Below, one piece after another: positions 1-64,000 of a stretch of DNA of 64,000 nucleotides (position 1 is the stretch's first letter; each line of letters opens with the position of its first letter). This DNA is from Macrostomum hystrix (taxonomy: Eukaryota; Animalia; Platyhelminthes), in assembly GCA_950097015.1 (NCBI GenBank), contig CATNEN010000035.1, forward strand, positions 682,001 through 746,000, in the 5' to 3' direction. Under the pieces are notes generated by a model, which ran no database searches, had not been told where the DNA came from, and worked only from the letters and a program-made list of their open reading frames with translations. Made by a program: the position numbers and the translations under genes.

Positions 1-1412
1 TTGCTTGCTGCCGCTGCGTGATTGGCTGTTAGATTTTGCTTGGTGTGCGACAGGCTGTAAAATGACATTAAGCATTGATTGTATCTTATTTTTCAAATAT
101 AAACCTAAACAATAAAGCATATTAGAATGTATTTTTTGCGAATTTCTCAACAAAATTAAAACCATCTACAGTGTGTCCTATATATTTTATATGTTGATGG
201 ATACATTTATTAAGTAGACTAAAATTTTGAACTTTAACTTTGAAGGCTATATTTCAATATTAAGTTATCCAGTAAGTACCACAAAAATGGACATTAAACA
301 AGACTCATATTTTTTCTTTTTATAATAAACTAGGAAAATATAAATGTTTTTGTAAATAACACTGAACCAATTCAAACAGGGGTTGGTCATCTCCAGACCA
401 AAAGCTGGCCTTTTGGCCCACAAAAACTCTCTATAGGCCTACAGCCATTTAAGCTTGTTTATATTTTATTATTATTTTAACTACTCTATTATTATACTGA
501 ATATATATTTTTTTGGCACAAAAACTTTCCAACATAAAATAGGTAATTTATTTCATCACTTGTGGATTTTCAGGACAAATGAGCAATGACACTTGAAATG
601 AATCAAAGTGGCTATTTACAAAGGCTAGACAGCACATCAGATACAACTTTAAATATAGGAGCTGACAAAGGAAATTAGGGTGGTACAGCTGACAAACAAC
701 ATTAGATGGAATTAGCCTTTATAGTTTTAGAACCACTGGAGCCTATAGGGAAGAAAAATGATTTAAATGAGCTTTATATTGATAGCACCAAAAGTTGAGA
801 AAACTTCACCTTTCAAAACCCTTTTTTTCAAGCATCCAAGCATCATGATACGCTTTTTATCATAAATTATTTACTAAATATGTCATTAAAAGCTTAAGAT
901 ATGGAACTTTACTAGTCAATTGTGTACTAAATAATTAGTATTTATAGCTAAATTACAATTGTTAGCAAAATTGTTTTATCAGCAAATAATTGTCACTGAA
1001 ATGGTTGTTGCCAAAGTGGACTGGATTCATTGAGATGATGCCATAATCTTTAAACATCTCACTTAGAATTTTGAATAATTGGCTTGGAAATAGAATTAAC
1101 TCAAGTGTCGACACTCCTAAGCTAGTATATGACTAGAAGCAATAGCTGTCTGTCTGTCTCCATCTCTAATATATTGTTGAGTGCTCGTTTTTTGGGCATT
1201 AGTGCACTTTCAGTTGCGAAATTATTTTTCAGTTTAAATTTGTATGTTCGAAACTAGAATATACGCTTAAAATTATATGAATAAACCAGAATATATGCTA
1301 ATATATGCTTTAGTCTTAGTCTATGGTCGAAATCCTTAAGAGTGCGTGTGGGATGCTCTATTATTATTTTTTCATTAAATCTGTGCCATGCCTTTTTTGT
1401 GCCACGCTTGAA

Positions 1413-1592
1413 TGCAACACGATTGAGGGAACGTGGGCACATTGCAAGGCCAAATTCAGGGCCATGCATGGAACAAGTGATGCCCTCTTCAAGAGCCACA
1501 TCTAGGAGTTTATGTGGCACCGACTGTTCGGAGCAAACAGGGCTTTCGGAAACATGCTTTTCTGGATTAGCCACTACTACAATGCCCAGTGA
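1413..1592 (+). pseudogene. Merlin/ISXO2 (IS1595-like) DDE transposase C-terminal relic
   Basis: Reads CNTIEGTWAHCKAKFRAMHGTSDALFKSHI*EFMWHRLFGANRAFGNMLFWISHYYNAQ*. This fits the ISXO2/Merlin C-terminal signature (H/N-T-x-x-I-E-x-x-W ... HG ... EFxWR). In-frame TAG at 1503-1505; N-terminal part not found. Confidence 0.75.
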
Positions 1593-3532
1593 CAAGCTCT
1601 ATGTCCACCACTAGAACACAATGATGAGTTGGCAATTTCAGCAACCAAAGAGCTAAAAGAGACACTATGGCTATGCTCTGGCACAATTGTTAGAATTGTT
1701 CAAAGCATCAATTTTTGTCATTGTTATTGTTTTCTGGTTTCAAAGTTTTAAATTTAAATGAAAAATAATTTTGCAAACGAAAGTGCACTATTGCTATTTT
1801 TTGTAGGCTTCCACCAAAAAGTTGTGTCCTAGTTGGTTAGTAAGTTTCTATAATTTATAAAAGTGAAACATAGCCTAGCCAAAAAAAATTGGCTTTATTC
1901 TCAAGTAGGCCACCTGAAAATAAATCCTGTTCTATTTGCAAAATTCAATCAAACTGTTTGCAGTGAGCTCTTTTTACCAAATGCAAGTGTTATAAAATAA
2001 AATAAATGAGTGCCATTGTTGTTGAGTCCTAGAGTCCTAGAGACAATAAAAATAGAATTATCTATTGATGGGCTTTTAGGCCTACTATAAATTATTTCTA
2101 CAAGTAAAACAACCCCCTATCTTTGAAAGCAAGACTAGCTAATCCAAATGACCACAGAAGTTATTCTTTCAATCTTTCAGTCTCATTTATTCACCTAATC
2201 ACCCAATCTCCTCCCTCTTAGTAGCAACCATATTACATGTCCTAACTCTTACGCCAGGGACAACACATTGTTCTTGGTACTCTTTCAAGCAACTATCACT
2301 TCAGCTAGAAAGCTCTTTACATAAATTAAAAACCACAAATGCCCTACTTACAACTGCAACTTCTCTTTATTTAATTTTAATAAACTTATCTATAGACTAT
2401 ACTATAGTACTAGACTATGTGTCTATGCGAAATATTGACAAAGATAGACATCGCATAGGCCTAATTATACACAAGTTCCAAACAACTATATCTATTCGTA
2501 TGCATTAAATAAATGTTTAAAAAAGCATTTTGGACATTTTTCGTAAACAATTAAGTAAAAGAAAAATGACCTTTAGTGAAAGACGCGATTTTCTAGTATT
2601 GAATTAGTTTTTAGCGGAATCAACTGTAGATCTAAACAAGTATAGTTGTTCTGTACCATGTTTTTTCGTAATACTTTTTATTATTTCCAACTAAGTATAA
2701 CTTTTTACAGTTTTATACAGCTTCTAAACAGGATGTTTACATTCCTTTGTTGTTTTTAGCAAACTACGCACGAGCTTAAAGTTTTTGCAACGCTATCTTT
2801 GCATCAGGCCCCGGTGGCATGTCGATCTATCGCTGGGGACATAGCTATGGCTCATGAAATTTGTAATTTTCATAATATTATATTTAAAGCAATAAAATGA
2901 GTTACAGTTCCAAAACACTTTCAAGCTTAAGATAAAAAACAACGAAGCATTTAAAGTGGAAATTAAGAACATGCTCGCATAACTTTTTTACAATTAAAAA
3001 TGATCGAAAGAGAATGACAATATACTGTAATTAGGCAATCGATGTGTCTCAGGAGATAGGATAGCCTAAACAAAATATAATTTTAATAGTCAAATGTATG
3101 ACGTTGCAGTAAATCTCTAGCTGTCGAGCTACTAGTTACTCAGTTCTCTGTCATACTAGGCCTATAATTTGTCTGCATCTCACATCTACATTAGGCCCTA
3201 CTAGGCCTATCATTAGCACTGATGTGCATTTAATGAGACTATGACCACCTATCAAGTCAATAAGGTCTCAGTGACTCCAGACCATATTGAACATAATATT
3301 ATTGCAGGCTTACATTCATGCAATTTCAGAATGTGTATAAAAATAATTTCTTTTTAAGCTATTCTTGTTCTTTGTATTTCATCAGATAGGTTGCTTGATA
3401 CAAAAATGTTTTGAAATCAATTGCTATCTGGAAGAAACAAAACCAATTACATAAGCATTTTTTAAAAGCTAACTGATTTGAAAATAAAAGACAGACATCT
3501 AGATATTGTTAGTAGCCTAGTTATAAACCCCA

Positions 3533-3778
3533 TAGTCAGGAAGGTGGCCTCTGAGGGGGAAAATTCCCGCACACAAAGGGTCTCGGTGCACATTGGTGCA
3601 CAAGCGCGGTGCACACAAAGGCTCTTGGGTAAACATAGGGTGCTTTTCTGTGTAGGGTTAGGGTTAGGGGACAGAAACTGCATTGACAGTGCACAGACAG
3701 TGCACAGATGGCACACAGACAGCACACAGTGTCCCTTCAAAATTTATTCCAGTGCATGCTGTGCCACCTTCCTGACTA
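3533..3778. mobile_element. MITE, ~245 bp, 16-bp perfect terminal inverted repeats
   Basis: TAGTCAGGAAGGTGGC (3533-3548) and its reverse complement GCCACCTTCCTGACTA (3763-3778). Non-coding interior. Confidence 0.7.
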
Positions 3779-4062
3779 GGCCCCCCTATGGTATAAACTA
3801 TGTGTGTGCTAGCCCCTAGAAGTTGTTTAAAAATATTTTTTCTTATGTAACAATGCTAGATAGCTAGTTTATGTTTAGGCCTATATTTAAAAAAATATAG
3901 GCCTACACTTACTGACTACTTTGGTATCAGCCTCCTTTAGTAGTCTTGAAGCAGGTTATATAGACTAGTGGTTGGAGTATCAGACTTATGACTTGAAGGT
4001 CAAGTTGATTCTCAAGGTACCTGGACATTCCCAATTCATTCCCAATTACCAATACCACCAGA

Positions 4063-4101
4063 ACAATTTGTGTCGACTTTAGTAAGACATTTAATTCTGC
4101 T
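4063..4101 (+). pseudogene. Possible decayed non-LTR retrotransposon reverse-transcriptase fragment
   Basis: TICVDFSKTFNS resembles the LINE RT motif (F/L)VDFxKAFDS. The flanks do not stay in frame. Confidence 0.35.
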
Positions 4102-4664
4102 TTGTTTTACTTCCCCCAGCTATTAAATAAGATACCAGCTAATAGATACCAGCATTAGCTGGTGTAATTGAGCATTGGTATGACATTTCTCTAGTCTTTA
4201 GATTGAAAAGCTAAATGTTGCCTTTAGATTCAGATGTGCCATATTTCAATAGCTGCAGCTATGCAATAGGCTGTATCAAGTGTTTAATTCTGTAAGTCTA
4301 GTACTAAAATGACCATGGTACTCTATATATCAAATGCACCACCATGATGCATGGTCAAACATATTAAATGTCAGAATTTGGTAGCTCAGCAAATATTGCC
4401 TTGTTTATTTCTTAGATCTAAATATGGTTATAGATTATTTAATTTTTTAATTTTTTAATTTTTAGTCTAGCCTAAATTTCTAAATCTCTGGAGCCTACTC
4501 TATTCTATGCATAAACCAAACTTGACTAGATAATATATTTTAGCTATTTTATGTACTACATTTGTTCTTGACCATCAAGCTGGTGTATAGTAGGTTTATG
4601 TTGGTATATTGGTATATCTAAATTTAGCTACTGAATCATGTCTTATGTCTCATGTCTCCTAAGG

Positions 4665-5440
4665 CCAAGACTATCAGGCTGCTGTCTCACATGTCCAAGA
4701 CTATCAGGCTACTGTCTCACATGCCCAAGATTATCAGTCTGCTGTCTCACTTGTCCAAGGCTCTCAGGCTGCTGTCTCACATGTCCAAGGTTCTCAGGCT
4801 ACTGTCTCACATTTCCAAGACTATCAGGCTGCTGTCTCACATGTCCAAGATTATCAGTCTGCTGTCTCACTTGTCCAAGGCTCTCAGGCTGCTGTCTCAC
4901 ATGTCCAAGGTTCTCAGGCTACTGTCTCACATTTCCAAGACTATCAGGCTGCTGTCTCACATGTCCAAGATTATCAGGCTGCTGTCTCACTTGTCCAAGG
5001 CTCTCAGGCTGCTGTCTCACATGTCCAAGACCATCAGGCTACTGTCTCACATTTCCAAGACTATCAGGCTGCTGTCTCACTTGTCCGAGATTATCAAGCT
5101 GCTGTCTCACTTGTCCAAGATTATCATGCTGCTGTCTCACTTGTCCGAGATTATCAGGCTGCTGTCTCACTTGTCCAAGTTTATCAGGCTGCTGTCTCAC
5201 TTGTCCGAGATTATCAGGCTGCTGTCTCACTTGTCCAAGTTTATCAGGCTGCTGTCTCACTTGTCCGAGATAATCAGGCTGCTGTCTTACTTGTCCAAGA
5301 TTATCAGGCTACTGTTTCACTCGCCCGGGGATTGTCAGGCTGTTGTCTTCTCACTCGCCCGGGGATTGTCAGGCTGTTGTCTTCTCACTCGCCCGGGGAT
5401 TGTCAGGCTGTTGTCTTCTCACTCGCCCGGGGATTGTCAA
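4665..5440. repeat. Minisatellite, 30-nt unit (ACTATCAGGCTGCTGTCTCACATGTCCAAG, ~21 copies) ending in three 34-nt variant units
   Basis: Direct inspection. It explains the ORFs at 4638-5273, 4652-5476 and 5039-5260. Confidence 0.95.
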
Positions 5441-6210
5441 GCTTTTGTCTCATGTGCAGTTGGCTATGACCCATAATATTGTGTATGCATTTATTTTCCT
5501 TAATTGCTTTTTCTCTGGTGATCTCTATGTCATTATAGTTAGCCGAGCAATAGAGCCAGAGCTGCACGGCGACAGTGTGTAATGTGATGCAGAGTGTTTG
5601 CTATGCCTATTTAATAATGTCTGTTTGTTTGTCGATTTTTCGTTGTCGATTTGTTTGCAATTGAAATGCTAGAATAAAGATATTTGATGCAGCTTTTTCT
5701 GCATATCAGCATCATGGCTAGGTGAAACCAACATTAGTTTTAGCATCATATTATGCATATGAGATGTATTCAACTGTGCTTTCAATTGCAAATCAAACAT
5801 CCAGCGTCTAACAGCACCGACCGGATCTGTTAGAAAGAACGCGTCCTGTTAGAAACCAGCGACTGGCGTTGCGGAGGCTGCGGAAAGATGAGCGCCATTC
5901 TGTGTGTGCAAATATGCTAATTACATTCGCGAAGAGAAATTTGTATTAGTTAGGGTGGGATGGCAAATCACAGACGAGTGTCTCAATTTCACCTGGAAGG
6001 TGTTTCACTAGCCAAGTTCCGATCTATTTAGTAATGCGAGAGCCCAAAAATTCAGCTCTATTATTTATTTGACGCTTTGTTTACACATCTTACAGTCACA
6101 AAGTTTCACTCTCTCGCTCACTCTCTTCAATGGGTCGATGTAAGTCGAAGCGATGCTGATGCTGGAATAAATTAGTTACATCCGGATGAAAATTCACCTC
6201 GGTTGGAGCC

Positions 6211-6342
6211 TATATAAGCATTGCCTCTCGGAGCAGGACAAGATTCAAGTTTTCCAGTTCGCTTCTAAGAGCTTAGTTTGCTCTGCTCGTTCAAGTCTGC
6301 TCTGGTGTATTGTCGGAGAAGCACAGAAGAAATCGGGTGAGT
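6211..6342 (+). promoter_or_regulatory. Putative TATA promoter and non-coding first exon of the cGLR-like gene
   Basis: TATATAA at 6211-6217, Inr-like TCAAGT ~30 nt downstream, GTGAGT donor at 6337, and a matching acceptor CTTTAG ending at 7676, 20 nt before the ATG at 7697. Confidence 0.5.
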
Positions 6343-7696
6343 TGATCTTAGGATTTAATTATTGATTTATCTAATTGATTTACTTGATTCACCGTCCTTC
6401 GCCTTCTGATTGTCCGTAGCAGCTCTCCCAGTCAGTTTGCGCGGGAGGGTCTGCTGCTGGCATCCGATTGCTGGACTTTGCTCAACTGACTTGCCCGCCC
6501 TCACCTCTTAAGCTATGACTTTTCAGTAATTAGTACTTGATCTAGCGACTAAATGTAACAAAAACAGTAGGATAGCTTCACTAACCTTATTTCCACAATA
6601 TTGCTAACCAGAAACTGTATTTGTTATTTCAAAACGTCAAAACATGTTTTTTAAAACTTAGAATTTCAGAAATTCGCAATATCTGTCTTTTTCCAACTTC
6701 TCACTTTATTCTTAGATCCAGTAAAAGGAAAAACTATTCTGCATCCTACTTTTTTCTCTTTTTTCTTCATGCTGACTATTTTTTGCTGTTGCCAGCTTTT
6801 GCTTAATAGTCTAAAAACATAGATTTCTTATTCTGCAGCTTTAATAAGTGATGCATTGTGACTCGATACTTATATTATACGAGCAATTTCTTGAAATGAG
6901 TTCTACAGATAGCATCTTTATATAGATGCTGAGTATATCGATCCTTGGAGTTAGATTTTTCTATTAGCAGTTATCTAGAGTCAAAATGGACGTGCTTGTG
7001 GGGCATTTTCAAGAATTTCTACATATTTATTCTCGAATCTAGAATGCATCGTTCAAAGTTTCTGTTTCTGTACTATTTGTAATATAGTAATGTACATAGA
7101 ATATAAAGCGTGTCAATGTGTCTTGTTCAAGGACACATATTGTCATAGAGACATAGAGATCACACAGATTCGAACTCTCGACCTCTTAGTTAGAAGTCCG
7201 AAGTTCTAACCACTGGTCTATAAGCTCCATAGTGTACAGGTGTAGGTAACACCGATCTTTGAATATCGTAGTGTGCTATGAAACTGTGGCCCTTAGGTTC
7301 GCAATCATTCAAAGTGCTGTATCTAATTTATTTTATAGATTTTTACAAGATTTTTACTAACTCTTTTACCCAGTTTTTTTCTGCAACCTTAAAGAACTGT
7401 CAGATGTGATGCACTTAACCTAATTACTCACATTTGTTTAGCATATTACTTCCAGTAGTCATGCGCACAACAACGCGATTGTTAGTCTTGAGATTTCGGG
7501 TTTTTGGCATGAAAAGTGGCTAACATTGACGACGCTGCTAGCCAATCCAGTAGTGACAACTCTCCGAACCAATTCGTTTAGCCTTTGCGCTCGTATATAG
7601 ATCTTTGCGTAAGTGCTAGCTTGAGCTTATAAAAACATCTTATTTTAAGAGGAAGTCGGAGTGTAGTTATCTTTAGCTGAAGTACGGAACAGTAAA

Positions 7697-9845
7697 ATGC
7701 AAGCTGAAGCTGAGGCTGGCGAATCGGTCACGCTAATGAGAGCGCTGGTGATCCCAAATGTTGATATCTGGCCAGAATTCAGTGTGCGCCCATTGTTGCG
7801 TGGCCTCATTGGCTGTGCTGCTCTGTTTGATCCGCACCACACTTGCTTTGAACTTGCCCGAGCCATCAGTTCGGCCGGGCCGCCTAAAAAGAGAGGTCGT
7901 CAAAGAAAAGGCCAAGCAGCCGGCTTCACTGTGCTGCCCTTCAAGTACATCTCCGAGAGGGAGACGCGAGACAAGTTCGCCGGCCCCAACTGGGAGCGGC
8001 TGGTTTATTCCGGCGAGGACCGTCGCCAGCCAGCTGTGACTGAGTGGTACCGCGTCAATCGTTGCCGCATCGACGACATACGCGAGGCCTGGCGCGCCGC
8101 CACCGAGATCCTGCTTACCTGGGAGGTAGAATGGCCAGAAGAATCGCAAGGCTTGTCCGAACTTGGCCGCGTACTGCACGAGCGACTGCCGGCTGAGGCA
8201 GCCGAAGTGGCCGCTTGCAGGCGCCTATTGGCTGAGCGGAAGCTGCCGTGCGGCTTCCGGTTGCAAGGCAGTCTGGCTGAGCTGTGGAGCTTTCAGGTAC
8301 CACATTGGTTCAATACAGCTTTAGATCCCTGTCGCTGAAGCTATATACTCAGTAGCTTTTAGCTCAAGGGTTAGAGCTTTTGAAGCAAGGGTTTGGTCTT
8401 CCTTCAGCTGTGGTCGTGGGGTCGTGTAGTTTGGTGGCGACCACCAGTCCATGGACTGAGCAACTGTACACAGTCTAAAGAATCGCCGCGCAATAGCAGC
8501 GGCTGGGCCACTGGATGTAGATGTTGCCTAAATTGGCTAGGCGTAGTTTTTTCAGTTAAGAAAGGGTTCCGCACGAATCCCGCAGACCGGCTCCGATCTC
8601 GACCTGGTGCGCTGCTGGCCTCGGGATCGTTCGCTCAGCGTTGTCAACCTATCGCCGGGACTGTGCCAGCTGCGCCGTCCGGCAGCCGTGGAGCGGTTGG
8701 GCATGCGACTCGGCATGCTCGGCCTGCTGGCTCGGCGATTCAGCACTGATAGCGCCCTGACGCAGATGCTGAGTCCGGGCCGCTTCCGGCGTCGCTTGGC
8801 CAAATGGCGCCTTGCTGACAGCCGGCGACGGGGCCTAGCCAGCCGTCTGCAAGAGCGTGGCCCGGCTGTAACTCAGGAGGCCGAGATCGACTTTGGTGAT
8901 GATGCATCGCGTGACAACAGTCCCGTCCGAGGAGCCGGAGATGCTACACATCGGCTGCCCTCGGTAGACTACGTGTGCAGCGTCAGGCTCAACAAATGGC
9001 CTCGCTTTCTTACCGCCGAGTGGCTGCCCAGACACTGCCGCCGGCACCAGTTTAGTCCGAGCGGCGCCCGAGTTCACGTCGTACCAATCGGCGGCACCTC
9101 CACCGTTCCTTGCACCCACGCCTGGCGCTACTCGTTCCACGAGCTTGAGGCTGCCATCGCTCGAAGTCTCACACCGCCAGAAGGCGCTTGCTACGCTTTG
9201 ATGAAGGCGGCCCATCGGGCCTACCTAAAGCCAGCCGGCTACAAGTCCTACCACGTCAAGACTGGCTTTCTGTGGCTGCGCCACCTGGAGGAGCCGGAAG
9301 TTTGGCAGCAGCAGCCGGGCCGTCTAATCCGGCTGGCCCTGCTGGGCCTGACCTTGGTCATGCAGTGCGGTGCCAATGGCTTCATGCCAAACTACTTCAT
9401 GCCGAATGAGAATGTCATGAGACAGCCGCTGCCTGCGAAGCCGCCTGCAACCACCGCCCAGCTGGCCAGCTTCCTGACGGACGCCGCTGGCCAACCCATC
9501 ATCGGCGTTGACCGGCACCGGTTGGCCGCCTGGCTCGACCAGCTAGCCGCTGAGCTGGCCGCCTCGGCCGCGGATCTAGCCGACGCCACGTCGGCGGGCA
9601 TTGCCGACTGTTACTGCCGAGTACACACCGTCACTGGCCGCAGTTTGCAAAGCGACTGCGCCGACTGCGACAAACTGATGGAGTGGAATCGCAGCGCTGA
9701 GCAATGGCAGCCAGCTGAGGACGCAGCTGTTAAGCAGAAACTGGCGAATGACGGCTTCCTCGGCCAACTGAGCAGGCTGCTAGGAATCAGTTCAGCCGCT
9801 GATGACGGCGATGGTCACGTTCTGGGACAAGCGGTATTCTTCTAA
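7697..9845 (+). CDS. cGAS-like receptor (cGLR)/Mab-21 family nucleotidyltransferase, ~619 aa; exons 7697-8296, 8586-9845
   Basis: Phase-0 splice (CAG|GTACC ... CCGCAG|ACC) builds GSLAELWSFQTGSDLD = hG[GS]x11DhD. Also present: GPAVT, VDYV (third acid), WP..L..EW, WRYSF..LE, CY..MK and SYHVKT..LWL, all typical Mab-21/cGLR motifs. Confidence 0.85.
8345..8545 (+). mobile_element. Degenerate SINE family B copy in the cGLR intron
   Basis: Shares CCAGTCCATGGACTGA and CGCCGCGCAATAGC with the copy at 56830-57105. Confidence 0.6.
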
Positions 9846-9884
9846 CTGATTTTGTCACTTTACTGGCTTGATAATCGATTGTAC

Positions 9885-9995
9885 AGTGGGGCTGTGGGCA
9901 CTGGCGCAGATTTGGTTACAGACAGTCGCATCCTAAGCACGCACGCACACAGATACCGTACGCAGGCACACACTCGCAGGTACGCAGACCAACAT
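9885..9995 (-). mobile_element. SINE family A 3' fragment
   Basis: Reverse complement GTGTGTGCCTGCGTACGGTATCTGTGTGCGTG...GTGCCCACAGCCC matches 44970-45085 and 58720-58845. Confidence 0.65.
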
Positions 9996-12001
9996 CTGCC
10001 CTGATCTGGATTCCTGGGTGAAAATATGCTTCTGTTATTTTCAAGCAGCGAAAATATAGAATGTTATTTTTCGAATCATACAATTCCTTTACTAAGAAAT
10101 CTTGTATTAAACTCATACTTTCCTTTTTCTTATTTTGAAATAAAATACTCGTAAAAATAACGTGCAAATTTTTGAGTTTTTCTTCCTACCGTTTCTCATT
10201 TATCATAGAGAATTAAAGCGAGTTTGAAACGTGAACAAAAAAAACTTGAGTGGTATTTAGATTAATACAGTGCTTTTATGCTTTAGGCTATGCTTTAGTA
10301 TGCCCATGTGCCTAACGCAAAACGAAAATTTCAATCTGTGCCAAATATTATTCCGCTGGTCAAGCTGTCCAATGAGATTTTGCCACATCGGCAGCTGCAG
10401 CTATACTGTTGTGCTATGGTGAATCATTCTTCTTCGGTGTGTCATGCACTTTTAATTGCGTTCCGTTGAGAAGTCTATTTTTAGAAACACGTTGTCCCAA
10501 GTGGACGGCTTGTGTGGCTGTCTGGCAGGAGGAGGTTGAGGAGGGTTGGTTCGCTCACAAAAATGTTATAAATAGATCTGGAGAATCCGTGGAATTGCAT
10601 TAATAATAACATCTGGTTGATACTTTACGAGCCAGTTCTTACTAGAACTTTATATGCAATCCATATCGATTCTCTAATTTTCAGTATCCCACAAGTCTGC
10701 AATGATCCCTTATATTCATGGGATAAAACTAACAAAAAAATTATTAAATATCGAGTAAATCAGTTTCTTGCTAAACTGTCTTAGCTACTTGAAGTACTAA
10801 GGATGAAATTTAGCACGCTTTTATAGTTCTAAATGAATGTTTTTTACACTTTAACCAGCCGATTGCACACCAATATGATCTAGCAATATTGCAATTTTGA
10901 CAAGGTTAGTTTAGGAAGTTTGTAATGTACCTCGCTCATAAGACCATGATAATTATACTCGTACGCTTTTTAAGAGGGCCCGGAGCAAAGTTATTTTAAG
11001 CTACCCTGGAAAAAGTATTTGCATTCAGCCCACTGAAAGAAAACCTCTGTACGTCTCGTAACTTGATCAAATCGCGTGCAGCAGGTAGAATATTTACATG
11101 ATGGATCTACACCAGATAAGCCGTATGTCTACATAGCTTTTAGGTCCATCTAGGGTCTAAGGGAAACTCTTAGAAGGATATTAGTCTGTCTCCGCGCGAC
11201 TCTAGGCGACATCCTTGGAGATTTTCGTTAATCAAGCCGTATCGAAAGTACAATACGTCCCTGCTGCTGCCGCTGCTGCTTCAGGCACAAGCATCGTTGG
11301 TCTGGGATTTAAAATTAGGCATAAACACCGCTGGTGATGCAGGAAGATACACACTGTTTCATCCAACACTGGAAGGGCATCAGTTACACTGTTCCGATCT
11401 TTATCTTTTTGCCTTACTGACAATGGATATACTGGGTAGTCAATAAACGCTCGTACTTACAGCCACTCAGGTTTATAGGCCGTAATCCCTTCAAGCACTT
11501 AATGTGTTTGGTGAATTCCAACCGCAGATGCTGATCCACTGGCAGTGGACACCAACTCGCTGCCATGTCGGCTTCTTACACAAAAAATTTAATTTTGTCT
11601 TGCTGTTTTTTTGAAATTTAGTTTAGACTTATCCGGACGCAACAGCTGCCACAGCTTCAGGTGAACAGCAGGTGGCGCTGAAGGTGCAGGGAGCAGCCGA
11701 CCTGGGCTTAAAAGAAAGAAATTGAATGGCACAGCGAAGATCTTTTTGCTCTAGGCGCCCGGTGACATTTTGGCAAGTCTCGCCCTGCACAGAAATCCAC
11801 TTCCCCATTCGATCTTTTCCCAGCCCTGCTCTCCTATTCTTGCCTACGCACAGATGTGGGTGAACTTGGAACCACGCAGAACCATTCACCATTCACATTG
11901 GCTGCAGTACAGACCAAAGATGCGGCCTTCTCCCATCCCATCTGCCCCTCTATCTCGGTGTGTGTTTGTGTTTTTGTCCCCCACCTCCCAGGTACTGGCA
12001 T

Positions 12002-12386
12002 TATAAATGCGGACAGCAATGCGGCTCTCCGTGCCCCCGGCGCCTCTACCTGCAAACCGTCGCTCCTTCTTCCTCGCCGGCTTCTCAGTGTCCTCTATTT
12101 TTCCTGTTCAATTTTCCTATTCGAATTTTTTATCCTTTTGCCGTCTTGCAGTCAAGCCTTTCTGATCCGTTCAATTTTATTTCGCCAACGTCTGTCGAAG
12201 CAAGAGCTTAGAAATTAACGAAAGCAGATTTGAGCTGAAAGTGCAATTAGAGGTTCTCTGCTTCTAACTGGCATAGCGGTATACCAGTGTACTATTTCTT
12301 TCGCCTGCACATCCGCAACACCCGGCCGTGTTAGTAAAGCAAACAGGACAAGAGGAAATGAGCCGATCGACTGTGGAAAAGTGAGT
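12002..12386 (+). promoter_or_regulatory. Putative paramyosin TATA promoter and non-coding exon 1
   Basis: TATAAAT at 12002-12008, GTGAGT donor at 12381, acceptor CTCGCCAG ending at 13378 (19 nt before the ATG). E-boxes upstream at 11643, 11658, 11669 and 11851. Confidence 0.45.
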
Positions 12387-12447
12387 ACATTGAGATGCTC
12401 TCCAGCGTTAGGATAGCTGCACAAAATGAGATCAAGGTTTTCATAAA

Positions 12448-13028
12448 CAGTAGAACTACTACCAACAGGGGAGAATTTCCCGACCATTTTTTTCTGCACC
12501 CGAACGGAGCAACGCAAGCACACGAAACTCAAGAACACGAGCCAACTTTTTGTTGCACATCTTCCGAAACAATAATCAAGTCGCCAGCTCTTCAGACCGT
12601 CGAGAAGACGGTTCAACGGTTCTGGCCGAACGCTAGTGTATTTCATGCACCCAATTTACGAATTCGCACTGCGCTTCAGTGCGGCCTTGCCAGGCCTTTA
12701 AAATTTATCAGCATGTCACTCGAATGTACCTGCGTCATCTACGTATTCGGTTTTCACCTACCTTTATCTAACACCAAAGGTGGAAATAGACGAATGACAA
12801 CCAGAAGCGAATTTCTTTAATTTCACTGATCAAGCCCAAATCAGTACACTATCGCCTAGTCTGTCAACCAATCAACCCAACGCTGTTGGCATTTAGGCGC
12901 TTCAGGGGGAAACAGGCGGCAAAATGGCTGGGTAGTATCGCCTAGTCTGTCAACCAATCAACCCAACGCTGTTAGCATTTAGGCGCTTCAGGGGGAAACA
13001 GGCGGCAAAATGGCTGGGTAGTCCTACT
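12448..13028. mobile_element. Non-autonomous DNA transposon (family C), copy 1
   Basis: Termini CAGTAGAACTAC.../...GGTAGTCCTACT, long internal similarity to 33185-33710, TTAA-like flanks, and an ~85-nt tandem duplication at 12850-13020. Confidence 0.7.
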
Positions 13029-13397
13029 TAAGCTACCTGTATTAACTCTTTTACTCGTAAATGAGTATTAACTCATACTGAGTTCAAAAGTATGAACGAA
13101 GTCGTTGCTAAGGCTATCTGTCTTCGCAAAAGGACGGCAGCAAAGTCAAACTTCAAAGTAGAATCGAAATCCCATTGGGGGATAGAGAGGTAAATGGATA
13201 TGGACAGGTGTTGGCTGCTATTCCTGTGGATTGGCTGTCTGGTGAGCAAATCGATCTCTAGTTCTTTTTTAGGTTTTCCCCATACAGGGACTAAACTGGC
13301 TTTAAATGTCAACCCCACTGTACTGTGGACCCGAGGGTCTGTTGTAGCCATTATCAAACCGGCCGTTTTCCTCGCCAGAACCACCACCGAGATCACC

Positions 13398-16300
13398 ATG
13401 AGCTCGGGCGGCGTCGTGTCCAGGAGTTCGCGCACCGAGACCTCCGGGTCGTCGTTCGCCAGTCGCGGAGTCTATCGCGGCCTCTCGCCTGCCAGCCAGA
13501 CTCGGCTGGAGGTGAGAAATCGATTTTCAATCTGGGATTCTCTCTGGGAACTGTGCGCTTAGTACATATGCACTCGTTCACTGATCTACTTCGTAATACT
13601 CGTTGATTTGCAGTCTCGCATTAAAGAACTTGAAGACCTCCTGGAATTGGAGCGCGATGGGCGAGTCAGGGTGAGTGATTTCTGCTGGAATACCACTGCA
13701 TTACAGCCAAGTAAAAAATAATTATACTGTAAAGTGTTTGTTATACCATACATTCTTTGCAGTGTTAGCACGTAAATGAATAGGTTTGAAATCATTTGAA
13801 ATTTTCACATATCAATAAGGAAGTCTCAAAATGTACACACAGTAGACTAAACCCCACTCACTCCCAGATGTACACACAGTAGACTAAACCCAACTCACTC
13901 CCAGATGTACATACAGCAGACTAAACCCCACTTAACCCAGATGTACATCAGCAGACTAAACACCACCTCACCCCCAGATGTCACACAGCAGATTAAACCC
14001 CACTCACCCCAGATGTACACACAGCAGATTAAACCCCACTCACCCCAGATGTACACACAGCAGATTAAACCCCACTCACCCCAGATGTACACACAGCAGA
14101 TTAAACCCCACTCACCCCAGATGTACACACAGCAGACTAAACCCCACTCACCCCAGATGTACACACAGCAGATTAAACCCCACTCACCCCAGATGTACAC
14201 ACAGCAGACTAAACCCAACTCACCCCAGATGTACACACAGCAGACTAAACCCAACTCACCCCAGATGTACACACAGCAGACTAAACCCCACTTAACCCAG
14301 ATGTACACACAAAAACTGTTTGTCTCCACCTCTGGTAACCCAGCATTTGTTTCCCCTCTTTACCCACCCCAGGCTGAGCGCAACATGCACGACTACGCCT
14401 ATCAGCTGGAGGCGGCAAACGAGCGGCTTGAGGAGGCCGGCGGAATCAGCTCGCAGGCCCAGGAGCTGATCAGGCGCCGTGAGCAGGAGACTCTGAAGCT
14501 GAAGAAGGAGCTGGAGGCGGCCAACAGCCAGCTTGAGAGCGTTGAGCAGTCGGTGAAGAAGAAGTACACGCTGATCATCGCTGAGCTCACTAGCGAGCTG
14601 GAGAACGCCAACAAGCAGAAGGCCCGGGTGGAGAAGGAGAAGACCACGATGCTGGTGGAGATTGACAATATGGCCAGCCAGCTAGATATGGCCATTAAAG
14701 CTAAGGTGTTTACCTCTCTATGCCGCATTGCATATATTTGTGTAAGCGATGCCTAATCAACCGATGCCTTCCCTGGCAGAACTCTTTCGAATCCAAGTAC
14801 GAAGCCTTGGAGGCCCAGCTGCTGCGGCTGCGGGCTCAGAACGACGATCTGACGGCGCAGCTGCGCGCTATGCAAGAGTCGCTGAGCCGCCTCCAGAATG
14901 AGAACGTTGATCTCCAGCGGGCTGCTCATGACTACGAATCGCAGGCTGCCACGCTGAGCAAGGCACGCTCGTCGCTGCAGAACCAGCTGGACGATCTGAA
15001 GAAGACTCTGGATGAGGAGACGAGGGTAGGTTTCCGTTAGAGAGTTCGTAGTTGGAAATTCTGCCAGGAAGGAAATGCAGGCATTACAGTGTCTCAGTAG
15101 CGGGTGAGTAGCGGAACTGTAAACTCAAGCGACTCCCGCACCAATGTTTCTGAGCTCGATTCCGCGGCGAGGCCTCATTCACTTGGGACGCAGCCGCGGA
15201 TTGAAGCTTGGTGGCTTGTCGTGCAATTTAGGGCGCAAGAGTGAGCATGGACTCATTGGGATGGACAGAATGGCGTCCTCCCTGATTTCAGTGCCTTCAA
15301 TATTCACCCGTCCATAAAAAACATTTTCAGTCGCGCACCAACCTGCAGTCGCAGCTGATTTCGCTGCAGCAGGACTACTTCAGCCTGCAGGCCAAGTACG
15401 AAGAGGAGAGCGAGGCGGCTGGAAACCTGCGCACCCAGCTGTCCAAGCTGAACGCGGACTTGGCTTCTGCTAGGACCAAGTACGAGCGCGACATTGTGGT
15501 GAAGATCGAAGAGTACGAGGAGATCCGCAAAAAGTTGACCATCCGCATCACGGAGCTGGAGGACATCTCGGAGCGGGAGCGAAGCCGCGCCAGCAATCTA
15601 GAGAAGACCAAGCAGAAGCTGACGCTAGAACTGAGGGACCTCCAGGGTGACCTGGACGCCCTGCAGGCCGCTAACCAGGAGCTGGCGTCTCGCGCTCGTC
15701 AGGCTGAGTCGTCAGTGAGCCAGCTGACCATTCGTGTGGAGGAGCTGACCTCAGAGAACAGCAGCCTCTCTTCGGTCAACCACGAGTTGCAATCGGAGGT
15801 GTCCCGCCTGCGCAAGGATCTGCAGACCTCGGAGGATAAGCGCAGCCAGCTGGAGAGGGAGAACGCCCAGCTAACTTCGCAGCTGAAGGATGCCAACAGC
15901 AGCAACCGGGACCTCAATAGACGCCTGACTGAATCCGAGGCCGCGCGCAACCAGCTGCAGGCGGAGCGCGACTCGCTGGCCTCCTCGCTGCAGGACGCCG
16001 AGGAGGCTCTGCGCGAGCTTGAGCTGAAGTACCAGCAGACCACTCAGGCTCTGGCCTCGCTGAAATCCGATCTGGAGGCCCGGCTGCGTGACCGGGAGGC
16101 GGAGCTGGAGAGCATTCGTAGGAGCAGCCAGCGGACCATCGAGGAGCTGCATGTGACTATCACGGAGATCGAGACCAAATACAAGAGCGAGGTAAGCCGG
16201 GCGCGCAAGAAGTACGAGTCTCTGGCCGCGGACCTGGAGGCTCAGATCGACAACCTGAACAGGGCGAACGCCAGCCTCGCCAAGGACATCAAGTTGTTTC

Positions 16301-19177
16301 AATCGCGCGTCCACGAACTGGAGGTGCTCCTGGAGGAGGAGCGTCGGGCGCACGAGGCTACTCAGACGGCCGCCAGCTCGGCTGAAAAGCGTCGCGCCGC
16401 CGCTCAGGGCGAGCTGGAGCAGGCGCGCACCCTGCTGGAAGCGGCCGAGAGAAAGGCCAAGACGGCCGAGTCTGAGCTGCACGAGGCCAGCAGCCGGCTG
16501 GACCACCTGACTGCGCAGCTGCAGAGCCTGACCGCCGACAAGCGTCGCCTGGAGGCCGAGCTCTCCGGCGCTCAGATGGAGGCCGAGGAGGCGCAGTCGG
16601 CGCGCATGGCCGAGGCCGACCGGGCCAACCGGCTGGCCGGCGAGGCGCAGCGGCTGGCGGACGAGCTGCGAATGGAGCAGGAGAACTACAAGAATGCTGA
16701 GTCGCTGCGCAAGCAGCTCGAGGTTGGTTTAGCTTTATCTAGCCATTGAGTTGAGTGAATACATCAAACTATTCAGTTCGTTGTATCTATCCAAAACATC
16801 AAGATTTTCTGCTCCCATTTTGGGCGCATCCTCGGAGAGAATGCCTTATGGACTTGTGGTGCAATTTACGCTCTTCGAGAGCCAACCTCTAAGAGCGTGC
16901 AGTGCCTGACGATGAGAAAGCCGGCAAATGTACACACCCATGTACACTCACAAGAGTCAGCGGAATATAATTTTTTATTAAACCATTTAGTACAAGTAGC
17001 AGTCACTTCAAGCATGCAAGGTCAGGGACGAACATGAAAGTCAAGCATTGCGCTGGTATTTTCCAGATTGAAATCCGCGAGATCACGGTGAAGCTGGAGG
17101 AGGCTGAGGCGTTCGCCACCCGCGAAGGCCGCCGCATGGTGCAGAAACTGCAGGGCCGGGTGCGCGACCTCGAGGCCGAGCTCGACCAGGAGCAGCGTCG
17201 GGCCAAGGATAGCGTGGCCGCGGCGCGCAAGTTCGAGCGCCAGGCCAAGGAGGCGCTGGCGCAGGCTGAGGAGGAGCGCCGGATGATCGTGGAGCTGCAG
17301 GATCTGCTGGACAAGACTCAGCTCAAGCTGAAAACCTACAAGCGCCAGATTGAGGAATCCGTGAGTCGATTTTTCGATAAATTTTTTAAGGACACGGCCG
17401 ACTATCGTTCGTAAGTATCTGTGAGCATTCTGGGAGTGAGTGGCAGAGCGGTTAACACGTTTGCCTCTCTCGCACCAAGGTCCCTGAGCTCGACTTCACG
17501 GCGAGGCCGCATTCATTTCGGGCGCAGCCGCGAAGAGAAGGCTTGGGGGCTTGTCGTGCAATTTACGCCCTTGAGGGCCAACCTCCAAGGCACAGTGAGA
17601 GTATACACTGCCTGACGATGAGAAAGTTAGGGTAGATGTAGCTCGGACACACCTGTGTGAGTGTGTGCTCAGGAGTCAGCGAAATGGGCAGAATTGCCTC
17701 CTCACTGGCTGCGAGTCTAGTGTCACCAAATGATTTGCCATTGCCCCAATTATTATCATTATCTGTGAGCAGTGTGTATTGTTTTTGTCAGCGGAACAGG
17801 CTGGAAATTATTCTATAGTGCCTGATCTGATTCTCATCTCAAAAGCAGTTCTTCAAACTATATGGTGCTATTTTCTTTTATCAACCTTTCGAATCAGAAT
17901 CGCAATGGTTGCCACTCCTGTCGAAATGTCTGTCCGAGACTGTTCTAACATCCCATATCTTCTGGGAATCTCCCAGTCCCTGCATCCAGCCCGAAACGCA
18001 GCTGAAATGTCAAGCCAAGCGAGACTTTCACTCCCACCTCCAAGTGCGTCCCGGCAGTTGCGAATGTCCCCCAACCCCCACAAGCCAGCCAGCTGTTTGG
18101 CAGACTGCTGGGAAAATCATTGATCCAATTCGAAAGAGGAAACGAAGCAGGGGCTCGGACGGGACGGGTTTGAATTGGCGGGTAGTGACTAAATTTATAA
18201 GGTCAAGCGGTTTTGAAGCCGCTGTGTGCGCACTCGGTGTTGGAAAATTTTAGGGTGGGCGAGTTTTTGAAAGGCCCGTTCGCCGCAGTGCTTCAATACG
18301 GACTAGGTAAACAATGTTCGCGAATATAAAGGATTTTTCGGAATCGACCTTCTTTCTATAGAAAATAATTAAGTTTGCATCTGCTTTTCTTTGCATCTGA
18401 AATGTGTTTCTATGGGACTAAAATTTAGGTCTTCAGTCTCTTGAGTCCTTTGATTATATTTATAATATGTAGATTTTTCTGTTATAAGGTCTTGTGTCTT
18501 TTGATCATCTATCGTCTGTCTATAGTTCTTCCGTGTTCTGTCTATATATATTCTGTTTATACTCGCTAGATCCTCTGTCCTTAGATCCTCTGTCCTTAGA
18601 TCCTGTCCTTAGATCCTGTCCTTAGATCCTGTCCTTAGATCTTCTTTCTATAATCCCAAAATGTCTGTAGATATTCTGCCTATAAACTCCAAATGTCTAT
18701 AGATCTTCAGTCTAAAGATATTCTGGTTAAAATAGCTAGATCCTCTGTCCTTACACAAGGACAACTTAAGTATATATACGTTACTTGATTAGTCCTTGTC
18801 CTTAGATCCTATCCTTAGATCTTCTGTCCTTAGATCTTCTTTCTGTGTCTATAGATCTTCTGCCTATAAACCAAATATGTCTCTAGATTTATGTCTACAA
18901 ATCTTTCATCTATACATGAAGACATTGCGTCTGAAGATTTCTATTGCTAATCAAAGTGGAGCCGCCGCCTGCTCGAACACCGCAGGAGGAGGTGTCCGCC
19001 ATCTGCATGAACAAATACCGGAAGGCGCAGCAGCAGATTGAAGAGGCCGAGCATCGCGCTGACATCGCCGAGCGTACAATGTCTGTTAGGCGCGGCAGCA
19101 CCGTCATCAGGTCGGTGAGCATCTCGCGCGAAGTGAGCAGCAGCCGTAAGTCCGGCCGGGCCGTCAGCATCATGTGA
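13398..19177 (+). CDS. PRM: Paramyosin, ~875 aa; exons 13398-13511, 13614-13670, 14373-14705, 14780-15025, 15331-16722, 17067-17360, 18986-19177
   Basis: Headless myosin-rod coiled coil colinear with Schistosoma Sm97 as recalled ([28 protein letters not shown]; [29 protein letters not shown]; [19 protein letters not shown]). All introns are GT-AG and phase 0. Confidence 0.95.
13830..14312. repeat. Minisatellite, 36-nt unit (CACCCCAGATGTACACACAGCAGATTAAACCCCACT, ~13 copies) in a paramyosin intron
   Basis: Direct inspection. Confidence 0.95.
15100..15240 (+). mobile_element. SINE family A 5' fragment in a paramyosin intron
   Basis: GAGCTCGATTCCGCGGCGAGGCC...GCTTGTCGTGCAATTTA matches 17486-17560. 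Confidence 0.65.
16820..16970 (+). mobile_element. SINE family A internal fragment in a paramyosin intron
   Basis: GCCAACCTC...GCCTGACGATGAGAAAG...TGTACACAC...GGAGTCAGCG-like blocks are shared with the other copies. Confidence 0.7.
17432..17765 (+). mobile_element. tRNA-derived SINE family A, near full length
   Basis: A-box-like TGGCAGAGCGG (17441-17451), B-box-like GAGCTCGACTT (17486-17496), conserved body and (TTA/TCA)n tail. At least six related copies occur in the window. Confidence 0.75.
18560..18900. repeat. Degenerate 13-15-nt minisatellite (TAGATCCT[CT]GTCCT) in the last paramyosin intron
   Basis: Direct inspection. Confidence 0.8.
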
Positions 19178-20399
19178 GAGTTTTGTGAGGCTTGTTTGAG
19201 GCCAGAAAAAGGTTCAGCGATTCGACAGACCTGGCTTTCGATGCACAAGCTTTTTATTGCCAACGGAAGAACTATTGTTCTCTGTGAGTAAACAAGGAAA
19301 CCAACGAAAAAATTACCCTTGACAAATGTTCTTCAATTCTATGCTTATCGTGTTCTCTCCGCTACGATTTCCGCAAAGATGAGCTTGTGGCAACTGATAC
19401 AAAAGTACCATAGCAAAATTCAGTTGCCATGTAGCTGGGTTTTTTGGGCCAAATCGAAGCAATTAATTATATTTCACCTTTTATCTTGTACGTCAATTTT
19501 TCCAGTCAATTTTTTCCAACCTAACCTCAAAATGATTTCCCCTCCATTGTGCGAATATCGTTGATTTCATAGCAACAAAATATTTGCAAAACTGTGCACT
19601 AGCATTCTTTAAATTTATCGATTTCTTTCCGTCAAAATAAATTCTAGAACTCAATTCAACAGGTTTCGCTGCTTCTTAGTTTCATATTGCAGGCTTTTTA
19701 CTTAAATTTTCTTTTTCTCGCTGCGACTGCGTATGCTTTTGCTTTTTAACAAATTTCCTAATATGCCCTTTATAGGCTCGTAGGCACGCGCTTGCTTCTT
19801 AGTTACGCTTGATCGTTCTGCTTGACTCATAATTAATTAAATCAATAGAAACTTGTTGTGCGTTTGAAGTAAAGTAAGTTTAGTGAAATAAAACAGACAG
19901 ATAATTGAGATGGGGATTAATGCTCGCTTATATAGAGAAAAATAATACGAGCTATATTCGTCTCTGCCTTTTGTTTGACTTGACTCATTTTGACTCATGT
20001 TTTCTAAAAGCCAATTCGGCAGTGCTTTTCGCTGCTACCTACTAAACACAGTATGGTTAGTGTGTTTTCTTACATAGGAAGGTTATAATATTCCTGGGGG
20101 TTGAATATTCGGAATGTTGGTTGAGAAGACAGGACCTCTCGGTTAGGAGTCAGAAACAGGGCTACAACCTGCAAAAGTACTAACATCATTCGCAGAGAAA
20201 CCCTTGAGTAACAAACTATATTTCATAGCATACAATAACATTATAAGTAATTATAAGATCTGACGGCTGTTCAGCAACTTGTTGTTGTTTAATCGGATAG
20301 AGCGGGAAATTTTAACCCGTGTTCTGCATTTTCATGGCGATTGGTTGAATATTTTAAGAGACACGGAAAAAGCAAAATGTGGGCATTTGAAATACCCCG

Positions 20400-20555
20400 T
20401 TCCCAGTCGTCTTTCTACTGTTAACAGCTGGGTGAGCTGAAGCAATGCAGAGTCAATTGCATTGCTAGGGGACACAAGTTTATCCAGTGAAGTCAGGAAT
20501 CGAACCAACGACCTTCAAGTCTTGAGCTCAACGCTCTAACCCCTAGGCTACAGAC
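20400..20555 (-). mobile_element. SINE family B copy (tRNA head plus CORE-like domain)
   Basis: Reverse complement has GGTTCGATTCC and GCATTGCTTCAGCTCACCCAGCTGTTAA, as at 56830-56960. Confidence 0.7.
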
Positions 20556-20601
20556 CTTCAATACTACTTATGAGTAGTCGAGTTGTTAGCGCCTGACCAG
20601 A

Positions 20602-23089
20602 TCAGACAGGCATCGCTGGAGTCTCCTCATCGCCAGAAGCGGTCTGCGCCGAGCCTCGGCGGCCGCAGTACCAGCCTGCTGTGTGGATGATGCGACCCTC
20701 CAGCAGCATGTACAGCAGGTCAAGCAGCTCGCACAGAGTCAGCAGACTGCAGCCGATGTACAGTCCCAGCAGTCCGCCCGTGTCTGCCAGGAAGGCAGTC
20801 CAAGAATAGGACGCTGATAAAAGTACAAGCGGCGATCGAGCCGACGAGCCCCAGACGCTGACTCGCAGATGAGACTCGGCAACGTAAGAGCGAAACAGAC
20901 CCTCCAGGTGCACTGAATGGCTGCCATTGTTCAGCAGCTGGCGGGCCATCTTGTTCAGCCTCCATCGTGCCGGCGCGTCCTCCTCGCGCAGCAGCGGCTG
21001 CTGCTTGGCGAAGTAGGCGACGGTGGAGCTTCCGACGCCCGGCCAGCGGCCGAATGAGTACACGGCCCGGTAGGTGCGCGAGTGGCACGGCAGCTGGTTT
21101 GAGCAGCTCTCGCTGGCCAGCCGGTCAATCTGAGCCGTCTCCTCCAGGCTGGCGGATAGCAGGCGGCCCAGAATGTCGCTGGACGCCTCGGACAGGTTGA
21201 GACAGCGCGGCCAGCGCCGGTGCTCCCAGAACAGCGGGTAGCCGGACGGTTGGCAGCCGAAGCGCCCGATGAACATGGCGTGCTTGAGTCGCTGGAAACA
21301 GGTCAGCCGGTTGTAGTGGAATTCCACTGGGGCGTCTGAAATGGCCGGTCACTACTTGGCAGATTCTCTGTCTTGAAACGGAATCAGCGATTCATCAATT
21401 TATTGAAGGCAATTGAAGTTATTAGATTCCATACAGAATTTGAGCTGCGGTAGACATTTGTGCGGGTATTGCGGCCACTCGCCCATGCAGTCCACGCCGG
21501 CTACGCCTACGATCTCGACGAAGGGCAGCATGAAAGCATTTCGATTGGCTCACCTGTCAGGTAATCTCTGTAGATTACATCAGGGGCTCCGGGAGTGCAC
21601 TGATTCTCGTGCAGCTCCTCGCTGGCAGCGCTCTCCTCCATCTCCAGGACCACCGAGTAGCCGTTGCCAGGAGCAACCAGGAAGCTGCTGCCCGGGGCCA
21701 CAGCCGGGTATTCGCCAGGTGGCACCAGCATCATGGTGTAGCCAGAGACCTGCGGTTTGAAAGTTTCAATTCTATGAAACTGCGATAAATTAGTTTTTCG
21801 ATTCATCCCAAAATGAATGACCCACCTTCAGCTCCTCAGCACCTCCGGCGTGCTGCCAGTCGGCGAACTCCAGCGACTCATTTCCACCTCTTGACCTGAT
21901 TGGTTCAATCGGCCTCCCGGTGTAGTTAAAGTCCGCAAAATAGGGATCAGTGGACAGCCAGATGTGCAGCACGCTGCCGCTTGACTGCATGAGTCGGCGT
22001 AGCTCACTCGTGAGCACGGGTCGGAAGCAGATTAGATTGGTCGGATGGTGGAACTCCTCCATGGCCACCTGGTCGACGCGAAAGTGGCTGACGAGTTCGC
22101 AGCGCAGGACTGACTGCAACCTGCGCTGCGCCAGGTGCCTGCGGGACGATATAGATGAAAATCTTTATACTACCGCTCTAAGTAGTGTCGTTAGTACGTC
22201 ATTATCCAAACATTGCTGAATTATATGTAACCGGGAGGATATTTCAAAAACCCACCTCTGTGTTTTTTCTGTATATCCCAAAATATTCGACCAATTCAGA
22301 ACACGGGTTCAGAAAATTTTCCGCTTTATCCAATGAGACAACTTCCAGAATCTTAAAACATCGGCATCGGCGAGATATTCAACGATTCTCGTCGAGTTGT
22401 CTGGTGGCAAAAAAAACTAATTTTATATTGTATTGATAATATTGTTAATTTATACACATTTAAACAAATATGGATTCGCCAAAAAGTTTTATTCAGACCA
22501 ATATATTATCTATATTATCGACCGGTTAAACAGTCATCCGGTTCTACTTTAGATATCATTGTTTCAGAATTCACCCAGGTGCAATACGTGTACGGGCTGT
22601 CACCAGCTCCTCACCAGTTCACCAGCTCCTTTCTTCTATAAATTTGATAAAATCCTACCTGATCACCATTGAGACTGGTAGTGAGCTCTGAATAAAGGAC
22701 GCCTTGAGCAGTAGATCACTGTCATTGGTCCAGCTGTTGTACAGGTTGCTCAGCCGGGCCAGCTCCGAGTTGACAGCTTCGGCTGCCGTGGGACTCAATG
22801 CGAACGGATGGCTGCCAGAATAGGGATTGTTCGGACAGAAGTACAGCTCAGGAAATACGAAAGACACTCGGCCAGCCTCGTAGGTTGTAGTGAGTTCAAC
22901 ACTCTGCAGCTTCCTCACCAGGCCTCTAGATGTATTCAGGAATAGGCCTAGGAACACTAGGAACAGAATTCCCCACATGACCTTGAGCGGGGTGGCTCTG
23001 GCTATGGCCACCCGGCTGATGCCATGCGCCGTACTCGTGGTCAGCGCTTCTGTCAGCAGTTCGCATTTTGAACGACCCGCGTAGGCCAT
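20602..23089 (-). CDS. DEG/ENaC (amiloride-sensitive sodium channel family) subunit, ~557 aa; exons 23089-22659, 22138-21826, 21749-21554, 21335-20602
   Basis: Pre-M1 STAHG, TM1, FPELYFCPNNPY, and TM2 FLADTGGLLGLYIGCSLLTLCEL with a GxS filter. Intron phases 2, 0 and 1 join without stops. Confidence 0.9.
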
Positions 23090-23384
23090 TTATCGATTAG
23101 AACGAATAGGCGAATGTGTTAGTGGGAATCGAACCTGTGACCTGTGCCGGGTCGTCTAAGGTGTATGCGCGTTTAAAGTTTGCAGGCATATAATGAAAGA
23201 ATTACTCCGCTCTGATTGGTTGCAAGAATGGGGAACTAGTAGCCAGCCTCTGATTCTGTCCTCTATCATATTGGTTGCTCAGTTGCTCCAATCAAACATT
23301 TTCCTCAGCAATTCTTCCATTCTCAACTGCCCAGTGATTCCTCTCTGACGGATCCAGCACTGCCATTTTTAGTCTGACAGATCT

Positions 23385-23690
23385 TGCACTGCCATTTCCT
23401 CTCTGTTTCCAGTGCCATTTCCTCTCTGTTTCCAGTGCCATTTCCTCTCTGTTTCCAGTGCCATTTCCTCTCTGTTTCCAGTGCCATTTCCTCTCTGTTT
23501 CCAGTGCCATTTCCTCTCTGTTTCGAGTGCCATTTCTTCTCTGTTTCCAGTGCCATTTCCTCTCTGTTTCCAGTGCCATTTCCTCTCTGTTTCGAGTGCC
23601 ATTTCCTCTCTGTTTCCAGTGCCATTTCATCTGTTTCCAGTGCCATTTCCTCTCTGTTTCCACTGCCATTTCCTCTCTGTTTCCAGTGCT
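23385..23690. repeat. Minisatellite, 23-nt unit (TGCCATTTCCTCTCTGTTTCCAG, ~13 copies)
   Basis: Direct inspection. It explains the ORF cluster at 23292-23790. Confidence 0.95.
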
Positions 23691-25984
23691 TCACAGTTTA
23701 GCGGATGCCTCAGTCTTCGAAAATTTCGTCCAAAACCTATTTGTGCATCAACTAGAGCGGCAAATGGTGAACAGCATGTCTAATTGCTAATTGTATGGCT
23801 CTATTTGTATAGCATTTAGGCCTTTAAGAATGCAATATTTTCAGCAATGAAAGCTTGTTTAACCCTTGCCAAATAACGGGACGAAAAATGATTGGCGCGG
23901 TAAACCTGATGACACAATAAAATGCAACTAACGATCATTTGACATTTCCTTTCAGCTAAACTAGTTGCCTAAACACACATGTATGCTTGCTTACACCAAC
24001 TGCGGGATGCATTTGTTTTATTGCCCATTATCTTTCTAAGAATTACCAGAGCAGATAGGTACGGACAACAATATAGGCGATATGGCGTGTTCGATAGTAG
24101 GGGTCAGGTTTTTTTTAAATGCACTGGTGGCACGGGGCTGCAGATACAAACGAAGCACAGGTAGCCAAGGGTAACCTGTGCATTTCATAATCACGGAAGA
24201 TAAATTCTCGACCGAATTTTTTGCTGGGATCAATGGCCAACAGCTGCATGTTAGGATTTTTGTTTTCATAGAAACATAGGCAGATTCATAAATTTCCTTG
24301 CGATAAGCATCTGCCTCACATTTGACCTTTTTAACCAGAGGTTTTGCAGATCTTGGATACTACATCAGCTATAGCTATATAGCGCATGCAAATTTTCTAG
24401 ACTAGCATAAATAAACTTTATGACATGTACTCATACTGTGTAGTCCATACTATTGTTTTCAAGCGAACGTGACTGTGCCAATTAGGCAGCTAAATATGGT
24501 AACATATCAAATAATACCACACCATCAGGCCTTACAAACACAGAGGCACCCGCTCTATAGAGATGCTTGGTAAAGACTAGTAATGAGACCAAAAAAGAGG
24601 CAATGATTGCCGCTAGAAGGACTCTATGCTGGGCATCTACTGGCCGGGTGTCCTGGTCAGTGCTGAAAGCAAGGCCTTTCGCATAGGGGGTTCTTTTGTA
24701 CTTTGCACGATCCTACCTTAGCTGGGGCAGAGGCATTTGCTAAAGTTTAAATATAAAGGTTCAATCCCTTCTTTACAAGGTCTGTACCGTGCTTCATTGA
24801 TGAAAACCTAATCTCTTATGAATGCGGCTCTGTGTGCAAACTTTACTGCTATTAGCATATTATCGTACCGTATTTATATTAGAGTTACATTATTACTATT
24901 ATCTTCTATTAATTAACCTGCCAACAAACTTCTCTCAGATAGCAGTGACATCTACTCACTAGCCCACATGCTTTACCGAGCCCTGCCGTGCTCTGATTGG
25001 TCCAACGTTGTACAGTAAGCTTGGAGGGAGTTAGGGCTGGTGAAATTACATAATTGTTACGCAACAGCTAATTAATTATGAATTTACTTATTAATTGTCC
25101 AAATTACTTATGAAAGTATTTGTCTCAAAGCTTTACATTTAGTAGATTAATAAAATTCACATTACTTTGGGGTAAATTACTAAGGGATTCACGTAAATTA
25201 AAATGACATTTGAAGGTTAAGCTCTCGTCACGCTTGAGTGAATCGGAACAATAGGAAGCGGAGGTGGGATGGGTGTTTTGATGGGTCTGTGGGATCAATG
25301 CGATCACTCATCGAGTCACGTGCTTTGCAGACCAATGTGAATTTGATGACCAGGCTGGCCTCAAGGCTCCCTTTCAATTCTATGGGGGAAACTGGCAGGT
25401 AATATTGGATTAAAAATAGTAAAATTAAGCACCAACTGCTTGGGATCGAGTTTGGACACATCTGAATAAATGTATCTAGCAGTAAGATGTGCTCATCAAA
25501 AGAGTGTCATATAATTAATTTATATTCGGGCCAAAATATAGTGCGACAACATGCAAACTGCATTCGATGGGTCTAACTGGTCATGAATCTTAGAGAGTTA
25601 GCATCGTGTCAACGCAAAAATAGGGTTAATCTGTATACAAAATCACATCGCGAATGATGTTTTTATTATCGTGCTAATTCCTTTCATACTATGATTCATC
25701 CCAAAAATTATTTGAAAATAAATAAAGACTTGTAACTATACCATTGTTTTCACATTTGTGTAACTTATTTTAGCGTTTACTTTTTATGAAAATTTGTTAA
25801 AACATAATAAAAAATTTAACTGAAAAAATTATTTTATTTCTACATTACATAAGTCCACCGTCAAAACTTGTCACATAGGGGGCCTAACTCTACTTCTTAG
25901 CTCACGTTTTTAATTTTAGCGTGTCTTTACCGTCAGCATATTATTGATTAAAAGCTTTGCCTTGAAAAAACATATTTGCAAATA

Positions 25985-28513
25985 ATGTCATCTGATAACC
26001 TAAATGAAATGGTGTACGCGGATCGCTATGTACAATATGTCGCGCAAGGTGTTGGTTTTATCGCAGGAATTGGTAAGCAAAGCAAAATTGCCATTTTTAT
26101 TATATTTTTATGATATAAGGATCGTGCAATAATTTTCTTAATTTGGCGTGAATTTCTTTCAATTTTATGCTTACATTTTTTAGGGGAAAACTGGTATTCG
26201 AACCATTGAAAAAATAAACAATTAATGTGGCATCGAATTAATGAACAACAAATAGCCATTACGAAGTTACAAGCAGAATATGTTGCGTCATAGAGCCTAT
26301 AAAGTTTCAACTTCAGAAAATGTTTATTTTGATTTTGGAAACCGGTCACTTTTGGTTTTTATTTAAATTATGAATTCCAGTTAAAATATAACTTCATGGA
26401 AATCACTAACCCTCTTTGACCACTAGGCCTATGTCTAGCTTAGCGGATCCTAGACACTTCGTCATCTTACAACTTCGTCATCTTACAACTTCGTCATCTT
26501 ACAACTTCGTCATCTTACAACTTCGTTATCCACTTGGAAGGTAGGACACTTAGTCATCTACTAATCTAGGCCTACTAATAACAAGCAATCAAGTTCGTCA
26601 TCAATAAAGTGAGGGTGGGGTGTTGGGGCAGAGGTGTGAACACACTTCACACTCTAAATTGTCAAAAAGAGGTGTCAAAACTGATTTTATTATAAGAGTT
26701 GAAAGATAGGTGCCAACACGATGGGAGGAGGGGTGGGGAGGGGTCAGTGGCATAGTGAGGGGGTATCAGTGTATCGGTCAATACCCGAAATTTAATGTCT
26801 CAAATTTTTTCGCATTCCATTTCTTCGAAGGAGATGAATTAATTGTTTTTTTTCTGGATATGCTGGATAGATCCAAAACCAATATCCCCAAAAAATCCTG
26901 GCTACACCCCTGGGAGGGGTGGTTCTGTTCTAACTTTGAAAACTTTTGTTTTATAGATGACAAAGTGTCCACAAGTCTAAGTCTCTTCGTCATCCACCCT
27001 CTGAGATATTGGACAGATCGTCATCTGGATGACGAAGTGTCCAGGTACCTAGCTTAGCTAACCATGTTTTTATAGCTATTTTCTAAATTCCTAGACTTAC
27101 AGATATTTAGCTAGCATATTGAATATGAATTATGGCTCATTTACTTTTTATAATTTACCTATTCTTACTTACCACTGTGCTATATGTATACCATGCTTAG
27201 TATTTTTCAGTCAACATCTGAGAAGCTCACCAATACTGAGAAATATGACACTTTTGGTTATATAGCCATAGGCCCTATGCATTCAGTTACTGTGGTAGCA
27301 AATAGCAAGTGTCTGTGCAAGACACAATTTCAATATCTTTGGCTATTCTCAAAGAATCAATATTTACTTATTATATATCCAGTCCTTTTTATTATCTAAT
27401 AAAGATTTTGCATTAAAACTTTCAGATTTTTTTCTTGTGGCCTTTACCAATTTACTTAGACAAACATAGAGACAGACAAGGTTTTTATCATAATATAGCA
27501 TATTATCATAATATAATTTTTTTTGTTATGAGAATAATTATTGTTAATATATTTTATTGCAGTTGCATTGGGCTTAGGAATTCTCAACTGTCTCATTCTC
27601 AAGTCAACTTGCTTTGCTGCTGCAGTTGTTCTTTGGTAATTAATATTGTTCAGATCTTTATTGGTTTATTTCATTTAAAGTTTAAATGAGGCCTTGATAA
27701 TCTCAATGGGCAGTTTGTTTTTTTCAGCTTAATTGGCTCAATTATGATTATCCTAGAGGCTCCATTGTGTTGGATTGGCTTGACATGCACAAACAGGATC
27801 TATGAATTCTCGCAGCGCATCTCCTACTTACTGAGGGCTATAGTCTACTTTGTGTGAGTGGGTTGAAGCTTAATTCAGTAAAATTGTAACCATGCTAGCT
27901 GAACCATGCTAAACTTAATGCTTGAGATTTTTGGATTATCAAAGATTGATATTTGTAGATTATCTAAGAATTATTTTATGGATTTATATACTTTTGCCAC
28001 TTCATCTATGTAAAATGAATTGCTATCTTTGTATCTAATAGAAAACTAGTAGAAGATGGAGTTCCAGCTAACTCACCCACACACAAATACCAGCTCGGCT
28101 GTCATTCCGCTGCTGCTCTGCCTGCTGTCGCCTACTGTGTGGCTTGGTGGCGCTCCTGTGGCCACATGCGGTATTCTGTATGGTGTGCGTGCCTTCCGTA
28201 TCAAACAGTGAGTGCTTAGTCTTCATACTAGGTTTGGATTCAGGTTTTAGAGGTCTGGAGTTCGACCCTCAGCCCATGTCCAAGACACTTAATTCCTTAT
28301 TGTCTCAATCCAACTCTTTATAGAAGACCTTCCATGAAATTCCTGTTTTAGTGTACCAGCTTAGCAGCTTTGCAACCGCATTTATCTCTGCATTATCTCG
28401 GTCTTCAGTATCTGGGAATAAAAATCCTATGGCTTTGCAGATGCGAGCGTGGCGCAGCGACATTGGCTGAGGAGCCCAGCCCAAAGAGCAACCTGGTTGG
28501 AAATAACAAATAA
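25985..28513 (+). CDS. CACFD1: Flower / calcium channel flower domain protein homolog, 157 aa; exons 25985-26072, 27563-27635, 27728-27853, 28094-28207, 28441-28513
   Basis: Five phase-compatible exons give MSSDNLNEMVYADRYVQYVAQGVGFIAGIVALGLGILNCLILKSTCFAAAVVLCLIGSIMIILEAPLCW...LRAIVYFVSAVIPLLL...WLGG...GILYGVRAF...NNK*. The GLFNC-, EAPxC-, RAxxY- and GxLYG-type motifs and 3-4 hydrophobic segments match the Flower family. Confidence 0.8.
26445..27049. mobile_element. Non-autonomous element with 9-bp TSD (Mutator/MULE- or Merlin-like) in Flower intron 1
   Basis: TSD TAGCTTAGC at 26436-26444 and 27050-27058. TIR GGATCCTAGACACTTCGTCATC / GATGACGAAGTGTCCAGGTACC. Subterminal 16-nt unit CTTCGTCATCTTACAA, ~5 copies. 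Confidence 0.85.
28235..28330 (+). mobile_element. Degenerate SINE family B head in Flower intron 4
   Basis: GGAGTTCGACCCTC followed by CAAGACACTTAA, as in the 56830 copy. Confidence 0.5.
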
Positions 28514-29219
28514 TACCGACTTTTAATGTTCTCAGATGATTTGAGAACTTTAGTTTTTTAGTTGTATGTTGTCATTTTAATTTTGATTGAAATTATCAAA
28601 ACAAAGAGTACATTTTTACTGTTTGTCCGATTTTTTCTAGTCTAGTCCTGTGAGGCTTTTGTTTGTCTTCCTGTGTCGCTGTATTGCTGTTGTTACATTT
28701 TTGTGGACTTAAAAAATTTCTGACGTTTTTTGGTCTAATGGAAGAATCTGAGAATTTTGTAACGTTTTTTATAGTTTTTCTAGTAATTATCCTTACAGGC
28801 TACTTTAAGTAAGCGATCTCTTGTCGTTCGTACTTCGTACGTAGTCGTTTTCTTTGAAGCTCCAATCCTAGCTTTTATTGTTTTAAATGATGCTTTACAA
28901 ATTTTTATCCCTGTATTTTGGGATCATTCTGAAATACTTAGAAACACTTATTAAAAAACACGTGTTTTTGTTCGTTATGTTGCTATGGTTTACAAAAATA
29001 AACACAACATTTTTTTGTTTTTTAACCTTTCTTTATTAATCCATCTTTTCCTGCTATTTGTCTTCTGGCATCAAAAATTGTTTGGGACTTTGACTTCCTC
29101 CTTTATTTTGTTTATTTAATTTTACTTTCCATTTTAATTCTTGAGTTCGTCATTGAACAACATTATATTGTACATTCTATAACTATTGCAAGTATGAATA
29201 GTAAATTTTCAAGTGTATT

Positions 29220-29910
29220 CAAGCCTATTCTCCCAGTCTGTATGAGCCTGTTCTCCCAGTCTGTATGAGCCTGTTCTCCAAGTCTGTATGAGCCTATTCT
29301 CCCAGTCTGTATGAGCCTGTTCTCCCAGTCTGTATGAGCCTATTCTCCCAGTCTGTATGAGCCTATTGTCCCAGTCTGTATTGAGCCTATTCTCCCAGTC
29401 TGTATGAGCCTGTTCTCCCAGTCTGTATGAGCCTATTGTCCCCAGTCTGTATGAGCCTATTGTCCCAGTCTGTATGAGCCTATTGTCCCCCAGTCTGTAT
29501 GAGCCTATTGTCCCCAGTCTGTATGAGCCTATTGTCCCAGTCTGTATGAGCCTATTGTCCCCAGTCTGTATGAGCCTATTGTCCCCAGTCTGTATGAGCC
29601 TATTGTCCCCAGTCTGTATGAGCCTATTGTCCCAGTCTGTATGAGCCTATTGTCCCCAGTCTGTATGAGCCTATTGTCCCCAGTCTGTATGAGCCTATTG
29701 TCCCAGTCTGTATGAGCCTATTGTCCCCAGTCTGTATGAGCCTATTGTCCCAGTCTGTATGAGCCTATTGTCCCCAGTCTGTATGAGCCTATTGTCCCCA
29801 GTCTGTATGAGCCTATTGTCCCCAGTCTGTATGAGCCTATTGTCCCCAGTCTGTATGAGCCTATTGTCCCCAGTCTGTATGAGCCTATTCTCCCAGTCTG
29901 TATGAGCCTA
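29220..29910. repeat. Minisatellite, 22-24-nt unit (GAGCCTATTGTCCCCAGTCTGTAT, ~29 copies) upstream of the TRAPPC11 ATG
   Basis: Direct inspection. Confidence 0.95.
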
Positions 29911-29984
29911 GTTTCCCTGTCTTTATCATTTATCTTTATCGTGAAAATTGTAATTAATTGTCCACGGATTTTTTAGCGCGCACA

Positions 29985-32900
29985 ATGTCCTGGGCCTCCT
30001 ACTTTCCCGAGCAGCTAACAGAGAAACCTGTGGGATTAGTGGCCCTCACTGGCCTAGATGTGGAGAGAAATCCCAGCCACAAGGCCATACTAGACACCTT
30101 TAGTCAGCACCGCAAGCCTGACCGGCTGCCGTTGCGTTTCGTTCGTCACTCGGTTGATCACGAATATCCAAAGTGCAAGACTAAGCGCACCTCCTACGAG
30201 TGGTATGTTCCAAAGGTAATTGACATTCATTTATGCTACTTTTTTTCCGAGTAGTACGAAATACTTTTTACCTACAAGTGTTTTTCGATTGCTACTAATT
30301 CACTACTGTTTTGCCCCCATTGTGTCTGCTATCTAGTGAGTTCTACCCGCTAGTGTCCTCTACCCACCTAATGTCCTCTACCCACCTAGTGTCCTCTACC
30401 CACCTAGTGTCCTCTACCCACCTAGTGTCCTCTACCCGCCTAGTGTCCTCTACCCACCTAGTGTCCTCTACCCGCTAGTGTCCTCTACCCACCTAGTGTC
30501 CTCTACCCACCTAGTGTCCTCTACCCGCCTAGTGTCCTCTACCCACCTAGTGTCCTCTACCCACCTAGTGTCCTCTACCCGCCTAGTGTCCTCTACCCAC
30601 CTAGTGTCCTCTACCCACCTAGTGTCCTCTACCCACCTAGTGTCCTCTACCCGCTAGTGTCCTCTACCCACCTAGTGTCCTCTACCCACCTAATGTCCTC
30701 TACCCACCTAGTGTCCTCTACCCACCTAGTGTCCTCTACCCACCTAGTGTCCTCTACCCGCCTAGTGCCCTCTACCCACCTAGTGTCCTCTACCCACCTA
30801 GTGTCCTCTACCCGCCTAGTGTCCTCTACCCACCTAGTGTCCTCTACCCACCTAATGTCCTCTACCCACCTAGTGTCCTCTACCCACCTAGTGTCCTCTA
30901 CCCACCTAGTGTCCTCTACCCGCCTAGTGTCCTCTACCCACCTAGTGTCCTCTACCCACCTAGTGTCCTCTACCCGCTTGTGACATCTACTCCTTAGTTT
31001 CCTCTTCCCCCTTAGTGTCAGAGTGTCTTCTATCCCCCTAGTGTCAAAGTGTCTTCTACCCCCCTTAGTGTCAGAGTGTCTTCTACCCCCTTAGTATCCA
31101 AGTATGTTCTACCCTCTCGTGTTCAATCGTCTTCTACCCCAAGCGTCCAATTGTCTACTACCCATTAGTTATCTCAGGTTGAGAACAACTCATAACAAAA
31201 ATCTTTGGCCTCGCCAACTCCTTCGCCAACAGGGCATCCTGAAGTGCGGTTGGCTGCGCAAGCACCTGTCTCTGGTGCCCTCCCTAGTGGTGGTGTTCTT
31301 CGACCTTGACTGGGACGATCCGCAGTTTCGCGAGAAGCAGATTGAGTGCGCCTCCCGGGTGCGGGTGGTGCGCGAGTGCCTGGCGGGCCGCCTGACCAGC
31401 GTGGCTGTTGTCCTGCTGCAGCGGAAGCCGGCCCTGCCCCTAGAAGAAGATCTCAGCGCTAAGGAGCGGGCTCCCAGCCTGTGCTCGGCCTGCGATCTGA
31501 ATCCCAATCACCTGTTTGTGCTGGTGCAGACTGAGCACCTGTACGGCTATATTATCAGACTGGAGAGCGCCTTCTTTGACCTGTCGCAGGGCTATTATCA
31601 TCAGGAGGCAAGGAGGGTGAGTTGCTTTTCAGTCCATCTTCTTCCAATTTTTGTTTAGAGGTTTAGAGGTTACAGACTATTCAGGCTCAATAATTGGTAT
31701 TTGATTTAGATCGAAAAAATATCGATTTGTAGTCTGGTTTTCACCCAAAGTGATTCTTTACGTTTAAAATATCGATTTATACTAGGGATACCCCGTAGTG
31801 GATACCTGACCAGACCGTTTATCTAACCAGATAGGATATCTAATCAGACAAGATATCTAACCAGACAGGATATCTAATCAGATAGGATATCTAATCAGAC
31901 AGGATATCTAATCAGACAGGATATCGAATCAGACAGGATATCTAATCAGACAGGATATCTAATCAGACAGGATATCTAATCAGACAGGATATCTAATCAG
32001 ATAGGATATCTAATCAGACAGGATATCTAATCAGACAGGATATCTAATCAGACAGGATATCGAATCAGACAGGATATCGAATCAGACAGGATATCTAATC
32101 AGACAGGATATCTAATCAGACAGGATATCTAATCAGACAGGATATCTAATCAGATAGGATATCTAGCGGGGCAGATATAACCAGACATGATATCTATAGC
32201 TATAGTTTTTGGTAGTATTATACATATTGTACGGACGTTTCTCTTATGCTTTTCCTATCTCAGTTCGACTAAACAAGCATTTCTTTGTTTTATGTAAGAG
32301 TTTATTTTCTTACATTTCTACTTTTGTTAGCAGTCTAGATTGAATATCCTTAATATTTTTTTGTTTATGTGAGTTTTTATATTCCTACTTTTCTACTTTT
32401 GTCAGCAGTCCAGATTGAATATCCTTAATATTTTTTTGTTTATGTGAGTTTTTATATTCCTACTTTTCTACTTTTGTCAGTAGTCTAGATTGGATATCAT
32501 AAATATCTTAAAGACTTTCAAATTTATCAGAAGCGTTTTAAATTTTTTGTTTTATTCAATTCGACTCAATTAATTGTAGCTTGGACTGAAATCAATAAAT
32601 CAATCAATCAACTTCTCTATCTCTATGCAAACACAATTTCATTTACTATCAGTGCATCATGAGATAATTACTAATAATTATATTTTCAGGTAAAGAGTCA
32701 TCGCGACAATCTCAACAAGATTTCTCATCAGTTGCTCTTTGTTCGTCATCAATTCAAGATTGCATTCTACAATGAGCTCAAGCAGGTAGGGCTGGATTTG
32801 AAATTCAGGTGAATTCAAAGAAATTAATAGTTTGGTACGTATTTACAATGGAACTAAAACCACGTCTTCAGGACCAGACAGCGGCGCTGAAGCACTACAA

Positions 32901-35900
32901 GGAGTGCTATACACACATCCTCGATCTGCGCCTGCACGAGAAGCACGTGCTAGAGACCAAAGTGATAGCTGGCTTTGTCAATTATAAGATCTGCAAGCTG
33001 CTGTTTCAAAAGAATGCCATGGACGCTATTAAACAGTTTAAAGCGTTCACCGACTACTTCAAAGATAGGGTCGGCATGATGGAGCTGGCGTTTGAGCACT
33101 ACTCCTGGTTGTCTAAACAGTTAGTATCTTCGCATTTTCTCTATTCTGCTTTGGTTTTTTAGGTTCTGTTGCATTCGGTTTTACCAGTAGAACTACCAAG
33201 GGGGGTATTCCCCCATGAAGATTTTTTGCTGCACCCGAGCGGAGCAACGCAAGAACACGGGCCATCTTATGAAACAAGAATCCAGTCCCCAGCTCTTCAG
33301 ACCGTCCAGATATTCAATGGTTTTAGCCGAAGGTCTGATTTATCCCGTAAGCGCTAGTGTATTTCATACACCCCAATACACGATTAGCACTGCGCCTCAG
33401 TGCGGCCTTGCCAGGCTTTCAAATTTTATCAGCATGTCATCTCCGACTTCGGTGGTCACCTAACTTTATCTAGACGGACTGCTGGACCTTCAAGGGCTAC
33501 AATGGGTGGAACTAGGCCACTATGGACACCCTGGCACCCTGGAATTTCTTTAATTTCACTGATCAAGCCTAAATATTAGGCGCAGCTCAACCACAGGACA
33601 CCATCGCCTAGTCTGTCAACCAATCAGTCACCACCCAACGCTGTTAGCATTCGGGCGCTGCCAAAAAAGTTCGGGGGCCTTGGTATAAAAATGGCTTGGT
33701 AGTCCTACTGTTAATGCAGTAATAATGTAGTAATAAGTGAAGTAAACAAAATCTTGCGCACACAATTAAATGACGCTTGGTAAGCGTCCGTCAGAACCAA
33801 TATGCAAGATTTTTTATATTTCTTAAAGCAAAAGGTATACATTTACTTATTTACAGTGATTTTTATAAAATAGGCAATTCATATAAGTTTTGTGAAATAA
33901 CTTCTTCTTTGATCATCCTTGTCGCGTAGTATGCAGTCTAAAAAAGTAAATATGTTTAAAATTCATATGCTTATACGTTTGACTGTAAGAATCGTGTTAT
34001 ATATCAGTCCTGCAAAAAACTAACTTACAATGCTTCGTTGGGTTGTCCCGTATTCAACTGGTTAAATTCCGACGATGCCGTGATGGCACTGGATGTTGTC
34101 GCCGTGCCGGATTCTTCACTCTTGAACTGCTCTGGCATGCCTGGCGGGCTGGTCTCCTCTGTTGGCATAGTTATTTATGAAATAAAATTAATGTCAAAAA
34201 CTTTAATTTCTGTATAATTTCTGTAATTTCTGTATAACCGAGGAAAAAACTATTACGAGCAGAACTGTATACACTGAAATACATTGAATTTATTCCGCTC
34301 ATTCCCTCATCTCGTCTGTCCGTTTCTGTCGGAATCGGATTGGCCATGTCGGAATCGGATTGGCCATCCCTCCCCACCTCCACACCTCCCCCCCCGTCTT
34401 TCATGCAAGGCCATGGCATTACACTATATGGGAATTCCATAGTGTACGTTAGTGTACGTGCGAGCATGGACACAGCAGACATCATGTCTTCAAGGCCACT
34501 AGAGGCTACGAGGTACAGATCATTCATGGAGTCTGATATTACGAGAACTGAATGATCTCGTAAAAGAAGAAGTAAGAGAGTAGAAGTCTCATGGATGGAC
34601 TGACTGAATCTGACTGAATCTGAAAATGACTGACTGACTCGACTGACAGATTTAACTGAATCTGATAGACTACCGAGTCTGAATGGACCTCGTAGAAGCA
34701 GAAGTGTGTGCAAAAGTTCTGTAAAATTAAAGGTGCAGTAATTTGCATGCGATTATTTTGCTAGACAACTGAAGTGGTAAAAATGAAAATTTAACTCTAT
34801 TATTATTACTTTAGTAATACTATTACTTCGATTGTTACTCGTATTATTACTCTATTTAAACTCTAAAAAATAAAAGAATTAAATAGCTTAAGTTTAAAGT
34901 GAAAATTTAACTTTGTGAAAATTTACGACGATCTAAAAAAAGTCCGAGCCTTAGGGGTATAGGTAATTAAAAAAAAGTTTTCTACATCATTTGTTCATGC
35001 TAGTACTCGTAAATTATAAAGTATAACGACCTTAAAAAATAATGTATTTCAATTTTTCTATAATCAATTACATTTTAATCATATGAAATACATAAAAACA
35101 ACTTAACTTTGTACTCTTCTTTACAATTATCATGGCTATTTTCAATCGCTACTCAAATCTACTCAGAAACGAGATGTTCGGCGAGCTATTCAACGAAGCT
35201 GTGAAGCTGGGCCTCAGCGCTGTTCAGATGCAGCATCCGGGGATCTATTTCCAGGAGGCCGCCAGGCACGCCATTATGCGAAAGACTCACAGCCAGAAGC
35301 TCTGCCGGGTGAGTTCCACTGCTCTTATTGCGAGTCTGATAGAACTGAATGATCTGGGTGGAGTCTGATTGCGAACTAGAGCGGTCTGAGACAATAGAGC
35401 GGGATGAACTTCAGAACTTCAGAACTGAATAATCTGAGTGGAGTCTGATAGAACTGAATAATCTGAGTGGAGTCTGATAGAACTGAATGATCTGAGTGGA
35501 GTCTGATGGAACTGAATGATCTGAATGGAGTCTGATAGAACTGAATGATCTGGGTGGAGTCTGATTGCGAACTGAATAGAGCGGGATGAACTTCAGAACT
35601 TCAGAACTGAATAATCTGAGTGGAGTCTGATAGAACTGAATAATCTGAGTGGAGTCTGATAGAACTGAATGATCTGAGTGGAGTCTGATGGAACTGAATG
35701 ATCTGGGATGGAGTCTGATGGAACTGAATGATCTGGGATGGAGTCTGATAGAACTGAATGATCTGGGATGGAGTCTGATAGAACTGAATGATCTGAATGG
35801 AGTCTGATAGAACTGAATGATCTGGGATGGAGTCTGATAGAACTGAATAATCTGAGTGGAGTCTGATAGAACTGAATGATCTGAGTGGAGTCTGATAGAA

Positions 35901-38900
35901 CTGAATGATCTGAGTGGAGTCTGATAGAACTGAATGATCTGAATGGAGTCTGATAGAACTGAATGATCTGGGATGGAGTCTGATGGAACTGAATGATCTG
36001 GGATGAAGTCTGATAGAACTGAATGATCTGGGATGGAGTCTGATAGAACTGAATGATCTGGGATGGAGTCTGATGGAACTGAATGATCTGGGATGGAGTC
36101 TGATAGAACTGAATGATCTGGGATGGAGTCTGATGGAACTGAATGATCTGAGTGTAGTCTGATAGAACTGAATGATCTGGGATGGAGTCTGATAGAACTG
36201 AATGATCTGGGATAGAGTCTGATAGAACTGAATGATCTGAGTGGAGTCTGATAGAACTGAATGATCTGGGATAGAGTCTAATGGAACTGAATGATCTGGG
36301 ATAGAGTCTGATAGAACTGAATGATCTGGGATGGAGTCTGATAGAACTGAATGATCTGAATGGAGTCTGATAGAACTGAATGATCTGGGATGGAGTCTGA
36401 TAGAACTGAATAATCTGAGTGGAGTCTGATAGAACTGAATGATCTGAGTGGAGTCTGATAGAACTGAATGATCTGAGTGGAGTCTGATAGAACTGAATGA
36501 TCTGAATGGAGTCTGATAGAACTGAATGATCTGGGATGGAGTCTGATGGAACTGAATGATCTGGGATGAAGTCTGATAGAACTGAATGATCTGGGATGGA
36601 GTCTGATAGAACTGAATGATCTGGGATGGAGTCTGATGGAACTGAATGATCTGGGATGGAGTCTGATAGAACTGAATGATCTGGGATGGAGTCTGATGGA
36701 ACTGAATGATCTGAGTGTAGTCTGATAGAACTGAATGATCTGGGATGGAGTCTGATAGAACTGAATGATCTGGGATAGAGTCTGATAGAACTGAATGATC
36801 TGAGTGGAGTCTGATAGAACTGAATGATCTGGGATAGAGTCTAATGGAACTGAATGATCTGGGATAGAGTCTGATAGAACTGAATGATCTGTGATAGAGT
36901 CTAATAGAACTGAATGATCTGTGATAGAGTCTAATGGAACTGAATGATCTGGGATAGAGTCTGATAGAACTGAATGATCTGTGATAGAGTCTAATGGAAC
37001 TGAATGATCTGGGATAGAGTCTGATAGAACTGAATGATCTGTGATAGAGTCTAATAGAACTGAATGATCTGTGATAGAGTCTAATGGAACTGAATGATCT
37101 GGGATAGAGTCTGATAGAACTGAATGATCTGTGATAGAGTCTAATGGAACTGAATGATCTGAGTGGAGTCTAATGGAACTGAATGATCTGAGTGGAGTCT
37201 AATGGAACTGAATGATCTGAGTGGAGTCTAATGGAACTGAATGATCTGAGTGGAGTCTAATGGAACTGAATGATCTGAGTGGAGTCTAATGGAACTGAAT
37301 GATCTGAGTGGAGTCTGATCGAACTGAATGATCTGGGCTGGAGTCTGATAGAAATATAGAAACATAAAAATATAGAATTAGAAAACCCATTTAACACTGC
37401 AGTTCTATAAATAGACGGTGATAAATGCGCGCATTAAACTGCATTCGCAACCCCTCCTCCGTCACACTGTCTCTCCCAGTTCGTGGACCTGAGCGACCGG
37501 CCCAACCCTCTAGCCGATTTGAACAATCTGGACTTCTACGGCCAGCGGCCCTGGCGCCAGGGCAATCAGTCGTTTGATCCGCCCGACTATGGCAAAGAGC
37601 GCGACGGCATTCAAGCGCTGCAGAACGAGGAGCTCAAAGTGGACCTGTCGGTGAGTGTTAGACCATGATAATAATAAATAATCATTAGTTACTCCGATCC
37701 GAATTGGGCCGAATAGGCACGCATCTGAGGGCTGCGTACGACTGTTCAGTCCATGGACTGGAGGGACGCCACACCCACCCTCAATAACTACAGCTGATGC
37801 TGGTACCCATTTAACCGCTGATTGAACTGAAGCAATGCAAGTTGTTCTAGTGAAGTCTAGAATCGAACCCGACGCTCTAGTCAGACACTCTAATTACTAG
37901 GCAACATTCCTTCTTCATATTTTTTATAAATTGTGCATTAAACGACAGGATTTAACCATATAATGGTTAACGGCCAACGGGTTTAACCATAGAATAATAT
38001 ACCTTTTCAACTTCGGATTCGTCAAAAGTGACTTCGAATTCGTCAGCCTATATAAAACTATAGAGCGCTCAAGGGAATGAGAAGGGTGTCTATGGTAATT
38101 TCTTTCGAGAAAGTGACTTCGAATTCGTCAAAGTAAGTGAAATTCGTCAGTGCAACCAGTATATATTGTCAATCGTGAAGTAAAACAGCAACTAAACAAA
38201 CAAAACAGGAAAACAGACGCACAAAATCACGCTTTAAAGTCGCTTGAACAGGTTAACACGCTGTAGTCAGTCCAAAATTTCTCCGTGTGCCAGACACCGC
38301 GGTCCGTACCGAAGTGTGAATTCGTGCCATTGTCGGCATTTCTCCTCCGTGATCGCAACCATCGCAGCTTCCACTTCTCGACTCAAAATGCGAAGACGCC
38401 GGTTCTGAAGTGTCTCACCTGCTGCTACAGCCGCCTGACGATCATGCACTTCAAAGACAACTTCAGGGTCGGTCATGCGCCGTTTCAGGGCCGCCTTCAT
38501 GCAAGAAATTGCCATTTCAGTGGCGTTCAAGAAAGGCGAGTAAGGTGGAAGAAACTGAAGCCTTTGGTCAGGGCGCCCAAAATTCACGACTCCATGTGCC
38601 CTGGCGTTGTCAGCAAGTACCGTGAACTCGTCATCAACAAGGGTCCCGACTTCAATCATAAACTCACGAAACCTCTCTGCTGTAAAGCCACCAACAAAGA
38701 TGCGGTGGTGGACCAGGCCCAACTGTGGGCTAACAGCAAGTGCTACCGTCAGATTTTGCCCACGCTGCGAATTCGCAATCATTACTGCGCGGTTGCCAAA
38801 ATCCGCCCATCCTTTAGTTCGTGCCGTCCATAGGTTGCACCCACACTCATCTACGTAGATTAAATTCCTTACAAACAGTCCAGTTTCTAGCATCCAGGTC

Positions 38901-41900
38901 ATGTGTAGAAATCTAGCTTCTTTTGTCACGTCACTATTCCAATCTCCGTGAACCCGCCGAACATCTTTCAATGTAATGCACAAAGTCCCGTCAAGCCGAC
39001 GACTAATGGCCTGCGTTGTCACGACAGGAGCAGCAGGAAAGTCTGCCACAAGCTTTTGCTGCATTTCTTTTAGCGTTACAGTCGGCTTCTCTTCCACGTA
39101 CCTCGTCAATGCCTCGAGCATCTCCTCAGTGAACTTTGGTCTCACCACACCTCCACGCGCGTTAAGTTCAATCCTATCTTCATCTACATATCTTCTGATA
39201 ATGTCATTGGCAGTCGTCCTCTTGATGTCCAGTTCAACTGCGAGAAGTCTCCAGTCTCGTCCCTGTTGAAAACATCGCACGAGTCTAGAGCGATCCACAG
39301 ACGAAATTCTCATATATGGCATCTCTGACAACAATAAGAGCAGGAAATGAGTAATGAAAGATTGCTGACTTATTTTACATTGACGAATTTCACTCACTTT
39401 CTCGCTTAAATTTACACTGGGCACTTTGCTTTCTTGCCATAGACGAAGCGAAGACACTTTCTGATCAGGCTGCTTTTGCACTGACGAATTTCACTTACTT
39501 TGACGAATTCGAAGTCACTTTCTCGAAAAAAATTACCATAGACACCCCTTCTCATTCCCTTAAGCGCTCTATAGTTTTATATAGGCTGACGAATTCGAAC
39601 TCACTTTTGACGAATTCGAAGTTGAAAAGGTATATTATTTTTTATTTTAATTTTTTTGAAACGCGCACATTGATTGGGTGCTGATTTTTGTTTATTTGAT
39701 GTTGTTAACAAGGCTGAGCGATTCGATTTAAATCTAAAAAATTTAAAATTAAAATGGTTATCTAAAAATCTAAAAAAAGTAAATTTAAAAAAATGTGATA
39801 CACCCCCTACGGCTACACCCCACTCCGCGCCCTGCCACTCCGCGCCCTGCCACTCCGCGGCCTGCCACTTCGGGCCCTGCCAACTAAAAACCAAAAACAA
39901 AAACAGTATATAATGGAACACCAAAACACTAAACGCCAGCACCCAAGTCGCTACGCTACTTAAAGTGGCAGTAGAAGTATTTTATTTGATTTTGAGTACT
40001 CGATAGTAATCCTTGAAAGTTCTTCTTTCAATATCTTGGTCTTGTTGGATGCACTATAAAAAGGTAGGTTTGGTTCAAATCTCTAAGCGCTTGCAAGCGT
40101 ATGACTGTAAGAATTGTATTAACTTGTCAGGCTGACAAATTCTGACAAATATAAAATTCTGACCTTGCTGTGTGTCAGCAATCTACCAATAACTACCAAT
40201 CTTACTTTTGAGTAGCATAATTTAACATCATTTTTAACATCATTTCATCATTTTTAACATCATTTCAGGCCCAAATAATCTCCTTATTGGGTCAAGCTGT
40301 CCGCTATTATAAAAAGTACAAGTCACCAAGAACTAAACAGCAGCTGTGTGAGTTTTCCTACTTTTTATTAGTTGCTCTACTAGAATAGAACACTAATTAA
40401 ACATGTCTAAACACATCATGTTTTACAAAAAATGTTTTAGATGTTCAGATGAGCGAAGAGCATTACAATGCCAAGCAGTATTCGGAGTGTCTGAGGTAAT
40501 TATCTATACATCTTATCCATAATTGCAAGAATTAGAAACCAATGAAAGTTCATTAATAACTGGAGCCTTTTCATTATCGATTGGTATATAATTTTTATCA
40601 TCGATTGGGATCTTTTTTATTATCAATCGGGATCTTTTTCATAATCGATTGGGATATTTTTCATTATCAATAGAGATATTAATTATCAATAAGGATATTT
40701 TTTTTTCGATTGGGATACTCTTCATTATCGATTGGGATATTTTTCATTATCGATTAGGATATTCTTCATTATCGATTGGGATATTTTTCATTATCGATTG
40801 GGATATTTTTCATTATCGATTAGGATATTCTTCATTATCGATTGGGATATTTTTCATTATCGATTGTGATATTTTTTATTACCGATTGGGATATTTTTCA
40901 TAATCGATTGGGATATTTTTCATTATCGATTGGGATATTTTTCATTAAATTCGGATCATTTTCATTATCGATAGGGATATTTTTCATTACCGATTGGGAT
41001 ATTTTTCATTATCGATTGGGATATTTTTCATTATCAATTAAGATCCTCTCGATAGCTGTATTTTTCATTATTGATTGGAATATTTTCCCTTGATCGTTTC
41101 TAACTCGATTTGACTCCGCCCCGTCTTCAGCTGCCTCGTAGCCGTCCTAGACGACTACAGACGCGAAGGCTGGTGGACTATTCTCACGTGCATCCTGCAG
41201 CTCTGTCTCCGAGCCGCCTACGCCATAGCGGCGCCCCAGCCCTACGTGCACGCCTGTCTGGAGCTCATGAACTCGCGTGCCTGCCTGCCCGAACAGGATC
41301 GCCAGCGAATCCAGAGCGGCCTGGCGCAGCTCGTCAGCACCGGAGCTCCGCCGCCTCCGGCCCAGCTGCCTGCTGCCGACAGCGCCGAGGCTCAGTCGGC
41401 CTGGGAGGCGGCGGCCGCGGCTGCTTCCGGTGAACAACGAGAAATTCTAGTCGATATGGACAAGTTGAAAGCGTTTGTCAAATGCCGGGTGGCCTTCACT
41501 TCGAAGTCATACGAGGCTAATCAGCCAGTGTGTCTGCAGGTCTACCTGCTGTGAGAAGGCGATTGCAGATACTTTAGTTCGTTGACTATCCCCCAATCCA
41601 TTGACTTCTATCCCCCAATCCATTGACTTCTATCCCCCAATCCATTGACTTCTATCCCCCAATCCATTGACTTCTATCCCCCAATCCATTGACTTCTATC
41701 CCCCAATCCATTGACTTCTATCCCCCAATCCATTGACTTCTATCCCCCAATCCGTTGACTTCTATCCCCCAATCCATTGACTTCTCTCCCCCAATCCATT
41801 GACTTCTATCCCCCAATCCGTTGACTTCTATCCCCCAATCCATTGACTTCTATCCCCCAATCCATTGACTTCTCCCCCAATCCATTGACTTCTATCCCCC

Positions 41901-44900
41901 AATCCATTGACTTCTATCCCCCAATCCATTGACTTCTCCCCCAATCCATTGACTTCTATCCCCCAATCCATTGACTTCTATCCCCCAATCCATTGACTTC
42001 TATCCCCCAATCCATTGACTTCTATCCCCCAATCCATTGACTTCTATCCCCCAATCCATTGACTTCTATCCCACAATCCGTTGACTTCTATCCCCCAATC
42101 CATTGACTTCTATCCCCCAATCCATTGACTTCTATCCCCCAATCCATTGACTTCTATCCCCCAATCCGTTGACTTCTGTCCCCCAATCCATTGACTTCTA
42201 TCCCCCAATCCATTGACTTCTATCCCCCAATCCGTTGACTTCTATCCCCCAATCCGTTGACTTCTATCCCCCAATCCATTGACTTCTATCCCCCAATCCA
42301 TTGACTTCTCCCCCAATCCATTGACTTCTATCCCCCAATCCGTTGAATTCTCCCCCAATCCATTGACTTCTCCCCCAATCCATTGACTTCTCCCCCAATC
42401 CATTGACTTCTCCCCCAATCCATTGACTTCTCCCCCAATCCATTGACTTCTCCCCCAATCCATTGACTTCTATCCCCCAATCCATTGACTTCTATCCCCC
42501 AATCCATTGACTTCTATCCCCCAATCCATTGACTTCTATCCCCCAAACCGTTGAATTCTCCCCCAATCCATTGACTTCTCCCCCAATCCATTGACTTCTC
42601 CCCCAATCCATTGACTTCTCCCCCAATCCATTGACTTCTATCCCCCAATCCTTTGACTTCTATCCCCCAATCCTTTGACTTCTATCCCCCAATCCTTTGA
42701 CTTCTATCACCCAATTAAGCTACTTCTAATACCCCCAGGTCACTCAGAGCAATCCCATAATTCCGTGTAATTCCCCAACCCTGCCTGGCAGCTGCGACTG
42801 TGTTCAGGAGATCGAGTTCAGCCAGCTAAGCGTCCAGTTCACCAACACGGCCTACAATGATCGGTGCAGCCTGGCTGACCGGCGGCAGCTGACTCTGCGG
42901 CCCAACCGGCCAGCCTGCCTGACATTTCAGCTGGCAGCTGAGCCGCAGGACACCGGCCGGGAGCTCGGTGTCACTTCCGTCTCCCTAGTCACTTCCGGTG
43001 TTGGCCTGTCACTCCGTCTGCGCTGGAAGATTGACACTGCTGCGGCTGCCATTGAAAATCCGTTTCACGCCGATGCCATATTTACCGCTGTAGGAACTGC
43101 TAACAATGCCAGCTCAGGTTTATCCTCAACTGGCATTGCCGACTGGGCTGAGCTGAGAAACCGGCCATTCACGCGGTAAGTCCTTCATCATCAGGCAGCT
43201 AGGTTTCCAGCATCAGGCAGCTAGGTTTCCAGCATCAGGCAGCTAGTTTTCCAGCATCAGGCAGCTAGTTTTCCAGCATCAGGCAGCTAGTTTTCCAGCA
43301 TCAGGCAGCTAGTTTTCCAGCATCAGGAAGTTAGGTTTCCAGCATCAAGAAGTTAGGTCTCCAGTATCAGGCAGCTAGGCTTCCAGCATCAGGCTGCTAG
43401 GCTTCCAGCATCATGAAGTTAGGTTTCCAGCATCAGAAAGCTAGGTCTCCAGCATCATAAAGTTAGGTTTCCAGCATCATGAAGTTAGGTCTCCAGCATC
43501 AGAAAGCTAGTTTTCCACCACCGGACAAAACCAATACTAAAACTTGAGATCTCTGTGTATCTCTTTCAGAATCGTGCCTAAAGCCGCTCAGGTCTCCGTG
43601 AACGTAACCCACGAGTCGCCAGCTCTTGTGAACGAGTTCTATCCGGTCACCCTGGCTCTGCGCAACAATGAGCCAACCCGGATATTCAACTGCCGACTTT
43701 CCCTGGCTCTGGTGTTCAATCAGCAGCAGCAGCAGCAATCGTCGGTGTCTTCAGATCGTGGCTTCCACATGTCGTGCGACCCGGTTGCACCGGCAGTTCC
43801 AGTCGACCGGCTGACCGACCTGGACCTCGGCGTCATTGAAGTTGGCGCCACTGTGTCTCGGACATTCTACTGCCAGATCTTTCAACCTGGGGATAAGGAA
43901 ATTAGCATTTCGGTTAGTATCTGTCGATGTTGATTATTGCATATGCATCTTCATGCCAAGGACTATTCAGATAATAGCGCTGATAAGTCTACGAACAAAG
44001 ACCTAAGATTTACTAATATCCTGCGTACAAAAAGCTCCACGAAACATAGCGGACAAAGACCTCACTTAACCATTGCTTGAAGTAAGTGTACTGAAAAATC
44101 TACTTTTTTGCTTGGTTCTGAGTGGCTTAGTTTGAGGTTTGCGTAGTAGTGACTTGGTGAGATGCACCTTATTCTGTGCAACCAAAGCTAATTTAAAAAT
44201 AGCTTAACCCCTGCCTTTGTGCGTTGGGCCGGGTGTGAGGCGTAGAGGCAAAATGGGCGGTGGGGCGGGTGTGCACCAATGATATAGTAATAATCATTGC
44301 GACTGTGTTCTTTGCAGTACGAATAGCCGTTTATCACTGGCATTGTATACTTTTGGACCACAGACAGTTGGGGCGTGCAACAATCAGTCTCACGGAGCGG
44401 ATATAGCCAGCGGTCTCGCGGGGCGTGCAGCAATCGATTATTTTGTCGATTGGTGCACGCCCGAAATGTCTATGGTCCAAAAGTAGACCGCCTGACTTAG
44501 GGCAGCAAGAGAACTCAGTTTGGGGAAGGCTGTAAGACAGCGAGACGAGCTGGCGGGGTTCGGGACATAGACAGTAAAGGCGTGCAACAATCAGGCTTCA
44601 TTGGTGGCTGGGAAAAAACCCCTCCAAAAGTGTACAATGTGTACTCTCGTCCCTACCCTCACGCATTTAAGTCCTCCCCTGGTCTTGTCTGTTCTGTGCG
44701 TGTGCGGGCCTGGGGTGAGAGGCACTCCGGCTGCCGCCCCCTTCCCCGCTTGGCTTGCTGCTGTGTGTGAGGTGCCTGTTTCCAGGGGTCTAGAAGGCGC
44801 GATGGGCGACTCCCGCCTAGTTCGCCGGCCTGGGGGCATGCCATTCCTGCGCTCGTGCGTCAAGTGCCCCAGGCCCCCCTGCAAATAAGTAAAAATAAGT

Positions 44901-47900
44901 GAAGAGAAGTGTACTGCACAGCCTCAAGATGAGAAAGTCAGGGCAGTTGTACACACCTGTGTGAGCGTATGCCTGAGTACGGTATCTGTGTGCGTGTGTG
45001 CTCAGGAGTCAGCAAAATGGGCCGAATTGCCTCACGCTGGTTGCGGTTCTAGTGTCACGAATTGATTTGCCACTGCCCGCAGCCCTCTTGCAATTATTGT
45101 TAAAAGTTTGATTAACTATTTTTTTTTCTTTTTTTCTGTTTGCTTCGTGCTGTCCTAGGTGGTATATGATACAGAGGTGCCGGTTCTGGGCCAGCCAATC
45201 GTTTGTTCAGCTTCACTGACGGACTCGTTCACTGTGTCCTGCATTACTCCGTTTGAGATTGTGTCCGATGTGCAGTCAATGTCGGTAAGAATGTTTTCTA
45301 AGCTGAGCTGAACGGCTTTAATCGCATTCACCGCTCTCTGGAGTCAATGAGACTTAGCATCCTCAAAAATCTCTTACTCCGTCAGAACTGATGTACAGTC
45401 ATGTTACTCAATCCGATCTGTCAGTCAATCCGATCTATCACTCAATCCGATCTATCACTCAATCCGATCTATCAGTCAATCCGATCTGTCACTCAATCCG
45501 ATCTGTCACTCAATCCGATCTATCAGTCAATCCGATCTGTCAGTCAATCCGATCTATCACTCAATCCGATCTATCAGTCAATCCGATCTGTCACTCAATC
45601 CGATCTGTCACTCAATCCGATCTATCAGTCAATCCGATCTGTCACTCAATCCGATCTATCACTCATCCGATCTGTCACTCAATCTGATCTATCAGTCAAT
45701 CCGATCTGTCACTCAATCCGATCTATCAGTCAATCCGATCTGTCACTCAATCCGATCTGTCACTCAATCCGATCTGTCAGTCAATCCGATCTATCAGTCA
45801 ATCCGATCTATCAGTCAATCCGATCTGTCAGTTAATCCGATCTGTCAGTCAATCTGATCTGTCACTCAATCCGATCTATCAGTCAATCCGATCTGTCACT
45901 CAATCCGATCTGTCAGTCAATCCGATCTATCAGTCAATCCGATCTGTCACTCAATCCGATCTATCACTCATCCGATCTGTCACTCAATCTGATCTATCAG
46001 TCAATCCGATCTGTCACTCAATCCGATCTATCAGTCAATCCGATCTGTCACTCAATCCGATCTGTCACTCAATCCGATCTGTCAGTCAATCCGATCTATC
46101 AGTCAATCCGATCTATCAGTCAATCCGATCTGTCAGTTAATCCGATCTGTCAGTCAATCTGATCTGTCACTCAATCCGATCTATCAGTCAATCCGATCTG
46201 TCACTCAATCCGATCTGTCAGTCAATCCGATCTATCAGTCAATCCGATCTGTCACTCAATCCGATCTGTCACTCAATCCGATCTGTCAGTCAATCCGATC
46301 TATCAGTCAATCCGATCTATCAGTCAATCCGATCTGTCAGTTAATCCGATCTGTCACTCAATCCGATCTATCAGTCAATCCGATCTGTCAGTCAATCAGT
46401 GTCCGCTCACTCCCAACCCGCCAGTTCGCGTCCACTCCGTCCGTGTCGGTGCGGGACCCGTTCGTTCTGTCCGCCACCACTCGCAGCCAGTCGCCCTGGC
46501 CGTTGGACATTGCGGGCAGCCAGCTGCGCCTCAGCCAGCACGTCCGCGTGGCCGACGACGACGACTCGGCGACGACAGAGACGGAATTGTCGGCTGACGA
46601 CGGAATCGGGCTAAAGAGCTCTCAGCTGTCTGGTCGTGAGTGCATTGAACGAATTCGTACATGTATTTCTAAGAACTAGAAGCCCTTTATTTTGCTGTTC
46701 GGTTATTGGACTCCGTAAAATGTAACTTATATTTTTTATCGACAAAAAAGCTAAATGTTTGTTGCAGTTCTTCTAGCTGACGACAAGAATCCCGGTAATT
46801 TAAATCTGAAATCGCTTTCATATCCACTATGAACTACTTATTGCCGCTAATCGATTCCAGTAGTGCGACGTGATAATAATTTGCGTGTGATTTTTCAGTT
46901 GTTTTTAAAAACGAATGATTTGATATTTTGCAATAATAACTGTCTCTAGTGTGTTATGACGGATGATGTGTACTACGCTCGTAGCAATGTGTAGTAGCTG
47001 CGCATGTCGGCTTGAGATTCTAGTCTAAAAAGTCCAAAGGAGCTTCTTCTAAGTTATTCATTCGCTAATTTTTACGATGCTGTACGTGTAGCTTGCATCT
47101 CGCATGTACCTATTTTATACTAGTTGTAGATCGTTTCCATTAGCAGTTTGAAGCTGCCATGTACACTATTTTTTAATGCAAAAGTGCAAGAATGTTCGAG
47201 TAGAGGAGGGGTGGGTAGAGAAGGGGTGGGTAAAGGAGAGAGAAGAGAAGGGGTGGGTAGAGAAGGGATTGGTAGAGGAGAGAAGAGGAGGGGTTGGGAA
47301 GAGGAGAGAAGAGGAGAGGTGGGTAGAGGAGAGAAGAGGAGGGGTGGGTAGAGGAGAGAAGAGAAGGGGTGGGTAGAGGAGAGAAGAGGAGGTGTGGGTA
47401 GAGGTGAGAAGAGAAGGGGTGGGTAGAGGAGAGAAGAGGAAGGGTGGGTAGGGGAGAGAAGAGAAGGGGTGGGTAGAGGAGAGAAGAGGAGGGGTGGGTA
47501 GAGGAGAGAAGAGGAAGGGTGGGTAGGGGAGAGAAGAGAAGGGGTGGGTAGAGGAGAGAAGAGGAGGGGTGGGTAGAGGAGAGAAGAGGAAGGGTGGGTA
47601 GGGGAGAGAAGAGAAGGGGTGGTTAGAGGAGAGAAGAGGAGGGGTGGGTAGAGGAGAGAAGAGGAAGGGTGGGTAGGGGAGAGAAGAGAAGGGGTGGGTA
47701 GAGGAGAGAAGAGGAGGGGTGGGTAGAGGAGAGAAGAGGAGGGGTGGGTAGAGGAGAGAAGAGAAAGGGTAGAGGAGAGAATAGTATGTAGAGCCGCTCG
47801 TCAGCGTACTTATTGTCTTTCTTTCCTAATGCAGTCTTCATCCCGATCCCCTCCATACTCAGTGACCGTAAAGGAATCCGAGTGCCTAACCGAGTGCTGG

Positions 47901-49563
47901 ATTCTCACGGCCGACACGGTTCGAACTCAGAACTTTCGTCTGGGCGCTTACGTGATTCGTTGGCGACGTCGCAGGCCGCAGCAGCAGCGCACAGAAGAAC
48001 AGTCGCATTCGTTTTCGGACAGTTTGCAGCAGGACCTACCCATTGTGAGCACTGTGGTGCCCCTGCCTACAGTGAATCTGTACAATCTGCCTCTGTGTGT
48101 CACCCTCAAGCTGCCGCCCTCTGGCACAGTCTACCAGCCGGTCTCGCTGTCCTACAGCCTGGAAAACCGGACTGCCTATCCGCAAGAGGTCCAATTCAGC
48201 GTTGACCGCAGCGACTGCTTTATGTTCTCTGGCATGAAGAGCGTAAGCTGACAGGCTGCAGTCTAGGGCCATGGGATCTGTGTGTTATGTGGGATAGAGG
48301 AAGCTGGTATCCAGGTAGATGGGATCTGTGTGTTATGTGGGATAGAGGAAGCTGGTATCCAGGTAGATGGGATCTGTGTATTTTGTGGGATAGTGGAAGC
48401 TGGGATCCAGGTTGGGAGGATCTGTATTTTGTGGGATAGAGGAATCTGGGATCCAGGTAGAGAGGATCTGTATTTTGTGGGATAGAGGAAGCTGGTATCC
48501 AGGTAGAGAGGATCTGTATTTTGTGGGATAGAGGAAGCTGGTATCCAGGTAGAGAGGATCTGTATTTTGTGGGATAGAGGAAGCTGGTATCCAGGTAGAG
48601 AGGATCTGTATTTTGTGGGATAGAGGAAGCTGGTATCCAGGTAGAGAGGATCTGTATTTTGTGGGATAGAGGAAGCTGGTATCCAGGTAGAGAGGATCTG
48701 TATTTTTTGGGATAGAGGAATCTGGTATCCAGGTAGAGAGGATCTGTATTTTGTGGGATAGAGGAAGCTGGTATCCAGGTAGAGAGGATCTGTATTTTGT
48801 GGGATAGAGGAAGCTGGTATCCATGTAGAGAGGATCTGTATTTTGTGGGATAGAGGAAGCTGGTATCCAGGTGGAGAGGATCTGTATTTTGTGGGATAGA
48901 GGAAGCTGGTATCCAGGTAGAGAGGATCTGTATTTTGTGGGATAGAGGAAGCTGGTATCCATGTAGAGAGGATCTGTATTTTGTGGGATAGAGGAAGCTG
49001 GGATCCAGGTAGAGAGGATCTGTATTTTGTGGGATAGAGGAAGCTGGTATCCAGGTAGAGAGGATCTGTATTTTGTGGGATAGAGGAAGCTGGTATCCAG
49101 GTAGAGAGGATCTGTATTTTGTGGGATAGAGGAAGCTGGTATCCAGGTAGAGAGGATCTGTATTTTGTGGGATAGAGGAAGCTGGTATCCAGGTAGAGAG
49201 GATCTGTATTTTGTGGGACCAAAGCCTTTTTAGCAATGGCTATAGGATGAAGGAGAAAAGTGTTTTCAGAATATATTTTCCATAAATAAATGATTAGTTT
49301 AAATCGGCGCCGCCCCGCAGGTGACCTTCCGCATCCTGCCGCAGACAACTCACATCCTGGAGTATGGCGCCTACCCCATGACTACCGGCCTGCTGGAGCT
49401 GCCCCGCATTGGCATCCGGTTGGACGGCACCGAGGTGCCAGTCTACACCCTGCTGAAGGACCTGCCCTCTCATCTGTTTGTAGCCCCTCCTGGCAAGTCC
49501 AGTTCAGACAGGCAGCAGCAGCAGCAGCTTTTGAACAACGGCGGAAACCTTGTCGAAGTGTGA
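29985..49563 (+). CDS. TRAPPC11: Trafficking protein particle complex subunit 11, ~1170 aa; exons 29985-30215, 31233-31616, 32690-32785, 32872-33119, 35167-35308, 37480-37650, 40269-40347, 40441-40495, 41131-41550, 42792-43175, 43570-43912, 45159-45284, 46425-46635, 47863-48242, 49321-49563
   Basis: Recognisable blocks: [59 protein letters not shown]. All 14 introns are GT-AG with consistent phases. Confidence 0.95.
30335..30980. repeat. Minisatellite, 18-nt unit (TAGTGTCCTCTACCCACC, ~35 copies), TRAPPC11 intron 1
   Basis: Direct inspection. Confidence 0.95.
31820..32165. repeat. Minisatellite, 17-nt unit (ATCTAATCAGACAGGAT, ~20 copies), TRAPPC11 intron 2
   Basis: Direct inspection. A separate ~75-nt tandem duplication follows at 32316-32500. 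Confidence 0.95.
33185..33710. mobile_element. Non-autonomous DNA transposon (family C), copy 2, TRAPPC11 intron 4
   Basis: TIR CAGTAGAACTACC / GGTAGTCCTACTG, flanked by TTAC and TTAA. Interior homologous to 12448-13028. Confidence 0.75.
33913..34168 (-). CDS. Candidate nested antisense micro-gene, 54 aa; exons 34168-34029 and 33937-33913
   Basis: GC-rich island with [52 protein letters not shown] donor, 91-nt intron ending TTTTTTAG, and two CCAAT boxes ~170-200 nt upstream. No homolog recognised. Confidence 0.3.
35335..37350. repeat. Minisatellite, 29-30-nt unit (GAACTGAATGATCTGGGATGGAGTCTGATA, ~65 copies) with higher-order blocks, TRAPPC11 intron 5
   Basis: Direct inspection. Confidence 0.95.
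37705..37905 (-). mobile_element. SINE family B copy, TRAPPC11 intron 6
   Basis: Reverse complement contains GGGTTCGATTC, GCATTGCTTCAGTTCA..GTTAAATGGGTACCAGCAT and GGCGTCCCTCCAGTCCATGGACTGAACAG. Confidence 0.8.
38004..39630 (-). mobile_element. Autonomous-looking IS630/Tc1/mariner DNA transposon with ~152-bp IR/DR-type TIRs and TA target duplication
   Basis: TIRs at 38004-38155 and 39476-39630 differ at only ~5 positions. TA at 38002-38003 and 39631-39632. The motif TTCGAATTCGTCA recurs ~4 times per TIR. Confidence 0.92.
38267..39322 (-). CDS. IS630/Tc1-type DDE transposase, 351 aa, intact ORF
   Basis: N-terminal HTH-like region, [14 protein letters not shown] and [13 protein letters not shown]. 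There are 30 residues between the second D and the E. Confidence 0.9.
   Translation of the reverse strand: MPYMRISSVDRSRLVRCFQQGRDWRLLAVELDIKRTTANDIIRRYVDEDRIELNARGGVVRPKFTEEMLEALTRYVEEKPTVTLKEMQQKLVADFPAAPVVTTQAISRRLDGTLCITLKDVRRVHGDWNSDVTKEARFLHMTWMLETGLFVRNLIYVDECGCNLWTARTKGWADFGNRAVMIANSQRGQNLTVALAVSPQLGLVHHRIFVGGFTAERFREFMIEVGTLVDDEFTVLADNARAHGVVNFGRPDQRLQFLPPYSPFLNATEMAISCMKAALKRRMTDPEVVFEVHDRQAAVAAGETLQNRRLRILSREVEAAMVAITEEKCRQWHEFTLRYGPRCLAHGEILD
39805..39885. repeat. 15-nt subterminal-type repeat (GCCACTCCGCGCCCT, ~5 copies), probable end of another DNA transposon
   Basis: Short GC-rich array in AT-rich sequence. Partner end not found. Confidence 0.5.
40560..41085. repeat. Degenerate 22-nt minisatellite (TTTTCATTATCGATTGGGATAT), TRAPPC11 intron 8
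   Basis: Direct inspection. Confidence 0.9.
41588..42712. repeat. Minisatellite, 20-22-nt unit (TCCCCCAATCCATTGACTTCTA, ~50 copies), TRAPPC11 intron 9
   Basis: Direct inspection. Confidence 0.95.
43193..43515. repeat. Minisatellite, 22-nt unit (CATCAGGCAGCTAGGTTTCCAG, ~14 copies), TRAPPC11 intron 10
   Basis: Direct inspection. Confidence 0.9.
44341..44639. mobile_element. MITE-like element with nested inverted repeats, TRAPPC11 intron 11
   Basis: CATTGTATACTTTTGGA (44341) vs TCCAAAAGTGTACAATG (to 44639). Inner IR TACTTTTGGACCACAGAC / GTCTATGGTCCAAAAGTA. GGCGTGCAACAATC occurs 3-4 times. Confidence 0.6.
44905..45110 (+). mobile_element. SINE family A 3' part
   Basis: GATGAGAAAGTC...TGTACACACCTGTGTGAG...GCTCAGGAGTCAGC...GCCCGCAGCCCTC, as at 58680-58850. 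Confidence 0.75.
45405..46395. repeat. Minisatellite, 17-nt unit (TCAATCCGATCTRTCAS, ~58 copies) with a ~300-nt higher-order duplication, TRAPPC11 intron 12
   Basis: Direct inspection. Confidence 0.95.
47195..47780. repeat. Purine-rich 25-nt minisatellite (GGGGTGGGTAGAGGAGAGAAGAGGA, ~23 copies), TRAPPC11 intron 13
   Basis: Direct inspection. Confidence 0.95.
48270..49218. repeat. Minisatellite, 46-nt unit (GGGATAGAGGAAGCTGGTATCCAGGTAGAGAGGATCTGTATTTTGT, ~20 copies), TRAPPC11 intron 14
   Basis: Direct inspection. It explains the minus-strand ORFs at 48220-49348. Confidence 0.95.
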
Positions 49564-52500
49564 CAGATCTGATTGGTCCTGTTTTGCCCGATGCCTCTTC
49601 TTACTTCGACTTTCCTGAGTTCTTACAGACTCCACGAAACCTTTACTACCTAATTTATTGGCCCTAAATCCTATTATCTCTTTTATCTGGTAGTATTCTA
49701 TTCGCTCTACTAATAGTAGATAATATTGACAACTTCGCCCCTAATGAACAGTGTTCCTCTGCCTTCACGTTTCGACTGCTTTCAAATGCTTTCGCATTGT
49801 AGACTTTGCTTGTGATTTGCTATTGTTGAATGTTTTTCTTTTCAGCACTACTATTCAAATGCCATAAGTATGCTTTGCAATGTGCCCGTTAACTATTATA
49901 AAAGTTCTGGTGTTTAAGCTAGTTGTGAAATTGATTTACAATCTACGTAATATATGTGACCTCACTATTCTGATGCATCGTTAATTTGTACGTCTAATGC
50001 CACACTTATTACACGTCTCAGTAGTACACTTAATTGTTCTCTGTTAAATGTTACGTTAGCTTCTATTTTTTGCTTTTCGTTCGCAGTAGATAAAATATTG
50101 TCTTATTCTTTGCTTTATTTTGTCCCTAGTTCAGTTATAGTTTCTTGCTTATCTGGCCGTACACAGAGCTGTGTACATGAAGTCATATGTATTAAGTCCG
50201 TTGATTTTGTCAGAGATTTTTAAATTGATGATTTATATTGGCCTAGCTAAAGCTGCATTGAATATGAATCTGAAACTTTATTTTAATTGTGGAATTAAAC
50301 CAATAAAATTCTGTCAACCAACAATTGCGGTATTATAAGCTATAAGTTTCATATCAATTTAACTTGATCATCTTTAAATTCTTTATCAAGTGATGCGTCA
50401 CGTTAAGCATGTTTCTGGGTAAAATACAAGGTATTTTCCGAGTCTTGAAGTAATGTGTATAATTTTAGGGAATACTATTAAGTTTTGCCCTCATTCACAA
50501 AGCACAAGTTTTTCTTTAAACATCTTTATTGTTTCCTAAGTTTGCTGTTCATTTATGAGCCAGTACTTTAGGAACAAACCTGCAGTAGTTATACGCCAAT
50601 TTGAGCAAAATTTCCATTGTTGGCAAACTACCTAATAATACTCCATTAAGAGTTTAACGATTCCCCAGAGCTGGTAATCTCTAATCCCTAATATTGCTCC
50701 CTTTATAATCAACAGGATTAAGAAGAGCTGACACGTCAATTATTTTTTCATTATTAAGCTAACCTATCAAATATTTTAGGCAATCAAATCGAAATGTTAA
50801 GTTTGATTTAAACGAAATGCGGAGATATACAAAACTACACTGTCCTTAACTTAACGTTAAGTTTAAAATAGGAATAAAATTGCGAGGCAAGGAGAGGACA
50901 ACAGTAATGTCTAGTCTTAATATCTCGGTAGAGAAGCAGATACTTATTTTTTCGCACTTGAACAGCACACTTCAGAGCTGTACTTCAGCAAGCCATGCTT
51001 TTATAGATTATCAAGCATTGAATTTATATATATAATGTAGAAAATCATACGAAAAATGTACTTCGATTTTGTTTTTTCTTAGTTGAGTGCTGCTCCAAGC
51101 ATTTTTTAAATAATCAGCGCCGTTAGTTTCTTAGAACACGAGAGAATAGTACTGCATCTTCTAAGTAAGTAACCCTGCGTTTACGAAGTTCAGCGTTTTG
51201 TCCTGCATGTCTTTTTCTGCATTTTTATAAAATATTTCGTGTTTTCACCGTTTTCCGAGTATAGCCACACTATCTTGATGCATATTGATGTCCATTGTGA
51301 CATATGTTAAGTCATAAATTACTAGAATACAGTATAACTAGCTGTAAGTAAAATTATACATTCATAAAAAATATCAAGTAAAAAACGGTTTTGTCGATAA
51401 AAGAAATTATCCTTGTTAAAAACTTTGTAAAAACTTCTATGCTACAGTAAAAATTGAGCTACTTAAGACTAAGTTCCTGAAACCATACAGATTTACAGAT
51501 ACAGTGAAACCATCATAGGCCTAAACCATGCAGAATAGGGCCTACAGTGCCCAGTGGAAAGTAAGCAGAAAATTTTCTAGGATATGTAAAATACATGTGT
51601 TTTGAAATTCTTAATTTACCTTTACTTAATAGCACATTGGATTATTATAATAAATTGTTTATTTTTTTAGCTATATGTACAGCAGTAGGCCTACAGATAG
51701 AACAAAGTGTCCAGGTAATTTGTCTAATTAGTCCAGGTAAATTTGTCCAGGTAACTGGACAAATAGCCATTTGATTATTCGTCTGGTTAACCAAGTTATA
51801 ACTTATAAGTAAGTTATAAGGGGTTGTAGCGCTACCCCGAGAACCTTTCATTTGTAAGATAAAATAATTAACAGGCTGCAAAAGGACAGTCATTCAATTT
51901 TGAAGTTTGTGTCTCAAATTATCTTCACTTAGGCCTATCAGCTAATTTAATAAATTAAAACCTTTTCCAGAAATTTGGTTGTTTCAGGGACTAACTTAGT
52001 TCAAGGGTATAGTTTGGTCTTTGTGAGGTCAAGACTCAAGATGGCTCTCAGCAGGGCAAGAGTGGTCTTTGGGAGGATTGTTGCTCCTGCTCATTGAAAG
52101 GGAAGAAATTAAGTCCTTGGGTGGTTAACCAGTTAACTGGACAAATAATCAAACCTTATTTTTTAGGTTTGCCTATGTAAAAATAATTTGATTTTGGCCT
52201 AGGTTCTAGACATTAAAAACGAGGAGGCAATAGTTGGCACCAATTCAAACTCAATGGTTTTGGCAATAAACATGTGACATGGCATGACTAGTTGGATCAA
52301 ATTCAGACTAATGCACCATATAATTAATTATAAAATTATGCAAAAGAAAGTGTAATTTAGGCCCCTAGGCCTATGAGTAACTATCAACAATTTTAAAGGT
52401 CTAAATTGATTTGGTCAATATATTTCACTATGTGTATATGTAACTATATATATAATTTTTTAATTCCTTATCACTTTTATTTTTAACAAAACTTTTTTAT

Positions 52501-54358
52501 CACATTCTATTTAGAATTGTTTCTTATAATATTCAAAAGAGCAGCTACATATATTGATAGGAGCTTTGTTACCTTAGTAACAAATTAGATTTAGTTTTTA
52601 ATATTAGCTTTACCTAGAGCTAGAGCCAAGGTCAGACAATATACCAAAAGTTTAATTTATTTATTTATTTAACTTATTTAATTTTAACTTCTTGACACAG
52701 TACAAATGAATCTTGAATTTATAATATCGTCAAATCATTTTTTTCTATTTTCTAAAAGGCCATTGTTTTTTAGATACTTTTCTAAAATATGGTCACTATA
52801 TATGCCAGGGGTAAACAAAATGGGCAGTTCCTCCACCTATGCTTCATATCTTCATTGGAATGTATTTGAGAGAAGTCACTTGACTATTCATATACTTTTT
52901 GTTGCAAACTGGATTTACAAATCTGGTAAACTGACCCAGTTCTTATTCTGGTTTTGATGTCTTACTGGAATTGCAGGTACTAATAAAGTACTGGAATTTC
53001 AATCAGTTTTCATTAGCAAACTGGATTTGTGTTCATGATTATGCAAGCTATATTGTTATCTTTTCGTTTTCAATTTTAGATGCTAAAAATAAATATTAAT
53101 TAAATAATGATTACTATTAAGAGTTCGAATTTTTGGGGATATCTGGAGATTGATTCCAACAGACAGCAGCCAATCTTTTTGACATGAGTTGCTATCCCAT
53201 CAAGCTATCTCTGGAATCCACCTTGTCGGCGGCACAAAACCTCTCCATATAGATTTGAAACTGTGTCACTCTCAATGTGAGGCCGCACCTATCATTTGTA
53301 TGCACAACTGACTTGGTTTTATTATGAGTCGGTTGTATTGCATACAAATGTTTGACTCCTATTGGCATGTAGTCAGTCACAGGTGTGTACTATAGTACCA
53401 CTGGTACAGCTGGGTGTCTAAGTCAGAATCTGTGGCATAATTCAGTTTTAGCAAGCCCAGTGAGATAAACACACCAATTTCTATTAAGACAGGTGCAATT
53501 CAGATTTAAGTAAGTATGCTCCAATAGTTTGTCTTAAGCAGCTGCAGTTTCAGATATGAGCTTAGTATTGAGTAGTCTGTCCTTGCTCTATTATAAACAG
53601 ACTACCTACTTCTGTTACCTGTGCTGTTACAACCTTGCTCTTTCCTTGCCTATTTAGATTTTCTTCCACTGCATCTCATAATAACTTTACTATTACTTAC
53701 ACACTCCATGCATTGACTACATAACATACTTAATTACTTACCACAGATTTAATACTATTATCTGCTGTCTGTAATATCTGTAATTCCCACTTTCTAGGAA
53801 ACACTTCTAAGAAAACTCCTATGCCAGTTCTGTGTTGTACTGTGTTGTAGCAAGCCAGTACTGATTTTTCTGTTAACACATCTGTTAGCAAATTGGGCAA
53901 CATGCCTGTTATTGGTTAAATTTCTAGATCTTACAGTTTAGCAAACCGGATTTAATTCTGTTTCACCTGGTAACAACTCTGGTACCTGTAGCATTTCGTA
54001 ACACAATTCTGGTTTTTAACTCTGCCACTAACAGAATACCATTACCAGATTTGACACTTGCGTACCATACTGGTCATCTTACCGGTCGAGCTACCGGTTA
54101 AGTTAGCCAGAGGGAATTTTGGGATAAGCTTTGTTGTATTTTTGTAGTCCTAAGGAGTTTAATTTTGTCACACTCTTGCTGATATTGCAGGAATGCGGTT
54201 TGTTAAATCTAATATTTCTTAGAATATATATGTATATATATTGCTATATATTCAATATTTTCACTTAACTTATCTGAACCTAAAACATTGGAAAAGATTT
54301 CTCATACATAGGATCAACTTTATACTATCATCACATTTTAAGCAAAAAAATATAAACA

Positions 54359-54904
54359 ATGTCTGTTGCTTATCTAAAAAACTGCGTCTCACTGACCAAT
54401 CGCTGCCTAATTGTCTGCTGGAATCGTTATTTAGCCAGGCTTGCCACCAGACAGCAGTCAACAAGCCTGACATTGTCACAATTCAGGAGCGCGCCAATTA
54501 GTCGACATCTGTGCTCATCAGTTGAGGCTCAAGTTAATAGGCAATCTAATTCATCAATAATTTGTTATAAATGCCTCAAACCAGGCCATCTGGCTAAGGA
54601 CTGTACGAGTTCTGGCCGATTGTGCCGCCGCTGCGGCCAGGAGGGTCACGTGACTAAGGACTGCCAGTCGCCAGTCCGGTGTCGACTCTGCGGCGATGAA
54701 GGCCACTTGGCGAAGGATTGCAAATCGTTTAAATTGCGTTGCTACAGATGCGGCCAACTGGGTCACATTGCCAAGGATTGTAAGTCTGCGGCTCTGTGCC
54801 TCAACTGCGGCCATGAGGGTCACATTGCGAAAGATTGCAAACTGCCTGTTCGGTGTCGCAACTGCGGCCAAGAGGGTCACATATCTACTAGCTGTCCGAA
54901 CTAA
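54359..54904 (+). CDS. Single-exon CNBP-like protein with six CCHC zinc knuckles and a mitochondrial-presequence-like N-terminus, 181 aa
   Basis: Six C-x2-C-x4-H-x4-C motifs with 5-6-residue linkers. A-rich ATG context. AATAAA at 54952. The first 55 aa have 7 K/R, no D/E, and end in RHLCSS. Confidence 0.85.
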   Translation: MSVAYLKNCVSLTNRCLIVCWNRYLARLATRQQSTSLTLSQFRSAPISRHLCSSVEAQVNRQSNSSIICYKCLKPGHLAKDCTSSGRLCRRCGQEGHVTKDCQSPVRCRLCGDEGHLAKDCKSFKLRCYRCGQLGHIAKDCKSAALCLNCGHEGHIAKDCKLPVRCRNCGQEGHISTSCPN

Positions 54905-55104
54905 CAATTGTTTATTTTTTATCCATTACTTTGGTTTTACTTTGAGCTTGAAATAAAAAGTTAGCACCTTGTTGAAATGATTTTTCATGTTTTCTGCCCA
55001 ACCTATTTTCTTTTGTAAATCGATCTATCAGTTTTAGCATAGCTGTTTCCTATGTTTCTACTGCCAGTAGTGAATTCAGCGATTTTTCCGATACATTTTT
55101 GCAG

Positions 55105-58100
55105 CCTACCGACGAGCTGCTAAAGTGCGGCCTGCTGTTCGAGCCGCCCACCCTGCTGCTGCTGTACAGACGGGGCGGTCTGCTTGGCCGGACACGGAAG
55201 CGATCCGTGCCCCTGGCGGCGCTGATGGCCGAGGCCAAGAAGGCCACCAACGAGCCTGAAGCTAACTATTCGCCGCGTGCACTCGCTGAAAGACTCAAAC
55301 AGGTGCGATTCAGTTCTGCCTTCGTTTTCTTTTCATCAAGTAATGTTTCTTATGCCTCATCGAAGTCGATATTCAGAATATATTATTGATTCCTAAATCA
55401 ATCACTTGATACCTAAATCCATCACTTGATCCCTAAACCATCACTTGATCCCTAAATCCATCAATTGATCCCCAAATCCATCACTTGATCCCTAAATCCA
55501 TCAATTGATCCCCAAATCCATAACTTGATCCCTAAATCCACCAATTGATCCCTAAATCCATCACTTGATCCCTAAATCCATCCATTGATCCCTACATCCA
55601 TCACTTGATCCCTAGATCCATCCATTGATCCCTACATCCATAACTTGATACCTAAATCCATCACTTGATCCCTAAACCCATCACTTGATCCCTAGATCCA
55701 TCCATTGATCCCTACATCCATAACTTGATACCTAAATCCATCACTTGATCCCTAAATCCATCACTTGATCCCTAAATCCATCCATTGATCCCTACATCCA
55801 TCACTTGATCCCTAGATCCATCCATTGATCCCTACATCCATAACTTGATACCTAAATCCATCACTTGATCCCTGAATCCATCAATTGATCCCCAAATCCA
55901 TCACTTGATCCCTAAATCCATAAATTGATCCCCAAATCCATCACTTGATCCCTAAATCTATCAATTGATCCCTAAATCCATCACTTGATCCCTAAATCCA
56001 TCCATTGATCCCTACATCCATAACTTTATCCCTAGATCCATAAATTGATCCCCAAATCCATCAATTGATCCCTATATCCATCAATTGATCCCTAAATCCA
56101 TCAATTGATCCCTAAACCCTTCAATGGATCCATTAATCCACCATTGACCCCAAATTAAACACCGATAATCTATTTTAAGCAATTGATACCGAAATCCTTA
56201 ACTAATTCCTAAATCCATCATTGATCTTAAATTCAATGTTGATTCCTAAATGGATCATTGATCCCTTAATTCAACATCGATCCGTAATTCACATTAATCC
56301 TTATGCCCACCACCGATCCAAAATTAAATATTGATCCTAAATCTATCATTTATCCGTAATTCAGTTCTAACCCAAAGTTCATAGTTGATCTTAATTAATA
56401 ATTATCCCAGGCTTTAAAATTTATTATGGATCCTAAATATTTCTTATCCCCAATCCATCATTGGTCCAAAAGTCTTAAAAGAATCCATGTATTTTAGCTA
56501 ATAGATTTTTTATTCTAATTCATCTTCTAAGGTTTTAATAATTGCCCTAAGTCAGCCAATCTGTTTCTATGTGCCCACTGCCCACTACCTTTTTCTATCG
56601 AAAAATGCAGGACAAGCGCCACGGGGATCTGATTAAGCAGGTGAGTCAGCTCCAGTTAGAGCGCCTACTGGCCATTGTCCGTGACGTCACAATAGGCGGC
56701 CTCAGCAAAGAGCAGAGCCTGGCCAAACAGCGCCAGATGGAGAAGATCGATCCGCTGGAGGATCTCAACAAGGTGGACGAAGAGACCCTGCAGCGAAAGA
56801 AGGCCGCAATGCAGGTGAGAACCAATGCAGGTGGTTAGGGTGTCGGAATCACGACTTCAAGGTCGGGGGTTCGACTCCCGACTCAAGTGGAACAAATTTT
56901 GTCCTTTAGCAAGACACTTAACTCTGCATTGCTTCAGTTCACCCAGCTGTTAAATGGGTACCAGCATTAGCTGAGATAATTTAAAGTGGGTGTGGCGTCC
57001 CCCAGTCCATGGACTGAACAGCTGAACGCAGCCTTCAGATGCGCCGCGCAATAGCTGCGGCTGTGCTGTCGCTTGCACATCTGGTCGACTTGGGGCAGGT
57101 GTAATAAATTATTTTATTATTCATATCGTGTCTCTATCCGAATCCTATTTAGAGGGTGGGGATAATTTTGTGTCGCTATCCGAATCCCATCTAGAGAATG
57201 GGGATTATTTAGTGTCCATATCCAAATCCCATCTAGAGAATGGGGATTATTTAGTGTCCATATCCAAATCCCATCTAGAGAATGGGGATTATTTAGTGTC
57301 CATATCCAAATCCCATCTAGAGAATGGGGATTATTTAGTGTCCATATCCAAATCCCATCTAGAGAATGGGGATTATTTAGTGTCCATATCCAAATCCCAT
57401 CTAGAGAATGGGATTATTTTGTGTCCATATCCAAATCCCATCTAGAGAATGGGGATTATTTAATGTCTATATCCTAATACTATCTAGAGAATGGGGATTA
57501 TTTAATGTCTATATCCAAATACCATCTAGAGAATGGGGATTATTTAATGTCTATATCCAAATACTATCTAGAGAATGGGGATTATTTAGTGTCTATATCC
57601 GAATCCCATCTAGAGAATGGGGATTATTTAGTGTCTATATCCGAATCCCATCTAGAGAATGGGGATTATTTTGTGTCGCTCTCCGAATCCCATCTAGAGA
57701 ATGGGGATTATTTTGTGTCTATATCCAAATACCATCTAGAGAATGGGGATTATTTAGTGTCTATATCCGAATCCCATCTAGAGAATGGGGATTATTTAGT
57801 GTCTATATCCGAATCCCATCTAGAGAATGGGGATTATTTTGTGTCGCTCTCCGAATCCCATCTAGAGAATGGGGATAATTTTGTGTCTCTATTCGAATCC
57901 GATCTAGACAATAGGGAAAAATTTATGTCGCTTTACAATTCCGATGGCAGATCCTTCCACACCCTTTCCATCCTATGTTATTTGCGGACATTCTGTCCCT
58001 CTAACTCCCAGCCTTTATAAAAGTCTATCTGAAGGTCATATTTCCTCAACTCTATGCGCTTGCAATGTGAAACAGATGTGAAAATATTTTCTTTCTTACG

Positions 58101-58395
58101 AGCTCAAACAGACGGCCCCTCACGTGCCATTGGCCCGCAGCCACTTCTTGAAAAATGACAAAATTGCTTTTTATAAATGCAAGCGCAAACCGTAAATACG
58201 CTTTTTAACTTGGGCCTCGACGCCTCTTTTACCGTCTACTAACTAACCCAGGAAGAGTTTGAGAAGCACCAACTCAAGCCAGGCGATCCCGGCTATGTCT
58301 ACGACAAGGAGGTGGACTTTGGAGCGGACGCTGGCGGCGGCTCCTCCGTTGAACACTGCGAATGGGACTCGGAAGACGACCAGAGCGGCTTCTGA
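55105..58395 (+). CDS. CEP19: Centrosomal protein 19 homolog; exons 55105-55302, 56611-56814, 58252-58395; initiator not found in the genomic sequence
   Basis: KCGLLFEPPTLLLLY, IDPLEDLNKVDEETLQRKKAAM and PGDPGYVYDKEVDF...CEWDSE match CEP19 motifs. Phase-0 GT-AG introns. Confidence 0.9.
55395..56150. repeat. Minisatellite, 20-nt unit (ATCCATCACTTGATCCCTAA, ~37 copies), CEP19 intron
   Basis: Direct inspection. It decays into degenerate units up to ~56460. Confidence 0.95.
56830..57105 (+). mobile_element. tRNA-derived SINE family B with CORE-like central domain, best copy
   Basis: B-box GGTTCGACTCC, followed by TGTCCTTTAGCAAGACACTTAACTCTGCATTGCTTCAGTTCACCCAGCTGTTAAATGGGTACC, which resembles the CORE/Meta-type SINE domains. 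Further copies or fragments at ~3965, ~7125(-), 8345, 20400(-), 28235 and 37705(-). Confidence 0.8.
57125..57900. repeat. Minisatellite, 42-nt unit (CTAGAGAATGGGGATTATTTAGTGTCCATATCCAAATCCCAT, ~18 copies), CEP19 intron
   Basis: Direct inspection. Confidence 0.95.
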
Positions 58396-58559
58396 TTGTT
58401 TGCTAAATTAGTTGCTTTTTATTGCTGATTGTTGCCTATACTGTCACAGTAAGCCTTCTTTGGTAAATAATTTGTAAAAAAATAACCTATTTTATTCTAT
58501 TTTTTGTATTACGAGCATTAATCAATGAATTAGGGGGTCATAGGCAGAACTGTCTAATG

Positions 58560-58870
58560 CGTTTGCCTGAGCTCGATTCCGCGAGCAGCCGCGGAGAGAA
58601 GGCTTGGGGGTTTGTCATGCAAATCGTGTAATTTAAGCCCTTGAGGGCCAACCTCCAAGGCACAGTGAGAGTGTACACTGCCTGACGATGAGAAGGTCCG
58701 AGCAGATGTACACACCTGTGTGAGTGTGTGCCTGCGTACGCTCTCTGTGCGTGTGTGCTCAGGAGTCAGCGAAATGGGCAGAATTGCCTCCTCGCTGGCT
58801 GCGGGTCTAGTGTCACTAAATAATGTGCCACTGCCCGCAGCCCTCCTGCAATTATTAATATTATTATTAT
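58560..58870 (+). mobile_element. SINE family A, 5'-truncated near-complete copy
   Basis: Colinear with 17486-17765 and ends in an (ATT)n tail. Confidence 0.8.
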
Positions 58871-59799
58871 CAACTAAAAAGGTAAATCATAGTTTATTGA
58901 TAACGGGCAAGATACATTTATACAGCTACAATAAATTCATGAAATTTGTAGAATTATTTAAGTGTAGCTAGCTGAGACTTGTTATTATTATTTTGTTATA
59001 CTGCGGTTTTTTCTAGGTTACATACAAGGCCACGTTTGTACGTCCTGGCGTTTTGTTTGGCAACAAGATTCAAGCTATGGCTAGACCCTCTCTATCCTTC
59101 TCTCTCTCTATTTTATATAATAATAATGAGAGAGCCAGGAGGGACAAGAAATGACAAGAGTTGCTCAAAGCAAAGCTAGTTTTGTCCTTCATTTGTTACT
59201 TGGGTTCGTTAAAAAGTCCTAATTACCTAAGCCCTAACCCCAGCCTCTCACTCTCCTGCCCTTCATCAAGTCAGTTCTTGTCTGCCGTCCGCATTGAAAC
59301 AGAGATTATCGTCTCTTTGATTGCGGGCCAACTATATTTAGAAACATTCACATAGCTTTAAATGTGAAAATTTTATAGTCGCTATGTGAAATAAAGTGCA
59401 CTGTTATTTGTCGATTTCCCATTTTCACATATAGCGCGCTGGTCGCTCGCTAGACATTCAATGTTATTAGTTCGTTCATCTTTCTGAATTTTCCAAATGG
59501 CTGTGCTAGACCTATCTTTACCAATGACATGTCCGTCCATTATTGTTTGTGAACTTCACCCACCTGTATTTTAAACCTTGGTTTTCCTAGAATTCAGCTT
59601 TAGTTTTTTTTGAGTCACTATTTTGTTTAGCTTCTTATGTCTAATTTCTAAATTATTGTGAATATCAATTGCTCGTTTTCACCACAGACCAATCTTTTTT
59701 GTTTTTTTGCTCTCTGTAATTTTAAACTTCTTATTGCATATCTGTTAATCAGATCAATATAGGCTGAGACAGACGTTAGAGAGGCAAATATTATCCAAC

Positions 59800-60475
59800 G
59801 CCATCATCCCAGATCCTCAGTTTGGGATCGCCACATCCCACATCCTCAGTTTGGGATCGCCACATCCCAGATCCTCAGGTTGGGATCGCCACCATCCCAG
59901 ATTCTCAGGTTGGGATCGCTACCATCCCAGATCCTCAGATTAGAATCGCCACATCCCAGATCCTCAGGTTGGGATCGCCACCATCCCAGATTCTCAGGTT
60001 GGGATCGCTACCATCCCAGATCCTCAGATTAGAATCGCCACAATCCCAGATCCTCAGGTTGGGATCGACACCATCCCAGATCCTCAAGATGGGATCGCCA
60101 CAATCCCAGATCCTCAAGTTGGGATCGCCACCATCCCAGATCCTCAGTTTGGGATCGCCACCATTTCAGATCCTGAGGTTGGGATCGCCACATCCCAGAT
60201 CCTCAGGTTGAGATCGGCACATCCCAGATCCTCAGGTTGGGATCGGCACACCCCAGATCCTCAAGTTGGGATCGCCACATCCCAGATCCTCAAGTTGGGA
60301 TCGCCACATCCCAGATCCTCAGGTTGGGATCGCCACCATCCCAGATCCTCAGGTTGGGATCGCCACCATCCCAGATTCTCAGGTTGGGATCGCTACCATC
60401 CCAGATCCTCAGATTAGAATCGCCACAATTACAGATCCTCAGGTTGGGATTGCCACAATCACAGATCCTCAGATA
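59800..60475. repeat. Minisatellite, 29-30-nt unit (CCATCCCAGATCCTCAGGTTGGGATCGCCA, ~22 copies) upstream of RAD17
   Basis: Direct inspection. Each unit contains the inverted repeat ATCCCA/TGGGAT. Confidence 0.95.
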
Positions 60476-60653
60476 GTATCTTGAGTGTTTTAGCCATCTG
60501 ATAAGATAAGCTTAAGTAGTGTTTGCAATGCTTATATTGTAAATTTATAACTCTCTAACAACCGAACTTCAGATGCGCTAGCTTAGATAATCTTCAGCAA
60601 TCGGAGCTTAACGACGGACCTGAGGACGCCCTAGTTACAGGAAATACAAAACA

Positions 60654-63600
60654 ATGGCTTCCTCATCAACGTCGTCTTCGGCTTCCAAGAGGCCACGGCT
60701 GCGCCTAGAGCTGCCCTCAGTTGCCAGCTGTTCTTCCCTCGGCGTCGGCGGCAGCAGAAACGTCAAAAAGCAGTCCAACAGCCGCAGTGGTGGCCCCTCC
60801 CTCTCCCGCCAGCACTCGGACCAGCCTCCGGGGGCATCGGCGGCCTCCGCTGGCCGGCTCTGGCTCTGCCCGGACGACGATCTCGGCCGTCAGGCGGCTG
60901 ACAGCGCCGCCGAGGATCGGCGCCAGATGTGGACCGATCGGTACTCGCCAGAAAGCCGCGACGAGCTCTGCTTGCACAAGAGAAAGCTAGAAGAATTGGA
61001 GGCCTGCTTGCGCTCGCGACCCCGTCTGCTGCTCATTCACGGACCCTGCGGAGCTGGCAAATCAGCCGCTGTGCGAGTCCTTTGCCAGCAGCTCAACATG
61101 CGGCCGGCCTACCTGAGCGAGGAGTTGGACGCCTGCGCTGGCGTTGGCTCCACCGAGGCGCTGCAGGTGACACTCCGGCTTCACCGCCCTGCCTTCTCTG
61201 TCCCAACAAAGTCTTCCCTCCCATTCTCCAACCCCTTCGTACTTCTGTGCACTCTGTTATATTTGACCTTTCAACACTCACCCACCTGCCCTTCTCCGCC
61301 GGGCTTAACTACTCTCCGCCCTTTCCCCTTCGCCCTTTCCCCTCCGCACTTCCCCTCCACACTTTCCCCCTCGCCCTTTCCCCTCCGCACTTTCCCCTCC
61401 GCACTTTCCCCTCCGCACTTTCCCCTCCGCACTTTCCCCTCCGCACTTCCCCTCCGCACTTTCCCCTCCGCACTTTCCCCTCCGCACTTCCCCTCCGCAC
61501 TTCCCCTCCACACTTCCCCTCCGCACTTTCCCCTCCGCACTTTCCCCTCCGCACTTCCCCTCCGCACTTTCCCCTACGCCCTTTCCCCTCCGCACTTTCC
61601 CCTACGCCCTTTCCTCTCCGCCCTTGGCCACTCAACCCTTTCCCCTCCGCCCTTCGCCCAGCCAAGGCGTTTAACAGCCCCAATGTTCGCACCTTGGCAG
61701 GCTCTGGTTCGTCTAGCCAGATTTGGTCAGGCCGGTGTCATTGTGTGGGACGAGCCAACCCTGACGCCAACATTCGGCGAAAATCAGCAGGGCCAGTTTG
61801 GCTCCTCCGCCAGCGAGGCCCTGGTCCTGCGCTCTGTGCTAGATCAGTTCCTGGCCCGCTGTCGCGATGTCAGCCTGGTGCTCATCACATGCAATGAGCG
61901 ACTGGTGTCCCGCGATTGGCTGGAGGATAACGGAGCTGTCATACTGCAGGTAAACTTTCCACTGAGGATTTAAGCCAGTTATTTCAGTCGAATAAATCTA
62001 ATTCCACATGTAAATTGACATAATTAATCCTAATCTCTAGTGGTAATCGAACCAATTTGTCGAAATCAACAGGTAATTTGACCTGGCTAAACGAAATATA
62101 ACGAAATCGATCCCTGATATCAATAGATAGACCACTTTATACTGTTATACTGTTCTACTGTTAAGTTGACCCAATTTACCTAAACCTCATGGAGTTGACC
62201 TTCACCGAATAACCCCTGGTAATTGACCCGATTCTCCCAAATTCCCAGGTAAATAACCCATTTCGCTGTACCCAGTTAATTGAGTTGCTGTGATAATTGT
62301 CCCAACTCAGCGATTTAGTCCCTAATTCTGTTAATCACCGAAAATTCACATAAATCCCCCCACCCAGGTGAATCCGGTAGCCCGCACGCAGCTGGTTCGC
62401 TGCCTGAATGCCATCCTAACTCGTCGCCGCCTACGCCCGGCCTCCTACAAGTCGCTAATTGAATCCGTGGCCACGGCAGCCGACGGCGACATTCGAGCAG
62501 CCGTCTCCGGTTTGCAATTTAGCCTGCAATTCGCGCTGACTACTACTGGCAGTAGCTCGGGTGGGGTGCTGTTCAGAGATACGCCATATCAGCTGTTTCA
62601 CGCTGTGGGCAAATTGTTGCACGCCAAGAGGGCCGACACAGCGACTCGGGAGGCCGCACCGCCGCTGCTCGAAGAGCCCGAGACTGTCTCTGAGCGATGC
62701 AGCCTGCCTGTGGATCTGCTGCTTTCCTTCGTTCAGGTAAGCCTGCTTCAGAATTCCCTGGGGAACTGGAGAATGGTAGAGATTCAGCCACCCCTGAGGA
62801 TGATCGCAGAGATTCAGCCACCCCTGAGGATGATCACAGAGATTCAGCCACCCCTGAGGATGATCGCAGAGATTCAGCCACCCCTGAGGATGATCACAGA
62901 GATTCAGCCACCCCTGAGGATGATCGCAGAGATTCAGCCACCCCTGAGGATGATAGCAGAGATTCAGCCACCCCTGAGGATGATCGCAGAGATTCAGCCA
63001 CCCCTGAGGATGATCGCAGAGATTCAGCCACCCCTGAGGATGATCGCAGAGATTCAGCCACCCCTGAGGATGATCGCAGAGATTCAGCCACCCCTGAGGA
63101 TGATGGCAGAGATTCACCAGCCCTGAGGATGATGGCAGCGATTCAGCCACCCCTGAGGATGATCGCAGAGATTCAGCCACCCCTGAGGATGATAGCAGAG
63201 ATTCAGCCACCCCTGAGGATGATCGCAGAGATTCAGCCACCCCTGAGGATGATCGCAGAGATTCAGCCACCCCTGAGGATGATCGCAGAGATTCAGCCAC
63301 CCCTGAGGATGATCGCAGAGATTCAGCCACCCCTGAGGATGATCGCAGAGATTCAGCCACCCCTGATGATGATCGCAGAGATTCACCAGCCCTGAGGATG
63401 ATGGCAGAGATTCACCAGCCCTGAGGATGATGGCAGAGATTCACCAGCCCTGAGGATGATGGCAGAGATTCAGCACCCCTGAGTTGCCGCTTGAATTGAT
63501 TAAAATGTAATCCCATTCTGATCCCGCAGACAAACGCGGCTGTCCACTTCTCCCAGGACGCCATCGAGCCGTTGGCCATGCTTTCCGATGCCTTCAGTCT

Positions 63601-63952
63601 GTCCGACAGGCTGTCGGCAGCCTGGAACACCGAGTCTGACGCCAAGCCGCAGGCGATCTCTCTGGCCAGCCGGGCCCTGGTCTATCACCTGTTCGGCCCG
63701 AATCGAGCACCAAATCAGTTCCGACCGATTCGCAAGCCGCCAAAATTGTCTGCTGCCGCTTTCGCCGGCACCGCGTCCGCCGCTCGGGCGGGCATTGACG
63801 CTTTCTACGCTCCGGCCTGCCTGCGACATCGGCTTGCTAAGTCCGCTTCCTCTGCTGCCGCGTCAACTGCCGCCGGCGGCGCCAGGTTTGTCATCTGCCC
63901 GGAGCCGGACCTCCAGCTCGAGGCCACCATTGTCGATGACGATTGGGATTAA
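60654..63952 (+). CDS. RAD17: Cell-cycle checkpoint clamp loader RAD17, ~517 aa; exons 60654-61166, 61701-61949, 62368-62736, 63530-63952
   Basis: WTDRYSP...ELCLHKRKLEE, Walker A GPCGAGKS, NPVA, GDIRAA..LQF, RD..YQLFHAVGKLLHAKR, and an acidic tail TIVDDDWD*. All introns are phase 0. Confidence 0.92.
61310..61650. repeat. C-rich 14-15-nt minisatellite (TTTCCCCTCCGCAC[T], ~23 copies), RAD17 intron 1
   Basis: Direct inspection. Confidence 0.95.
62775..63480. repeat. Minisatellite, 29-30-nt unit (GAGATTCAGCCACCCCTGAGGATGATCGCA, ~23 copies), RAD17 intron 3
   Basis: Direct inspection. Confidence 0.95.
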
Positions 63953-64000
63953 ATAGTTTTTTGTGTTCACAACAATGGAACTCTTTTAGTGGATTTACAC

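Follow-up and report, generated by a model that had tools for sequence, protein, structure and literature searches.

A predicted divergent gene of the cGAS-like receptor family with an intact catalytic signature in Macrostomum hystrix

The window analysed here, a stretch of 64,000 nucleotides of Macrostomum hystrix (contig 35, positions 682001–746000, of a 220-Mb assembly), carries what appears from its sequence to be a real, divergent gene of the cGAS-like receptor (cGLR) family, with an intact catalytic signature and a splice junction placed by homology. The reading that we favour, and that we regard as probably correct, is an intact two-exon Macrostomum gene whose product of about 619 amino acids is built around a nucleotidyltransferase domain of the cGLR/Mab21 fold and is predicted to work as a signal synthase triggered by nucleic acid. 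The protein consists of a lineage-specific N-terminal part of about 120 amino acids with the motif KKRGRQRK, a cGAS-like catalytic domain (residues ~121–525) and an acidic tail of about 95 amino acids with a CxC..CxxC motif.

Gene structure and locus

Two exons joined at 8296/8586 had been proposed in the initial annotation of this locus, and both were found again in the sequence, with GT and AG at the ends of the stretch between them. The gene comprises the following elements, whose positions, like those given below, are counted from the first letter of the window.

7628–7634, + strand: heptamer resembling a TATA box, some 65 nt before the ATG, weak and judged from sequence only
7697–8296, + strand: exon 1, 200 codons from the ATG (amino acids 1–200), ending in CAG followed by gt
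8297–8585, + strand: intervening sequence of 289 nt, GT..AG, with in-frame stops; presumed intron, phase 0
8586–9845, + strand: exon 2, 419 codons (amino acids 201–619) and a TAA stop at 9843–9845

Both exon frames are open beyond chance: among 5000 shuffles with local base composition, the frame of exon 1 stayed open in seven and that of exon 2 in none. The exons have a GC content of 0.60–0.64, as against 0.49 for the 289 nt between them and about 0.35 for the flanking DNA, and the GC content steps up exactly at the gene, from 0.36 to 0.50–0.63. Horizontal transfer or contamination, considered as the source of a GC-rich gene in AT-rich flanks, was rejected, since the neighbouring genes are as GC-rich as the cGAS-like gene and its nearest relatives are Macrostomum proteins; the contrast thus characterizes this genome and is no mark of foreign DNA.

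One public sequencing run was found, which we guess to be of RNA. Its contigs lie on the gene at 9234–9482 and 9668–9899 only, and they give no clear sign of expression. At position 9420 the window has A and the public run has C (a single contig, depth 4.3), which may be an allele or an error. The downstream neighbour, at 13905–17414 on the + strand, is unrelated: a gene that runs through several frames and resembles a coiled-coil myosin tail (Myosin_tail_1, E = 5e-25).

Family membership and predicted structure

The product had been taken in the initial annotation for a catalytically intact cGAS-like (Mab21-fold) nucleotidyltransferase without a cGAS-type Zn ribbon, to be checked by HMM and by structure prediction against cGAS and cGLRs, and profile comparison, AlphaFold with Foldseek, and structural superposition all agree with this assignment. 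Searches and folding were carried out exon by exon, and the structural model is that of exon 2 alone, without the GS loop. In Pfam, the exon 2 protein scores 23.7 bits with Mab-21_C (PF20266; E = 5.6e-5), against a cut-off of 24.1, and in a six-frame scan of the genome the same profile reaches 26.9 bits at the locus, over the cut-off. The Pfam Mab-21 profile matches exon 2 weakly (13.3 bits, E = 0.09), and a Pfam scan of exon 1 gave no match. Direct sequence search of the PDB with exon 2 gave MB21D2 as the best match (E = 0.003) and Cv-cGLR1 (8gjw) at E = 1.7.

A word-indexed homology search with exon 2 gave no match, which is a limit of its prefilter, as relatives do exist: an exhaustive HMMER search recovered 341 at E values up to 0.001. 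Two alignments were used, one that combines exon 2 and 104 homologous pieces (A1; 105 sequences) and one of the pieces that precede DxD (A2; 58 sequences). When compared with the PDB, the A1 profile matched cGLR1 (8gjy; E = 4e-49), MB21D2 (7e-42), Cv-cGLR1 (8gjw; 9e-33), cGAS (~1e-29) and MAB21L1 (3e-25), as well as MiD51. It was aligned to cGLR1 and MB21D2 over positions 12–291 of 293, so that the nucleotidyltransferase core and the C-terminal helix bundle are both covered.

AlphaFold (AF2) prediction of exon 2 with A1 yielded a model with a pLDDT of 71.9 and a pTM of 0.66, in which residues 1–290 are mostly above 85; the prediction from the single sequence (pLDDT 38) was unusable. The top Foldseek matches of the exon 2 model are cGAS structures (E = 5e-10, probability 1). 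In the VIA superposition on cGAS (Z 19.8, rmsd 3.1 Å, 264 residues), model residues 1–324 lie on residues 208–507 of the mouse enzyme and 222–522 of the human enzyme. The catalytic part of exon 2 (amino acids 1–290) is basic, with a pI of 10.4.

The Macrostomum lignano orthologue

The closest relatives are two M. lignano proteins, BOX15_Mlig007181g1 (P0154, 569 amino acids) and UniProt A0A1I8F3Z9 (P0001), both of them uncharacterized and already present in databases as 'Mab-21 domain-containing protein' or hypothetical. Exon 2 is 35% identical to P0154 over 415 amino acids (E = 2e-67), and amino acids 61–200 of exon 1 align to P0154 residues 35–166 (E = 2e-11), the alignment ending exactly at FQ. 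The M. hystrix protein and P0154 share the LQGS/FQGS-X11-DxD segment, the GPAV and VD[YF]V strands, an Arg/Lys-rich helix, a basic N-terminal motif and a C-terminal CxC..CxxC. They differ in the length of the N-terminal extension, which is shorter in P0154 (GS at 157, versus 191 here), and in the single intron of P0154, which lies elsewhere, after K297.

The gene for the orthologue was found at L012:2982–4809 (NIVC01002973.1), with intron positions wholly different from those of the M. hystrix copy. P0001 is 88% identical to P0154 and lacks the N-terminus and two internal segments, which include the GPAV and third-acid strands; these gaps are probably an artefact of the gene model or reflect a damaged allele or homeologue.

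The splice junction and a repeat within the intron

The signature of the active site is completed only by splicing, and the junction 8296/8586 is supported by collinearity with two relatives that are uninterrupted at this place. P0154 aligns without a gap, its residues as far as FQ166 to exon 1 and those starting at S169 to exon 2, and it has GS-X11-DxD in one exon, and the nearest paralogue in the M. hystrix genome, L002, has LQGGCGEMWTFRDGGDLDISF in one frame. Because removal of the presumed intron restores collinearity with both, we infer that it is spliced at 8296/8586. The only intron of P0154 is 118 nt long, and P0154 has none at the GS/DxD place.

Three other acceptors are in frame with the donor at 8296, with exon starts at 8547, 8556 and 8565, and would add 13, 10 and 7 residues, respectively, to the GS–DxD loop. 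The best pyrimidine tract, better than that of 8586, belongs to the acceptor at 8556. The spacing from GS to [DE]h[DE]h is X11 with 8296/8586, as in P0154 and L002, and would widen to X18, X21 or X24 if one of the alternative acceptors were used. Part of the intervening sequence is repetitive.

8434–8545, + strand: piece of a dispersed SINE-like repeat within the intron, with at least 40 scored copies (190 candidates) at 76–89% identity

The piece, about 110 nt long, belongs to a repeat of about 75–110 nt whose copies are spread across the genome, and the copy in the intron is 11–24% diverged from its relatives. Since some other copies follow a tRNA-like T-arm, the repeat has the look of a SINE of tRNA origin. 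The intron itself gave no match in Rfam and tRNA scans. The alternative acceptor ttttttcag (8547–8555) lies at the A/T-rich end of the piece. About 100 of the 289 nt are non-repeat and both exons are intact despite the well-diverged repeat copy, and we therefore read the sequence as an older intron that would later have received a SINE-like insertion.

The active site

The features that define the catalytic domain are as follows. Exon 2 numbering is used for alignment columns, with D4, D6 and D128 corresponding to D204, D206 and D328 of the full-length protein.

8267–8272, + strand: G191-S192 of L-Q-G191-S192; G191 invariant, S192 and E195 at least 90% conserved (A2, 58 sequences)
8595–8603, + strand: D204-L-D206, predicted first two catalytic acids; D in 99 and 101 of 105 sequences
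8859–8870, + strand: GPAV strand motif (amino acids 292–295); G92 and P93 at least 90% conserved
8967–8969, + strand: D328 in VDYV, predicted third catalytic acid; D in 102 of 105 sequences, aligned to the D of DVDLVPA in Cv-cGLR1 (8gjw)
9189–9422, + strand: Mab-21_C helical-bundle core (exon 2 amino acids 202–279) with SYHVKT and PNYFMPNEN; K207, Y222, K225 and N276 kept

G191-S192, D204-L-D206 and D328 thus lie where they had been placed before, in columns that are invariant or at least 90% conserved. All 17 columns of A1 with at least 90% conservation are kept in the M. hystrix protein (D4, D6, G92, P93, D128, P139, R149, P158, W180, R181, S183, E188, K207, Y222, K225, E233 and N276; residue counts are given for 13 of the 17 positions). 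A structural alignment of the acids with the cGAS triad had also been proposed as a check. In the superposition, model residue 1 corresponds to residue 222 of human and 208 of mouse cGAS, which places D204 and D206 on the first two cGAS acids, which we take to be E225/D227 in human and E211/D213 in mouse; D328 was matched by the alignment to 8gjw.

Li et al. (2023; PMC9980059) define cGLRs by the pattern h[QT]GS X8-20 [DE]h[DE]h X50-90 h[DE]h. The M. hystrix gene has h[QT]GS, D204-L-D206-L and V-D328-Y, and its spacing from the second to the third acid is X119, outside X50-90; that of the M. lignano orthologue is X114. As this spacing exceeds 90 in 91 of 101 aligned relatives (median 106), the X50-90 bound is soft for this clade.

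The Zn-ribbon insertion of cGAS, H(X5)CC(X6)C after the WRLSFS helix, is absent from the sequence and from the exon 2 model, in accordance with the initial annotation. Only about six residues separate the WRYSF..ELEAAIARSL helix from CYALMK, the sequence there being ARSLTPPEGACYAL, and model helices 185–193 and 197–217 stand back to back at this place. A Zn ribbon of the cGAS type was rejected on these grounds.

Regions outside the catalytic core

Further features lie upstream of the active site, in the catalytic domain and in the tail.

7697–8056, + strand: lineage-specific N-terminal extension (amino acids 1–120), acidic/hydrophobic in 1–60 (pI 5.1), then basic in 61–124 (pI 10.7)
7880–7909, + strand: PPKKRGRQRK (amino acids 62–71), a putative NLS or AT-hook
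8057–8296, + strand: N-terminal helix and first strand of the nucleotidyltransferase core (amino acids ~121–200), with LQG191S192LAE195, from alignment A2, L002 and P0154
8781–8834, + strand: Arg-rich helix RFRRRLAKWRLADSRRRG (amino acids 266–283), model helix 64–81, pLDDT ~90
9558–9842, + strand: C-terminal tail (exon 2 amino acids 325–419, ~95 residues) beyond the cGAS-like domain, acidic, of low model confidence
9609–9668, + strand: CxC-X13-CxxC (C542, C544, C558, C561); CLC...CxNC in the orthologue

An unassigned N-terminal domain of about 185 amino acids had been described for this protein, and about 120 of these are indeed unassigned and lineage-specific. The remainder belongs to the enzyme: amino acids ~121–200 align to the helix and first strand that precede GS in the paralogue L002 (E = 2e-4) and in P0154, and the extension is therefore ~120 and not 185 amino acids long. 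Most relatives start 55–75 amino acids before the GS motif, where the M. hystrix protein has 190 residues. The extension yielded no Pfam match, no Atlas lead and no paralogue in its own genome, and there is no evidence that it forms a fold. In the Atlas feature search, the best score for exon 1 was 0.88, with recognition under threshold and unrelated bacterial clusters as the matches. One weak match of exon 1 in its own genome (L009, E = 0.0016, with a stop) was taken as chance, as there is no gene on that strand. The PPKKRGRQRK motif reported earlier is present, and in the M. lignano orthologue APSGRRRRGKQ stands at the aligned place.

The very basic patch noted in the initial annotation is likewise present and corresponds to RFRRRLAKWRLADSRRRG. 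It is the ordinary 'kfr' helix of the family, which precedes the GPA strand with the profile consensus 'ssekfrekikkalkk', and it is only richer in Arg; the orthologue has KFRKKFSDWRLANS at this position. The VIA alignment stops at model residue ~324, which corresponds to the C-terminus of cGAS, and the pLDDT is below 50 for residues 330–389. A search of the genome with the tail found only the tail itself. Judged from the two Macrostomum sequences, CxC-X13-CxxC is a possible small metal site.

Paralogues and a STING-like frame

A search of the genome for paralogues and for STING had been suggested with the initial annotation. The six-frame Pfam scan returned at least 103 Mab-21_C matches. The in-genome paralogues of the gene are all distant (at most 32% identity, E = 3e-6 or weaker), whereas the M. 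lignano counterpart matches at E = 2e-67, which argues for an old, separate lineage within Macrostomum. Many of the Mab-21_C matches are arranged in tandem clusters, one of which holds nine matches in 100 kb of contig 1 (~12.72–12.82 Mb); this arrangement points to recent local expansion of cGLR-like genes. The closest in-genome paralogues, L002 (C39:3937686–3941189) and L005 (C39:3946577–3950053), are about 9 kb apart. L002 has GG instead of GS, its C-terminal frame contains long hydrophobic stretches of membrane-like character, and it may be a membrane-anchored Mab21 protein.

The Pfam search for STING produced a single match, below threshold: a STING_LBD-like ORF (L010, C2:9104529–9104996, minus strand) in a frame of 337 codons, which covers 143 of 182 Pfam positions and scores 25 bits (E = 1.4e-5) against a cut-off of 27. 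It was seen by the Pfam profile alone, a phmmer search of the PDB with this ORF giving no match, and it is a candidate for a diverged STING.

Comparison with known family members

The predicted M. hystrix protein resembles animal cGLRs (Cv-cGLR1 8gjw, cGLR1 8gjy and Drosophila cGLR1; PMC9980059) in fold and in the absence of a Zn ribbon. Common to both are h[QT]GS in the activation loop, the acids of [DE]h[DE]h and of h[DE]h, a basic catalytic domain, and WRxSFS, SYHxKT and PxYF[IM]P in the helical-bundle lobe. The M. hystrix protein differs from these cGLRs in its X119 spacing (versus X50-90), in the extra N-terminal extension of ~120 amino acids and the tail of ~95, and in its distance in direct comparison (E = 1.7 to 8gjw). 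The resemblance to vertebrate cGAS lies in the structure (Z 19.8 over 264 residues), in D204/D206 at the place of E225/D227 and in the presence of a basic extension ahead of the catalytic domain; the M. hystrix protein lacks the H(X5)CC(X6)C Zn ribbon, is only 16–19% identical and has an extension that cannot be aligned. Human MB21D2 (7lt1) is the best direct PDB match (E = 0.003) and superposes with Z 19.0 over 286 residues, yet the A1 profile ranks cGLR1 above it. To our knowledge, no enzymatic product of MB21D2 has been reported.

Proposed function and alternatives

Since the protein belongs to this family, we infer a mechanism from its known members. At rest, the G-S activation loop would hold the active site in an inactive state. 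A ligand, probably nucleic acid, would bind the basic face together with the Arg-rich helix and so reorder the loop. The three acids, once they have bound two metal ions, would link two NTPs to give a cyclic or linear oligonucleotide signal, which a STING-like receptor of the same genome might read. A role of the gene as an immune sensor is plausible. Points against the favoured reading are the weak matches to single sequences (Pfam 23.7 versus 24.1; MB21D2 E = 0.003), the acid spacing of X119, which departs from the published range, and the single STING match, below threshold.

An intact motif does not by itself show activity, and the protein could instead be a Mab21-fold protein that neither catalyses nor signals but has the role of a scaffold, an adaptor or a regulator that binds nucleotides, such as has been proposed for MAB21L1 or MiD49/51, so that no second messenger would be made. 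We consider this possible, if doubtful. In its favour, direct sequence comparison has MB21D2 as the best solved relative; the profile extends to MAB21L1 and MiD51; with at least 103 paralogues functional drift is likely in many; and the table of the 2023 screen holds only five M. lignano proteins, of which Mlig007181g1 is not one and none of which the main text names as active (Li et al., 2023; PMC9980059). Developmental Mab21 proteins and MiDs have degenerate triads, however, and here, as in an orthologue of only 35% identity, none of the catalytic and nucleotide-contacting signature positions has been lost, the pattern that constraint on catalysis would give.

The gene might also have been broken or altered by insertion, such that the 289-nt sequence is retained or spliced at another acceptor and the 619-amino-acid protein is not made as modelled. 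The orthologue is intronless at this place, a piece of repeat lies within the intron, in-frame acceptors exist at 8547, 8556 and 8565, the second of them with a better pyrimidine tract than 8586, and the contigs of the public run miss exon 1 and the junction. We nevertheless hold such damage to be improbable. A dead gene as old as the 11–24% divergence of the repeat copy implies should show stops or frameshifts, but both frames are intact; GT and AG stand exactly at the points that restore collinearity; the ~100 nt of non-repeat sequence fit an older intron with an insertion; and all alternative acceptors are in frame and keep the catalytic residues.

A more far-reaching possibility, to which we give only slightly more credence than to a broken gene, is that the gene and its M. 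lignano orthologue form a separate, old Macrostomum cGLR lineage in which the basic N-terminal motif, as a nuclear or nucleic-acid tether, and the C-terminal Cys4 module would give a ligand specificity or regulation unseen in known cGLRs, the product feeding the STING-domain receptors of the genome. The gene is one more member of the known cGLR family with an orthologue already annotated, and knowledge of the family is unchanged.

Implications

The gene calls for caution in surveys of the family, as a search bound to the published spacing of X50-90 would pass over this clade. According to Li et al. (2023; PMC9980059), most platyhelminths are without cGLRs, and Macrostomum, with its very large expansion, is an exception to a phylum that mostly lacks cGLR signalling. 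In a model animal that is tractable and regenerates, an intact-looking, deeply diverged copy with a conserved orthologue is thus reasonable to include among the candidates for biochemical screens.

What the first reader, a model, noticed from the sequence alone, without database searches (positions are those of the whole stretch)
54904..55302. CCHC-CEP19 dicistron in which the spliced leader probably donates the CEP19 start codon
Seen: only 200 nt separate the CCHC stop (54904) from a strong acceptor TTTTTGCAG| (55104), with AATAAA (54952) and U-rich tracts between. The exon starts exactly in phase 0 (CCT ACC GAC...) and there is no in-frame ATG or room for a promoter. Adding ATG gives MPTDELLKCGLLFEPP, the same N-terminal length as vertebrate MMCTAKKCGIRFQPP. 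Established: flatworm spliced leaders end in a conserved AUG that can serve as initiator, and operon genes are resolved by polyadenylation plus trans-splicing ~100 nt apart. Inference: CEP19 translation depends on trans-splicing, coupling a ciliary/centriolar gene to the zinc-knuckle gene.
Basis: partly seen in the sequence, partly recalled or inferred. Interest (0 to 1): 0.8.

Follow-up and report, generated by a model that had tools for sequence, protein, structure and literature searches.

The report
Spliced leader supplies CEP19 start codon
In this Macrostomum flatworm the cilium/centriole gene CEP19 has no start codon of its own; RNA data show that the trans-spliced leader, which ends in AUG, is joined exactly in frame in front of its first codon. 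This is a confirmed new example of a mechanism already known in flatworms.

Summary
The six-knuckle CCHC ORF runs 54359-54904. AATAAA lies at 54952-57. The acceptor tttttgcag ends at 55104. The first CEP19 exon (55105-55302) is in phase 0, with no in-frame ATG back to the stop at 55018-20.

RNA-derived contigs of four public runs (two studies, two organism labels) carry the last 15-25 nt of the published Macrostomum lignano spliced leader (...TTATTGCATG). It is joined directly to CCTACCGAC at 55105, and the three longer contigs run on into exon 2. No cis-spliced upstream exon is seen. The CCHC gene is also SL trans-spliced, at 54342|54343.

M. lignano has the same CCHC -> CEP19 order and the same ATG-less, phase-0 acceptor, and GenBank flags its CEP19 as 5'-partial. 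The 40 codons before the first genomic in-frame ATG evolve under purifying selection (dN/dS 0.21). In human CEP19, residues 1-15 are required for FGFR1OP binding and centrosome targeting.

SL donation of the AUG is therefore shown at RNA level. Its use by ribosomes is inferred, strongly. Co-transcription with the CCHC gene is plausible: the gap without RNA contigs is 107 nt, synteny is conserved, and both genes carry the same transcriptional-unit name in M. lignano. It is not shown directly.

The mechanism is known (Cheng et al. 2006), and this scan already confirmed it on other DNA of this genome (CHMP6 and others). I class it as a new member of a known kind, of modest interest.

The parts
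54332..54342 (+). SL trans-splice acceptor of the CCHC gene (cacattttaag|)
   Evidence: Contigs of X2-X4 carry GCGAAGACTCAATTTATTGCAT before base 54342. The g at 54342 coincides with the last G of the SL.
54343..54501 (+). Out-of-frame ORF opened by the SL AUG on the CCHC mRNA (Met + 53 codons, stop TAG at 54499-54501). It overlaps the CCHC start codon.
   Evidence: In-silico SL + mRNA translation. The SL junction itself is shown.
54359..54904 (+). CCHC zinc-knuckle gene CDS (181 aa, six knuckles), with its own genomic ATG
   Evidence: Translation; Pfam zf-CCHC E=1e-38, 6 stretches; covered by RNA contigs.
54905..54996 (+). CCHC 3' UTR as far as RNA contigs reach; AATAAA at 54952-54957
   Evidence: Contigs end at 54947 (X3, X4) or 54996 (X2); sequence read. 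The exact poly(A) site was not determined.
54997..55104 (+). Intercistronic/outron segment with no RNA contig. It ends in a U-rich tract and the acceptor tttttgcag (55096-55104).
   Evidence: Zero depth in all four runs; sequence.
55048..55079 (+). Short block conserved with M. lignano upstream of the CEP19 acceptor (TCCTATG..CTACTG..AGTAG..TT.AG); function unknown
   Evidence: Alignment. The motif is not otherwise tied to acceptors. Folding is no better than shuffles.
55105..55302 (+). CEP19 exon 1: phase 0, no ATG of its own before the conserved N-terminus. The SL AUG is joined directly in front of it.
   Evidence: SL-exon junction in X1-X4 contigs; Pfam CEP19 positions 2-41; dN/dS 0.21-0.22 against M. 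lignano.
56611..56814 (+). CEP19 exon 2
   Evidence: The letters following 55303 in the 817-nt contigs of X2-X4 and the 227-nt contig of X1 equal 56612 onward, so exon 1 is joined to exon 2. Pfam CEP19 47.6 bits. Splice sites.
58252..58395 (+). CEP19 exon 3 with stop TGA
   Evidence: Pfam CEP19 37.9 bits. The model gives 546 nt, in frame, 181 codons + stop. The 817-nt contig is long enough for exons 1-3 plus about 246 nt of 3' UTR (inference).

Best explanation
The window comes from a Macrostomum flatworm that is not M. lignano. CEP19 is a downstream gene, 200 nt behind a CCHC zinc-knuckle gene on the same strand. Its pre-mRNA is cut at the acceptor AG at 55103-55104 and receives the 35-nt spliced leader. 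The last three bases of the leader, AUG, land directly in front of CCT ACC GAC. The mature mRNA therefore reads AUG-Pro-Thr-Asp-Glu-Leu-Leu-Lys-Cys-Gly..., a full-length 182-residue CEP19. The genome holds no start codon for this protein, so only trans-spliced RNA can be translated into CEP19 with its N-terminus.

The CCHC gene is trans-spliced with the same leader. The pair most likely forms an SL-resolved operon: polyadenylation of CCHC near 54970-54996, then trans-splicing about 110 nt further on.

Shown: both SL junctions, the frame, exon 1 joined to exon 2, and the same architecture and gene order in M. lignano.
Inferred: initiation at the SL AUG, and co-transcription of the two genes.
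For: 1; contigs of X1-X4 (two studies, two organism labels) read ...CTGCGAAGACTCAATTTATTGCAT + g(55104) + CCTACC.... The 817-nt contigs of X2-X4 run on past 55302 into exon 2, and so does the short X1 contig. This is processed mRNA.
2; the published M. lignano SL is CGGTCTCTTACTGCGAAGACTCAATTTATTGCATG. It is identical over the 25 nt seen.
3; the SL AUG is the only AUG upstream of the conserved N-terminus, and it is in frame. The next in-frame AUG is codon 42 of the 182-residue protein.
4. Pfam CEP19 begins at exon residue 7.
5. M. lignano CEP19 (PAA53774.1, PAA84840.1) is annotated 'partial' and starts SGDELLKCG. Locus L002 has aattgcag|TCTGGCGAC, the same phase-0 acceptor with no ATG. M. lignano has no Met at the place of the window's internal Met, and older models are 70-aa stubs starting at the first genomic ATG.
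6; dN/dS is 0.21 (dS 0.82) for the 40 codons before the first genomic in-frame ATG. These codons are therefore translated.
7. (PMC5469608): human CEP19 lacking residues 1-15 loses FGFR1OP binding and centrosome localisation.
8; all flatworm SLs end in AUG. Cheng et al. 2006 reported more than 40 S. mansoni cDNAs that need it as initiator.
9. For the operon: the segment without RNA contigs is 107 nt. CCHC -> CEP19 order is conserved in two M. lignano copies. The genes are named Mlig002438g7/g8 and g12/g13, and that prefix marks one cluster of assembled transcriptional units that were cut at SL sites. The published operon criterion is under 1 kb between same-strand SL genes, with a peak near 100 bp.
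Against: - No protein or ribosome data, so use of the SL AUG is not observed. Its context (U at -3, C at +4) is weak.
- Only assembled contigs were laid, not raw reads. Minor isoforms (a cis-spliced 5' exon, other acceptors) and the share of trans-spliced RNA cannot be judged.
- The runs are not on record as RNA. Their RNA origin is deduced from the spliced, SL-bearing contigs.
- No contig bridges 54997-55103, so a polycistronic precursor is not shown. An internal promoter with a short outron is not excluded.
- In M. lignano the spacer is about 1 kb, inflated by a minisatellite.
Confidence: 0.85

Rival explanations
1. CEP19 is SL trans-spliced and uses the SL AUG, but it is a monocistronic gene with its own promoter and a short outron. 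That promoter would lie in the spacer or inside the CCHC gene. The neighbourhood with CCHC would then be mere proximity, not an operon.
For: No contig spans 54997-55103. Most SL trans-spliced genes in M. lignano are not in operons. In M. lignano the spacer is about 1 kb, which is room for a promoter.
Against: At most 107 nt is left between the RNA-supported CCHC 3' UTR and the acceptor. Gene order and strand are conserved at dS of about 0.8-1. Both M. lignano genes carry the same transcriptional-unit prefix with consecutive numbers. The spacing equals the roughly 100-bp operon peak.
Confidence: 0.3
2. The SL AUG is not used. CEP19 is translated from the internal in-frame AUG (codon 42 of the 182-residue protein) or from a non-AUG codon, giving an N-terminally shortened protein.
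For: The context of the SL AUG is weak (sequence). On the neighbouring CCHC mRNA the same SL AUG must be bypassed by scanning ribosomes to reach the real start, so bypass does occur.
Against: Codons 1-40 are under purifying selection and match the start of the Pfam CEP19 profile. M. lignano has no Met at the corresponding internal position. Human CEP19 without residues 1-15 fails to bind FGFR1OP or to reach the centrosome.
Confidence: 0.07
3. A cis-spliced upstream mini-exon carrying an ATG is the real 5' end, and the SL form is a minor by-product.
For: Contigs drop rare variants, so absence is weak evidence (tool caveat). Another follow-up in this genome found one such hidden micro-exon (note s1-316733, not checked here).
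Against: All four runs give the SL junction as the assembled form and show no joint into 55105 from elsewhere in 53000-55104. The M. lignano annotation, built from SL-trimmed reads, also starts the mRNA at the acceptor.
Confidence: 0.03

Closest known systems
Flatworm mRNAs that take their initiator Met from the SL 3'-terminal AUG (Cheng, Cohen, Ndegwa & Davis 2006, J Biol Chem 281:733, Schistosoma mansoni; cited in PMC12582326 and PMC9851317)
   Same: The SL ends in AUG. The acceptor sits in phase 0 directly before codon 2. The mature mRNA has no other AUG for the conserved N-terminus.
   Different: A different flatworm lineage (free-living Macrostomorpha) and a different gene (CEP19). Translation from the SL AUG is not demonstrated here. 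The state is shown to be shared by two Macrostomum species.
SL-resolved operons of Macrostomum lignano (Ustyantsev & Berezikov 2021, PMC8629364; Wudarski et al. 2017, PMC5730564)
   Same: Same-strand neighbours, both trans-spliced with the single 35-nt SL. There is about 100 nt between the upstream 3' end and the downstream acceptor, and the acceptor is of the [T/C]TNCAG type.
   Different: No precursor RNA was seen for this pair in the window's species. The first gene of the pair is itself trans-spliced, so the true first gene and the promoter are unknown.
Other SL-donated start codons in this same genome noted by this scan (CHMP6, s1-408126; mitochondrial TyrRS and a thimet-type peptidase, s1-316733)
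   Same: The same leader and the same ATG-less phase-0 first exon.
   Different: Those are other loci, and their claims were not re-tested here. In the CEP19 case the N-terminus supplied through the SL start corresponds to a segment experimentally required in the human orthologue.
C. elegans SL2-type operons
   Same: Polyadenylation of the upstream gene and trans-splicing of the downstream gene occur about 100 nt apart.
   Different: Macrostomum has one SL for all positions. The nematode SLs do not end in AUG and do not donate start codons in this way (my own knowledge for the last point).

Membership tests
SL-AUG-initiated flatworm mRNA | The spliced leader ends in AUG | tested here: met
   Loose ends read ...TTATTGCAT + G at the junction. 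The published SL ends GCATG.
SL-AUG-initiated flatworm mRNA | The SL is joined so that its AUG is in frame with the conserved ORF | tested here: met
   Junction at 55104|55105; SL + CDS translates to a 182-aa CEP19.
SL-AUG-initiated flatworm mRNA | No other in-frame AUG upstream of the conserved N-terminal residues in the mature mRNA | tested here: met
   The SL holds a single ATG, and exon 1 has none before codon 42 of the full protein. Genomic upstream frame: stop at 55018-20, no ATG.
SL-AUG-initiated flatworm mRNA | Ribosomes initiate at the SL AUG | not testable with these tools
   Indirect support only: dN/dS 0.21 for the upstream 40 codons, and the human N-terminus is essential.
SL-resolved operon | Adjacent same-strand genes with a short intercistronic spacer and an SL trans-spliced downstream gene | tested here: met
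   200 nt from stop to acceptor, at most 107 nt without RNA, SL on both genes. Fits the criterion of PMC8629364.
SL-resolved operon | A single polycistronic precursor transcript from one promoter | tested here: inconclusive
   No bridging contig. The M. lignano orthologues share one transcriptional-unit prefix, g7/g8 and g12/g13, which suggests an assembled precursor there.
CEP19 (Pfam PF14933) | Match to the family profile above the gathering score | tested here: met
   Exon 2 scores 47.6 bits and exon 3 scores 37.9 bits against a cut-off of 27. Exon 1 alone scores 20.7 bits. Together they cover profile positions 2-151.
zf-CCHC protein (Pfam PF00098) | CX2CX4HX4C knuckles matching the profile | tested here: met
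   130 bits, six stretches.

The most novel reading that the evidence does not exclude
The M. lignano contig NIVC01003025.1, where both SL acceptors (before CCHC and before CEP19) read ...CATG| instead of ...GCAG|, may be a real allele or homeologue rather than a polishing error. In that case the 3' end of the spliced leader would have been copied from mRNA back into the genome. An SL-donated AUG would have become a genomic AUG at exactly the same codon, a caught-in-the-act route between SL-dependent and autonomous start codons.
Probability: 0.07. Interest if true: 0.7.

Novelty: new member of a known kind. Interest (0 to 1): 0.3.

Why it matters
**Gene annotation.** Without the SL, CEP19 is called 5'-partial or is reduced to a 70-residue stub. 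Genome-only gene finders will systematically truncate such genes in flatworms.

**Biology.** The segment that depends on the SL AUG corresponds to the human residues needed for FGFR1OP binding and centrosome targeting. A functional CEP19 in this animal should therefore exist only on trans-spliced mRNA. That gives a clean, testable case of translation licensed by trans-splicing, in a species group where transgenesis exists.

The mechanism itself has been known since 2006, and this scan has already confirmed it elsewhere in this genome. It adds an example, plus evidence of conservation between two species, rather than a new principle.

Tried and rejected
- The look-up of encoding contigs with the window's CCHC protein found no record.
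- The word-based protein search with the exon-1 peptide found only the M. lignano cluster. Searching again with the full M. lignano protein found only itself. No other flatworm CEP19 could therefore be compared, and nothing can be said about how old the ATG-less state is.
- PDB sequence search found no CEP19 chain.
- The large representative search was not used. The protein's identity is not open and the claim does not rest on absence of relatives.
- The SL RNA gene is not in the window.
- The palindromic core of the conserved spacer block (CTACTGnnAGTAG) occurs elsewhere in the window in places unrelated to acceptors. The spacer does not fold better than shuffles. I therefore make no claim of a processing element.
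- The 'genomic ATG' before CEP19 in M. lignano locus L001 was first taken as a possible own start codon. I rejected this as the likely state because the sister copy L002 has a canonical acceptor, and because L001 shows the same kind of replacement at the CCHC acceptor too.
- ARAGORN finds no tRNA in the tRNA-like stretch of intron 2.
Full report
**1. What is in the sequence**

- The + strand holds an ORF from ATG 54359 to TAA 54902-54904 (181 aa). It has six zf-CCHC knuckles (Pfam E=1e-38) behind a knuckle-free N-terminal third.
- AATAAA lies at 54952-54957. U-rich stretches follow, and the acceptor tttttgcag ends at 55104.
- From 55105 the frame CCT ACC GAC... is open to the donor CAG|gtgcga at 55302. 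Read upstream, the same frame meets a stop at 55018-55020 with no ATG in between.
- With two further exons (56611-56814 and 58252-58395, all with AG/GT borders) the model is 546 nt, in frame. The three exon peptides cover positions 2-151 of Pfam CEP19; exon 2 scores 47.6 bits and exon 3 scores 37.9 bits against a cut-off of 27.
- Exon residue 7 aligns to profile position 2. The family domain therefore begins 5-6 residues after the acceptor, and only a start codon is missing.

**2. RNA evidence**

The run search returned five runs. Four small ones from one study hold 64-69% of the sampled words, about the exonic share of the query. One from a second study, with a different organism label, holds 11%. 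I laid four of them on 53000-55380.

- In all four, one contig covers 55104-55303. It is preceded by ...CTGCGAAGACTCAATTTATTGCAT (15 nt in X1, 24 nt in X2-X4).
- It is followed by ACAAGCGCCACG..., which is exon 2 from 56612 onward.
- The g at 55104 and the g at 55303 coincide with the last base of the leader and the first base of exon 2, which is why the match extends one base each way.
- The contigs are therefore processed mRNA: leader, then exon 1, then exon 2.
- The 817-nt contigs are long enough to hold all three exons plus about 246 nt of 3' UTR (inference from lengths).
- No joint from anywhere in 53000-55104 into 55105 is reported, and 54997-55103 has no RNA contig.
- A second contig covers 54342-54947 (X3, X4) or 54342-54996 (X2), preceded by GCGAAGACTCAATTTATTGCAT. 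The CCHC gene is thus trans-spliced too, at 54342|54343, 16 nt before its ATG.

The leader equals the published 35-nt M. lignano SL, CGGTCTCTTACTGCGAAGACTCAATTTATTGCATG (PMC8629364). The genus-level conservation of this SL and its terminal ATG is noted in PMC10468722.

Caveats:
- These are assembled contigs, which hide rare isoforms and give no abundances.
- The runs are not on record as RNA. That they are RNA follows from the spliced, leader-bearing contigs.

**3. Frame and start codon**

SL plus the CDS has a single upstream ATG, the terminal one of the SL. From it the mRNA encodes a 182-residue CEP19 starting Met-Pro-Thr-Asp-Glu-Leu-Leu-Lys-Cys-Gly. The next in-frame ATG is codon 42 of that protein.

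**4. Comparison with M. lignano**

- The only close relative found for the exon-1 peptide is M. lignano CEP19 (67% identity). The window therefore belongs to another Macrostomum species.
- Both GenBank copies (PAA53774.1, PAA84840.1) are flagged 'partial' and begin SGDELLKCG without Met.
- Older UniProt models are 70-residue stubs beginning at the first genomic in-frame ATG.
- Both loci keep the order CCHC -> CEP19 on one strand. L001 also keeps Rad17 downstream, as in the window at 60654 onward.
- Locus L002 has aattgcag|TCTGGCGAC, the same phase-0 acceptor with no ATG. It has ctattgcag|caacgcggcaATG before CCHC.
- Between the two species the 40 codons upstream of the window's first genomic in-frame ATG have dN/dS 0.21 at dS 0.82. 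This is coding constraint on a stretch that can only be translated from the SL AUG.
- M. lignano has no Met at the position of the window's internal Met.

**5. Function of the part that depends on the SL AUG**

In human cells CEP19(16-167) no longer binds FGFR1OP and no longer localises to the centrosome. RABL2 binding maps to residues 121-150 (Nishijima et al. 2017, PMC5469608). A protein started at the internal AUG would lack the corresponding segment.

**6. Operon question**

For:
- Same strand, with at most 107 nt between RNA-supported CCHC sequence and the acceptor.
- The same SL on both genes.
- Conserved order at dS near 1.
- The M. lignano genes are named Mlig002438g7/g8 and g12/g13. 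In that annotation the prefix denotes a cluster of assembled 'transcriptional units', which were then cut into genes at SL and poly(A) sites (PMC5730564).
- The pair meets the published operon criterion: under 1 kb between same-strand SL genes, with the main peak near 100 bp (PMC8629364).

Against:
- No precursor contig here.
- A roughly 1-kb spacer in M. lignano, inflated by a 23-nt minisatellite.
- CCHC is itself trans-spliced, so the promoter and the first gene are unknown. The next + strand coding region upstream ends at 49563, 4.8 kb away.

I put co-transcription at about 0.65.

**7. Relation to what is known**

All reported flatworm SLs end in AUG. Cheng et al. (2006) showed it can be the initiator, and more than 40 S. 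mansoni cDNAs need it (as cited in PMC12582326, and PMC9851317). The Macrostomum genome papers note the terminal ATG as a start codon. This scan's earlier follow-ups report the same mechanism at other loci of this genome (CHMP6; mitochondrial TyrRS and a peptidase). I did not re-test those.

The present case is thus a new, well-supported member of a known kind. It has two modest additions: conservation of the ATG-less state and of the gene pair between two Macrostomum species, and a functional argument from the human orthologue.

**8. Side observations**

(a) On the CCHC mRNA the same SL AUG is out of frame. It opens a 54-codon ORF that overlaps the real start. In M. lignano it is also out of frame, with 10 nt between. 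Neighbouring genes thus use and must bypass the same AUG.

(b) M. lignano contig L001 differs from L002 by about 1% single-base changes. The only multi-base replacements in 2 kb fall exactly on the two SL acceptors and create ...CATG|. That assembly was polished with RNA-seq reads, so I read this as mis-polishing by SL-bearing reads. A real cDNA-templated conversion cannot be excluded without DNA reads.

(c) A 32-nt block (55048-55079) upstream of the acceptor is conserved with M. lignano. It shows no significant fold or association with acceptors.

**9. Limits**

Noticed in passing
window 54343-54501 (+): On the CCHC mRNA the SL AUG lies 16 nt before the genomic ATG (54359) and is out of frame. 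It opens a 54-codon ORF overlapping the true start. The M. lignano orthologue also has the SL AUG out of frame (10 nt spacer). Ribosomes must bypass the same AUG that the neighbouring CEP19 needs.
   Followed up: partly
L001:6489-6493 and L001:7997-8000 (M. lignano NIVC01003025.1) versus L002:6508-6512 and L002:7997-8000: In one of two about 99%-identical M. lignano copies, both SL acceptors read ...GCATG| / ...TCATG| instead of ...TTGCAG|. These are the only multi-base differences in 2 kb. The likely cause is mis-polishing of the assembly by SL-bearing RNA-seq reads (Pilon was run with RNA-seq). If so, similar false genomic ATGs may sit at other acceptors of that assembly.
   Followed up: partly
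window 55048-55079 (+): A block of about 32 nt (TCCTATG..CTACTG..AGTAG..TT.AG) lies 25-57 nt upstream of the CEP19 trans-splice site and is conserved with M. lignano in an otherwise unalignable spacer. It does not fold better than shuffles. Its role is unknown.
   Followed up: partly
window 55385-56281 and 57128-57917: Both CEP19 introns are inflated by minisatellites (20-nt unit x ~45 copies; 42-nt unit x ~19 copies). The M. lignano spacer between CCHC and CEP19 holds an unrelated 23-nt minisatellite.
   Followed up: no
window about 56833-57100 (+): A tRNA-like stretch (T-arm-like GGTTCGACTCCCGAC) followed by a SINE-core-like sequence sits at the start of CEP19 intron 2. ARAGORN calls no tRNA. 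It is probably a tRNA-derived SINE fragment.
   Followed up: partly
window 60636-60656 (+): The Rad17-like gene downstream (ATG at 60654) has a ttacag acceptor 13 nt before its own ATG. An SL AUG joined there would be out of frame. I did not test whether it is trans-spliced or belongs to the same unit. Rad17 also follows CEP19 in M. lignano L001.
   Followed up: no
window 54359-54904 versus L001:6495-6932: The CCHC protein has six knuckles (181 aa) here, but the M. lignano orthologue is 145 aa and shorter in the knuckle array. A 57-nt tandem repeat (2.4 copies, 54749-54882) shows recent knuckle duplication.
   Followed up: no

Follow-up and report, generated by a model that had tools for sequence, protein, structure and literature searches.

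Animal CNBP-type arrays of CCHC zinc knuckles are known to bind G-rich single strands in the cytosol or nucleus, and UMSBP, a well-studied mitochondrial example of a CCHC array, is kinetoplastid. A preliminary description of a 64,000-nucleotide stretch of Macrostomum hystrix DNA (the window) pointed out an intronless gene for six such knuckles preceded by what looked like a mitochondrial targeting peptide. This raises the question whether a knuckle protein of an animal might act in mitochondria, a case of which the preliminary description knew no precedent; correspondingly, no animal mitochondrial CCHC-knuckle nucleic-acid-binding protein was found in the literature that we searched. Here we explore the gene, its transcript, its homologue in M. 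lignano and its relation to known knuckle families in order to weigh this reading against its alternatives.

The knuckle gene, its transcript and its neighbours

The intronless ORF encodes 181 amino acids. Screening the protein with the regular expression C-X2-C-X4-H-X4-C yielded six knuckles and Pfam zf-CCHC (PF00098) matched six stretches with an E-value of 1e-38, in line with the architecture described before. Matches to solved structures comprised Air2 and retroviral nucleocapsids and correspond to the generic knuckle module. Part of the array consists of a tandem repeat with a 57-nt unit, which shows that knuckle units have multiplied through tandem duplication. In the M. lignano homologue, 39 amino acids are missing in the region of this repeat.

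Logan contigs of public runs were aligned to positions 53000-55380 of the window. Contigs of the CCHC transcript stem from three runs (X2-X4) of a single study and show the dominant form. They are colinear with either 54342-54947 or 54342-54996 and free of joints, hence unspliced through the coding region as the preliminary description had supposed. In these contigs 54342 is directly preceded by 22 nt of spliced leader (SL), and the same 22 extra letters were found before 55104. With the shared G added, these letters are identical to the 3' end of the 35-nt spliced leader of M. lignano as given in PMC8629364, a leader that is highly conserved across Macrostomum species (PMC10468722), so the letters alone mark the window as DNA of a Macrostomum flatworm. 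SL trans-splicing of the CCHC mRNA uses the AG at 54341-54342, which lies 16 nt 5' of the ATG. Neither an mRNA that begins downstream of 54359 nor another exon spliced into the knuckles, either of which had been named as incompatible with the mitochondrial proposal, was seen: the spliced leader is joined upstream and the contigs are colinear.

Codon 1 is the sole in-frame ATG of the whole ORF, which means that the leader preceding the knuckles belongs to the only AUG-initiated product. The spliced leader itself ends in AUG, which is out of frame in the CCHC mRNA (16 mod 3 = 1) and opens an overlapping ORF of 54 codons. Position -3 is occupied by T at the spliced-leader AUG versus A at the ATG at 54359. 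As the M. lignano counterpart of this ORF has only 11 codons, it was rejected as a source of a second product; it probably acts solely as an overlapping upstream ORF, most likely bypassed through leaky scanning. In Schistosoma, 28% of trans-spliced mRNAs have the AUG of the spliced leader in frame (PMC9851317).

The CCHC gene and CEP19 form a dicistron in which the CCHC gene comes first; the intergenic gap of roughly 110-160 nt is typical for Macrostomum operons (PMC8629364). The spliced leader is joined to CEP19 exon 1 with its AUG in frame, no genome-encoded ATG was found upstream of the N-terminal K-C-G...P-P motif of CEP19, and exon 1 of M. lignano CEP19 lacks any Met. For these reasons the CEP19 start codon appears to be donated by the spliced leader.

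The surroundings of the dicistron are rich in repeats. CEP19 exon 1 is spliced across an intron (55302 to 56611), most of which is filled by some 45 copies of a 20-nt tandem repeat with strong C-over-G skew (55385-56281), and about 19 copies of a 42-nt repeat lie at 57128-57917. On the 5' side, a multi-exon gene on the forward strand occupies 40000-49563 (stop codon TGA at 49561-49563), ends about 4.8 kb before the CCHC gene and carries large tandem repeats in its introns (45391-45835 and 48220-49348). It is separated from the CCHC gene by an AT-rich spacer (49700-54300) that exceeds the 1-kb rule applied to M. lignano, which would place it outside the CCHC operon. Run X1 (organism A) contains CEP19 exon 1 (55104-55303) at about 98.5% identity with the same spliced leader; no CCHC transcript was seen in this run at a likeness of at least 90%, where contigs show presence, not absence.

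Table 1. Features of the CCHC-CEP19 locus in the window (nucleotide positions of the window, amino acid positions of the 181-residue protein) and related proteins.
Feature	Position or identifier	Strand	Basis
Trans-splice acceptor, pyrimidine-rich tract and AG at 54341-54342	54325..54342	+	SL-bearing contigs
Genome-encoded 5' UTR between spliced leader and ATG, 16 nt	54343..54358	+	contigs, sequence
Out-of-frame ORF from spliced-leader AUG, 54 codons, over codons 1-48 of the main ORF	54343..54501	+	
CDS: leader, six CCHC knuckles and stop codon	54359..54904	+	ORF list, colinear transcript contigs, Pfam
Putative cleavable presequence, up to R49-H-L	54359..54511, aa 1-51	+	composition, M. lignano alignment
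Six-knuckle array	54563..54895, aa 69-179	+	regular expression, Pfam, solved-structure matches
Knuckles 1-6	aa 69-82, 89-102, 108-121, 128-141, 147-160, 166-179		regular expression
Tandem repeat, 57 nt (19 codons), 2.4 copies, 80% match	54749..54882	+	
AATAAA polyadenylation signal	54952..54957	+	sequence; contig ends 54947, 54996
Downstream cistron: trans-splice acceptor (AG 55103-55104) and CEP19 exon 1 (55105-55302)	55088..55302	+	
M. lignano copies	PAA53772.1 / PAA53773.1 / PAA84841.1; Mlig027223.g1, Mlig002438.g7, Mlig002438.g12		
Presequence-like knuckle proteins	P0206/P0215 (Fusarium), P0108 (Mycena), P0080, P0159, P0163 (L007-L009), P0177, P0203, P0207 (L004-L006)		

The leader and its counterpart in M. 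lignano

The M. lignano homologue is PAA53772.1, annotated as "hypothetical protein, partial"; its genomic ORF is complete (142 aa, L001:3010-3438). Three near-identical copies exist (L001-L003), each directly 5' of CEP19. The downstream gene was recognized as CEP19 by a PF14933 match of the called gene in L002 and L003, and the stretch downstream in L001 is 85.6% identical to CEP19 exon 1 of the window over 90 nt. The copies differ from one another by 2-3 nt, including the non-synonymous differences I12T and N31S, and from the window by about 28%. This divergence, together with the fact that the exact 181-aa protein is absent from a collection of 15 billion proteins and from the gene-position index, suggests that PAA53772.1, the syntenic homologue, is most likely the ortholog from another species. 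As in the window, the gene is intronless; a ttgcag acceptor lies 10 nt before the ATG and the frame relation to the spliced-leader AUG is the same. The protein has four knuckles versus six in the window, with an overall identity of 46%. The CCHC gene is thus real, expressed and conserved in the lineage, its M. lignano homologue being annotated as just hypothetical.

The leader comprises the 68 residues before knuckle 1 in the window and 69 residues in M. lignano. In a global alignment the pair reached a z-score of 4.1, with none of 2000 shuffles attaining the score, which indicates that the leaders are homologous. Identity amounts to 17/66 (about 26%) for the leaders and 47/73 (64%) for the knuckles, the leaders being too diverged for a reliable codon alignment. 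The identical residues cluster at the very N-terminus (M1, S2, A4, T13, R15, C16, L17, R23 and L25), and several conserved residues are encoded by differing codons (R23 CGT/AGA, L25 TTA/CTG, S44 AGC/TCT). Throughout the leader region only the main frame is open in both species, the other two being closed; 67 codons without a stop would be expected in only 1.3-2.4% of sequences of like composition. An ortholog with a conserved leader, which had been suggested as a check, was found in M. lignano: it is syntenic and its leader is of like length, acid-free, basic and hydroxyl-rich at about 26% identity.

The composition of the leader is conserved despite this low identity. Recounting residues 1-55 of the window protein reproduced the seven K/R and the lack of D/E stated earlier (nine S, eight L, four T and four A). 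Acidic residues start with E56 in the window protein and with D63 in M. lignano. Both leaders contain 10-12% K/R and 22-24% S/T, and D/E make up about 1.5% of each leader versus 7-9% of the remainder of each protein. About 49 leader residues have been replaced between the species, none of them by an acidic residue before position 56 in the window or 63 in M. lignano. A presequence-type composition, that is net positive, acid-free and rich in S/T/A/L/R, is found in both. R-x-L occurs shortly before the first acidic residue in both, as S-R-H-L-C-S in the window and T-R-C-L-H-T (R55) in M. lignano, at different alignment columns. The R49-H-L-C-S-S motif of the preliminary description is present and fits relaxed R-3 and R-10 patterns; MPP-type motifs were detected in both species, being short motifs of a kind that is common by chance.

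Tom20-like motifs (WNRYL and LARLA) are present in the leader of the window protein. The highest amphipathic moment (muH 0.75) is located at residues 21-31 and is not significantly higher than in shuffles of equal composition (p 0.13 for a width of 11 residues, 0.47 for 18). AlphaFold2 assigns residues 1-68 a pLDDT below 50, with low-confidence helices at 3-30, 39-43 and 50-62, from which the leader is predicted to be disordered or weakly helical, without a folded domain. The length of 51 residues and the four cysteines of the putative presequence are atypical of presequences. A signal peptide is unlikely and was discarded as a reading, since uncharged hydrophobic residues follow one another for at most six positions (C16-W21), with arginines on either side. 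Pfam, the exhaustive profile search and word-index searches, which used the entire protein, its leader and the leader of M. lignano as queries, yielded no family or sequence relative of the leader beyond the M. lignano protein, and a protein-language-model search for look-alikes of the leader gave nothing usable.

GC3 of leader versus knuckles is 0.41 versus 0.59 in the window and 0.51 versus 0.77 in M. lignano. Transcript contigs of two of the three runs carry A>T at 54451, a strain or allele variant that replaces R31 by S and removes one positive charge. The low GC3 of the leader and the non-synonymous variants I12T, N31S and R31S fit weak constraint.

Comparison with known knuckle proteins

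Word-index protein searches returned matches to the knuckles alone, with vertebrate CNBP at 45% identity over residues 68-181. The exhaustive profile search gave 7068 matches, nearly all of them generic knuckles, and a homologous leader in a single M. lignano cluster (P0150, which is PAA53772.1). By sequence, CNBP/ZNF9 of vertebrates, Gis2 of S. cerevisiae and Byr3 of S. pombe form the closest family; they too are small and consist almost wholly of C-X2-C-X4-H-X4-C knuckles in tandem, joined by short linkers. CNBP-type proteins have only a few residues ahead of knuckle 1 and function in the cytosol and the nucleus. The 68-residue, acid-free and basic leader sets the window protein apart from them. 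They have seven knuckles, whereas there are six in the window and four in M. lignano, and the RGG box that follows knuckle 1 in animal CNBP is absent, its place being taken by a six-residue linker (T-S-S-G-R-L). Because of the missing RGG box, the number of knuckles and the presence of a leader we file the protein as CNBP-like rather than as a CNBP ortholog; for arrays of repeats such as these a tree would carry no meaning. Roles in stress granules and polysomes have been described for CNBP-type proteins (PMC3528734).

By proposed function the closest protein is UMSBP of Crithidia, Leishmania and T. brucei, which serves as our working model. UMSBP is a small protein of multiple CCHC knuckles, and its target within mitochondria is the G-rich single-stranded DNA of origins (PMC2192376, PMC2615610); TbUMSBP2 works at telomeres too (PMC6125633). 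UMSBP is a kinetoplastid protein that binds the G-rich universal minicircle sequence at kDNA minicircle origins, whereas the Macrostomum protein is that of a flatworm, and besides the shared generic knuckles no specific sequence relationship between the two was found. The mitochondrial location that is shown for UMSBP is what we infer for the Macrostomum protein.

Nucleocapsids of retroviruses and LTR retrotransposons share the zf-CCHC module, as seen from PDB matches to HIV-1 NC, but they have one to three knuckles rather than six, and neither Gag nor protease nor RT neighbours are present here. A mobile-element (Gag) gene is ruled out by CEP19 synteny, SL trans-splicing and the number of knuckles.

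Several further CCHC proteins with multiple knuckles, found near the head of the match list, have long, acid-free, arginine-rich N-termini that resemble presequences, with a first acidic residue at 42-77 (Table 1). They were derived from fungi, from a compact genome, in which the knuckle gene adjoins a FolB-HPPK-DHPS gene, and from contigs only about 950 nt long, of which one belongs to a JGI metagenome record. Some of these N-termini may be artefacts of the gene models; the Fusarium protein contains an internal Met just before knuckle 1.

Possible location and role of the protein

We propose, at a probability of roughly 0.45, that the gene encodes a CNBP-like knuckle protein that is imported into mitochondria through a cleavable N-terminal presequence. 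Rapid sequence turnover, with length and N-terminal core retained and D/E strictly excluded, is the pattern predicted for such a presequence. The earlier mitochondrial proposal is supported in part, by the leader composition and its conservation in M. lignano; the amphipathicity does not exceed that of shuffles (p 0.13). Under this proposal ribosomes would scan past the spliced-leader AUG with its weak context and initiate at 54359. The basic, acid-free and partly helical leader, with a conserved core at residues 13-31, would engage TOM20/TIM23, and MPP would cleave at or near R49-H-L to give a mature protein of about 13-14 kDa. In the matrix this protein may bind mitochondrial DNA or RNA that is single-stranded and probably G-rich, acting either as a chaperone or as a binder of origins or transcripts. 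Flatworm mitochondrial genomes have all genes on one strand, which is strongly G+T-rich and so would provide abundant ligands for CNBP-type knuckles. It is possible, and we suggest it tentatively, that Macrostomum has an independently arisen animal counterpart of UMSBP that acts on G/T-rich single-stranded mtDNA or mtRNA.

The protein might instead be a cytosolic or nuclear CNBP-like protein, the N-terminal 68 residues of which form a fast-evolving disordered extension unrelated to organelles; such an extension might serve as an S/T-rich arm regulated by phosphorylation, as an additional basic arm for nucleic-acid binding or as a nucleolar signal. This is consistent with the 45% identity of the knuckles to CNBP, their best named match and a cytosolic and nuclear protein, and with a leader that is 26% identical, low in GC3, variable at non-synonymous sites, predicted to be disordered and not above shuffles in amphipathicity. 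Selection for nucleic-acid binding could also yield a basic, acid-free arm. Unlike such arms or nucleolar signals, though, the leader has a modest charge (10-12% K/R) and no G-rich or RGG segment. D/E are completely lacking from the first 55-62 residues of both proteins, whose species have diverged, and the most conserved block lies at the very N-terminus, as an N-terminal targeting signal predicts. We regard a non-organellar protein as rather unlikely. That the leader serves some other sorting is a smaller rival. It would be highly improbable that the leader is rarely or never made, either by a non-AUG start near the knuckles, for which in-frame CTG/TTG codons are available at positions 12, 37, 39 and 51, or by capture of most ribosomes at the upstream out-of-frame spliced-leader AUG with its 54-codon overlapping ORF. 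A frame of 68-69 codons is open in both species, by chance an event of 1.3-2.4% per species; the A at -3 of the ATG compares with a T at the spliced-leader AUG; and the N-terminal M-S-x-A is conserved, unlike the spliced-leader ORF, of which just 11 codons are present in M. lignano.

The origin of the gene is a separate matter from the location of its product and was scored separately. The preliminary description considered a retrocopy that had gained a presequence, an idea that found no support beyond the missing introns. A recent CNBP retrocopy with a newly acquired 5' coding extension would agree with an intron-free CDS and with knuckle units evolving by tandem duplication. Small intronless genes are nevertheless ordinary in genomes with SL operons, no parent gene was identified and no A-tract was seen 3' of the 3' UTR. 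Moreover, two species share both the leader and the position 5' of CEP19, so that the gene is not recent; the CEP19 first exons of these species are just 86% identical over the 90 alignable nucleotides. A recent retrocopy is accordingly improbable.

The leader-knuckle gene has so far been followed in one genus, by comparison of two species. Since transgenesis and RNAi are available in Macrostomum, the mitochondrial claim is cheap to test. If an animal counterpart of UMSBP is indeed present, the presequence-like multi-knuckle proteins of fungi and of marine eukaryote transcripts may belong to a wider, undescribed organellar class. If the protein is mitochondrial, it would offer a clear-cut example of a presequence set before a repeat protein and be a new player in the handling of animal mtDNA or mtRNA, in a flatworm that is amenable to transgenesis.
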